Positions 1-64,000 of a stretch of 64,000 nucleotides of DNA are shown in pieces; position 1 is the first letter of the stretch, and each line of letters starts with the position of its first letter. The position numbers and the translations under genes are program-made. This DNA comes from Octopus vulgaris (Eukaryota): positions 52,266,001 through 52,330,000 of the forward strand of contig OX597821.1 in the NCBI GenBank assembly GCA_951406725.2, written 5' to 3'. The notes under the pieces are model-generated. The model saw only the letters and a program-made list of their open reading frames with translations, had not been told where the DNA came from and made no database searches.

Positions 1-1775
1 AAATCTGAAATGTTTTCCAATTAAGCATCGAGCAGGCTTCATATTACTAGAGACACACTTAATATACACTTGAATGAGAATCTAACAATCTATTTGGCAT
101 TTGAGATCTTCAACAAAATTTATTAAGAAAATAACAATGAAAATATAATACGCTTTCTGTTTACAAACTAGTTGTCCTCATTCCGCATTCTCTGAAGTTA
201 TGAGTTCAGTTATGCAGTCTGGTTCATAGTAGATCCGTGGACAAAGGTAATGTGGTACCTATTCATATCTAAAGGGACAACAACACACTGGCTATGACCA
301 CATACAGTGAGCGCAACGATTGGTGAAGGAAGGAGATGATTACATCTGTAGTTTCCCAACGTACCATTTTAACAATCACCTTTCTTCACAGTGGTCAATA
401 GCGTTTCGTTACCAAATGCACGGAGATTTCGGATCTTTAGAAAATAACTTAGAAGTTCAGTTTAAGCTTTGTTCTCGGAATTTAGAGAACCGCAGGCTTT
501 CTTTTCTTTAAACTCTATGCATGCATCAAGAATAGTATCTTCATGGAAATTATCAATAGAAAACTAAAATTCTAATTCGTAATATGGCTACTTATTTCTA
601 AAAGAATGCAATTTCAATAGGTATTAGGTTTCACTAGATGTTATTGTCGCTGATATATAGCATGTAATTAATACGTTTCAATTTTATTAAACAACAAAGA
701 TAATAATTGCACCATAATAAACATCTATACAAATCTTTATGGTGACTCTATAGTGACAATTATAACGACAAATATAAAACAGCGTAACAATCGTTGATAA
801 GATGATGCGTTTTAAAAGACACCATTGTAATCACGGTTGTTCAAAAGCAAATGTAAGCCGTCACAGAAATGCTTTATCTTGTAAAGTTTGCGGATGATAA
901 AACCACTGCCTTTATTTTCAATGAGCTAACAGATACCCAGTCGCAGGATTTGTTAGAAATAGCATTCAAATTTCTCTTAAATAAGATCTTAATGTTTAAA
1001 ACACAAGTACACATCTGAAAATGTAATTTTATATACACAACAAATACTGAATTTTCCTCTTTATCGGAGAGAGAGCGAGAAAACCATAAATCTAACGGTA
1101 ATTATTTGCAACTCTCAAACACAAATGTGTGTGTGTGTGTATGTATGTACTTTCAAGAAGTACTTCTATTTTAAAGGGAGAAAATGTGATCATTGGGAGA
1201 AAATGGGATCATTGTAATCAGGCAAAATGAAATGACAGCTATGGGCATGTTTCGGCCTGATTAAAGCACACCTGTGAAGCGTTGTCTTCAAATGAATGTT
1301 TTGATTAAAAGTCAGAAATATTTCAAGCAGTAGAGAAAATTACTAAGAGCTTTGGTCAGTATAATATGTATGATTACAAAAGTGAAGTAAGCGAAATAAC
1401 TGAAATGAGCCAGTAGCATGAAAAAGGATTAAGGTAGACAATGAAGTGATGTACGAAGTAACATATGCAAAAACATTCTGCCTTTAAAGAAAAACCTTGC
1501 AGTAATTGTTAGCAAGTCTTAAAGTGAAAGAGAGATAATTTTTAGCAAATTGAGCAAATAAATGCTTCCTCGTTAGAAAGTGTATTTATCGCTGGCAACC
1601 TCACTGGAAAACAGGTATGTGTGGTTGGTTCAGTAGAATGTGCGTGGAGTGATATTAGATAAATGTCCCCTCTTTGAGTGAAGGTTAGAACAACTCGTCT
1701 GAAATGATATCTTAGAATAACTTGGATGATAAAAATTGGTTATTAAATATCTAAAGGAAGTCATAAAATATACCA

Positions 1776-2188
1776 CACAGGAGTGGCTGTGTGGTAAGTA
1801 GCTTGCTAACCAACCACATGGTTCCGGGTTCAGTCCCACTGCGTGGCATCTTGGGAGAGTGTCTTCTGCTATAGCCCCGGGCCTACCAATGCCTTGTGAG
1901 TGGATTTGGTAGACGGAAACTGAAATAAGCCTGTCGTATATATGTATATATGTATATGTATGTGTGTGTGTGTGTTTGTGTGTCTGTGTTTGTCCCCCTA
2001 GCATTGCTTGACAACCGATGCTGGTGTGTTTACGTCCCCGTTACTTAGCGGTTCGGCAAAAAAGAGACCGATAGAATAAGTACTGGGCTTACAAAGAATA
2101 AGTCCCGGGGTCGATTTGCTCGACTAAAGGCGGTGCTCCAGCATGGCCGCAGTCAAATGACTGAAACAAGTAAAAGAGTAAAAGAGTA
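1776..2188 (+). mobile_element. tRNA-derived SINE, family S1, full length (empty LINE target site)
   Basis: Head CAGGAGTGGCTGTGTGGTAAGTAGCTTGC with A box TGGCTGTGTGG and B-box-like GGTTCAGTCCC, internal (TA/TG)n, tail (GTAAAAGA)n. Near-identical copies at 12526-12926 (-) and 56497-56863 (+). Confidence 0.9.
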
Positions 2189-2299
2189 TATCGTTTAAAG
2201 TTCTGTTTGGAATTGCTACAGAAATTTACGCGACGTACATACATCGATGACAAATTTACATATTTTTGTCAAAATTCACCCTCCCTCTCTCCACACACA

Positions 2300-2370
<71 letters not shown>

Positions 2371-2442
2371 GTAGGTCCCGGGTTGATTCGGGGTTAACCA
2401 CAGTAAATAAGGTACTCAATACATAGCAGAGTAAAATTAATT

Positions 2443-2545
2443 TATTATATAGAAGGAGCTTCTACAGGACTGTTTCATTCAAGAGAAATCATCAGGATTT
2501 CCTGATGATTTCTCTTGAATGAAACAGTCCTGTAGAAGCTCCTTC

Positions 2546-2554
<9 letters not shown>
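2443..2554. repeat. Perfect 55-bp-arm palindrome in a PLE-like unit (2371-2554) with a degenerate hammerhead core
   Basis: 2443-2497 is the exact reverse complement of 2500-2554 (2-nt spacer). Contains CTGATGA (2502-2508) ... GAAACAGTC (2521-2529). Flanked by (TA)n. Confidence 0.85.
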
Positions 2555-2591
<37 letters not shown>

Positions 2592-2759
2592 GATATGGGC
2601 AGGCTGCGTTTATAGACATAAGGGAATATATTCTCATCAATTCGCCTGGTGTTAAAAAACCAGGAAGTCACAGACATGCATGATAACTAGCATCAGGTCC
2701 CGTTATAGGATATATGTGTATGTGTATATGTGTGTGTTAGCGTGCGTGGGTGTGTTTGA

Positions 2760-3010
2760 AGGTGCATGGCTTAGCGGTTGAGGTGGTGCACTCACGATTA
2801 CGAGGTCATGGTTTCGATTCCCAGACCATGAGTTGCGTTGTGTTCTTGAGCAAAGTAGCTGAGCGATCATTTCGTCATTTGGAATATCGCACATTGTGCA
2901 CCTCTGCAGCTAGTAACGATTTGAAAGCTTATGTGAATAGAAATATTTGACCACTGTAAACAAATCATCTATGTGATTGTTCGGCTAGAAATTACAGAAC
3001 CCTGATAAAG
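2760..3010 (+). mobile_element. Degenerate tRNA-derived SINE (S3-type head)
   Basis: GGTGCATGGCTTAGCGG ... GGTTTCGATTCC resemble A and B boxes; similar to 16855-17005. Confidence 0.55.
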
Positions 3011-3025
3011 AGTCTACTCATGTCG

Positions 3026-3056
3026 TGTATATATATATACATTTATATATACATAC

Positions 3057-3109
<53 letters not shown>

Positions 3110-3193
3110 TACATATATATCCATATATATATATATACATACATATATGTACATACATATATATATATACATACATATATGTACATACATATA

Positions 3194-3225
<32 letters not shown>

Positions 3226-3268
3226 CATACATATATGTACATACATATATATATATATATATACATAA

Positions 3269-3317
<49 letters not shown>

Positions 3318-3328
3318 TATATACATAC

Positions 3329-3377
<49 letters not shown>

Positions 3378-3705
3378 CATACATATATATATATACATAT
3401 ATATATACATACATATATATATATATATATACATAGATATATACATATATATATGTATACATATATATATATATATATATACATACATATATACATATAT
3501 ATATAAATACATACATATATATATACATATATATATATATACATATATATATATACATACATATATATTTATATATACACACATATATATATATATATAC
3601 ATATATATATACATACATATATATATATATATACATACATATATATATATATAAACATACATATATATATATATATACATACATCCATATATATATATAT
3701 ATATG
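3026..3705. repeat. Complex (TA)n/(TACA)n microsatellite
   Basis: Directly visible; it generates the YIYI ORFs. Confidence 0.98.
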
Positions 3706-3749
3706 ATTGATCGCTAGCCACTGGACCTTTTTTATATTCTCCCTATTTA

Positions 3750-3783
3750 TTTCTGTTGAAGAGCGTAGGCTCGAAACGTAAAA
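3750..3783 (+). ncRNA. Minimal type I hammerhead-like motif (variant core) in PLE-like fragment 3706-3880
   Basis: TTT-CTGTTGA-A-GAGC(GTAG)GCTC-GAAAC-GTA-AAA. One core substitution relative to CUGANGA. A partial reverse copy of the host fragment lies at ~31047-31140. Confidence 0.5.
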
Positions 3784-3974
3784 GACTTTCTCACTTCCCG
3801 AGCGTTAAACTAATACATCTGTTTGTTGTGTACACACACATCTTTCGTATTTTGTTTTGTTCATTTTTTGCAAATTCCATCTATATATACATATATATAT
3901 GGTATATATATATATATATATAGATATATATATATATGGTATATATAAGTATGTGTATGTATATATGCGTGTAT

Positions 3975-4253
3975 ATATAAGATGAGAGAATAGAGAGATA
4001 ATAAGTAACTTATTCATTAAAAAGTTGACAAACATCTCTTGCAGCTGTTTCAATTCTAGACCATCAGAAAATTAATTAATAGAATTAAAAATTATTCGAA
4101 AGTTGAATTCCTCAGAGTTAGATTTGAAATGAATTTCAATTTTATTAATTATTTTTCTGAAGGTCTAGAATTGAAACAACTGTAAGATACCTTTATCAAT
4201 GTTTTAATTAATAAATAATAATTGATTAATTATTTCTCTGTTTCTTATCGTAT
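3975..4253. repeat. Imperfect inverted repeat, PLE-like, with degenerate hammerhead motifs
   Basis: ~3975-4097 versus ~4128-4253. Each arm has CTGA(T/A)GG-TCTAGAATT-GAAACA(G/A)CTG(C/T)A. Confidence 0.65.
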
Positions 4254-4405
4254 TGCAATAAATAAACATACATAAACCACGGTTTATATAGTTATGTTAT
4301 AGTTGAATATTAAATGTAATGTTCAACAGTGTTTGTATAGGTAACTAACCAGTACTTTGATAGGATTTTGCAATCCCTTAATAAGGTTTGAAATCTTTAT
4401 TTGAA

Positions 4406-4452
<47 letters not shown>

Positions 4453-4457
<5 letters not shown>

Positions 4458-4783
4458 TCATAATTAAGGGCAAACGAAAAAATTTCTAATGCCAGATATG
4501 CCGAAAAATTGGACATATTGTCCATTAACCATATAATTTTACCTTCTTCCGTGGGTATGAGTAAGTATCTCATTTATTTCTTTTTGCCACATGTATCACT
4601 GACGAAGCTAACCCTGAAATCGGTCCGATATGGTAATAATGGAATGTTTTAGAAATTTCTGTCGACCTTTTTTCGAGTAGCGTGCATATTGTGAATAAAT
4701 TATATGGTTAATGGACAATATGTCCAATTTTTCGGCATATCTGGCATTAGAAATTTTTTCGTTTGCCCTTAATTATGAATTGT
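4453..4783. mobile_element. PLE-like unit with perfect 87-bp inverted arms
   Basis: 4453-4539 is the reverse complement of 4697-4783; hammerhead in the spacer; unit starts at (TA)n. Confidence 0.8.
4593..4631 (+). ncRNA. Minimal type I hammerhead ribozyme
   Basis: GTATCA-CTGACGA-AG(CTAACC)CT-GAAATCGGTC-CGATAT: intact CUGACGA, GAAA and GUC core; stem I TATC/GATA. Confidence 0.7.
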
Positions 4784-4885
4784 TTATAGATTTAACCTTT
4801 AAAGGTATTTTTTGATATGCTGGCCATTGATAACATTTTTTTTGAAAAAGAATATAGTTTTTTCGAAAAAAGAATGTTATCCTTC

Positions 4886-4916
<31 letters not shown>

Positions 4917-5563
4917 TTGAGTGTGTGCGTGTTTGAGTGTCTGAGATCGAAGAAAAATTTATCAGTAGTGAGAGCACTATAATCGACTGAATTCCTTGAT
5001 GACGTCATTGCTCCCACATGAAACCAGTAAAAAAGTAAAAGAATTTAATACTAATGCCTTTCAGTTTCTTGTTAATTTTCAACTGATTTAACTATGAGTG
5101 TATGGGTTACAGCAGTATATCTTGGAATAAAGGTAACACCATGTACCAAACTTTCATCTAGAAACAAAAATATCATTTCTAATGTTTCATTTATATTTTA
5201 CATAGAATTTAGCTGCAATTAGTGTGTTAGTAATTCCACGAGTCTGGGAATAGTCGAAAGCATGAAGATGAAAGACAATTATATATAGGTTTGTGAATTT
5301 ATCGAAGCCAAAAAAAAAGCAAAAAAGAAAGCGTTACTGAAACACATAAGAATATAAATAACAACAATAATAGATTTATAAAAATATCAATGTTATAGAG
5401 TAAATATCGATTTCACGTTAATCTATCAGATAATCGATTATTTTACTTCTATTTCTACGGTATATCTTCTCGCATCATACATACACACACGCACACACAG
5501 ACACAGAGGTTGCATACGCGCATTAGACACATATTTGTTGGAAGCATATACATACGTACATAT

Positions 5564-5615
<52 letters not shown>

Positions 5616-5756
5616 TCTATCTGAGTGTATGAGTATGCGTGTGTTTATGCGTATGAAAATATACTGATACAGTATGGACATGTTAAATGTATACTGAGAT
5701 CATATATACAGCATTAAAAAATTAGTTACAGAAATACGATAACTTTTAAACTGCAT

Positions 5757-5796
<40 letters not shown>

Positions 5797-6056
5797 TAAA
5801 CAATAATAGATTGCGTTTGATACTGGGATATGTCTTCGAAATTTGCAGCCAGGTTTCTCGTACGTCGATATATAACAGTAGCCGGTTATATAATGGAGGC
5901 AGGCATTTCTTCTTCAGGAAATACCCATGAGAGAGGTCAGCTGTCATACACCTTCAGCATATAATCTCTCAAAAATGACAAGACATATAAAAAAAGTAAT
6001 GCACCCGACCAGAATATCTGAAGAAAGTTTTCTGCGAAGATATAACTTTACAATGA

Positions 6057-6129
<73 letters not shown>
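6057..6129. repeat. (AAT)n microsatellite
   Basis: Directly visible. Confidence 0.98.
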
Positions 6130-6130
<1 letters not shown>

Positions 6131-6344
6131 TCCGTATCTCGTGTCTAGTCACGTTGTTCTTTTTCATGAATGAACAATAATATATACTGTAGCCATAACT
6201 GAATGGCCGTCTGCATAATGACTGCGGCCAATGATGGCATAAGCCTGTACGAGGTCCAATCATCTTCCAGAAATAAGTCTATATTCCACTCAAACTCCGT
6301 CTAATCAATTTTATAAAGGCCAAAGTCAGATAAATTGTTTGATA

Positions 6345-6800
6345 ATAAGCTGATGGTTACAACTGGAATGTTTTTGCTCGCCAACCTGCTTATTCAGAGT
6401 TGACATGGAACTAAACAGCTGCAACGAACTAAAAAACCTCAACGTGCTATACGTAGTAGCTAAATCACGTTCTACTTATTGTCTTAGTAAGAGAAGGTCA
6501 TGTTGGATAGAGCAGTCATAGGTACACAGTATGATAACATGCATACACAAACTGAATGATCGCGTTGGAAGGCTTCTCAGAATCTTCATAAAAGCTGGAG
6601 TTAAACAGCAATATACTCCAACCAATAAAGATGCCTTTGTGCGTTTGGTCGATTTGCTAGCAATAACACCGCTTACGCTCTCCTAATCAATTCACAATTT
6701 ACTACACTGGATGATATAGTTTTAGATATCGCCTCATTTTAGGGTGAGAACCGGAATAAATTTGATCAGCTTTTATCTGTGGATACATAACAATAAAAAC
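6345..6800 (+). mobile_element. Tandem copies of an old, degenerate dispersed repeat (~200 bp unit)
   Basis: Recurrent blocks (GCTAG/AAATAGC..., TTGGATA.TG.AGTC, TGGAATG, TAAACA.CAA) also at ~900-1050, 9050-9260, 11560-11770 and 34830-35010, and reversed at ~35230-35460 and 62110-62290. Matched by eye only. Confidence 0.45.
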
Positions 6801-7198
6801 AATTTAATCTTAATTATTAAATTACCTTGATGGACGAAGTAATAAAGCTAATCTCGTTAAAGCTCAAATTAGAGGTGTGAAGTAATGAAAGAAACGAAAA
6901 TTAGATGACGGGTAGTTGTGAGAGATTAAGGGAATGACACTACAGTGGTGGATTACTGTTTGACAGATTCTCTCTATTTCTGAAACAGTTGTTCTGGTGT
7001 CAAGACTAGAGTGTGCAGCAGACAAGAAGTCAAACTGGTGTATTATAGTAGCTCACATAAAAAGACTCAGTTTCATTATAATAAAGTATACTCTCGCCAG
7101 TAGTTTGATAACCTGCAATAGACTGAAAGTAGTTGCCTTTGAGGGATATATAGAGTGTTCTCTCATGAACTACGGTAATGCATTCAATTCAGAGAGGA

Positions 7199-7200
<2 letters not shown>

Positions 7201-7262
<62 letters not shown>
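7201..7262. repeat. (AG)n microsatellite
   Basis: Directly visible. Confidence 0.98.
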
Positions 7263-7265
<3 letters not shown>

Positions 7266-10200
7266 ATGAGAGGGAAAGAGGAATCAAACTCCGTACTTGA
7301 CTGGTACTTTATTTTATCGACTTTTAAATAATGAAATGATGAAAACTGATCTCGACAAGATTTGAAATGAGATCACAAAAACCCCGAATAAATACTGTAA
7401 CATATTAGACTCTTAAACAAGTTTGACGACTGGTCGTTTCAGTGAAGTTCTAGGAAACATGAACCTTCGAACTACTGGGATGAGAAGGTAAACTTAAGCA
7501 ATAACTTAACTTTAGTTCTATTTAAAAAAATAACTGCTGAATATGGGGTGATTGATAACTCGCTATATATACACAAAATACTGAGATAAGCGTTATGATC
7601 AGAGTATAAATATGTAAATATGGTTTACAAATAATTATCTATGCAATCAACAATCGCAAAACAACATGTGTCGGTATAGAAATGAAATATAAAATACTTA
7701 TCTATAAAATACATATAGAAATTACTTAATATGCTAGAAGCTTGAATAATGGGTACAAGTTATGTACATAGAGATACTTAAAATAATCCAGATATATATT
7801 CACAAAAAATTTTGAGAGCAAATACAAAAGTCAAAATTATGTGATATAGCATATTAATATTACGGATAAGTAAAGAAATGATTTATTATAGAATTTTCCA
7901 TGATACATTAGAACGAAAATCTTACTTAGGAAATGGACAATTAATCAACATTTATGAAATCTAAGCAAAGAAATTATCGAATTGTCAAACAAACGTTCAT
8001 ATCCACACAAAAGGTGTAAAGGTATTATTCATGGAAAAATTCTTTTGAAAACAAGCTGTTACTCAATCTTATTTGTAGATATAAATATATACAAGTGCTT
8101 TTAAATTGTACATGCACACATTTCAAATGAAAATATTCAACTTGGTCAAATTTAGCTTATAAGTGTAACATAAAAAACGATAAAAATCTATAGAGACAGC
8201 TGCTTCAAAGTGAAACATTTCTTTACACCGGTCTCATAGATTATCCGTTTGCAGAGCAAGGTTTTAATTCTAATGCACCTTGGAAATTTATTGAATGAAT
8301 CATTTACTCTTTCCCTCCATTATTTCCCCGAGATTATAAAGCATGCTAAGTGACATGATTTTGTCTTTTGTATATGCTTTCAAAATTTATGTGACTATAC
8401 ATCCATGTTTGCTTGAATATCTTTAAGTGGGTAAGCCATTAAAACCTAAGTATATAAGTGATTTATATTTTAAAGGTTTAAATAAAAACCTAAAAACAAA
8501 TAAATGATTTATCAGCACTAAATCAATGAAAATATTATCATTGTAACGTAGGCAAAAGAAGTTATGACTAAAAGTGCGGAGGTGGTTGGTAGAAGGGAGA
8601 CTAAACGAATTTGGATGAGAGTGCAATTAGCCACAATTATTTTTATTCTGTGGACATAACGTAATTCCGAGTTAAAACAAAAATTGCAACTCTAAATAAG
8701 CTGATTACTCTTCTGTTTGTAAGCCTGTTTGTATATAAAAATGCGTGCCTGCATATGTGCATGCATGTATATATGTATGTGTATGTCCGTCTGCCTGCCT
8801 GCCTGCCTGCCTGCCTGCCTACCTATCTACCTACCTACCATCTATCTAGCTGTTTACATGATTACAAAGTGGTACATCATCACACGACAAGGTAATCCTT
8901 ACGTATTCGATCAGTAATGAAATTTTTTCCCAAATGCTGTTTTCAGTTTACATTTGCTTTCATAATCCAAAAATGAAGCATGGTCCAATAGAAATGAAAT
9001 AAAGACTACGGACTTGATCAGTTGGCTTAACATAACAAATACTTTAGGGACTTAATGTTATAAACAATGAAAAGCCTGTACATGGTCGCTCGGCTTGCTA
9101 ATAAAATATCAACCAAACGTATGTCATTGATAGCTAACAATTCTCAAAAGAAGGATACATTAGGTAATGCAGTCCAGTGGTCAGTATGCCGGAAATCTAT
9201 CAGATGGTCATGGCTACAATGTATTTAACTATAAGCTTACTGGATCATGGTCTATAATGTTAATCATGGTCTATAATGTTTATATCTTTAAGTATAAAAT
9301 TTAAACGGAAGCGTAAAATGATCAAGAAATCTACGATAGCTATACTAGTTGGTTAAAAAATGAGAGTGTATGATATTCGAATTCATACTATATCTCTAGT
9401 AATTATCGATGCGCTGTCGAAGTACTTTTCCGTATTTTGTTACGTCTGTTTAGATTCGGAGTTCAGTTCCTTCCATGCTCAACCGTGTTCTTCCGCTTCC
9501 CGGAAATATGAAATATGTACCTGTTCAACTTTGGGCTTAATAAAATTGACTTTATAACTTTTTTGAAAGTATGTCCTGTTTACATGTGAACAGTTTTTGA
9601 TATATGTAGCCATGATCACTGAGATGGCATTTCTTTGAAATATACATCCTTACTGTATTATTTCGCCACCATTAGGAACTGTTAAAATATAAATTTGCTG
9701 ACTTATCATATTCCGTTTAGAACGTTTTATGAAGTTGCACTGCAGTTTCATTATATGTACACTGTGTATATAATGAGATATCTATAGTTGTAGACAACGA
9801 TATGTTTGAGTAGAGTGATTCAATATAGTAACACAGTGAATTGTGGTTTGTTACACATTAAATGCAAATAGCTGCAGGAGTGAATATTCTTGTGTAAACC
9901 AAAGTTCCTCGATATTTAAATAAGTATCTTCGATTGCGAGGCAAACAAAAATCACGCCATTATTATTAGAAGCAAGCTGCTTGGTTTACGGACATTTTCC
10001 CATTCTTCCATAAAAATGAATAATTGATTTTCAGGAAGAACGAGGATGAAAGATAAACAAAGGAAAGTTGCTGAAAAGAAGACATTTCTTAAAAGCGGTA
10101 TCGCCGATTCGATGACTACTGTTGGCGATACATACTGCTACATTTACTACTAGTCATGCCATGCATAGCTTCATTGTTAAGCAACTTCTTTATGAAAAAA

Positions 10201-10689
10201 AAAATCAAGTCTAAAGTTTGCTTTATATTCATATGTTTGGATCAGCGATTTTCTTCAGGGAAGAACTCTTAACTTGCTTAGAATTTGGAATAGATTAGAT
10301 TAGTTAAAAATCTATAAACATGATGTGAACCTTCAATATATTGTACATTTGAAAAATTACTCCAGCGGAGTTGCTATGTGGAATGAAACAGATGATAAAA
10401 GTCATAAAAAGGTATTTTCAGGTAAATTGTTATGATTTGGCTGGAATTTTCTGAAAATGTTAGGCTGCGTCATATAAAGAGACATTTCAAGGACACGTAC
10501 CATATTGGTTACAAGAATAGCGGAGTGGTTAAGAAGTTCTCTTTGTTATTTCGTAGTTAAAGATTTGATCTCACTGTGCGACAGTTCGGTAAGTGACTGT
10601 TATAGACCTGGGTTATCTAAAGCTTTGTAAGTGAAATTTGCTGGACAGTAACTAGGTGGAGATTCGTCGGAGGGATCGATCCCTTTCCT

Positions 10690-10885
10690 CAGAGACAAGC
10701 TTCAACCATCATCAGTTTTAACACCCTCACTTGATCCATGGGTGTCTTAAGGAGTCTAATCTTCTTTAAGAATTTGGACCGAGTGCCTGGTTTGGAAATA
10801 AGTTTCTTCCTTCTACTAGTTTCGGAGATTCTTACAAATGTCTTGGGTGTTACTCTTCCTTCTGAGTAAGTCATTTCCATTTCCC
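10690..10885 (-). pseudogene. Possible decayed C-terminus of an RLE-type non-LTR retrotransposon
   Basis: ...GRVTPK...FLKKIRLLKTPMDQVRVL resembles the terminal G-x-V-P-K...LQKxxLLGTAxILRxVL pattern of R4/NeSL-like ORFs; weak. Confidence 0.3.
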
Positions 10886-11849
10886 ATAAAACAGTAGCAA
10901 TTTATATGAACAAGATTAAAATCAGAATGGAATCTACTACAATTTTGTTTACCAGAAATTTGCATCGAATTCTACGGAGTTTGGTAAATGATGGAGAAAT
11001 AATTGATTTTGATTTGGCACAAAGTCAGTGTTTCAAAGAAGTCTGGTTTGTGTGTGTGTGTGTGTGTGTGTGTGTTTGTGTTGATAATCAAATGAATAAA
11101 GCTAGGTGTTATTTTTTTGTTTGTTTGCAACATACAGGGATGAAAGTTAAGTGTTGACACCAAAGGAATATCAACAAAAAAATTATAGAAAACTATACAC
11201 TATAAATTTCTATATTATTCAAATATTTTTAGAACACTTCAAAGTACATGAAATGGTGCAAACATTATGCAAACACTTCTATTCTAATTAAATTTCAATA
11301 AATATTATAGCTGCTATCATCTAAAGAATACTTTAAAATTCGCCTATAGTGAGGATTTGCCAAAATATTTTATACCATTCCAGCTTTCTATCGAATCAAA
11401 AATTTCAAACAACAACACGCAAAAGCACTGCAGATTATTACATAATTCAATCGGGAAAAGAATGTGGTTTATAACATCAGTTCTTGCATAATATTTTGAT
11501 CGCGCCAACTTTGATTCGGCGTTTCAAAGTATTTACTTAACTTTCAGAGCCGGCACAGACTATTCCAACCGGTGAACCAGAGCTAACAAAAGCTGCTAAG
11601 AATAACAACTAAATTCCCTCAGATTACAACCTTAAAATTTTTTTAAAGGAAAAGACGCAGATGATACCGTTGTACTTGCTATATACGAGTATGGGGGTGA
11701 TAGAGGGTGCAAAGCCTTTGTCGACACAAAAGGCCAGGTTAATCAAAGAGAGCCACAGGTTAACAACAACAATCACAGCAACAACCATCTTGCTCTTTTG
11801 CGCTCTCTAATATTGTCAATCATAACAACGTCAATGCCTTTATAATTAT

Positions 11850-12450
11850 TTAATCACCAACCCTCCAGGTATTCTTTAGCTGAATGTCCAATGGTATTAG
11901 AGCCATATTTCAGTTTTTCAGATTTCTCTCGATGATGTGCATTTAGTGAAGGCGAAGTTTGCCTTTCAATGAATTATCAGTTACTGCTTAGGCAGACATT
12001 CAGGTAGCATGTTCTTTCTTATGTAGAGCTTTCTTAATGAAGAGTTTTAATTCTTGACAGTTCTACTCGCTCTATTTACTCACTACTGGGAATTGGGTCG
12101 CTCCTTGTGTTTCTCCAAGTGCAGCACAGATGATTCATCTTCATGTTATGAACCTTCGTCACCAGATGCTTACGCAGTGTCATGTTCCAAAATCATTCGT
12201 GGTTATTAGATAGCGACGACTCTGTCCACCAGACGGTGTGATTGCTTTTGCTATCACTTCTATTTACTGTCAACACAACCATCTGTCGATAGTGCATAGC
12301 CAAATTACATACACTTGTAGTTTTCATATTGACGCTTTCAAATATGATGCCTTCTTAATGTGTTGATATAGAGCTTGACTGGGATACCACTTGTGCCGTT
12401 TTGATGTTAAACTATTCAGGACAGTGTCTTAGATAGAATCTAGAATACAT
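11850..12450 (-). pseudogene. Decayed RTE-like LINE 3' ORF fragment
   Basis: Minus strand near 11960-12015 reads MLPECLPKQ...NSLKGK, like the RTE C-terminal RMxxxRLPKQLLYGEL motif; heavily disrupted. Confidence 0.4.
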
Positions 12451-12525
12451 TCACAATCCTCTGCATGCGAAGTGGCACATGAGTGACTAACAAGTTGTAA
12501 TCTGGACCCAATAGATCTAGAAGGA

Positions 12526-12926
12526 TACTCTTTTACTTGTTTCAGATATTTGACTGTGGTCATGCTGGAGCACAACCTTTAGTCGAGCAAATTCACCCCA
12601 GGACTTATTCTTTGTAAACCTATTACTTATTCTATCGGTCTCTTTTGCTGAACCGCTAAGTTATGGGGACGTAAACACACCAGCATCGGTTGTCAAGCGT
12701 GTTGGGGGCCAAACACAGGTACACAAACATACACGCACATATATATATATACATACATGTATACGACGGGCCTCTTTCAGTGTCTGTCTACCAAATCCAC
12801 TCACAAGAATTTGGTCGGCCCGAGGCTATAGTAGAAGACACTTGCCCAAGGTGCCACGCAGTGGGACTGAACCCGGAACCATGTGGTTCGTAAGCAAGCT
12901 ACTTACCACACAGCCACTCCTGCGCC
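12526..12926 (-). mobile_element. SINE S1, full length (empty target site)
   Basis: Reverse complement of the 1776-2188 element, including head GGCGCAGGAGTGGCTGTGTGGTAAGTAGCTTGCTTAC and CORE-like ACCTTGGGCAAGT. Confidence 0.9.
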
Positions 12927-13199
12927 TATACGGATTCTCATTTTTGCTCTAGAATGGGCAATGCTGAAGAGTTCTACAGTACGGAGGTACTTTGTTCTGA
13001 AGGTCGTGGGAGACTTGTAGCATTGTTACAAAAGAAGTTGAGAACAGTGTTGGCATCAATATTGTTACCAAATGCTGTTACCAAATGTTGTTACCAAATA
13101 CGTCCAATGAGTCTACATGATGGGCCTTTACCATAGATTATAAATTTCTTAAACAATCGTATCTAGATTGAATTTATCTCCAGTATCGAATGTCTTAGT

Positions 13200-13600
13200 T
13201 AAGTTACTACATCATATACAGGAAGTCGTTCTGTTTTGTGCATTTTTCCTGTTGTCGGTGGCAGGAAATCATGTAGGAAACTACACTTTGAATATGGGAT
13301 TAATTCTAGGGTTAATGCTATTGTGATTCCGTTTTCAATCTCTACAATCTGTTCTACTGTCTTTGATGTAAGTTGTAATATTTTCAGTATATTACCATAG
13401 TTGTGGCATCGATCTGCTAATGCTTTTTTGATCAATTTGTGCTATCTGATCAATCACGTTTTAAAACAACTAAAACGTTGCAAATCTCTAATCCGTAAAT
13501 TTGTACAGTGATGCATGGAAATGCAGAAGAAGAAAATAATGTCATAGTTATAAATTTAGTGCACCAAACGCCTTTGTAAATCTGCATTATAGCTGCGAAA
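13200..13600 (-). pseudogene. Possible decayed Helitron Pif1-helicase C-terminal fragment
   Basis: Ordered weak matches on the minus strand: TKF..SSAFP (cf. EFLN..SGLPPH), NYGNILKILQL..VE..ENG (cf. CNGTRLxVxxL..IEA..G), PRI/LIP...RQ (cf. PRIxLxP...RRQFP). Confidence 0.3.
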
Positions 13601-15274
13601 GAAAAAATGGTAAATTTTATAAATTTGACAAAGAGAATCCATTTAAGTTGATGCAAATCTTTGTTGTCGACAGTTCTTTGAGTAAAACAGACATTTCTAT
13701 ATGCTTTAATAGGCACACTGTAAAGTCAAAATCTAGTGTTATTAAGCCTACACATGCATACATATACACAACCATACACATAAATTCACGCACTCAGTTA
13801 TCTGTATACACATACACATATACTAAACCCACATTTAGAGATACATCAGTTTACTCTTTTACTGAAGCTTTTACAAATCTTTTACCATAGTTCCCATTTA
13901 TGCTGACGGATATGTTATCGCTAATTTGCATTTTTATGATTTTAGGAACTGACAATTACGTGTTTTGAGCTTAAAATCATGCTTCAAAAGTATTTTCTAG
14001 ATTTTAAACTGTCTACAATTTTCTCATATCAAAATCGAAAAGAATTTAAGAACAATATACAAAAGAACAGAACAAACATATAAACTCAAGCCAGCAGTTA
14101 ATTTTTATGTTAATGACAGTCATAATGCGAATTCCATAAACAACTAAGAAATATTCTATCGTCTAGATTCTATTGATAGAGTTTAGTTCTTTTTACGACA
14201 ATTCACTCAAACACAGACACGGCAATATATTCCGTTGCTTACTCGTGATATGCACGCATGTATATATATATATATGAAAGTAACTGTGTTAGCTCAGCAG
14301 AGTTTATATTGAACGAATGTATTCATTATTGCGCCAGATATGTTGGAACAATTTATTGATTGTTGCGAATGGAATTATTCTACCATTGCGAGCTTTCCAA
14401 AACACAATTTATGACAGAAGTACTCAAGCACAGATTTACCCGTGATGGATAAATAAAGCTCACCAACTTTGTGAAATTGCTCAAGCCGCTTTCTTCTTTT
14501 TTTTTAAGGGCTTACTTAATAGAAGAAGGGAGAAGCCATGATTGCCAGGATTTCAAAAACTGGTAAGACAAATGACAGGAGTTGTTCTCAGACCGGAAAA
14601 TACTTATAACTAAGTGAACACCTAGGGCTACGTTTTAGTGTTAAATCTCTTGTCGGATTAAACCTATCACCTTAGACTAAACACAATCGTCTTTTTACCA
14701 AGTCTTCACATATTTCAACCAATTTCTTCTCATATGTCTTTAGTTGACCCGAAATTATGGCAGGTAATACAGAAAATTCTGTACAGCAGGATTGAGCACG
14801 AAACAACGAGATTGAGAAATGATCTCCTCAGCCGCGCAGATTTGTTTTCTATTAACGTTGTAAAATGTTCACTGGCTCTATTATTATTATTATTGGTTTT
14901 TAACCTTAGGTCAGTCCCGACTAAGTAGCATTTTATCAAATTATCCACACTAAGATCATAAATTGACAATGCCCATCTATGTTTCGGCATCTATGAAGAC
15001 ATTCATTATTTCTTGTGTACAAGTTATCTCAATATTCTTTTCAAATGTCAACTAAAATCTGTTAATATTAATATTTTAGATGATTAAGATTTAGTAGTAA
15101 CAAGATTACATCAGCTTATAGTATTACTATTAAAAAAAAACATTCTTCACAGTACTGTCTTTGTATTATGCTCTTTAGTAGTAAACTGTAGCTTTTATTT
15201 GAAATAATGTTTTTTTTCAGGTTGCTTACACACACACAGAGACAGAGACGCGCGCACACTCAGTTATTTATCTA

Positions 15275-15323
<49 letters not shown>

Positions 15324-15638
15324 TTATCTTTCTGTCTATCTATCTATAAATACGTTCACGTACAAACACACTTACATACGCACGCACATAAACACACATT
15401 CACACATACGCACACACACACATCATTTCTCCATGTAAAAGATACTGTAGCATGCTAAGACACGCATGGAATAGTCCCAGGACAGTGCTCAAAGAACTGA
15501 AACTTAAAATCGAACTCCTTCATTTGAGTCAGGTAGTGCCGAGGTAGGAAGTTGTCTACTGAATGAATTATTGGCAAGCCCGTATGGAAGCAAGATCGAT
15601 AATTTGTTCGGTAATAGGTAAGTGGATATATGAACAGT

Positions 15639-15928
15639 GGAGGCACATGGCCTAGTGGACTCGCGGTCGAGGGATCGCAGGTTCGAATCTCAGACTGGTC
15701 GATGTGTGTGTGTTTATGAGCGAAACACTTAAGCTCCACGTGGCTCCGGCAGAAAGTAATTGCGAAATTCTGCTGACTCTTTCGCCACAACTTTCTCTCA
15801 CTCTTTCCTCCTGCATCTTGCAGCTCACCTGCGACGGACCGGCGTCCCGTCTAGGTGGGGAACCTATACACCAAGGAAACCGGGAAACAAGCCCTGTGAG
15901 CCAGGCATGGCTCGAGAAGGAACAAACA
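15639..15928 (+). mobile_element. tRNA-derived SINE (S3 head) with V-domain-like body
   Basis: A box TGGCCTAGTGG, B box GGTTCGAATCT. Body CCTGCGACGGACCGGCGTCCCGTC...GAAACCGGGA resembles the V-SINE central domain. Confidence 0.7.
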
Positions 15929-16854
15929 TATACGAACAAGTAATGTGGGAATTTCGCGAGATTTTATGTTATACAATTCTGTATATGCACACTGATAAAA
16001 AAAGACAATACACCCATAAATTGTAATTATAAATGTACACCCGACCACACCCACACATAGAGCTATATTTGGGTAAATAAATATGTCAAGTATACTATAA
16101 GTGTATCTAAGTTTGATAGCTTTATTAGGGTTTTTAATATGACCTTATTAATTTCTTTGCTTTCATTTTGGAAGAATAATGTCCTGAAATCCTTTTGGAC
16201 TACAAATTTTATAAGACCTCATCGACATCATCATCAAAATAAGGCATTGATTATAATGACACGTTTATTCTCAGTTTGTGGCAGGTCACAAGAGAAATAT
16301 GTATTTGTTAGATAATTCTACTAGAATGAAGAACCTTCTCTTCGGCACAAACATACAAACTTCCTATTCACAGAACTGACTTCAAACAACTAATGTAAGA
16401 GAAAAATGTAAATATAAACATGGTAATTCTAAAGTTCAAGTTTCGAGAATTACATCATTCTCATAAATACATTCTCCCATAGGTTAACTGTGCATTTACA
16501 AGACATTTGCAACACGTTATTAAGCAAAGCACGAAATAAAATTAAATAGAAAAATCCTCATGTACACATTCAGTGCAACTCGTGCCAACTTACTAATTCA
16601 AATTCATACCACAAACCCCTACGTTCTCTTCGCACTTTAAAATTTATATACTTTCTTACCGTAGGAGCTACAGTAACACGAGAGCTTGGAGTTAAGTGAT
16701 TTAGTACGAAACAGTTGATCGTTGGCAAATAATTTACATAACATGCATAATATATTGATTTCTATTCCTCCTATATGTTAAACGAAACCTATATATATAT
16801 AGATATATACGTGTATGCACATATGTACACACACGCATACACAGACATATATAT

Positions 16855-18066
16855 GAGGTGCATGGACTAGTGGTTAATGTGCTGCGCTCACGATCATGAG
16901 ATGGAGGTTTCGATTCTTAGTGCGTTAAGTTCTTGAACAAACCCATTTCACTTCACACTGTTTTGCGATCATTTCGCAGCAGACGTGTGACACATCGTAC
17001 GCTTCTTATATATATATATAGGAATATATATATATATATACACACCACCGCAGGAGTGGCTGTGTGGTAAGAAGCTTGCTTCTCAGCCTCATGGTTCCGT
17101 GTTCAGTCCCATTGCGTACCAGCTTCTGCAAGCGGCTATAGCAGAAGACACTTGCCCAAAGTGTCTTCTGCCTTAGCAGTGGTACTCAACCCGAAGCATT
17201 TGGCTGGAAAGCAAAATTCTTACAACACAACCACTCATGCACTAATATATATTTAAATAAAAGAAGATATACATATATATCTTTTATTCTTTTACCTATT
17301 TCAGTCGTTTGATGGTGGCCATGGTGGAGCACTGCCTCGAGGCGTTTTTTAGTTGAACAAATCGCCTACTGGACTTATATATATAAATGTATATATATAT
17401 ATAAATGTATATATATGTATGTGTGTATGTTTTTTAACCCTAGTACTTATTTTATTGGTCACTTATGGCAAACCTCTAAGTCGAGGGAAATAAACACAGC
17501 AACACCAGTTGTCAGGCGGTTATAGGGGGAAAAAGACAGACACAAAGACAGACAGACAAACAGACACACACGCGCGCAGAAACACACAAACAAACACACA
17601 CCCACAGAAATATAAATATAATTCTTTTACCAAATAAATTGCCCTTCATTGCCGAAGCTCCGATGAAGCTACAAGGTGATGGTATAGCTGAAACAGCTGT
17701 AGGCTAATCAAGTTCCTAAGATAATTCTTTATTCCTTGGTCATCTGATTTTCTTAGACACACACATTTGTAAGATTCCTCTTTATCTATAATTACCCAAC
17801 ACACACACATATATATATATATAAATATGCACTTATCTATATGTAAACATAAATACATATATATATATTTTATTTATTTATTTATAGGCAGAGGAGTAGC
17901 TGCGTGGTAAGTAGCTTGCTTACGAACGACATGGTTCCGGGTTCAGTTCCACTGCGTGGCACCTTGGGAGAGGTCGACCTAGGTGGAATTTGGAGGTAGA
18001 AATTAAAGCTGGAAGAAATGCAGAAGTATTTTCTTCAGGATGCTAACGATTGCACCAGCTCACCCC
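16855..18066. mobile_element. Cluster of partial SINEs (S3 head; S1 heads at ~17049 and ~17887; reversed S1 pieces 17132-17545; S2 piece ~17975-18066)
   Basis: Segments match the full-length S1, S2 and S3 copies in both orientations. Confidence 0.75.
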
Positions 18067-18277
18067 CTTAATATCCCTCCCTCCGTCCGTCCCTCTGTCT
18101 ATTTGTCTGTTTGCCTGTCTCCCAATCTATCCATCTACCTATACATCTATCTATGATGATAGTTCATGTGGAGCTCTAAACTTATCAGTGGCAGTCGCAC
18201 GACTATTTACACACACACGGCACAATATATACATACATATGTGCGCATCCGATTGTGCTCGTGTGCGTGTATGTCTG

Positions 18278-18308
<31 letters not shown>

Positions 18309-19709
18309 ATGTATGTATGTATGTATGTATGTATGTATGTATGTATGTATGTGTGTATATATATGTGCATATATATATGTATGCTATATCGTATATAAAT
18401 AAAAAGTTCCTCGATTTCTATAGAACCGATCTATATATATATATATATTTCTGTATGATAATGAATGTCGTAGCATATGCTAAGATCATTAAATCTGATA
18501 CCGGTGTATAACGTAATATGGTAAGACTAGACGAGAAAGTCTAGACAAGACTACGTTACCTCTAATGAATATCCAGTACAACTGAATAGACAATTTAACA
18601 TATCACTGACCGTACATTGTTGCACTCATCAAATATATACTCGTAACTGTCATACATACACACACACACACACACACATATATATTTATATATATATATG
18701 AATATGTGTATGTATATATGTATGTGCGTCTAGATACGTGCGTGTGTATAAGTATGTATGTATAATAGTGGCGGCTATTGAGACATTGTTTTTATTCTGG
18801 AGCTAACGCGGCTCCGATGATAATTTACTGAGTTCTCCAAACAAATTTTGTTTCTCTCTGCTCATGACAGCATATAGACATTTATACTTTCTCCCTCTAC
18901 GTTTTGTGAATATTTTAGATTCAAATTCCAATATAACAAGAATGAATATTCTGCATAAATAGTTTCCAGCTAAATATATTAGAGCACCTGAAGTTGATGA
19001 ATAAAAATTGGTAAATTACGAGTGGGATTATCGATCGCTTTCTATACAATCGTAAGTCATAATTTCCCAAAGAAAAATACTTTAGACGAAAGGGATAGCT
19101 TAATTTATAGTAGTAATGTCTGAGTATTATTGTTTGTTAACGATTTTTATGCAGACATTAAAATAAAAAGAGAATAAACAACTTAAGAAATCACTTTAAA
19201 AAATACGTTCCACTTTATGTGAAATGTAAATATATGTGAGAGAAAGCAGTAAAAACATAGAATTTATATTCTTAAATGTATGTGTGTATAGTTATGTATA
19301 AAAAACTTAATGTTTACCATGAGATATTTACTATAAAAAATATAATTTTCCGGTATATAATTCACCTACTCAAATAGATATTTTAACTGTATATGAGGAA
19401 ATATATTGAGATGTAAGTGTAATTACTGTCATTTTCTAAAATGTAAATAAACATAAAAAATGCAAATGATTTTTACTGGAGAAAAAATGTATGGATTTAT
19501 GAGCGATGATGGAGTGTACAAAAACAGTGGAAGCTATTGTATTTCTACAGAATAAAGAAAATAAGATATGATCCGTTATGGTCAATAACGTTACACAATA
19601 GCCGCAACAAAAGTGAAATAATTGAAGTCTGCTCCTTAGTTTATGTTCGAAACGGTGAATTTGCGTAAACTATTTTAAAAGTTTAACTTGAAAACTGTGA
19701 TGATATAGG

Positions 19710-19785
<76 letters not shown>

Positions 19786-19813
19786 GTATATACATACTTT
19801 ATATACATGTACC

Positions 19814-19844
<31 letters not shown>

Positions 19845-19967
19845 AATGTATACGAAGGTAAGTAATCCGAAAGTTATCGTCATGCCTGGTATAAAATTAT
19901 AATACTTGCAAACATATACATACAGAGTAGCTTTGATCTCAAACATGATTAAATTCACCAATTTACG

Positions 19968-20110
19968 ATCATGTTGGGCCATCGCCTTGAAGAATGCAAG
20001 TCGAACGAATGGAACCAGTACTCATTTTTCAAGCCTGGTACTTATGCTAGCGGCCTCTTCTATGTGACGTAAACACACCAACAACAGTTGTCAACAGTTG
20101 TTTGGGGAAA
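19968..20110 (-). mobile_element. Degenerate S1 SINE 3' body
   Basis: Matches the reverse of the S1 body (CATG.TGG.C...GTAAACAC.CCA.CA..GTTGTCAA). Confidence 0.55.
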
Positions 20111-20145
20111 ATACAGACACAGCGACACACAAATCCACACACACA

Positions 20146-20193
<48 letters not shown>

Positions 20194-20299
20194 CACACAC
20201 ACATATATATATACCTCTCTCTATATATATTCAGTGACAGATAAGTATCAGTCAATGTCCAAGGTATTATATATATATATATATATACTATATATATAT

Positions 20300-20617
20300 T
20301 CATGACATGGGGATACGGTACTTCAGTAGAATTGTACCTCCGAGTAGTCTCTAAGTACTCTCAAAGCAGTCCTTCGGGCTCATTTCACAAAGGGAACGTA
20401 ACTCTTGGTTTGTTTCTTTTTTTTGTTTTGATCCATCTTTTGTCTTCTCGATCCATGTTTCTCATTTTTTTTTTTGCATCAGCCATCACGTTTTTCTCAT
20501 CCTTTCTCATGTACCAGCGTCTTAGTTTCCAAATTCGACTAACCATGTTCAGTGAGCTTGAAAAATTATTAGGCACGATATATTAATCTGTTGTTTTACC
20601 GTGTCTCCATGACATGA
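20300..20617. mobile_element. Putative MITE or deleted DNA transposon
   Basis: Imperfect terminal inverted repeats: TCATGACATGGGGATACGGTA on the left, reverse complement TCATGTCATGGAGACACGGTA on the right. Confidence 0.45.
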
Positions 20618-20714
20618 GACTATTAGCAGCTCATGTTTTCAAAATGTATTCATTAAACGACACACATACGAGCACACAAGCATACACATGCACACATCTG
20701 TGTGTATGTCTGTT

Positions 20715-20812
<98 letters not shown>

Positions 20813-21898
20813 TGTATGTATCTCACCCTAAATGTACACAGGATACTTACGCATTAATTCGCACGCAATGATCTTTTTTTACTCTCTATATAACTCACTC
20901 TCTCCAAAATGCTAGCATACATATTGCATTTTGGTTATGTTTGTAAAACGTTGGTGGATATTGAAGTTTGAGGGAAAAAATATTCTCCTTAAAGTACATT
21001 CTATTGATCGTCTTCTCTCTTTCTCGTACACACTCATTACCACACGCACGCACACACGCCTACACATACACACATACAGATACACTCATAACTAACGTTT
21101 ATACTACCATTCTCCGTATACATACTGAGATGACCAAACAATCTAACATTATTCGGTCAATTTTGCTGCAGTAAATTATACATAAACATAATACATAAAC
21201 AATATAGACAGACTCATCTTTTTAAACAAACAATAGTACAGAATATTTTCTGTTCATCTATGATTGCAATTTTCCTTCATTCGCTATTGAAATGAGAAAA
21301 TATGAACTTTGTATTGTTATTCAATATATTTAAATTCTGCCCTTATTTGGAATTGATTTGGCTAACTTTCTCAGTAACTGTGATATCTATTTCGTTAAAT
21401 CAATCTGTTATTTTTTTCATGTATTTAAGCTGTGATATGTTATCGAAGTTGAGTTGTGTAATCGTTTCGGTAGGTGGTCATGTCAGCCGGTTGCTGAATC
21501 GAAGCAGGGTGAACGTTATATATATTAATAGTGACAGAAAACTATGTCAAAAGTGATTCATTACATTTATACAAATATATAAAGTTTGGAATTTGCTAAG
21601 CAAATGATAGAAAAGTTCTCATAATTTTTATTATTTAGCACCGGAGAGTTAATCTTTGTCTCCTGCAGACAACAACGACAACAACAACACGCAAAAATAG
21701 AAAAAGAACGCGAATCATTCGCTCACTTAGTATAATTCAGCGTGCGTGTACACACACACACACACGCACGCACACACACATACACACATATATATATATA
21801 CACACACACTTGGAAATGGATGCGTGGCGTTCAATTAAATAATAAACAATACATATATATATACATACACACACACATACGTACACACATACATATAT

Positions 21899-22590
21899 AT
21901 ATGGGTACAAGATGTCACCAACTGTGTAAACAACATGAAGTACGAAAACATACGAGTTATATACGCAAGCACCGGAGAAAAAAGGGAAAACAGCACAAGT
22001 AAACAGAGAACGACCCTTCATCAGTTGCCGGTTGTGTATCTACTCCACATTTCGAGTATTCAACGACAATATGAGTAATCAAAGACAGCTGCTCCCACAA
22101 ATTGCAAAATAAAATTTTGGATTTATGGACCAACCATCGTCCATCATTCTTTTCTTCAACTGACCATATTTCCTTTCCTGCACGACATTCTAAGGACTAG
22201 ACGTTTTCTTTCGCTTTCCTCTATCCTCTTTTCAAAGAAAATATTCCTCCCAGTGTTCACTATTTTCCTCTCGTTCTGGTCTAACAACTCTCCTTGTTTG
22301 CTTTTGTTCGGTTTCCTTGTATGTCTCCACTGTCCTGTTTTTGTTCCTAACTCTGACCCTCCAAAAAAAAACAAAATCTGATTTTGGAATTTATGGGAGC
22401 AGCTATCTTTGGAGATTCATATTGTCGTTGAATGATCGAAATGAGGAGTAGACAGCTGACTACTGATAAAGGGTCATTCTCTGTGTTTACTTTCCTGTTT
22501 TCCATTTTCCTCTCATTGTTTGCGTATTTAACTCGTTTGTTTTCATACTTTGTGTTGTGTACACAGTTGGTGACGTCCTGTTCTCATATA
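21899..22590. repeat. Diverged ~220-bp inverted repeat unit in (TA)n context, PLE-like
   Basis: ~21899-22118 versus ~22372-22590 (e.g. GTCACCAACTGTGTA / TACACAGTTGGTGAC; CAACGACAATATGA / TCATATTGTCGTTG). Confidence 0.75.
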
Positions 22591-23537
22591 TATATATATA
22601 AATGCATGCATTAAACTGTTCAGTGCAGGACCGCATTATTTAAGCTTCACACCCGTGAAAATCACGGAGTACGATTCTGTAGCATATTTATTTCGATTAA
22701 ATATTTACTGTGCGAAACAGGGTGAGTAGTCCGCCCGTCTCTCTCTTTCTCTCACTCTCTGTTCCTATCCCTGATTCCCTCTCTCCCCATCTCTGTATAT
22801 ATATATATATATATATATATAAGGATTTCAAAACGGAGGTAAAGCACTATATAGATTATGTTGATACGGAAAGGTTTTTAAAAATAATATCTGGTATTTA
22901 CAGTCAGCAGAGAGAAAGTAAGACTCTATACGATCCATAACTCAATATGTTAAATCGATCATTTGATTAGCGAAAATCGGTAAAATGAACTGCCTGCTAA
23001 TTTCTGGATCGATATAAGAGTTTAAAGCATTTCAACTCAGTGGCCCAGCATGGCTTCATTCCAATGACTGAAACCATTAAAATAACTAAATAAGAATGTA
23101 AATACGTTTGTTGTCGACTTTTATTTAAATTTGCACTATATTGCCAGTTCAAATGTGTCTTTAGCAAGAAGATCAATTTTACTTTATTGAATATATTCCA
23201 CAGAAAAGACATCTCCAAAATTAAACAGAATTAAACTTATACGTGTGCTGCATGTTGATAGAGAAGGCCAAAATTTCAAGTGAGAAAGTTCAATTTAATA
23301 AAAGAACCCTCAGACTTGAATTTTAGGACTGCGCTACAATCAATAAATGAAGAAAACATTAATAACAGAATACTGTGGATTGCTATGTGAAGCTAACTCT
23401 ACGATTCTGTTTTTGTACGTGCGAGCTCACACACACACATACACAAATATATAAGGAAAAATTGTGCACTAGAAAATAACAAAAGACATCAGCTATGAAA
23501 AATAGAACAGAAAAGCAGAGTAAGGAGAAGGAAAATG

Positions 23538-23600
<63 letters not shown>

Positions 23601-24477
23601 CAAGGTTTGTGGCAGAAATGAATGAAGGAATACATTGTGATACGAGTTTATTAAGAAAGTAGGGAAATACAACAACAATTAGACATTACTTAAGAAGATA
23701 GCAAATAGATAAGAACAGTATAAACAAAATACGATATAAAATAAATCTCCACCTCATCAACTAAATATTGTAATGTAGTTTGAATTACCTACTGAAATAA
23801 CCACAATGCTTAGCAGTGTCCAATAGCTAAGGCTGGAAGCCTCTAAAAATATTGTAGAACAAGGAGTGGACAGAACACAAATAAGAAATGCAAACTTTAC
23901 AAGCAAGCATTTGATAAGATAAAAGTAGGTGATATTAGAGGAATGTTTCGCCTCATATTTGTACAGAGAGAGAAGGAGAGAGAGAGGGCAAAGTAGAGAG
24001 AGAGTGAGAGAGAGAAAGAAATAAATAAAAAGGGAGAGGAGTGAGGGAGAGAGAGAGAGAGTGAGAGAAACAGATAGACAGAGAAAGGAGAAATAAGAAA
24101 TATAACATGAAATGATATCGCAAAAGAAAAATACTATGCAAAGCAATTTATATGTAGTTATTGGTTTCCAGTACTGAGAAATATAATTAGAAGTATACCT
24201 TAACGTTTTTGCCATAGTTTTTTATTTCCATAAAAAGACAGAACAATTGAGAGCAGAAAAATAAATAGCGAAGAGACATAAAAACTGTCAGGAAGGCAAC
24301 AACCCTTCTGCTTGTAGTCAAATTGAAAGACAAATGTTATTGATAGGACATTTATACTGATAAATACACATGCATATTCACACACAGGTACACATACACA
24401 TATGTACTTATGTACATCTATCTATCTAGCTAGCTACCTGCCTGTCTGAATGTATGTATGTATGTGTGTATCTATCT

Positions 24478-24478
24478 G

Positions 24479-24557
<79 letters not shown>
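24478..24557. repeat. (TCTA)n microsatellite
   Basis: Directly visible. Confidence 0.97.
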
Positions 24558-24558
<1 letters not shown>

Positions 24559-25194
24559 CCTATCGATCTATCAAATACATAGATCGGATTATAATGCCAG
24601 CTGTGCCGTATGAAACATACCTGCATATTTCAACTCCCCAAAGTATACTTTTAAATGTTATGTTTTATATATGAGATAAAAATACTGGAGAATACTGTTA
24701 AATACTAGAAAATATTTAATGCTGAATAGTTACATATTAAAAGACAAGACTGAAACATTTCTTTTAATTCTTGGTTCGATGAATTGTTAATGGGAGATGT
24801 CTTACATGTGTACGTATTCAACTCCTGTGGGTAATTAAAAATGTCATTCTCAATAAATAATACCCCAAAATTTCCACTGTTATGTACACACATATATACA
24901 TACACACAACACAAATACACACTTGGTTTCATATTTATAGATCTATACTATGACGGTGTGTGGTGGGTAATGACAGGGAAATATAGAAACGAGTGTAAGA
25001 TACACATGAATTTAGTATTGCAGATGATAGCATTAGCAATAGCTATTGTGGTATTATTAGAAGTAGCAGTTGTAATATTAGTAGTAGTAGTCGTTGTAGC
25101 TGTTCTTGTTATGTAGAAAAGGTTGTAAAAGTATCTTGTATGCATAATCGTTTGACTCCATTGTTAAATGAAAGTAATAACTATCACACTTTAT

Positions 25195-25400
25195 ATTAGC
25201 TTCAAATTTTGACAAAAAGCTAGTAATTTTAAGGAGGAGGGGTAAGTCGATTATATCGAAACCCAGAACTCAACTGTTACTTTATCGACCCTGAACGAAT
25301 GAAAGCAAAGTCCACCTTGCTGGAATTTGAACTCAGAATATAAAGACGGACGAAATGCCGCTAAGCGTCTTGTACAGCATGCTAACGGTTCTGTCAGTTA
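25195..25400 (-). mobile_element. SINE S2
   Basis: GGAATTTGAACTCAGAA and TTTATCGACCC match the reverse of 34343-34555. Confidence 0.75.
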
Positions 25401-25655
25401 GACATCTTATCTCACACTTGATATTAGTAATTAAATTAATTTACGTTAGTTTATTGGTATTTTTGATATTTTTAGGCATCAATCAGCCTCTGCATATCTG
25501 GTCAGATTGGTTTTAAGTAAAGGAAGTCCAGCAGAGAACACTCCATATTTTTATTTGTTACAGAAGCAAAGCCATAATTAAATGTTATTATTATACAAGA
25601 TTATCCATTATTTGTTTCAGGTATAATATACAGAAGGCTGCACGATCGCGTAGTT

Positions 25656-25716
25656 CTAAATTTGCTAGAAATTACTTTCAAAGGAAACCTTTGAAAGTAA
25701 TTTCTAGCAAATTTAG
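25656..25716. repeat. Perfect 29-bp hairpin with 3-nt loop
   Basis: CTAAATTTGCTAGAAATTACTTTCAAAGG-AAA-CCTTTGAAAGTAATTTCTAGCAAATTTAG. Confidence 0.9.
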
Positions 25717-27619
25717 GTACTAAGAATTACTGGTAAGATATTGTTTCCGTTTATTCAAAGAAAACCAGTTGTAACGAATATTGAATGCAGAGAGCAGCGT
25801 CATTGAATTTTGAACAGTTTCAATGAGACCTTTGTGCATACGTCATTCAATTGAGTTTTACTCAATGATTTTTCCATCAGTAAATTGCTAAGTAAGGCAT
25901 ACCTTACGTCACTCTGAGGAGATCTAGTCATATCGAAAAATGTTCTGAATTGTGTCTCCTATTAGGAGCAATCATTAATATAGTTGATTCAGATAATGTT
26001 ACCTTTCTACAACGCAATTCATTTCTGACCCGATTTTTGAGCACATCATGTCAGTTATATTAGCTTAATGGTACTGAAGTTCACGAATTTGGATAATTTC
26101 GTATTCTGTAGCGAGAAGGATTTGATGCATCAGCGTCAGTCATACTAACTAACATCGTCACTGCTTCTCTTGATATCTTTGCTACATTTTAAACATTACT
26201 ATGCCGTATTTCATTTCATATTTAGAATATATCAATGTTTTTCATAACTGCTGGGATAAATAGTCTCGGCTAAATTACGTAATATTTCGTTACATTCTCG
26301 CAGTAATTAGCTTCGAAACTTTACGTTCAAAGTTCAAATCCCACCGAGACAATAAAATAAAGACAATAAAATAAAATAAATCTATAAATATTAGTCTCGT
26401 ACTGAGATCAATCTAATCTAATGCTTTATCTCTACAGTTGTGTAGCTTTATTGATAGGCAAAATATCCATAAAGATCTTTAATGTACTGTAAGCGTGGAA
26501 AAAAAATGATGACATCACGGTTCGTTTCAGGTCCAGGATATTATAAGCAATAAGCATTGTTAAATTCCGTTAACTACGAGAAGAAAATCCAGAACGAGGC
26601 ACATCAATTGTTGTAGATTCATATGTTAATATGTCTTTATATAAATATATCAGAAATAAATCACACACAGACACACAAATAATAGTCGTAAAGAAGTGGA
26701 GAGACAGCAGTTCTTAAATTTAATATCAAGTGGATCAGTCTAAATATATGAAAGTACAGGCAAGATAATAAGGCAATCAAAAACTTTCTTGTCTAGAATA
26801 AAATTTAAAATCTCTTTAGTTCATTTAATTATAAGTATAGACACATCAAGTTATCCTGAAAGAGACAGTGGCAAACGTTGCTTGCTCATGCAAATTTTAA
26901 ACAAATTTTCTACGAAACAAGATGGAAATCAAAAGACAGATTTCTTAACTTATGATGAAAATTTAGTATGACATAATGAATTTAATGCTGTCGTTGCATT
27001 TTCACCTAATATTGTTAGATATGTAAATTAGATTATTAGAAACGAAAATTCAAACACAATTTTAAACTTCTTACTTCGAAAAATAGACAAACAAAACGTT
27101 ACCATTAAATTAGATATGAAGAAATGTAAGTTGAGAGACGAAATATTCTTCATTAAAACATGCAATTGTTCCAGAGAGGCGAAAGAAAAATCATACGACC
27201 TTGATTTCATATACCCTGCATATACGCAATAAAATTGAACATATATTTATTTTAAAGTCAGTGCTCCAGTGGCTGCAGTCAAATGACTATTATTTAATAC
27301 GTCAATTTATCGTCAATTTTTTGTCTCTCAACCGTTCTTTTTCTCTCACCTCTCTCTTTTCTATTAACAACTGATACTCATGATAAATGACAACGCATCC
27401 TGTTTATCAGACTGTTACACGTATATTTAAACAAACCTGTGCTTATTCCATATCATTTATATGTTGCTTTGTCATTGGTCTGAAAAACTAATGTAAATGG
27501 ACACACAAGCATACACTCGCACGCATGCATAAATATAAATATTAGTGTTGTTTTCTCGTTTCGGTCGTGCAGAGTATATGACAAACAGTGTACTAGTGGT
27601 CTACAACATTGGAATATTA

Positions 27620-28240
27620 AATCTAATAACGGATTGTTTTCAATAAAAATATCAATATATCGATATTTTTATTGTTTTCAATAAAAATATCGAATGACTC
27701 TAGTATTCGTATAAAATACTCCTTTATTAGTGGAATAAAAACGTTACGGTGATGCAGGTTGAGGCGAACTTTTTGCAAGCTTCGGTAAATATTTTGCTCT
27801 AGTGGATTTTTGGAAGGCCATAGAGGTTGTTGATTTTGCAATCAAAATTTATTAAGCAGTCGCATTACTTTGTTGTTAGGTTCTTTTGATGTCGGCAAAT
27901 GAGTGTATTTTATCTGAACATCGTCTTTCATAGAAAGTAGTATCTTGTAAGAGGTGAGATACAGAGTTTTGTATTGTTCTGTGTCCATAATTACAACAGT
28001 ACTACCCTTATCTTGATTGTGATGTCATGATTGTTTTATAACTCGTGGATGATTCTCCATTCCCTTTTACTGGTATTGGATTTAGTTTTAGATTGTGGTA
28101 GTCCACTGTAAGGGAAGTTTGATACGTAGTCACAAAATTTGTCCAAAGTTTTGTCCCTGCCTTTTGTAGGATTGAAATTGCTTTTATTGCGTACCATTGA
28201 TTTGTCGTCATTATTTTCCTTGTCGAAAAATTCTTCTGTC
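27620..28240 (-). pseudogene. Penelope-like element reverse transcriptase N-terminal relic
   Basis: Minus strand encodes DKGSTVVIMD (28012-27983) and then LYGLPKIH (27825-27802), the PLE DKG and YGLPKIHK motifs in the correct order; frameshifted. Confidence 0.8.
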
Positions 28241-28274
28241 AGACATTGTCATGTATTTCATATATACATACATA

Positions 28275-28404
28275 CGTACGTATGTACGTATGTACGTACG
28301 TATGTATGTATGTATGTATGTATGTATGTATGTATGTATGTATGTATGTATGTATGTATGTATGTATGTATGTATGTATGTATGTATGTATGCATGCATG
28401 TATG

Positions 28405-28440
<36 letters not shown>
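28275..28440. repeat. (TATG)n/(TA)n microsatellite
   Basis: Directly visible. Confidence 0.97.
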
Positions 28441-28443
<3 letters not shown>

Positions 28444-28607
28444 GTATATATTTATATATGTATATATCTATCTGTCTATCATAAAAACTTTAGGATCCTA
28501 CAGAAGCAAAGTATTTCAATATCAAAGGCACCAAAGTAGACGGAGCATGTGTGCACTAACAATGTGTACGGTCATTACGCATACTTACCAAACTATATAT
28601 ATATATT

Positions 28608-28664
<57 letters not shown>

Positions 28665-29539
28665 CTGTGTGTGTGTTTGTTTAATATGAGAAGATCGATT
28701 GAACGCGCTTTGTTACAAATCACTACAGTCGTTTTAATGCATCATTGTCAGTTGCTAATTGATGGACGTTTCGTGTATGCAACATTGCATTAATATGTTT
28801 CAACAATAACTGTATACAGGCACATCGTCGAGCGACCAGAGTTATGGCACTGTTATATCATCTTTCGTTTCTCCACATTTAATCCCTATACCGAAATACT
28901 TCTTCTAAGCGTAGGAACTAGGAAATACAGAGGTAAAAAAAGAGGTAAAAAAAGCGGAACAAGGAAATACAAAATAGTGCACAAAAAGAAAAAAACAAGA
29001 ATTAAAGGGACATAAAAACAAAGAGCGAAGAATCTTCATATTCATTCAATCTTTAACCATTGAGTTATCTAGAATTTCGGAAATAAAAAAGAACATCTAA
29101 AGATAAGAATGTCATAAACGGGTAACATTTAACATTTCCACTTCTCTTGTGTCTATTACCATCCCCCTTCAAAAGAAACCAGTGACATGTGCTGACTTCC
29201 TTAGCGGATACCTTCAACTTTCAACTCTCACCTTACAGATTTCATTTTAGATATATAATATCATCACCACAATCTTTATCTGTTACTTTTCAGGCCATTA
29301 AGAGAGGCTATTACAATAATAAATTTGCACACACACACACGCACGCACGCACACAATATACATATTTGAACTGTTAACACGTTTTTCATTTATACACATC
29401 ATTGCTTAGCACTGCATACATACATTATATACGTACATATATACTCACACACACACATCTAAGATCATTGATCAAAACGAAACATTTTTGCTAATCGGAG
29501 GTCAGTAAATCATGAAGACTTTTTTTTTTTTACATAAAA

Positions 29540-30330
29540 CTTCTAAAACATTCATTGCACCACTAAACAAAACGTCTAGTTTATCTTGTACAGACTGAAT
29601 AATTCAAAAAGATCTGTTCCTTCAATTTGTGCTATACAAATCAAATTATTCAGTATTTTGTCATGCAACAGATTTCTTCACATTCCATTGAAATACTTGT
29701 TTGATCGCTACTGTATTCGTTAATGAATTCACAAATATATCTTCAATAGGTATTTTCTGTTATTAGTAAGATATAATACATATAACTCATATTAGAAGTT
29801 GTTTCTAAAAATATTAGTAAATTCATAAACCAACGTCTTATTACAAAGATTCATTTGGAATATCTGGAACAATGACATTATCTGATATAAAACTTGAAGT
29901 TCTTTCTCACAGCTGGAGTAGAGGAATATTAGGTTTTCTGTCTACAGTTTTATTTATAAATATATAAACTTGTACTGTGTACTGTGCACAGCGACCTCTA
30001 AAACGATGATATTCATATTTATTGTTAGTACTTTCCGGTAAATACAAATGCAAAATATGTTGGTAGCTTCTCTCTTTGACGTACGCAAGAGTGAGCATGA
30101 AAAACGTCGTTTCAGATCTCACTGTACTTCGTGCTAGTAACAATCTCTTATCGGTTGGCAGATATATATATATATACTGATCAACAAAAAAATTTTGTTC
30201 GCTGAAATTAAAAAAGAAAACCAGTTCATAATGTTCCGTGTTACTCTGACTGACGAGGCACAACATATTCGAAACATCGGTGTCCCAGAATCCAGTGTGC
30301 CAATAAGCTGAATGTGTTATGGACATACTG
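29540..30330 (-). pseudogene. Highly decayed piggyBac-like transposase
   Basis: FRGRC..Y...NK (~29950-30005) and downstream YSVQDKTRR (~29570-29605) match piggyBac FRGRCxFxxYIPNKP and YSxxRRTRRWP in order. Confidence 0.45.
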
Positions 30331-31188
30331 AAGTTGTAAAAGAGAAAAAGTTGTTCTGTTTTTGAATCTGCCGAACTGTTCTAAGAATAAATATGTACTT
30401 CATCGGTACTTCATTTATAAACCAGTTCCAAATCAGAAATATCTCTTTGATATCAAATTTATCAACAGTGATGAAATTATTAAAAAAACGTATACTTCCT
30501 TTTAATTAAAAGATGTCATATATAACGTAGTGTCGATTGCAGTTTTTGGAATATTAGAGTAATTTAGTTAAATTGTAACAAAAACGAACAAGATGATTCC
30601 CCAGCAAAAAGAAAACACTTAATCAATAAATTTAGTCTTAACATGCCATAGCAAGGAGAATCCAATTGCCCGTTACTAATACAATATAATACTGCTTATT
30701 ACGGGCTATAGATTCAAACATCAATAACAAGACAACAGACGTTTGAAAATAGTGACAGAAACTATTGGCACGATAGTGTAATTGTGTATATCATAATCTT
30801 ATATAATATATGTTGAAATCATATGATCGCAGACATATGGTTTCAAAATACCTCCGATGAAAGGATAAATAAAATATTCAAGAACAAAAAAAAAATTCAC
30901 TTAAAATTTTACTTTCAGGATTTCGATTTTTGTAATTTATGAATTTGAATAATCAATGACAGCTGCACATGACGTTGAGCATTAGCACCGAAGAACAAAA
31001 CATTATATAAATAATAATAATAATGTGTATATATATATATATATAGTTCGAATTTACAGAAAGCAAAATCCGTACAGAGGTGAAGAAACATCAAGCAAGT
31101 GTATTAGTTTAATGGACGAGAATATTGAAATCTATTTCTCAGTGGATGGAATACGTTTTTGTTGATCTTACCCTAACGGAAGAGTAAA

Positions 31189-31224
<36 letters not shown>

Positions 31225-31267
31225 ATTTATCTGTAAATGTAATATGTGACAATTATTCGGTAGCCAT

Positions 31268-31328
31268 GATAAAACTCCGAGTTTCGGATGCCGAGGTGGA
31301 AATCCACGCCGCCATCTCTTCAGTTATC
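31268..31328 (-). ncRNA. Type I hammerhead ribozyme (antisense arm)
   Basis: Reverse complement of the 31604-31664 motif. Confidence 0.7.
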
Positions 31329-31603
31329 CGGCCATCGGAAAAATGCTATGAAAAATAACCGTTATACAAAGGGAAATTACTGTGTGATTGACCGTTATTA
31401 AGACAAAAGAGCTATTCGAATGACCGCTAAGTAAGGGGGCAAAAAGTTCATAGTATTCGCGTAAGCGCGCCTGTTCATACCTCCTTATTTTACTCCCTTA
31501 CTTAGCGGTCATTCGAATAGCTCTTCTGTCTTAATAACGGTCAATCACACAGTAATTTCCCTTTGTATAACGATCATTTTTCATAGCGTTTTTCCGATGG
31601 CCG

Positions 31604-31664
31604 GATAACTGAAGAGATGGCAGCGTGGATTTCCACCTCGGCATCCGAAACTCGGAGTTTTATC
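31604..31664 (+). ncRNA. Type I hammerhead ribozyme
   Basis: Stem I GATAA/TTATC, CTGAAGA, long stem II (GATG...CATC with inner GTGGA/TCCAC), GAAA, stem III CTC-G-GAG, GUU cleavage triplet. Confidence 0.75.
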
Positions 31665-31767
31665 ATGGCTACCGAAAAATTGTCACATATTACATTTACA
31701 GAAAAATACCTCTATTTCCATAATATCGAGGTCTCATTCTTTTGTTGTCTTACCGTTTTTATCAATG

Positions 31768-31812
<45 letters not shown>

Positions 31813-31814
<2 letters not shown>

Positions 31815-32175
31815 AGGCGAAATGGTGCAGTGATTAGGGTAGCGGATTCACGGTCGTGGCATCGCGGTTTCGATTCCTAGAACGGGCGTTGTGAGTGTTT
31901 ATTAAATGAATACACCTAAAGCTCCAAGAGGCTCCGGCAGTACACTTTCATCCCTGCTGTACGCTTTCATCACAACTTTCTCTCACTCTTTGTTTCTCTT
32001 GTACCTGCATTTCGAACCTTGTCAAACACTGTGTCACGCTGAATCTCCCCGAGAACTACGTTAAGGGTACACGTGTCTGTGGTGTGCTCAGCCACTTACA
32101 CGTTAAGTTCACGAGTAGTCTGTTCCGTTGATCGGTTCGACCGGAACCCTCGTCGTCGTAACCGACGGAGTGCCA

Positions 32176-32177
<2 letters not shown>
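31813..32177 (+). mobile_element. tRNA-derived SINE (S3 head) with a different 3' body
   Basis: Head and ACAACTTTCTCTCACTCTTT block shared with 15639-15928, then a distinct body ending GTCGTAACCGACGGAGTGCCAC. Confidence 0.75.
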
Positions 32178-32231
<54 letters not shown>

Positions 32232-32252
32232 GTATGTATGTATGTATGTATG

Positions 32253-32283
<31 letters not shown>

Positions 32284-32854
32284 TTGAGTCTGCCTGTGTG
32301 TCTATATCAATATAATTATTCATAGTCAAAAGCACTTACCCTCTTAATGTCCATTTTCAGTTGTCTGTTTATTGTAATATTAGTTTTGTTGATTCTTTTC
32401 AAAGCCACAATTGATCCCTGTAATAATAACATAAAAGTGATCAGCATTAATATAATATTCTACCTATTTTGACAAGAATATATAATATTGATAGATTTTT
32501 ATCACACGAGATATTGAAAAAATTACACAAATGAACATGTGGAGTAGTTTCCTGTACAACAAGTAATTATAATGCATATAGGGAAATACTGGTGAATGAT
32601 TTGTAGCACCATCTTGTTAATGTAACTTACCTGAATATTGCATTATCGGTTATCAAACGTAGATGGACCTGATGTAATTTGAGCGCACCTAAACAAGTGT
32701 GCCTCTCACTGACCTTGTTTCCTCATAACTTTCAGACAATTGATAGTTTTTAATGAAAGTTTCTTTGTTATTCATTCAGATGGTGTAAATTACGATTGTA
32801 TTAGAATTTAAAGTAAAAAAAATATAGTGGACCTGCACACATACATACTGAAAC

Positions 32855-32865
32855 ACGCACGCACG

Positions 32866-32950
<85 letters not shown>
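32855..32950. repeat. (CA)n microsatellite
   Basis: Directly visible. Confidence 0.97.
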
Positions 32951-34342
32951 GCGTTATAGCTTATGATAGATGAAACTCAAGAACAGAAACTGTCCTTACA
33001 ACCTGCTTTCACGCAGTTTCCGACCGCCCAATTTCACCCACAAGGGCAGAAATTTAACTAGTAGTCAATATCTCATGATTCCGTTTCGTTGGATCGAACT
33101 CAAATCACGAAGTTGTGAAATAATATTTTAGTCGCAAAAACATGTATGCTCAAAAAAAGGTACATTTGATATTTATTACCATACTGACCATCAACCGTTA
33201 AACCGACTGGTGTCGTAAGTGTTATAACTAGTGAACATTGTCCTCACACAAGCAACAGCATTAACAACTTTTTCGTGTTTTAAGCTTTTTCAAGCGAACA
33301 TTATTCACAATGAATCGTCATAATTTATACTACAGACATACTAATTTTATTTCTGAGGCAGCTCAATGAATTCATTTGTAATATATAGAAAACAGTGATT
33401 AACACAACTTCTATATGAGAACTCTAGGGTATTTTATTAATTTAACACAATTTAATATTAAATTCATATAATACAGCAAGTAATAAAACAATAATGTAAC
33501 AATAATAAACAATAATGTAACACCTATTTTTGTTTATTCATGTGAAACTCAACATTTGTAATCGGCAATAAAATAATGGTCCTTGTATTGGAACGGAACG
33601 AAATATTCATAGACATTTCGTTTACAACCTCACCGAAAATGATCCTAAGAGTATAAGACTGGAGCTATTTAATTCTGTGAATAATTAGAAACTTGTTAGA
33701 GGAAAGGAATAATCATTATAGAAAAATGAATTGTCTGATATTAAAACATTTTCAATTAAATTAAATTTCAGAGGAAAAAAAGAATCTTTATTGCTATTGT
33801 ATTAATTTTTTTCAGAATTTGAAAGTTTTACTAGAGGCTATTGTTGCTCGAAAATAAAGTATAAGTAAATGGATCTTCATCGGTTTCAAAGATGAGTTTT
33901 CCCATTCTTCAACCAAATGAAATATCTACTCACTGAGCAAGCGTGTAAGTTACTTTATACGTTTAACATAATCCTCGGGTTAAATCACCTCGAAACATTG
34001 TATAACAAGGATGTAACAGTTATGATCCATTCGACAGGTTTACACACTTTCTGTCAATTAACTGTTACTCAGTCCGCTTGGGTCCATCCGAAACTATAGA
34101 AAAGTGCACGGAAAGCTTCGTAGTTAAATCGAACCCAGGATATGACGATTGTGAATCGAAAGTGTTAACCAGTGAGCCAAATCTATATCTATCTTTCCTA
34201 AATGCATTCTTTTTTCACTCTTGCCCTCACTCCGTCTCTGTCACACACAAACACATATTCATTGGATTGCAATTATTTGGCAATCATACCACAAAATTCC
34301 TTCGCATTTGTGAAGTGTTCTTCTAATAAATCCCTCAGCTAT

Positions 34343-34555
34343 GGGGGAGAGCTGGCAGAAACATTAAGGACGCCAGGCGAAATGCTTAGCAGTATTTTGT
34401 CTTTCTTTACGTTCTGAGTTCAAATTCCGCCGAGGTCGTCTTTGCCTTTCATCCTTTCTGGGTTTATAAATTAAGTACCAGTTGCGTACTGGGATCGGTC
34501 TAATCGACTGGCCCCCTCTCCAAAAAGTTCGGGCCTTGTGCCTAGAGCAGAAACA
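34343..34555 (+). mobile_element. SINE S2, full length, with TSD
   Basis: Head GAGCTGGCAGAAAC..., B-box-like GAGTTCAAATTCC. 18-bp TSD AATAAATCCCTCAGCTAT (34325-34342) / AATAAACCTCTTAGCTAT (34556-34573), 3 mismatches. Confidence 0.85.
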
Positions 34556-37254
34556 AATAAACCTCTTAGCTATCAGTTACCATGCGCGTATTTATTATGT
34601 AAAAATAATGGAATCAATGAATTTGGTTCTGGATCCATATGGGTAGACCGTAGCAGAAAGATCATCTACTTTGTATTTAGTTTGTTAATGAATTAAGACA
34701 TCTCAGTCCCACCACATATTTAGTTGGTGTAATCAGATTGGTGAGGATCGAATTTACTGTCTGACACTTTGTTAGATCTGGTTTTGACTTTACCCAAATG
34801 ACCAAGAATAGAATGATATATAATCATAATTATGTCTACAAGGTCAACTGACCTGAAAGAAATAGCACCTCTATTTTTATACACCCTCTAATGAAATCAA
34901 ACTATCCTCTAAAAATAAAAATATGATAATAAAAGGTACACTTGATAATATGGTCTGAAGTCAAGACAAGATGACCATTACAACAGTAGGAGCTTTATTG
35001 CAAACCTATCAGTGAAACAACAACAGCAACAAAGACAGTTGCAAATATCTCCTTAACAATCAAAACCAATGTACAATATTTCCCTCCAGCGCTACCAACA
35101 ATGCTAATGATCGTCCCTAGCTGTAATTAGTAGGACTGCTGTATAATGAGTAAACACATCATTACGTCTAGATGCTTGGACCAAGTCTTATAATGAATCT
35201 AGATTCAGCATCAATAAATTACTGTATCTTGTCCCTCTTCATTTGTTGTTTAGACCTGGATCAGTTTTGATCAGAAGCGTTGGAAATAAAAAGAGATCTT
35301 CGTGACGGCCCCATCCTAAATTCTGACATATGTTACTTACACTTGCCTTATCCCTATGTAGTTCCATTTTAAGTTAGCATGGTATAAATTGAGGGAGATT
35401 AGACTGCAATTCCTAATAGAGTGACAATACAGAGGTTCATTTGTTGCATTGTTCTTTTTCCGTGTTCTTCTGATTAAAGGATTATTACGATCACTATTAA
35501 GGGGAGTTTTGTTTCAGGATCAAACAGCTAACCTGTTATCATATAATAGCCATGTAGAATATCGGTAGTAGTTTGTCTTGTAAACTTAATCGTTTCTATC
35601 ATAAGAGAACATGTATTCTTTCTTTCTAAACCCTGTAGAAATTTTTCAGCAATTGTAATTTCGGGAACACATTTGCATATTAATGTCACATCTTAGAGGC
35701 ACATAACTATAAGTAAAGATTCTCTGTTGCATATTATAGAGTCCAAAAATCCCATCAGCAACAACCTGACCCCAATTTAGAATCTATTTGTTTATGGTGT
35801 TTTTAGATTCTCATTCGCAAGAAAGTAATAATGTTCACAAATAGGTAGAAAATAGGAATGAAATTGTAAGTAGTTTTGTAGATGATTTTTTCTCCCTCAT
35901 GCAAATTTCATTCCAAACAAAATATCAGCAATAGTGGGTGCACACAAAATTGACTGTAATTTCTGGCTCAGAGGAACAAGAAGGAAGAGTGTATCATGAA
36001 TAAATGAAAGTAATTGGAATTATGAATCTAATTTCTATCTAACGTCAAAATGTTAGGAAAAATATACGTTTGTTGTTGATCGATGGAATATACGTTTATT
36101 GTTGATGTAAAAACTTTGAACGATCGATGATGACAGATAGAAAATAGAGTGCATATATTTGTTTAAACATCTTCACTCTAAACAGTAAGAAGTATATGAA
36201 GCATCAGGCGGTTGCAATTACGATAGCATCAACGATAATACGATATGTCCTCATTCAAAGTGATAAATAGATCGTTGACCGACGATATGGTTCATAAAAT
36301 ATTCACAATGGAATTGGAGATCAGAAGGCCAATAAATCGATGTGGTATATTGATATATTAGTGGAGAAATGAGCGGCTGAATGAAAGTTGGCATTGATGA
36401 AGGAGCGAATGATTACGGAAGATAAAGAAAAGAATGAGAGAATCAATTCGAAATATGTAAATATATTTCTTTCGCTCTGAAGAAATATCCACCGATGGTC
36501 AAACTATAAGAGGGAATATAATATCGGCAATTATCCGACGCCAAATACCAATTTTTTTGGTAACAGAAAATGCATTCCATAGAAACTAGTTTAAGCTGAT
36601 GAAGATTGAACAAAAGGACCTCGTTAAAAATTGAGCAATCATCACAATGTATTGATTATATAATTTTATGTGCTTAATTTATAAAACGAAATGTAGTCCT
36701 CGTTCATTATTGGTTTCGTAGACGGAAGTTGTTATGTTCATGGTCTTTCATAGGCCCACATAGAATGGTGTGATGCATCCAACGTAGAGAAAAATAGTTG
36801 AAATATCACTATTTCCACCCTATTTATAGAGTATCATAGAAATGAAACGGTTATCGTCTTCTAGCTGATATCAGATATGGTTCTACACATTTATGAAATG
36901 AAACTAATAGAGTGAATATAATTATTTAACTGCATGGCGACTCATGAAATTTATCAATATAGTTATCTAGATAGATGCTTGGCGAAATTGGAATATAGAC
37001 GTAATGTCTGACAGCTAGCGAGATAAATATGAAGAAATGTAAAAAAAGAAAGGGAAAATGAGTGAATGTAAATCCACCGAATTTTAATATACTGAGTTCG
37101 AAATATTGGAAACTGAACTGATTGATAGATTTTACTTGATAAACATACTGAATATCAAAGTTAAGTAAATAGTTGGCCTACAAAATTGCTATGCGCTGGT
37201 CCATCTAGTTATCTATTGATTCTCTCTCCCACCCTTTCTATATATATATAATTT

Positions 37255-37590
37255 TTTTCTTGGTTCAGTCACTGGACCACGATCATGCTGGGCCACCGTC
37301 TCTAGTACTTATCATTTTTGAAAACCTCATGCTTATTTTATCGGGCGCTTTTGCCGAACCTCTGTTATACGGGGACATAAACGAATCTACATAGGTTGTC
37401 AAGTGGTGGAGGACAAACTCAAACATACATTACTTACCCCTTCCCATTAGGGGTGGGGGTGCGGGTAAGAAAATCTGAGAAAGGCTGAAAGGATAAGTTC
37501 AACTCAGTGGAATTTGAACTCAGTACTTAAAGAGCAAATGCAGGTAAGCATTTCATTTGACGCGCTAACAGTTCTGCTTACTCACCGTTT
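37255..37590 (-). mobile_element. Degenerate S1 body followed by S2 fragment
   Basis: TTTTGCCGAACC...GGGGACATAAAC (S1) and GGAATTTGAACTCAG (S2). Confidence 0.6.
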
Positions 37591-38700
37591 TGCTGTTGTG
37601 TCTAATAAGCAAGCTACTTAGTTTTCAGCGTATAAGTTTAGCGATTTGGTTTTGATTCCAAATTTAATAACTTCAATATAGAGTAAAGTTAGCATAAAAT
37701 CAATTTTATGAAAACACCGTAAATAGTTTCTGCTGTTACAAGGCTACTGCTGTGTTGTAAATACTAAAATTTAATTAAAATCAGTTAAATTTTGTGGCAA
37801 TTCAGGGCTACTATCTTCCTCTATCGTAGCACATTCAGAATGTTATCTAGAATTAATCAGCATTTCTTTTTTAGATAATCAACAATGTGTTCAATGTTAT
37901 AGAATTTATCCTAACCTAAAGTAATCCAATTTAGTACCTGAAGTATGAAATGACTTCCAGAGAACAAAGCTTTTCCGAGAATCTGATTTCTGTTACCTAA
38001 AATTTCCTATTATTAAAATTTTGCTATATCCGTGCTTTCAATGAAAATCCTAGCTTTGACCTATTGGTGATCCGCAGGCATCTTCATGTTCAATTGATTA
38101 ATTTCATTAAGTGCGCTTCGATTTGTGGCAAGCAGAATGGACAGTACATTTAAATCGACACGCATTGATTTTTAAGTAGTTCATCGACCAAAACTGGAAA
38201 GATTAAAGTTAATTTTGGCATCATTTGAACTAAGGATGCGATGGGTTTTAATTAAAAACTGCAAGGCATTTTCTCTGAAGCTCTCATGATTCTTCCATTT
38301 TACAAATCTATATACTTACTGTACTAATGTATAATGGTAAATTTGTATCGGAGATGGTGAACTATAGCGTCCTTGGCTACAGCCTTTTACCAACAGACCA
38401 ATAAATTCGCTGCTGCACTTTTGACAGCGCATGTCATGACTGCAACCGCAAACTCTCGGCTCTCCTAAAGAATGTTATCGTTTTGCTGATATTGAGATCC
38501 TTCTTAAATATACTGACATACATTTGTGGCATGTTATATATATATATATACAATAGCAAATCGTTTATTACTCGGTAGTTTACTGGTAAAGCACGTTCAG
38601 TTTCATAGTATTTGTTGTGTATTTGTGAGGGATCGATGCTTGATGGGTCGAAACAATAGTAGTGATTAATAAAAATTCCCGTATCTTCTATCTCATTAAC

Positions 38701-38745
<45 letters not shown>

Positions 38746-38746
38746 C

Positions 38747-38783
<37 letters not shown>

Positions 38784-39436
38784 ACATGTACATGTGTATC
38801 GTGATTTTTCACAGTTGCCTCCTGCCAAATACGACGTGCAAGTTATTTTGTCAATCCTAACTTGCAGTATCTAATCATACAGTGGAGTTGAAACCAAAAC
38901 CAAGCGGTTGAGAAGTGAACTTTTAATCACACTATCATTAATCTTTTTCTTATTTTAAAGGGAGGGAAGGGTAATCACAGGGCCTCAGAGAGATATGATC
39001 CTCAAACTGGTGACCTGATTCAAATGATTTTAATAGAGTGTGTTCCACTAACAGAAGCAAAGAAGCAAGAAAGTAGTGTTAATATGGGTGGTGGATTAAA
39101 TCTATCAGTCAAGAATTCCATTACAGAATTTGAACAATTTTCCAGTGGAATTCGATCCGAGATTCTTATATTTATACTTATCCACCGACTTGCATTGGTG
39201 CTTATTTCATCAAACTCGGAGTGAGAAAAATGTTCACTCAACATAAACCGATAACTAGGAAGACGATTACGCCCCCAAACAAAAATTCCCACTGAACCAA
39301 AAAAAAAAAACAAACAGAATCCTACCTTACAATGGAGCTTCAAAACGTTTCAATTCGATACGGCTTCAATAGCATGTCTCACCGCTTCAGTGCCAAACAC
39401 AACACTGACTCGGACATGCGCAGTAGCAAGCTACTT

Positions 39437-41282
39437 TATTTCATAAAATTTCACCATTAAGGCGTTACATAAAGGGGACATACAAGGACAGACAAACATA
39501 TAGGGTGAAGTAGCTTAAAACGTTTTAGTATTTACAATATAATGGGTGCAGTATTTACAATATAAAGTTTACAAATTTAATATTACATAGTAGGGCAAGG
39601 AACCCAGTCATCTGGGTAGAACCTTTACTTCTTGATCCGGCCACACTTACCTGGTGCCAAAAATACCCAGCCTGCAAGCCACAGGCTTCCATCTATTCAT
39701 GAACATATCTCGTGACAGACACCTCTTCTCCAGCCTGATCTGGAGGTGGTAACTAAAAAAGTTAACCAACCCCTGGCCGGATACAAAGGTACCTGTCACT
39801 ATACCTTTCGTACGCGTCTTCCATACTGTTTCTTTCAGTATGGCTACTACGCAGGATAAACAAGCCTTCCTTTCCCTACTGAAGAAAGGAGGTGGCACAA
39901 TCTCAATGATAGACTCCGCTGATAGCTGTACTCTTCCACTCACTCACAACAGTTGTTCAACAAAAGCAATCAGTCCCGATAACTCCGGGCACTCCACGAA
40001 TGCATGCAAGACGGTTTCCCTATCCTGCTCACGTCGAGGACATGTCGGCGAGACGGCACTTCCGTGCCTTGACAGCTTGTCGCGAACAGGTATCGCCATA
40101 CGGAAACACTGCCAGGCCAGGGATTTCTGGTAATTATCCATATACCTCGGCCCGAACGTTCTCCAGAACAGGTTGACCAAGTGATTTTCATCGTAGCCCA
40201 GGGTCTCCCCCAAGGCGTCTTCTGATATAATTTCCACTAACCCGCTATAGAAATCCGCGGTGGAACTCCTGTTACCGGCGTTGCCCGCCCGAGAGAGAAG
40301 GTGGAGTGCCTGACGACACTCCAAGTGCCATTTCCTCAGTTTAGGTCTCCGCTTGAGCCATGCACCGGTGTCCGTTAAGGACGTTAACTGGGGATGTTAG
40401 AACCGAACGCGCGGTAACCACACCTGCTCTTCATCCAGGTAAAGCCAGAGGTGCCTCAACCGTAACGCGAATTTTCGCATCTTCAGCCAAGGCATCCATA
40501 TCCCACCCTTTAGCGGTTTCTGGCAACAGACAGAGCGCTTTACAAGTGGCTTTCCTCCTTTCCACAAAAAGCGGAAAAGGATTCTCTCCAAACGTGTTCA
40601 TCCACAAATCGTGGCAGGGCACCACGCTTAAACGGTAGGTGATTACTGATGCTACGAACATCTGCACCACCTCCGCCCTCCCTAGCAGAAATAACGCCCG
40701 TCCAGACCAGGTCTGGGTTCGAGCTGTCACCCTGCCGGCCACCTCAATCCAATATTTCTCTATCTGGAGGTCTGAACCAATCCAGACTCCGAGCAGCTTA
40801 ACAGGACCTTCCGTCCAACACCCCACGACGTTATTGAACGGCATCGTCTTGCCCCTCCAGGTGCCGAGTTGCAAACCTACCGACTTGTCCTTGTTAACCT
40901 TTGCTCCTGCCACCGCCTCGTAGCTTTTGATGGCCTCTTCCACCACTGGAAGCTGGCCTTCATCTGCCATGATGATGGAGATGTCATCCGCGTACGCCGT
41001 AGCTCCTCTTCCACACCATATATCATGCGGTACGCCCTTCTCCAACTTTCGCAGCAAAGGCTCAAGAGCCAACACATATAGAAGCGGGGACAGGGGACAT
41101 CCCTGACGATCTGAACGCCCGATCCTGAACGGCTTCGAAAAGAAACCGGTCACCTTGACGACAGACTCGATGTCGCTATACAAAGCAGCGATCCAACCTC
41201 GAAAGGTCGGGCCCAGGCCAGCCGCCTCGAGGACCGCCGCCAAGCACCGATAGTCGACTCTATCAAATGTCTTCGACTGGTC
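39437..41282 (-). mobile_element. 5'-truncated Tx1/L1-clade LINE, family A, inserted in an S1 SINE head
   Basis: RT from DQSKTFDRVD through RQGCPLSP and YADD, C-terminal region and 3' UTR, highly similar to 54620-56496. 16-bp TSD CAGTAGCAAGCTACTT (39421-39436) / CAGTAGCAAGCAACTT (41283-41298). Confidence 0.95.
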
Positions 41283-41318
41283 CAGTAGCAAGCAACTTAC
41301 CACACAGCCACTCCTACG
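41283..41318 (-). mobile_element. S1 SINE head (A box) interrupted by LINE A
   Basis: Reverse complement reads CGTAGGAGTGGCTGTGTGGTAAGTTGCTTGCTACTG. Confidence 0.9.
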
Positions 41319-43060
41319 TCTATTGGTAGGTTTATTATTCATATTTATTATTCAATAAACCTATTGGTAGGTTTATTATTCATAGACTCCTCCATGAATA
41401 TTATCAATCATATTATCTCAAGTAATTGCTTGCAAAATAATTCAGAAAGGACTAATGTATAAGATAGGAAATCGACAGAGCAGTTTGTATGAAATAAGTT
41501 GTTTAGCCAATCAACTACAGACTGAATCATGCCAATCTTAACGCTTGACTCGAAGTTTATAAATTTGCTACATTGTTTGTGCTACAGTTGAATCTTCAAT
41601 ATTCTTCATAGACTTATTTTCACCTAGTAGTTTCATTAACTCTCACAACGTTTATGCTACCACAGGACGTTGGTATCTCTCTGTCTTCACTAAACCATCA
41701 CTCTACCACTATATAGATATCTCAGTCAAGCACTTATATAATATACAAGTAATCTAGCAAATAAAAATCTCCTTCAACACCAGAAAAAAAAAACTTATAC
41801 AATAATACACAATACACACATACACATGTACACGTATACACGACATACGTTCATGCAATCGCACACACGTACACAGACATACACAGTAGAACTTTAGTGC
41901 ATTGGAAAGTATTCTCATGTTATCACAATCTTTCCAAATTTTAGTTCTAATGCTATTGGAGAGCCTCTTAGCAAAATATTAAACACATTAAATTCTTCTA
42001 GTCCAATACTTAAATACATCTTTCCCTGATTTAACATAAATACTTTATCATATTTTCCTCATACATATCATACTTAGACGAAGAAAAAATAACGCTTAAT
42101 TAATATTCACGCAATCTAATTTACCAACTCATGAAGATATATAGTTTCAAGAAATATATTTAGAATATTTCTAAACTGTTAGAAAAAACATTCTCATTAA
42201 TCGGTGATTGTCAACCAGTAAAATTGTTGTTCAAATTTAAACGAATCCTCCTAGGTTTCATTTAATATTCTCTTAAGGGAAGTAAGATGAAATTAAAATG
42301 ATTATGTTTGAATGTAAGACGCGTCATAGTGATATATTTTTTTTATCTGTGAGATTTTTGCTAGATACATTTTTAAGTTAATAAATTATGTCATGATAAT
42401 TTGAGACTAAAATAATAGCTTGCATAAAATAAATTGTCTAAAATCGCAAATAACTTTTTAAGATATTAAATGAGGATGAAAAAACGACCCTAGATGTTTA
42501 GTCTAAGAATGCCGAACACTTTAATTATGTTGTTCGCCTTTGATCAGATATGTTTTGCTGTCTATTTTGAACCAATTCAACTAAAGTTGTCGATTATCCA
42601 ACATAGAATTTAACTTTACACATATGCTGATTGAACCAAAATTTTATTTGGACTGCAATCATAAAAAGAAGTTTAATTTATATAATTTTCTGACTTTCTG
42701 GAAAATTATTAGTAATTAATATATTTATTTTCAATGATATCAATATTTACCAACTGTGAAACCTGTTGAAATTAGTCAGAGTGATTTCGCTCATCAACTT
42801 ACAGCACCTCACTAGAGTTTGTCCCCCAACAACACACAGCGCATACGCAGAAGTTTTTACTTGCATTACATATCCCAAAATTTTAAATCGACCCAATGTT
42901 CAAGGCGTCTATTTCCTTTTACATAAAACTAACCACGTTGCTGTAAAAATTTCTGCGGAAATCATACTGAAATCCCGGTTACAATCCCTGTTGCGATCAT
43001 TTCATTGTAGGTATGGAAAATTTAAAGATCAAGCATGTGTATATATATATATATATTTTT

Positions 43061-43690
43061 TTTAAAATTAAGGATAACATCTTTATAAGAAATTATCAGT
43101 AGTTAGCGTGAAAAACCTCGTAAGAGAAAAAATCTGTAAATTTTTCCACTTTGAAAATATTTATTTATATTATATAGAGGGTACTATTATTCATAGGTAC
43201 TACTTTTCAAAGTGGAAAAATTTACAGATTTTTTTCTCTTACGAGGTTTTTCACGCTAACTACTGATAATTTCTTATAAAGATTTTATCCTTAATTTTAA
43301 ATTTATATTTTTCACCGGAATAGTTCAATACTGAATTTTTGTTCCGAATAGGCAAATTGTTACCGAAATGCATTGCGAATGAGCTCGCCATTTTCATAGA
43401 TATGTAAAGATAAACATTCGTACATGCTACGATGAATTCTACGGTTGTCTGTCGGGTATGCTATCTTGTGTTTTTTCTTACATGTCTTGAGTTCGTTGCA
43501 CTGAAGAGCATAGAATGCATATTCTGCATTGATTGCGAAATCACAGGTGATATGTAACTAAATTCTGTTTTTAAATGACTTGCTTTGAAGTTTTGCATTC
43601 GGTAAAATTTGTTTATTTTAGTAGTTTTTACTGCAAAGGTCCCTCCTAGCGTGCGGTACCTATGAATAATAGTACCCTCTATATAATATA

Positions 43691-43692
<2 letters not shown>
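43061..43692. mobile_element. PLE-like unit with two interleaved inverted-repeat pairs
   Basis: 43061-43157 versus 43204-43301, and 43164-43200 versus 43656-43692; between (TA)n tracts; internal hammerhead. Confidence 0.8.
43495..43558 (+). ncRNA. Type I hammerhead ribozyme
   Basis: Stem I GTTGCA/TGTAAC, CTGAAGA, stem II GCA...TGC, GAAA, stem III TCAC-AG-GTGA, AUA cleavage triplet. Confidence 0.8.
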
Positions 43693-43765
<73 letters not shown>

Positions 43766-43854
43766 ATTTGCATATATCTATATGTGTGTGTATTTTGTTT
43801 TGAATTTGTGTGAGTGTGTATAGTATAATACGTAAATTGAATAAAGTAAAATTA

Positions 43855-44360
43855 TAGTCTGGTTTTCTATTATTCTATTTTAACAAAGTTAGCGCTTTCA
43901 TACGTAGTATACTTATCAGGTTTCAAATGTGTTTAACTGACTGTTGTGTTCTTGACAACTTTAGTATCTCTTAGAATGCCCCAACCAGATGAATTTATAG
44001 AATACTTTTTTGATCAAATCCGCATGTTCTTAAACATCACAGTTTTCCAGGTGTACTGATATTCTGTCACTTGTTTATATTAATTAATCCTCATTATTAA
44101 CTAGTTGTTATATTATTGCTATTATTTCCGTTCAGAACAGGTTTGAACATTTTAATAAACCGTTTTTCTTTTATCTTTCTTCCGTCCTTACTTGCGTCAG
44201 GTAGTTTGTAAAAAGGAACAATTAGAAACATTTTCTGACCACATCTCTTTATATATGTTCGCTCAATGAAAACTGACGAACATTGGTTTTCACACACTAT
44301 ATATGAAAGCGTTAATTTTGTTAAAATACCATAATAAAAAAAACATGAAAACCAGACTAT
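43855..44360 (-). mobile_element. Penelope-like 3' fragment: GIY-YIG endonuclease C-terminus plus terminal repeat
   Basis: ORF 44097-44297 ends ...CGQKMFLIVPFYKL...RKIKEKRFIKMFKPVLN (R-x3-E-x2-FI-x4-P-x-LN pattern). Minus-strand CTGATAAG...GAAAGCGCTA hammerhead-like motif at ~43888-43920. ~43855-43905 is inverted at ~44298-44360. Confidence 0.7.
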
Positions 44361-44377
44361 GTTTTAACTTTATTCAA

Positions 44378-45240
<863 letters not shown>

Positions 45241-45612
45241 AGAATGAGAGAGACATACAGACGGACAGACAGATAGAGGGAAATAGAGGTAGCTAGCTAG
45301 CTACATAGTTAGATAGATAACTAGATAGACAGATAGGTGTGTCTGTAGACTGCTAAAAATGACACATTGCTATGAGTATGCAGCCTCATAATGAGGGAAA
45401 TGATATAAGGATCTTATGAAGGATTTATTTAAGCCATCATCTGAAGAAGCCCATTCTACACCTTGCACATCTCAGTATGTACAGGTGTAAAACTGTATGT
45501 ACAGGTGTAAAACTGTCTCGAAACAATTGCTGTAAGTTTAAATAAAATTGCTGTTCAATTGGTTTTCTATCATTTATATATCTCTGTCTGTGTCTCTCTC
45601 ACCCCTCTCTCG

Positions 45613-45650
<38 letters not shown>

Positions 45651-46297
45651 ACATATATATATTTCATTTATTTATGAGAGACTGGACAAATGAAAGAAAG
45701 GCACTCCACACGTTTATTGCGAGTTCACATGTATTGTTCAAAACAGTTTGATTCAGATCCCGTGCTACTTAACCTTTCAAAGCCTAACGGAGGCCCCGCC
45801 CTCAAGCCGGCGGGGCTTTGAAACTCTAAGTCATTAGAGGCTTTGAAAGTTTAAGTAGCACGGGATCCGAAAAAAAAAAAACTCTTTTGAGCAATATATG
45901 TAATTCTCAATAGAAATGTCGAATGCTTTTCTTTCGTCTGTCCAGTCACTCATAAATATATATATATTTATATATATATATATATGGAGAGAGAGGGGGA
46001 GAGGGAGGGAAAGAGAGAGAGACAAAGAGACAGAGAGAGAGACACAGTGAGCGATGTATAAATGATAGAAAACGAATTAAACGGTAATTTTTATTTAAAA
46101 TTACTGCAATTGTTTCTTGACAGTTTTACACCTGTGGTACATTACTGAGATGTGCACCCTTTTTAATCTATTGAAGGTGTAAAATGGGCTTTGTGAGATG
46201 ATTGTTTAAATAGATCCTTCGTAAGATCCTTATGTCATTTCACTCAGTGTGAGGCTGCATCCCATAGCAATGTGTCATTTTCAGCAGTCTACAGACA

Positions 46298-46375
<78 letters not shown>

Positions 46376-46444
46376 GCTAGCTAGCTAGCTAGCTACCACT
46401 ATTTCCCCCTGTCTGTTACTCCATTTGTCTGTCTGTCTGTCTGC

Positions 46445-46463
<19 letters not shown>
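45241..46463. repeat. Large diverged foldback (arms ~45241-45783 and ~45840-46463)
   Basis: Unique sequence and embedded microsatellites are mirrored (e.g. GTCTGTAGACTGCT/AGCAGTCTACAGAC, GATCCCGTGCTACTTAA/TTAAGTAGCACGGGATC); bounded by (TA)n. Confidence 0.9.
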
Positions 46464-46481
<18 letters not shown>

Positions 46482-46801
46482 CATACGTGTGTGTGTTTGT
46501 GTGTGAATTTAGAGGAATATGTTACCACGGACACCGTGGTAGCCCTCAGTTATGTTCCAAGTTACGGCTAACCACATCGATTAGTACCAAACTTTTATGA
46601 CTTCTTGGTGTTGTTATGTTGTAATTCCTACAATGAGTAATTCTGTGTTCTCTTCATTGGACTGTAATATTATCTGGAGTGTATATTTCCAATAACTATA
46701 ATGATAGACAATACGGAGACTGGTATATCTTCAAAGTAAATAAAAGGAAATAAATTTTGAGGATGTAACAGTCTTCAAATTCTATATCATTATAATTATT
46801 G

Positions 46802-46841
<40 letters not shown>

Positions 46842-46842
46842 C

Positions 46843-47017
46843 TTTATTTAAAAGCAGCAGAAATTTAACAAAAGCTGTTACTGGGAGTTTCACGTTCCCG
46901 TTTGTCGGACAGTTTTGTTGAAATTTTTTTTTCTTTTTAAAACAAAACTGTCCGACGAACGGGAACGTGAAACTCCGAGTAACAGCTTTTGTTAAATTTC
47001 TGCTGCTTTTAAATAAG
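46843..47017. repeat. ~76-bp inverted repeat, PLE-like
   Basis: 46843-46919 versus 46941-47017. Confidence 0.85.
46948..46985 (+). ncRNA. Hammerhead motif with CCGACGA variant core
   Basis: CTGT-CCGACGA-ACG(GGAA)CGT-GAAACTC-C-GAGTA-ACAG: all three stems form; U4->C change in the core. Confidence 0.6.
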
Positions 47018-47168
47018 GCATATTACTCTACCGCAGGTATTTGATTACTCTTTTCCCCTCCTTGTTTCACATTTATGTGTTTACTCCGGTATATATATCT
47101 ATATATATAAAAGCACTTGGAAAAGGATGCGTGGCGTTCGATCATATAATAATATAAATAATAAATAA

Positions 47169-47219
<51 letters not shown>

Positions 47220-47244
47220 CCTACATACATACATATATATATAT

Positions 47245-47635
47245 ATGGAATTGGAACTCAGAACGTAAAACCGGATGAAATGCAGCCAAGCATATTCTTC
47301 GGTGTGCTAACTATGCTGCCAGGTCGCTGCTTTCATATTAATAATAATAATCTTTCTACAATAGGCAGAGGTCCAGATCTTTGCTGGTATTATGTAGTAA
47401 GTCGACTGCAGTGAACTCCCCCACTAGTACTTGACTTGTACTTATTTTATTGGTTTTAAATTTTGGCATGAGGCCAGTAAGTTTGGGATGGAGGTAAATC
47501 GATGTCATCAACCCTAGTGCTCAGCTGATACCTATTTTATCGACCCCGAAAAGGAGAATAGGAATAGTCGATCATGGCGGAAATTTGAACTCAGAACATA
47601 AAGACGGACGAAAAGATGCTATCAATTTGCCCGGC

Positions 47636-47693
<58 letters not shown>

Positions 47694-47734
47694 TAATAAT
47701 AATAATAATAATAATGATACTACTACTACTACTT

Positions 47735-47773
<39 letters not shown>

Positions 47774-48005
47774 ATAATAATAATGATAATAATCTTTTCT
47801 GCTATAGGCACATGACCTGAAAGTTTGGGGAGGGGGCTATTCGATTACATCGATCCCGGTATTTTATTGGCACTTGATTTAACGACTCCAAAAGAATGAA
47901 AGGCAAAGACGACCTCGGCGGAATTTGAACTCAGAACGTAACGGCAGACGAAATACCGCTAAGCATTTGCCGCAGCGTATTAACGATTCTGCCAGGTCAC
48001 CGCTT
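47245..48005 (-). mobile_element. Tandem cluster of S2 SINEs separated by (AAT)n/(ACT)n
   Basis: Repeated GAATTTGAACTCAGAAC and TAGGCAC blocks at ~47245-47450, 47450-47636 and 47797-48005. Confidence 0.8.
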
Positions 48006-48057
48006 TAATAATAATAATAATAACAATAACAATAATAATAATAATAATAATGATCAT

Positions 48058-49969
48058 CCTTTCTTTGTTGGCCGCAAGGGCCGAACACAAAACATATAAA
48101 GGCAATAAAAAAACAAAGGGGCACAAGTGAAGCTTAAAACATAAAACGTATAACAAATATAACAAAAAAAAGACAACCCAGTTTACAAAAAGAAAAGAAA
48201 CAATAAATTTCCACCAGGGGCCAACCAGGCACCCCACACATCCTGGTCACTCCGAATGCCAAGGGCACGGCAGGTGGCACCCCTCTTCCCCGCAACGGCG
48301 TTGGTTTACAGGCAAATATTCAGAGTATTTTTCGCGAGCCATTTTTTCAATATTCACCCCATCTTATAACAAACTTACGGGGTGGGTGGAGTGGTCAGTA
48401 CTTCCTTCTCTACTCTCACTTTCCTTTTCAAGTTCCACTTGAGAAATGTCTGTATAGCAGCCAAGCAGAGAAAAACTGTCCCTCCCGACCAAAAGCAGGC
48501 AGCGGAGCGATTCTCACAATGGACTCAGCTGATAACTGGATCCGTCCTACACGTGGTAACAGCTGTTCGAGAAAGCTCCACAAGTCAGCAATGCACGGAC
48601 ACTGGACGAATGCATGCAGGACGGTTTCATCGCCTTGCGCACTCCTCGATCATGACCGTCTGAGAGCACTTCCGTGTCTGAAGAGCTTGTTTCGAACCAG
48701 CAGAGCACTGCCAAGCTAGGGATTTCTGTAAGTTATCCACAGGCGCCAGCCCGACATTCTTCCGTAAAAGACCATTTAGTTGATCCCTCTCGATGCCCAG
48801 AGTTTCGCCGAGTACGTCGTCGCTCTTTCCCTCGACTAATCCCCTATAGAACTCCATGTAGACCTTCCACCGACAGCGTTGACTGACTGGCAGAATACTG
48901 TGAGTGCCTGCCGACACTCCAAATGCCAAGTGCGCTTTCTTGGCCTGCACTTTACCCAGAACTAGTTCCGTCAATGAGACAAGCTACAATAAGTCCCGTT
49001 TGAGGAACGACGACCACACCTATTCACTGTTAAGGAAACCCTGGCGATGTCGCAGCCTCAGCGCATGTCTGCGCATCATTAGCCGCGGCATGCTCAGTCT
49101 TCCAGTCAGCGGCTGTTGACAGCCGATGGAACGTTTGAGGAGCGGAACACGTCCCTTTCATAGAACTCCCCCCAGTTCTTGTCCACCTCGAGGTCTGGAC
49201 CAAACCAGACCACGAGCAATTTAACCAGCCCTTATGTCAGCGCCCTTCAACGCTGTCGGCTGGTATGGACCTGCTTTTCCGGGTCTCCTCACTGCTCCTT
49301 TTTATCTCCCTGAGTGGTTCTGGGTCTTGCAGCGCACAGGCAGCAATCTACTAGATGTTTACATCTAGTGGTACAGCATTTAGCCTAATTCTCGTCGTTC
49401 TCTTCAAGAGGTAGATGAGATACAAGACCCTCTCCTCAGTCCACCGGGTCGACCTTGTGTGTCTTAGCGCGAGGTCCTCACTTTTAAAGAGAACTTCAAT
49501 GATGGCAAACTGCCTACCTCATTGTTTGTGAGTGACATCTATTAAAATTTCACTGAGTGTTTTCTCGCCGTGATTGATGGAAGCTATTTCCGATCTCCTA
49601 CTTTTTCGTGATACGCATTTAAAATACACTGCCTTTCTTTTTCGGGAGTTACGTGAACTGATGCCTTACTCCCGACAACTCTGATTTCTTTTGCTTTTGA
49701 AAGTTGTCGAATTTTGTCCACAAGGAGGATTGTAAACATATTTTTCTTTGTATTTGCTACATCAGCAAACCTCTAGTTTTTTCTTATTGTTTTTGTTGCT
49801 GATGTTGTTAACGTTGCTGATGTTGTTACTATTGCTGCTGCTGTTGCTGTTGGTGCTGATGGTGGCTGAGTTGTTGCCACTCTCCACACCTACGTCATCG
49901 CCTTCAATTGTAACATTATGTTCTCCGCTAAAATCGATTGCGTTCTGAATTGCGTTGCTGCTGCTGCTG

Positions 49970-50055
<86 letters not shown>

Positions 50056-50633
50056 GCCACCTTCTCCGCTGCCGCCACTGCTGTCGCAATCGCTGCTGTC
50101 GCTACCGCTGCTGTCGCCATCGCTGCTGTCGCCACCGCTGCTGTCGTCGCCGCTGCTGCTACTGCCTCCACTGCTGCTGTCGCTACCACCGCCCCTCTCA
50201 TTGCCCGTCACTACTGTTGCCAAGTGTTTCGCTGCTGCTCCTATGAGGTGGATTTTGAACTCTTGTGTGCTTTCTTTTCTCCTCCTCCTCTCCGGTAATG
50301 TTATCAGTAACGGAAGGAAGAGGAAGGAAATCTTGAGCATTCAAGAAAAGTTTTTTGAGGAGGGGCAGTTTAAAAAAAAATCTTCCAAGATGCGTTCCGC
50401 CATGTCGTTGAATTATATTTGATTGGAACGCCCAACGAACTTATTTGGGGCGGAATAGAGCCCCACTATGAGCTAAACAAACACAGAAACCCAATGCCAG
50501 CTCCCTGGTGTTTCTATTAACACACTGAAACAATGTTTAAAGGGAAAAAATGGCAAAGAAAGGGCGCAAACAAAGGTTATAAAGAAGAATTACTTCGGGC
50601 GTTCGAAAATACGCATCTCGTGTTCAGTAGTAA
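48058..50633 (-). mobile_element. Internally deleted Tx1/L1-clade LINE, family C
   Basis: ORF1 relic GRQFAIIEVLFKSEDLALRH...VLYLIYLLKRTTRIRLNAVPLDV (49518-49350) aligns with family A ORF1. Joined at ~49285 to post-RT LVKLLVVWFGPDL and ...DNLQKSLAWQC. 3' end GGCCCTTGCGGCCAACAAAGAAA. Flanked by (ATT/ATC)n; 5' boundary approximate. Confidence 0.8.
49780..50200. repeat. (GCT)/(ACT)/(GCTGTCGCC..) trinucleotide repeats inside the family C ORF1 N-terminus
   Basis: Minus strand reads Ser/Gly/Asp/Asn-rich, downstream of the ATG at 50403. Confidence 0.8.
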
Positions 50634-50684
50634 ATATGATGATGATGATGATGATGATGATGATAATAACAATAATAATAATAA

Positions 50685-50875
50685 TCTATTCTGTCATAGG
50701 CACAAGGCCTGGAATTTTGGGAGAAGGGGTTAGTCGATCACATTTACTCCAGTGTTCCAGTGATACAAATTCTTTCGACCCCGAAAAGAGGGAAAACAAA
50801 GTCAACATCGGTGGTATTTGATGACGATAAGCATTTTTGTTCGGCGTGGTAACAATTCTGCTAGTTTGCTACCAT
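50685..50875 (-). mobile_element. SINE S2
   Basis: TAGGCACAAGGCC...TCGACCCCGAAA matches the other S2 copies. Confidence 0.7.
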
Positions 50876-51022
50876 AACAATAAATGTAACAATAACAACA
50901 ACAATATCACTCATTACGGATTGACACCTGAGGATGCAACACAACCCACAATGCATATCAACCGTTAAAAAAGATAAAGAGAGAAAAGATACATGACAAC
51001 TCCCACAACAATTCTAATTAAG

Positions 51023-51059
51023 TGCAGGAGTGGCTGTGTGGTAAGTAGCTTTGCTAACC
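51023..51059 (+). mobile_element. S1 SINE 5' head, split by LINE A
   Basis: GCAGGAGTGGCTGTGTGGTAAGTAGCTTTGCTAACC. Confidence 0.92.
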
Positions 51060-51448
51060 TCACTGACAGAAGAGTGACTTTGCCTACCGTACTACGGTTT
51101 GGACGCGTTTTCTTCCCGGTAAGAGTTTTGCTGTGTTGTTAATTGTTGAATTCGTACTACTGAAAATTTGCCTTTAAACGTTGCTGAACTGTCTTGTTCT
51201 CCGGTTTTACCGGGAAATAATTGAATAATTTCTTACCGTTGAACTGTTAGCTACTGTGGCTTTTTATTTACGTGACTATATATAGTCCTGCCAGACTATT
51301 TTCGTGCCCCTCCCCCGAATGGGGGTGGGAATTGGAATTTTTGAACTGCTTTTTTGAACTACTTTGGAAGAAAAACTTTCTATAGGTTTCCCAGTTTTGT
51401 GGGAAACCAATACTCGTAATTTTTGTGTTGTCTAATTTCAACAGAATA

Positions 51449-52848
51449 ATGCCTGTTGAAATTATTCACGAAAGTAGTGCTCTTGAGGAGAGCAATGTTA
51501 AAAGAATTTCTGAGGTAGCCGCGGTGGCTACCGAGAACATTGACATCGATGTCAACCAGCTCGTCTAGCTATTTAAAAGAATGCAAGAGGAGGGTGGTGA
51601 TGTTAAAATATCACCCTCCGCCAGTATCGTGGAGACCGAGAAGCGGACCGTAGTGTTTAAAACTTTCTGTCCACAAAGCAGAAGGTTCAAACACTTTGAA
51701 AAAAGCACCATCGAGAAATGCCTGTCCCCGATTTGGAAGGACATCGTGTACGTCGCCAGGGGACGGGCATATGGCACTGTGGATGTCCGCTTCTCGGGGA
51801 AGAAATGGCCCGCCGGCATTCTGTGAACCCCCTAAAAACCAAGGAGGTGGTACTTTTCCCAAGCTATAGGGGACGCAGGACGTCCCGGGTCAGGATTGTA
51901 GAAGCCCCACCGGAAGTAGATCCGGTAGAGGTAGTGGCCGCCCTGTTATATAAAAGGGCGGACAAAATAAAAATACTAGAAGTAACATGCTCTACCCCTC
52001 GATTTTGGCTCGGGCGTAACATTAATATATTAATTCAAGGAACAGCGGAGGACCTGCAGCTCCTTCCTGAGAGGGTGCTCGTGGGCGAGAACGTAGCCCT
52101 CAGGGTACAGGTCGAAAGCCGAAAACCCACCTGTTACGCCTGCGGCAAAAAGGGCCACATTCGTGTAGACTGTCCAGACAAGCAAAAGAAACCGCAGACA
52201 CCAGGCCCCTCAGATAATAAAAAAGTCCCTACCCTTGCAAACACACCTACCCCTACAAAAACAAAAAATCCCACTCCTGCTGTTACGGTGCCAACCCCAA
52301 AACAGACTGAAGAAAAAACCCAGCCCTCGCACTCACAAACCCCTACACTATTAAAACCTCCCACCCCCTAAAAACTGCGGCGCCTACCGAACAAACTATT
52401 GCTACCCCAGACGATACCATGGAGGTATCAGAGGGGGGATTTACACCAGTTCGTAAAAGAATTCGTGCAGCATCCCCGGCCACATCCCCTACAAAAAATA
52501 ATAAAAACAAAGACACACCACAGACACGGAAAAAAAATCCCGCTCAACTGGCCCAGAAAAAGAAGACAAAAAGAAAATGAACTCATATTAATTGAATTCG
52601 ACACACAAGACAAATACATAAACGATATTGTGGTTCAGCATCAGTCAGCAAGACTGTACAACAAATACAAAGATCGAAATAGACACGCGTGGATTGCGGA
52701 AACAACGTTCAAACAATTAAAAGACAGACACCGAAACGCCATCCGGCATATCGCGAACTTGCCGGACTATCTGAAGAAAGAGGAGAAAGAAAAGGCCCAC
52801 AAACGTGTGGTGAGGTCGGCCCCCACCTCTCCAACGAAATGTAAGTAG
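51449..52848 (+). pseudogene. LINE ORF1 (zinc-knuckle protein), disrupted
   Basis: ATG 51449, stop at 51566, frameshift ~51795 and probable further ones near 52365 and 52560. CYACGKKGHIRVDC is CX2CX4HX4C, followed by a Pro/Thr/Lys-rich linker. Confidence 0.85.
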
Positions 52849-52865
52849 AACTTTTACTTTTTGTA

Positions 52866-55800
52866 ATGGCTTCGCTTAACCTTGGTTGTTTAAATGTGCG
52901 TGGTCTGAGTTCGAAGTGGAAGCAGGCTTGTTTCCTCGACGACCTCAGATCACATGATATACATGTGATGGTTGCTACAGAGACCAAGCTGGACAGCCTA
53001 CAAACCTTCTCGCCTCTCCTGAATGGCTACGAGAAAATCATGTCTCCTGGCCAGACCGGAGGGCGAGAGGGCGTAGTGGTACTGATCCGTAAAGACTTGG
53101 CTCTACAGACAAGTACAGTCTATGTAGACCCAGAAGGTGGGCTGGTCGTCTTGATGTGACATACAGCAGTAAGGCCTTCAGGTTGATCGGACTCTATGCA
53201 CCTTGTGCTAGAGGTTTCCAAACTGATTTTTATCGGCGCCTAGAGGGCTTTCTCGTGACGTCGAAGACTTTAGTGATATTAGGGGACTTTAATGCTATCG
53301 TTGACGTACACATCGATAGCGTTGGCTCGATCTATAGGAAAGTGAACTCACGTCTCGTGGATCTGCTTAAGCGGTTTCAGCTAGCAGATCGTTACAGACT
53401 TGACCATCCGAACGTCCCAGAGTGGACCTGGATGAGTGGCGACGGAAGGTTCAAGTCTTATCTAGACAGGATAGTGATAAGAACTAGAGATAAGTCTAGT
53501 TTTAGTTGTCCACAGCTCGTCCAGGTGCCCTATACTGACCATAGAATGGTCACGTGTAGACTGGACATAGATAGCACACTTAAGATAGGAACCGGCTACT
53601 GGAAGCTGAACAAGTCTATTTTGACACGCGAGGCATACCGTAGCCGGATTAAGGTGTTAGTGCAGAGGGCGTTAACCGGAGCCGTGGTTAATAACCGGTG
53701 GTGGTTCACCCTCAAAAGAGCCATTCGATTCGAGTCCATTAGATTTAGTAAACAACTAAGACTAGATAGGGCTAGAATAGAAGGGCAACTAGTTAAGAAC
53801 TTAGAGGAGGCGTTGAGGTTGGGCTCTGCATCTCACATTTTAGCGGCGAGAACGGCATTAGACCGTCACCTCAAAACGAAACATGAGGGATGTAGAGTCC
53901 GGGCTAAAATACGAGCGTTGGGCCGTGAGGGAATTAATGTTGCCGGATGGGCCCGTACGATAGAAACACAGCGTGGAAACGATGCCACAATTGGGTCTCT
54001 TGTTGATGAAAACGGATGCACGATCAAGAAGCGGGACGAGATGTGTGAGGCACTTCACAAGCACTTCGCCGAGTTGTTCGGGAGGTGCGGGACGCTGGAT
54101 CATGGTGAGGCCCTTAGGGACTTCCTGTCTGGTGGCCCGCGCCTCTCGACACGAGAGGCTGAGTGCTGTGAAGGGCCAATCACAGCCGAGGAAGTAATCG
54201 AGGTGTTGGGCAAGTGCCCCGGGGAGAAGTCGCCGGGTCTCGATGGTCTGTCCCTATGAATTTTATAGAAGTATGCCAGACTTGTTCGGGCACCTGCTGG
54301 CTAGCGTCTACGCCAACTGGCAGCAGAATGGGAGAATTCCCAAGTCTGCGAGCCGGGGGGCGGTGACGTTGATCAGGAAGGACCCGAACAAGGGGGATGA
54401 GATAGGGAACTTCAGGCCCATAACTCTGTTAAACACAGAGTTAAAGATTCTGGCCAAGGTGCTAGCAAAAAGGTTGGCGCGGGTCGTGGACAAACTTGTC
54501 GGGGAAGCGCAAACGTGCGCTATCCCCGGCAGAACGATCCACGACAATCTCCACCTTATACGCTACTCCTTAGAGAGGGTGGGGAAGCTTTCTGGCGCAG
54601 GGGGAGCACTGGTACATTTAGACCAGTCCAAAGCATTTGATAGGGTCGACCATCGGTACCTGGCGGCGGTCCTCGGAGAGGCTGGCCTAGGCCCGACCTT
54701 TCGAGGTTGGATCGCTGCTTTGTATAGCGACATCGAGTCTGTAGTCAAGGTGAACGGTTCCTTTTCGAAGCCGTTCAGGATCGAGCGTTCAGTTCGTCAA
54801 GGGTGTCCCCTGTCCTCGCTCCTATACGTATTGGCTCTTGAACCTTTGCTGCGGAAGTTGGAGGCACTAGGGGGCGCGCCGCATGATCTATGGTGTGGAA
54901 GAGGAGCTACGGCGTATGCGGATGACACCTCCATCATCGTGGCAGACGAAGGCCAGCTTCCAGTGGTGGAAGAGGCCATCAAAAGCTACGAGGCGGTGGC
55001 AGGAGCAAAGGTTAACAAGGACAAGTCGGTCGGTTTGCAACTCGGCACCTGGAGGGGCAAGCCGATGCCGTCCAATAACGTCGTAGGGCGTTGGACGGAA
55101 GGTCCTGTTAAGCTGCTCGGAGTCTGGTTCGGGCCAGACCTCCAGATTGAGTAAAATTGGAGTGAGGTGGCCAACAAGGTGACCGCTCTAACCCAGACCT
55201 GGTCTGGGCGGGCGTTATCCCTGCTAGGGAAGGCGGAGGTGGTGCAGATGTTTATAGCATCAGTAATCACCTACCGTTTAAGCGTGGTGCCCTGCCACGA
55301 TTTGTGGATGAACACGTTTGGAGAGAATCCTTTTCCGCTTTTTGTGGAAAGGAGGAAAGCCACTTGTAAAGCGCTCTGTCTGCTGCCAGAAACCGCTAAA
55401 GGGTGGGCTAGGGATGCCTTGGCTGAGGATGCGAAAACTCGCGTTAAGGTTGAGGCACCTCTGGCTTTACCTGGATGGAGAGCAGGTGTGGTCGCCGCAC
55501 GTCCGGTTCTACCTTCCCCAGTTAACATCCCTAACGGACATCGGTGCATGGATCAAACGGAGACCTAAACTGAGTAAATGGCATTTGGAGTGCCGTCAGG
55601 CGCTCCAGCTACTATCTCGGGTGGGCAACGCCGGCAACAGGAGTTCCACCGCGGATTTCTATAGCGGGTTAGTGGAGATTAAGTCCGAAGACGCCTTGGG
55701 GGAGACCCTGGGCTACGATGAAAATCAGTTGATCAACCTGTTCCGGAGGACGTTCGGGCCGGGGTATCTGGATAATTACCAGAAATCCCTAGCCTGGCAG

Positions 55801-56268
55801 TGTTTCCGTGCGGCTTTACCTGTTCGCGACAAGCTGTCAAGGCACGGTAGTGCCGTCTCGCCGACATGCCCGCGATGTGAGCAGGATAGGGAGACTGTCT
55901 TGCACGCATTCGTGGAGTGTCCGGAGTTATCGGGACTGATAGCTTTTGTTGAACAACTGTTGTCAGTGATGGGAAGAGTACAGCTATCAGCTGAGTCTAT
56001 CATCGAGATTGTGCCGCCCCCTTTCCTTAACAGGGAAAGAAAGGCTTGTTTTTTCTGTGTAGTAGCCATACTGAAAGAAACAGTATGGAAGACGCGTACG
56101 AAAGGTATAGTGACAGGCACCTTTGTCTCCGGCCAGGGGTTGATTAACTTTTTTAGTTACCACCTCAGTAGCAAAATCAGGCTGGAGAAGAGGTGTCTGT
56201 CACGAGATATGTTTGTGAAAAGATGGAAGCCTGTGGCATACAAGATGGGTATGTTTGGCACCAGGTAA
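52866..56268 (+). pseudogene. LINE ORF2: APE endonuclease, reverse transcriptase and C-terminal CCHC, disrupted
   Basis: APE motifs NVRGL, ETK, GDFNA, LDR, TDH. RT motifs PGLDG, FRPITLLN, DQSKAFDRVDH, RQGCPLS, YADD. C-terminal CPRC-X8-H-X4-C. Frameshifts ~53155, ~54250, ~55317 and a stop at 55152. Confidence 0.95.
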
Positions 56269-56496
56269 GTGTGACCGGATCAGAAAGTAAAGGTTCTACC
56301 CGGATGGCTGGGTGTCCGTCCTTCGACATGATCATTAATATTTTTAAACATTGCCTTCGTAAAATTCATTGTTTATAATCTTATCCGTAATTTCATTCGA
56401 AAATTGTAACTGTGTTAAGCTACTTCACCCTTTATATTTGTCTGTCCTTGTTTGTCCCCTCTTTGTAAATGCCTAAATGGCAAATTATATGAAATA

Positions 56497-56863
56497 AAGT
56501 AGCTTGCTTACCAACCACAAGGTTCCAGGTTCAGTCCCACTGCGTGACACCTTGGGCAAATGTCTTCTACTACAGCCTCGGGCCAACCAAAGCCTTGTGA
56601 GGGGATTTGGTAGACAGAAACTGAAAGAAGCCTGTCGTATGCGTGTGTATATATTTATGTGTCTGCGTTTGACCCCCAATATCGCTTGACAACCGATGCT
56701 GGTGTGTTTACGTCCCCGTAACTTAGCGGTTCGGCAAAAGATACAGATAGAATAAGTACTAGGCTTCCAAAGAATAAGTCCTGGCGTAGACTTGCTCGAC
56801 TAAAGGCGGTGCTCCAGCATGGCCGCAGTCAAATGACTGAAACAAGTAAAAGAGTAAAAGAGT
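56497..56863 (+). mobile_element. S1 SINE remainder (B box, body, tail)
   Basis: Continues exactly where the head at 51023-51059 stops; collinear with 1795-2188. Confidence 0.93.
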
Positions 56864-57212
56864 CGCCTTTCTACAATAAAACATACAATACCAATCTCTC
56901 AACACTTACTCTATAGAATCGTCCCTAAACAATTGCACAAACCAGACAACTCGATCACCGCCCGGTTATATAACGCAGCACAAACAAACAAGCGCCTTGC
57001 AAAATATTGATCTAATAAACCTAACAATAACGGTCTAATAGTAATCAGATCCGAAACGCAATACATTAACATCTCAATCAACAAACTGAACCTCACAAAG
57101 AAGTACAACTGATGGAATATACACGCACAAAGCTACATTTGTAAAGGACAATGATATGTGTCAGCCACATAATGCTGTGCAATAGAAACTCGCATGGGGC
57201 AAGCGAACAGAG

Positions 57213-57225
57213 AACTACTACTAGT

Positions 57226-57273
<48 letters not shown>

Positions 57274-57424
57274 CGCCACCACCACTGCCACCACCGCCAC
57301 CACCACTGCCACCACCGCCACTACTACTACCACCACCACCATCTCCACAAGCACCACCACTACTACCACCACCACCACCACCACCACCATCACCACTACT
57401 ACCACCACCACCACCACCACCACC

Positions 57425-57504
<80 letters not shown>
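57213..57504. repeat. (ACT)n/(ACC)n compound microsatellite
   Basis: Directly visible. Confidence 0.97.
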
Positions 57505-57506
<2 letters not shown>

Positions 57507-58347
57507 ACGCTGCCAGTACATTTGGAATAGTCTAATATTTGTTAGTACGTAGTGGTTCACTTGAGAAGATTAATGAAGACATAATGTAGACTATTTTGCG
57601 CAGTACTCTACTGCATCTGCTCATTCTTGTTCATTCTGGGAACATTTGTGAGAAATAGAATCGAATAAAGAAACGCAAGAAATAATTCAAAAGGCATTAC
57701 TATTGTTGCATGAACAAAATTCTCATAACAGAACAGCTAAAGAAATCACTTAATTCTGTAAGAGTGACATTCATTCCAAAACACAATCATCTTTGACTTT
57801 GACTAATAGTTGTTGCCATCAGAAATGGACACTGAAGAAAATAACTAAAAAAAACAAAAGAAAAAACAACAAAAAAAGAAATAGAAGGAATCTGTAATAA
57901 ATGCCTCCCAGAGGTATTCTTTTGTCATTGATTTTTGCCTTGGTGAATCGCACATTATAACTAGAACTTTGATGTGGCAAAAACAGATTAAAAAGGTTTT
58001 TTTATTTTTTTTTCTTCTTTTTCGTTTATACGACATTTTAGAACGTGAACATCATATTCACAAGTTTTGAGAATAAAATTATCATTTTAAAATTTCTCAG
58101 TTAAATATAGAATTCTTTGTTCGAAAGTTCGATAGCAGAACACAACTAGAACTAAAGAAATGAATATGTATCTTTCGTGTGCTTAACAGGTGATTCTTTT
58201 TAATGAACTTCGGCAGAATAAATTAAGAAAAAAAACCCTCGTAAAATGTTTGTTTTCAGATTTAAAACTAATGGAAACGTAAATATTCATTAAATTTTGA
58301 ATATCCCTATAGGAGTAATTTATGAAAACAGCAGAAAAATATACCTC

Positions 58348-58401
<54 letters not shown>

Positions 58402-58736
58402 AGTAATACATATATGTAAACATATAAATGTATACAAACACGCACACACACACACACACACACACATACGCATATATATAATTATATAAACATTTACATA
58501 TACATAGAGAGTGATTTATATCATCATATATACGTTAACGAATGGAAGGGAAGAAGACAAAGACGAGTCTATATTTATGAAGAATAATTTTATGAAAAAA
58601 TTACTGGATACTCCGTGATTCCTGTCAGAAAACTAATCAATCACACAATATTCAGTTTTAAAATATGGCATTATCACGACCTGATTTCGTGAAATTCAAT
58701 TTTATTAAAATTCAAGTTCATACATAATTTATTTGG

Positions 58737-58793
<57 letters not shown>

Positions 58794-58840
58794 TTATCTA
58801 TCTATGTATCTATCTACGTATCTATCAATACTGTACACGT

Positions 58841-61101
58841 CTAAACGCGTCTTTCCCGTCCAGACAGGTTTTTCAGAGACCGAATCAGCACGTTAGTAAA
58901 GAGGGCCTTATAGATAACTTTAGGCCCATCACTCTGCTCAATGCAGACTTGAAAATTTAGGCCAAGGTGTTAGCCAAGAGATTGGCGCTTGTCATCGATA
59001 AACTGGTCGACAAGGTGCCAACCTGCGCCGTGCCGGGCCGAAGCATCCATGACAACCTCTATCTGGTACGCTACATCATAGACAAGGTAGCTAAGTAACC
59101 TGGCATGGGTGGGGCCCTGATCAATTTGGATCAATCGAAAGCTTTCGATAGGGTAGACCAGCGATACTTGGAGGCTGTCCTCAGAGCGGTTGGTTTATTG
59201 GTCTTGTCTTCCGCGGCAGGATAGCTGCTTTGTACAGAGGTAATGGACATCTATCGAGACCTTTCGACATTTCCCCCTCTCGTCGCTTCTATACGTATTG
59301 ACTCTCGAACCACTACTACGGAAGCTGGCGAATCTGAGGGGCATCCTGCGAGAACTGGAATGCGGGACGAGCGTGTCTGCATACGCGGACGACGTCACCG
59401 TCATAGTGTCTAGCCACGAGCACATCGAGCTGGTCGGCGAGACACTGAAAGACCACGAAGCGGTGACAGGAGCGAAAATCAACCGGGAAAAGTTAGTGGG
59501 CTTGCGGCTCGGCACCTGAAGAAGCAAACCCATGCCGTCCACCAGCGCCTCCGTCGTGGGACGCTGGACCGACGGTCCGGTCTAGTTGCTCGGGGTCTGG
59601 TTTGGTCCGGACCTCCAAATGGAGAAGAACTGAAACGAGATAACGAGTAGGGTGGTCACTCTCGCTCGGCAATGGGCCGAGAGGAAACTGTCCCTAAAAA
59701 GTCGGGCGGAGGTGGCGGACACGTACATTGCCTCCGTCACCTACTATCACCTGACCGTCGTGCATTGTCCCTACCCTACCATCACCAAACTAGAATGCAT
59801 TCTCTTCCGCTTCTTCTGGAAAGGATTCGTCCCAATGGTCAGGCGATCCATATGCTGTCAACACCCGTTAAGAGGAGGGCTAGGCATGCCGTAGTTGATG
59901 ATACGCAGACACGCGCTGAGACTGTAACATCTCCGGCTCTACGTAGACGATGGTGAACAGGTATGGTCGCCGTTTGTGAGGCACGTTTTCCTGCAGCTCG
60001 TCTCCATGACCGAACTGTTGTCGTGGATTAAAAAGAGGCCGAGGAAGGGCAAATGGCACCGCGAGTGTCGCGTTGTTCTCAAACAACTATGCCGTCCCGG
60101 GTCGACCTTGAGCGACTTCAACACAACCAAACCATTCTATAGGGGATTAGTGGAGGGGAGATTCGACGACGATCTCGGGGCGAACCTGGGCGTCGACGAA
60201 GAATGCCTGGCCCGCCTGTTCAAGACGACTTTCGGGCCAGGACCTATGGACAACTTCCAAAGATCCCTGGCCTGGCAGTGCTAACGAGAAGCGCTACCCG
60301 TTCAGGATAAGCTATACAGACACGGCTCGAGAAACACGGTGTCGACTTGGCCGAGATGCGGTCAGAGCGACGAAACCGTTCTGCACGCACTCGTGCTGTG
60401 TCTAACCATTTCCCACATGTGGGCTTATGTCAAACGACTGCTGTCACGTGTAGGACGAGTCGCTTTATCAGTCGAGTGTATTGTCAATATCATCACGCCT
60501 CCTTCCTTCAAACGGAAAGGAAGAGATATTTTCATCATACTTGTGGCTATGGCGAATGAATGTATCCGGTGGACGCGTCTGAAAGGATTAGAGACAAACA
60601 CTTTCTTCTCTGGTCAACTTCTCATCAACTTCTTCAAGTATCCCTTGAAAAGGAAAGTGAGAGAGGCAGGTTTTTGTCTAGCGAATGTTTCAAAAAAAGA
60701 TGGGTGAATGTAGCAAGGATGGCATGTATGAATGACGAAGCCACCTTGAGTATGATCCTATGAACCCGAAAAAATTTAAAACAGAGGGTTACTTACTTGC
60801 AAATAAATGTGTTAGCATGTAACATTATTGACCGAGATTACCGTGGTCTTTTCCGTAGGCTTTTCTTTCAATGGATAAACCTTATCTGTTTCCCTCTTTA
60901 CACTTTACATCATGACATTTCTGTGATACACGATCCCTATGGATGTTTTTTTTTTTAATATTTATTTTAATTTCTTTCTTTCTTTTTTACGATCCGTTTT
61001 GATCGAAAACCTACCCTACATTTTTTCCTCCCCAAAAAGAAAAGCTCTACTTTGTAATTTGTCCCGTCTGTGTTCAGCCCTGTGTGGCTAATAAAGAAAT
61101 A
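58841..61101 (+). mobile_element. 5'-truncated Tx1/L1-clade LINE, family B
   Basis: DNFRPITLLN, DQSKAFDRVD, YADD, DNFQRSLAWQC, many stops. Perfect 18-bp TSD TATCAATACTGTACACGT (58823-58840 / 61102-61119). Confidence 0.93.
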
Positions 61102-62729
61102 TATCAATACTGTACACGTAACTACAAACACCAATCACTTGCTACATGTGCACAGCCCTCTTAAAATGATCCACACGCCTACAAAAACCTACTAATAAGA
61201 GCGGAGCGCCATACACACCAACATTTTTAAACTGTATACACTTATAATTTGCGCTTACACACACATACACACACACACATACACACAGACAGACAGACAC
61301 ACAGACACACAGACACTCACCTATTATCTACTTGACACACACCAATCATCCACAATTCAAGAACACTCTCACATTCTACTCATACAATACCGAGTATAGA
61401 AATACACTGGTCCTAAATCCCCCACAAAACTGTTTCATTGAACACGCTTATCTGAGTTTGACACAGGCATCAGCTACACACACACATATACACACACACA
61501 CTTACACACACAATCACATAAGACAGTAAGAAATCACACTTAAACACATACACACATATAATTAGGCACACAGTTGTCCAATTACCAGACACACAGGCAA
61601 ACCAGTTAGACAGTACAGTATACTCGTACACAGTAACTTCATACGCACACAAACACACACATATGCTTAATTCACAGTTGTCTTCCTCGCCACACATTCC
61701 TAGAGCGATCCTCCTAACATTTCTGGTGATTTCAGCATGGCTTCTCCGTTCTGTTCTCTCCGTGTCTATCGTATTTTTTAGAAGAAGAGTGACTACTCGA
61801 AATCTAAATGTCATTTCCTCCTTTTCTCCCATTTTTTTAGTGTTAGCCTAGCACTCAAATACTTTCTCTCACCACGGTATGCATACATCATTGTGAAAAG
61901 TAAGACCTATTCACACTTGTACACGATATCTCAACACCTAGTGCCAAAATCCACTGTCTCGACAGAAGCTCTCAGCCATCAATCAGCAAATGGAACAAAC
62001 AGCCTGAGACGGCAATCAAGGACATATCGGCTAACAGTAGACTATAGTTTTCTTGTTGAAATGCAATAAACCAGTAAATGGATGAGTGCTTTTATTAATT
62101 CTCTATCGGGGTTACTTGTGTTACTATTTATTCCCAGCTTAATTCAGATCCAGTCGACCCGTTATCTGAGTCTTTCCAGCCAAGACCAATCGGTGTTTAT
62201 TCAAGCATATAACTACAACTACATTATTCAATGTGATCATAAAAAGATGTGATTTGATCGAGATTGTTTTTAATGTCTAGCTAATGGATGGAATAATTGC
62301 TAATATTAAACATAAATTATGAAATAATAATGAGTCACTGGCATCTCAGCTTCGAGTAGCACAAAATATTTACAGCATTAACTATGTGAATTACTTGTCC
62401 TATAGAGTTAATACAAAACCATCGTGCTTTTACTTTTTCTTATATACCTTGGCACTTTCTCGGTTTGGAAGGGAGATCTAGTATTTAACTGTTGATGGGT
62501 TTGATATCCTCTCGTCTTAGAAATTTGAGCCTAATGGATTTACCAAATGACAGATGAAATACGTCAATAATAAAAAAAATCGAAAATAACTGGAGTATTA
62601 TAGCTTGAAGAGGTATTTAATACTAAGTAGTTTAAGTAGTTTACAATGAAACACTAAGGAATAAAGTTTAAAGTATGCTTAGGATGTAAAATTGTTTTAG
62701 AGTGGAAGTTATGAGGTTATAACCTTTGG

Positions 62730-62781
<52 letters not shown>

Positions 62782-62805
62782 AAAGTTATATACAAATATA
62801 TATAG

Positions 62806-62855
<50 letters not shown>

Positions 62856-62857
<2 letters not shown>

Positions 62858-63008
62858 AATGGGGTGATCATAATCAAAATAAGCAACAAGGATATCCAAG
62901 GTAGTGTAGTACAATTGTTTCATGTAGATAATTTTCCATAGGATTCCAATAAATTTTAGTATCTTATATAAGGATAGAAAATATCGAAATCATTTCATAT
63001 TTATATAA

Positions 63009-63052
<44 letters not shown>

Positions 63053-63859
63053 ATTTCTATTAATATAGAATCATAGTTAGTTAGTAAATAGTGATTTAAT
63101 TTATTAATGAGTTAAATTAAAAGAATATGCTAGACATGATATTTACTAACTGTAAACACTGTAAGTATTACATCAGTTTTAAAATGTCGAGCAATCTTCA
63201 CCCACATATAGAATTTTTTAATTAAACGGACAATGCACATTCTTATACTTATTTCATTTGCCAACATTACAAAGAAGGTAGATATATAGACAGTGAGGTT
63301 AATTTCATCATTAAGAACATGGTGGTAGTATGTTCTTCTCCATCTGTAGATGTTTTTTTATCACTGAGTTCACTTTGTTATTTAGATCAATCATTGGGGA
63401 TGGGGTTTCTATTCTTGGTTCAATGGAGACAAACAAGAATTTTTTTCTATTTATAGATAGAGGAAGGGGTAGTACAAATGTCAAACCCATAAATCCATCC
63501 TCATTTTGGGGAATTTTGCTTAAACAAAAGCTAGTAGGCTGACGTTAGCGGGGTAGGGAGAATAGAGACTAATAATGCTTTAGAGGTTTTCAATGTCCCT
63601 TACCATTTAACAGCCAAAATTCCTGTATTGTGAATTTTAAATAAATATCCTTTAGATAATTTTCCATAGGATTCCAATAAATTTTAGTATCTTATATAAG
63701 GATAGAAAATATCGAAATCATTTCATATTTATATAAATATATATATATATATATATCCATTTCTATTAATATAGAATCATAGTTAGTTAGTAAATAGTGA
63801 TTTAATTTATTAATGAGTTAAATTAAAAGAATATGCTAGACATGATATTTACTAACTGT
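62856..63859 (-). mobile_element. Probable PLE-like partial tandem unit
   Basis: Near-identical direct repeats 62925-63153 and 63653-63859, differing mainly in internal TA length. Minus-strand half-hammerhead GAAACAATTGTA at 62910-62921. Starts at (TA)n. Confidence 0.55.
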
Positions 63860-64000
63860 GAAAAAAAAAACTTATCAATTTAGCACATATATCAGGAGTA
63901 AATAAGATATATTAAAAAGTAATGGAAGGGAGGTAATGAAGATGAACCAAATAATTTCCCTAGATATATAGAAGTTTTTGCAATCCCATATAGGAGGGTA

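Follow-up and report, generated by a model that had tools for sequence, protein, structure and literature searches.

Several LINEs of the Tx1 clade insert into transposons: Tx1L into the piggyBac element Tx1D, Tx1-Mar and its SINEU passengers into Mariner-N4_AMi, and Tx1-9_AMi into Harbinger, with on-target rates of 90% for SINEU-3 and 13 to 23% for other SINEUs (PMC4494074). Other mobile elements use small-RNA genes or their surroundings, as do Dewa in a tRNA-Leu spacer, Keno in U2, Mutsu in 5S, and the Dada DNA transposons in small-RNA genes (PMC3706591), as well as TRE5 and TRE3 near tRNA genes (PMC5911963). The APE element R1 of Drosophila 28S rDNA leaves a target site duplication (TSD) of 14 bp (PMC2718515). 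Finally, HAL1 (half-L1, PMC5753468) and HeT-A, the companion of TART/TAHRE (PMC5537684), are non-autonomous non-LTR elements that carry ORF1 or Gag only; HeT-A, whose gag is conserved, is arranged head to tail in mixed arrays together with its RT donors. The repeat library of PMC13282606 comprises 13 L1-Tx1 families with recent activity. In the literature that we searched, a SINE as the target of such a LINE was not found.

The window, i.e., the whole stretch of 64,000 nucleotides of Octopus vulgaris DNA that was analyzed, contains a full-length, 5.4-kb copy (51060..56496, +) of a young LINE lineage, family A. Its reading frames are disrupted by indels and stops (relative to an open-frame copy there are 8 gaps and 59 substitutions), and it lacks poly(A) and ends in ...GAAATA. 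As proposed in the earlier note, it interrupts a SINE just after the A box. The 5' part of the head (51022..51042, +), including the A-box-like TGGCTGTGTGG (51031-51041), stops at the insertion point between 51042 and 51043, so that the SINE is split at GGCTGTGTGGT^AAGTAGC; it resumes at 56497..56863 (+) with the target-born 16-mer downstream of the nick (the 3' TSD, 56497..56512, +), the B-box-like GGTTCAGTCC (56528-56537), the body, a dinucleotide run, and a tail ending in AAGAGT repeats. The ~16-bp TSD ascribed to this copy did not survive inspection: there is no true duplication, the 17-mer AAGTAGCTTTGCTAACC standing against the 16-mer AAGTAGCTTGCTTACC with its distal part LINE-borne. The 5' junction (51043..51059, +) is a hybrid of ~9 target-derived bases and a target-like leader carried by the LINE, TGCTAACC (51052-51059). 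A gag-like ORF1 with a CCHC zinc knuckle (51449..52848, +; in open-frame copies ~466 aa, counted from the first ATG) precedes ORF2 (52866..56268, +; 1140 aa in open-frame copies), which comprises an APE endonuclease, a reverse transcriptase, and a C-terminal zf-RVT. Close to the 3' end lies a hairpin, TGCC-TAAAT-GGCA (56470..56482, +), which is common to the LINE and the passengers described below and reads CGCC/GGCG in an older subfamily; its conservation was scored by script on a sequence set picked in part with a hairpin-containing pattern. No Rfam match near the gathering score pointed to a 5' ribozyme in 50900-57000.

Sequence-specific targeting of the SINE head, the central claim made from the window alone, holds genome-wide. 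Family A has 116 exact 3' ends in the genome, and tabulation of their flanks revealed AAGTAG, at one and the same base of the SINE head, after 98 of the 100 listed; the two off-target ends are both short fragments (L139 and L140). Likewise, the tail shared by the LINE and the passengers gave 805 matches, and among the first 100 of these 97 are at the head site. At the other side of the element, the head (28/30) or a passenger tail (2/30) lies before the full-length 5' ends, and the same two sequences precede all 20 5' ends of passenger family D. Of the older autonomous relatives, 13 have a 3' end, and all of these also lie at the SINE-head site. In other words, most independent copies are found at one site, in one orientation and with a TSD, as is characteristic of a target-specific non-LTR retrotransposon. 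Even assuming 200,000 sites, the chance of landing on the site would be about 4e-5 per insertion, compared to the 98/100 observed. The copy counts are based on exact patterns and top hits and hence favor young copies. The related family B inserts elsewhere, as previously suggested, with none of 20 loci having a B end at the SINE-head site. A few copies fit less well: L001/L098 lacks a head upstream, L092 has a trimmed junction, and L002 shows a 2-base target deletion and no TSD. At L143, a non-SINE site with the AAGTAGCTT core that matches the target over only ~9 bases, the insertion is flanked by a perfect 16-bp TSD.

The second copy in the window (39437..41282, -) is 5' truncated inside the RT and, as described before, sits at the identical base of another head (41299..41320, -) with its own 16-bp TSD (41283-41298 and 39421-39436; 15/16 bases identical). 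It had been assigned to the same family, and it is indeed related (88.8% identical to the window LINE), but it belongs to an older subfamily, with 90 to 91% identity to L185/L191 versus 88% to family A. Downstream of it lies not a SINE body but the ~160-bp 5' remnant of an ORF1-only passenger of family D (39278..39436, -) that occupied the site before copy 2 arrived. The two window copies are independent insertions rather than one duplicated insertion, in agreement with the earlier note.

The pre-insertion state is represented in the window by an empty SINE copy (1776..2187, +), a second empty copy that served as reference for the target profile (12526..12926, -), an empty head of the AAGAAG variant (17049..17131, +), and a partial one (17887..17968, +). 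We found these heads at 1781, 12919 (-), 17054, and 17894, matching the positions given earlier, and the genome holds 57,068 exact empty sites. A tRNA origin of the SINE is suggested by A- and B-box spacing collinear with tRNA genes (the span from D-loop to B box is 47 bases, as in tRNA-Asp genes) and by a cloverleaf-like fold, but not by ARAGORN or Rfam, neither of which calls a tRNA in the head. The family may be of the octopus OK/OR type. A search for it in the supplement of PMC5804259 gave no match. The target SINE showed no similarity to the LINE or its passengers, nor does it share the tail of this LINE as the SINE of a SINE-LINE partner pair would. The proposed disabling of the SINE is valid for each copy that is struck; for the SINE family the effect is negligible, since ~800 to 1,000 insertions against >57,000 perfect empty sites amount to an occupancy of <2%. 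Two subfamily features may bear on target choice. The AAGAAG variant is present at 0 of 98 family A targets versus 6 of 32 empty heads (p=0.00015), a comparison with a small background and with SINE age as a confounder. The GCTAACC subfamily accounts for ~63/97 family A targets by eye, about half of the exact-match listing, and 6/40 in loci. Genuine tRNA-Asp genes have canonical boxes and share 10 bases across the site, GTGGT^AAGTA, with the SINE target. The tail joined to a tRNA-Asp start gave 0 matches and was not seen in the listed flanks, a test of low power because there are ~150 such genes versus >57,000 SINE sites.

Comparison of junctions adds a feature that the earlier note did not contain, the LINE-borne 5' leader. 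The 3' flanks are target-born: their mean pairwise identity is 92.7%, compared to a median of 98.7% for the LINE, and flank base +13 matches the SINE-body subfamily mark in 37/41. Conversely, the 5' "TSD" of full-length copies is a hybrid in which the last 5 to 8 bases are carried by the LINE and not copied from the target. Target bases 10 to 16 differ from GCTAACC at 18 junctions; 0 of these reproduce the target's bases, and TAACC forms the end of 16. An extra base is present at 11 of these 18 mismatched targets versus 3/19 (p=0.007). The aligned ends further show a 3' junction that is fixed and without poly(A), a target-like leader of 5 to 8 bases on full-length 5' ends, and re-insertion at the same point ahead of earlier insertions, resulting in head-to-tail arrays. 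Since truncated copies bear locus-specific 16-bp duplications, they also show the second-strand cut to lie up to 16 bases from the first.

The protein domains are of the L1/Tx1 type. ORF2 matches PF03372, PF00078, and PF13966 (APE, RT, and C-terminal zinc finger), with L1 ORF2p as best PDB match (E 1e-66, versus 2e-19 for R2), and ORF1 matches PF00098, the CCHC knuckle. The designation Tx1-like is compatible with the architecture and the L1-type best matches; for the Tx1 clade itself it is provisional, as the RT tree comprises relatives at ~40 to 63% identity and limpet and fish proteins at ~30% but no named Tx1 element (Tx1L, Keno, Kibi, Dewa). In this tree, the 13 older relatives at the SINE site form one clade (SH-aLRT 97). 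Within the clade the EN domain is 85 to 96% identical in four full-length matches and 74% in a frameshifted partial match. Sister lineages, with RT identities of 71 to 76%, have (CT)n, (ATT)n or (TCTA)n as their preferred targets. The (CT)n sister is 57% identical in EN, where the hairpin loop differs, versus 76% in RT and 42% in ORF1. As a lead only, the Atlas neighbors of ORF1 were CCHC and ZCCHC3-like proteins at 0.91 to 0.93. The LINE family was also present, at the level of contigs, in all four runs examined; one contig under a second organism label crosses from the SINE head to the LINE (51024-51614), which is a hint from a single record.

The ORF1-only passengers and the mixed arrays were overlooked in the first reading and are new here. 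Passengers D, E, F, and G measure 1.5 to 2.26 kb between TSDs and, like HAL1, encode ORF1 without a match to ORF2 or RT and recur at constant length. They share the 3' hairpin and the insertion site of the LINE and form mixed arrays with it (L150, L142, and C1:223.69-223.71 Mb). Elements A, D, E, F, and G occur in alternation between a single head and a single body; an array spacing of ~2.0 kb was seen seven times. With a dN/dS of 0.10 to 0.42 in 53 of 54 computable pairs, passenger ORF1 is, by this measure, under purifying selection. We rejected an origin of the passengers as internal-deletion derivatives of the partner LINE: their ORF1 is 27 to 39% identical to that of family A, lower than the 42% of the (CT)n sister, and the ORF1 tree places it apart from the LINE clade, and only the last ~35 bases are common to both. 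Given this divergence of ORF1, the passengers may have an autonomous partner that we have not seen; a search for longer or fused relatives of passenger ORF1 found none, which is weak evidence. A match to RRM_3 in the ORF1 of passenger F (E 0.001) is weak and below the cut-off.

How is the site selected? Very probably, the APE endonuclease of this L1/Tx1-type lineage reads the DNA sequence around the SINE-head site, and we hold the model of priming and passengers outlined here, which is built on sequence comparison, with the same considerable confidence as a whole. By analogy with other LINEs, the endonuclease would recognize GTGTGGT^AAG(T/A)AGCTTG (also GTGTGGT^AAGTAGCTTG), immediately 3' of the A box of the abundant tRNA-like SINE. 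Target-primed reverse transcription would begin at the bottom-strand nick, with recognition by the RT probably via the hairpin conserved at the 3' end. Being complementary to the leader, the end of the cDNA would then pair with the 16-base 3' overhang and prime the second strand; annealing of the leader would overwrite the target's own bases, with a one-base slip upon mismatch. Two old ORF1-only lineages would retain the hairpin and their own ORF1 and use the ORF2 of the LINE in trans. The SINE would be a renewable, harmless landing pad that is not itself mobilized by the LINE. Alternatively, specificity might reside mainly in RNA-DNA pairing, read-through RNA into the downstream SINE annealing to the target while the endonuclease is fairly relaxed. 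This would fit the lack of poly(A), the exact 3' junction in nearly all copies, the downstream target sequence available for read-through in every copy, and the pairing of RNA and target already indicated by the 5' leader. However, sister lineages whose tails are built alike retain different targets and have diverged EN domains, L143 matches over only ~9 bases, and family A avoids the AAGAAG variant despite few base differences, with the reservations on background and SINE age given above. We consider this explanation unlikely.

Tethering through Pol III factors of the host that occupy the A and B boxes of the SINE, similar to TRE5 and Ty3, would dispense with recognition of the DNA sequence, and we judge it improbable. 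The precision is that of a single base and not of a window, filled sites in the mixed arrays are re-used though the B box is kilobases away, the non-SINE site L143 has the same core, and no tails were found at tRNA-Asp genes (at the low power noted), even though the A box of a tRNA-like head immediately precedes the site and TFIIIB/TFIIIC-dependent targeting of an L1-clade element has been described (PMC5911963). The near-constant presence of the same SINE on both flanks, together with a 5' junction that is partly element-borne, could also suggest that the SINE pieces belong to the retroelement, through 5' or 3' transduction or as a composite unit, and that there is no targeting at all. This very improbable option is largely refuted by downstream SINEs that are 84 to 99% identical pairwise, like genomic copies, as against 100% identity among 40 matches of the LINE tail, by locus-specific variants in both halves of truncated TSDs (L090 and copy 2), and by the interleaving of unrelated elements between one head and one body. 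A few local duplicates do exist (C28, three copies, and C29, two, of family D), but multiplication of one insertion by segmental duplication is refuted by the spread of copies across nearly all large contigs, with outer flanks that are unrelated and truncation points that differ. Equally refuted is the survival of random insertions only within SINEs, a bias unable to fix a single base and one orientation.

This system is close to the transposon-targeting Tx1 LINEs of PMC4494074, which are likewise APE/RT LINEs with a fixed target in an abundant repeat, a ~16-bp TSD, tandem insertions around a TSD, and non-autonomous passengers with the same target. The microsatellite preference of related groups resembles that of Kibi and Koshi for (TC)n and (TTC)n (same source). 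The present system differs in its SINE-head target, hit at one base in ~97 to 98% of the listed copies, in the target-like leader on full-length copies, and in passengers that encode their own ORF1, unlike the snRNA-headed SINE passengers. As in R1/R2 (PMC2718515), tandem arrays arise when new insertions enter the TSD that lies at the 5' end of an earlier copy, and target sequence at the RNA 5' end would pair to prime the second strand, which here we infer from junctions. In contrast to R1/R2, the element is from another clade, the target is a dispersed, mutating SINE and not homogenized rDNA, and the leader corresponds to the distal half of the duplicated segment and not to upstream sequence. 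The passengers resemble HAL1 and HeT-A in carrying ORF1 only, but they did not arise from the current LINE by simple deletion and insert at an internal SINE site instead of at random or at chromosome ends (PMC5753468 and PMC5537684). The use, as a safe target, of a Pol III or small-RNA sequence present in many copies is shared with Dewa, Keno, Mutsu, Dada, and TRE5/TRE3, whose targets are functional genes or their spacers (PMC3706591 and PMC5911963), whereas here the target is a tRNA-like parasite.

In conclusion, the SINE head as a target is, within the literature searched, an apparent extension of the known transposon-targeting Tx1 elements, and it adds SINE heads to the known targets of LINEs; about a thousand dispersed loci are hit with a fidelity close to a single base. 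As the targets differ slightly, junctions distinguish target bases from RNA bases, which is hidden in homogenized rDNA. Since sister lineages have different targets and open-frame copies exist, gain or switch of APE specificity becomes open to testing through exchange of domains and loops, offering a natural model for how a DNA-nicking enzyme gains sequence specificity. ORF1-only passengers at the specific site of their helper provide a second system, beside HeT-A, for why non-autonomous elements retain ORF1, and the LINE may give this animal group a natural tool for site-specific insertion. As a caution, repeat libraries will merge such LINEs with the SINE. Tentatively, and with some doubt, we envisage a guild on one SINE, in which the endonuclease tracks the turnover of SINE subfamilies (the AAGAAG variant being occupied by older passengers and never by young family A), a self-renewing leader guides second-strand priming, and long-lived ORF1-only passengers parasitize ORF2 or supply ORF1 in a HeT-A/TART-like manner, while a second LINE lineage may exploit a second SINE. 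If true, SINEs would be a general and so far undescribed class of safe harbor, with a chase between LINE and SINE.

The full-length family A LINE (window 51060-56496, +; 5,437 bp) separates the A-box-like stretch of a SINE head from the remainder of that SINE, which we take to resemble octopus SINEs, and its broken frames match the zf-CCHC, Exo_endo_phos, RVT_1 and zf-RVT domains. The split of a SINE head after the A box, as described in the earlier note, was thereby seen again. The second copy reported there, a 5'-truncated LINE of an older subfamily (41282-39437, -; 88.8% identical to the first), was likewise confirmed at the identical base of a different SINE head with its own 16-bp duplication, and the pre-insertion site is visible in four empty heads of the window, as claimed.

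In the host genome (2.8 Gb, 227 contigs), the last 167 LINE bases yielded 423 candidates, of which all 40 scored were 100% identical, and AAGTAG came next after the LINE end in 30/30 fetched loci. The exact 21-base tail matched 116 times. The earlier note had proposed the flanks of LINE 3' ends as the genome-wide check, and the outcome supports it: in a flank-displaying search (114 matches, 100 of them listed, flanks tallied by eye), AAGTAG followed 98 of the 100 tails listed, a one-base junction change being allowed in two rows. Among these listed on-target tails, 89 led into a SINE body, and in 7 the next sequence was the 5' start of a previously inserted element, the remaining two being locus L141, without a body, and L143, a non-SINE site; the two off-target rows (L139 and L140) were short fragments without a LINE body. 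Upstream of all 30 fetched full-length 5' ends lay a SINE head (28) or the tail of another element (2). The empty site, as an exact 34-base pattern, occurs 57,068 times, and even with 200,000 sites the chance of meeting one would be ~4e-5 per insertion. Whole loci gave these exceptions: an absent upstream head (L001/L098), a 2-base target deletion without a TSD (L002) and a trimmed junction (L092).

Family A copies are mostly 97.5 to 98.9% identical to the window copy, and ORF2 is open (1140 to 1150 codons) in 7 of 40 whole loci, three of which have an open ORF1 too. From 148 scored matches of a reverse transcriptase (RT) search, we fetched 17 relatives at 78 to 94% RT identity and 16 at 71 to 76%. 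Of the closer set, 13 kept the 3' end, all 13 at the SINE site, and one of the other four had the head at its 5' end. The more distant set ended at (CT)n (7) or (ATT)n (2), had varied flanks (2) or had one common downstream sequence (5). In these last five loci (L208, L209, L212, L216 and L217; a sister lineage, RT 71 to 72%), the same sequence follows an AATAAA-like tail, which may mean that the 3' UTR is longer or that this lineage has a fixed target of its own. In a quick IQ-TREE analysis of 55 RT segments (SH-aLRT only, midpoint root, without the fragmented window families B and C), the SINE-site elements formed one clade (97) within a genome-specific radiation (100). The catalytic motifs of the endonuclease are retained, and its identity is 85 to 96% within the clade (four full-length matches) versus 57% to the (CT)n sister, whose hairpin loop reads ARNDGSSR instead of MSGDGRFK. 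The specificity for the SINE head is real, near-absolute and clade-wide.

The closest solved relatives of the LINE protein are L1 ORF2p, and the putative Tx1 assignment is based on architecture and behavior. In a limpet and a fish, the locus tags of related ORF2 proteins (clusters P0085 and P0105) run consecutively along one contig, a hint that other target-specific LINEs may form tandem arrays. A genome-wide search for family B gave about 3,150 candidates; in 20 sampled loci its end lay at (TCTA)n in ~11 and at the SINE site in none, in line with the earlier statement that it inserts elsewhere. Next to its truncated window copy (58837-61103, +), which carries a 16-bp TSD, lies a (TATC)n array. 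The family C remnant (~48060-49800, -) adjoins an (ATT)n array at its end, and in its tail it is similar to L214/L215, a lineage associated with (ATT)n.

Could the SINE flanks travel with the LINE? The downstream SINE has a mean identity of 92.7% (range, 84 to 99%; 27 loci, 130 bases) versus a median of 98.7% in the adjoining LINE. In 37 of 41 filled sites, base +13 agrees with a subfamily-specific mark of the SINE body, and truncated copies (L090, L143 and window copy 2) duplicated locus-specific 16-mers. Judged from these sequences, the flanks are targets and not cargo of the LINE. Nor is the target SINE a passenger of the LINE, since sequence comparison found no common tail between them.

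As to what is recognized, bases +1 to +6 are 93 to 100% conserved in 68 filled sites versus 75 to 97% in 40 empty ones, the non-SINE site L143 has no more of the target than AAGTAGCTT, and both sides are retained in array insertions. Family A was at the AAGAAG variant of the SINE in 0/98 cases versus 6/32 empty heads (p=0.00015), while among the matches listed this variant was occupied by two older types of passenger tail in 15 of 17 rows. A shift in specificity is compatible with these counts, and so is timing alone. tRNA-Asp-like genes have GTGGT^AAGTA and the same B-box spacing as the SINE (most of 100 listed among 159 matches), and a search for a tail joined to them found none, a test of low power. 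More than 30 such genes stand in tandem with a 158-bp period at G000:C5:51.22-51.30 Mb.

At the 5' end, 38 paired full-length junctions were scored, leaving out five loci whose 5' start was not intact. In 19 of them the target has GCTAACC at bases 10 to 16, and the duplications were identical in 15 of these 19. Once L075 was dropped (17-base target versus 16-base cut), 18 mismatched junctions remained: the target was copied in none, and the junction ended in TAACC in 16 and in GCTAACC in 13. An extra base occurred in 11 of the 18 versus 3 of the 19 GCTAACC targets (p=0.007), and the switch from target to leader fell between bases 9 and 12 (L064, L082, L085 and L089). Because mismatched junctions show the leader and not the target, the full-length RNA would bring ~8 target-like bases. 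By analogy with R1 and R2, for which annealing of the cDNA end to the target overhang has been proposed (PMC2718515), the cDNA end may anneal to the 16-base overhang. Rfam gave no ribozyme at the LINE.

The site is shared with other elements. The ~160 bp downstream of copy 2 are the remnant of an element that recurs in the genome (176 candidates), and upstream of all 20 fetched copies of its family was a SINE head in 18 cases and a LINE-type tail in 2. Passengers D, E, F and G (1.5 to 2.26 kb) code solely for an ORF1-like protein and have in common with the LINE only the last ~35 bases, bearing a TGCC/GGCA hairpin (CGCC/GGCG in the older LINE subfamily); sister lineages have comparable tail hairpins. 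A degenerate tail pattern matched 805 times genome-wide, and the first 100 lay at the head site (97), elsewhere in this SINE at a second site, at a six-base core and at an unrelated sequence (one each). At L164 (G000:C1:32371245), a passenger occupies a near-cognate second site ~60 bases deeper in the SINE, starting with AAGTG. Mixed arrays occur, such as head|F|D|F|A|body (L150) and head|D|A (L142), as do three A copies on contig C9 and six successive D-type junctions before an A copy on C1.

The passenger ORF1 is homologous to that of the LINE (28%, E 1e-20), and one could regard the passengers as deletion copies of the present LINE. We rejected this reading because their ORF1s, farther from the LINE ORF1 than that of the (CT)n sister (42%), are too distant and form two separate lineages. 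Their dN/dS (Nei-Gojobori) was 0.10 to 0.42 in 53 of 54 computable pairs and 0.69 in one, 12 of the 66 pairs being saturated. In mode of working, the passengers are like HAL1 or HeT-A. The 5' ends of D, E and F (L150, L147; window 39420-39400) have a GCGCATG-type palindrome directly after the junction, presumably an NRF-1-like promoter motif. The first bases of G are common to the autonomous subfamily L186, suggesting a possible exchange of 5' ends.

A second SINE (head at window ~47880-47990, -) has a variant whose tail and hairpin closely resemble the LINE 3' UTR (L134, G000:C14:67653873-67657079; also L002, L037, L123 and L202). Of 18 tails of this kind in fetched loci, about 12 are continued by the head of the second SINE itself, joined at either of two fixed positions, and arrays form; in L103 the tail is followed by the target site of the first SINE. 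Two readings fit the pattern: another LINE lineage that targets SINEs and has a SINE as its passenger, or a SINE that is dimeric.

For the Tx1 clade, insertion into U2, microsatellites, LTR elements and DNA transposons has been described, together with tandem insertions and SINEU passengers (PMC4494074), and reviews add rRNA, tRNA, snRNA, telomere and transposon targets besides microsatellites (PMC5035012, PMC8869645, PMC3706591, PMC5911963, PMC3747384). Octopus repeat papers count L1-Tx1 families (PMC13282606, PMC8967140, PMC9115989), and their available text has no passage on insertion targets ("target" has no match in that of PMC13282606); that of PMC4758252 treats octopus SINE domains, with no passage on targets found. 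A SINE-head-specific LINE was not found in the literature covered, although one could already be noted elsewhere, for instance in Repbase, Dfam, the octopus-paper supplements, Kojima and Fujiwara 2004 or the papers on HAL1 and the Tx1L endonuclease. In conclusion, the system joins SINE-head specificity to arrays, a leader borne by the element and passengers that have ORF1 only; in its working it resembles a cross between Tx1L/Tx1-Mar, R1 and HeT-A.
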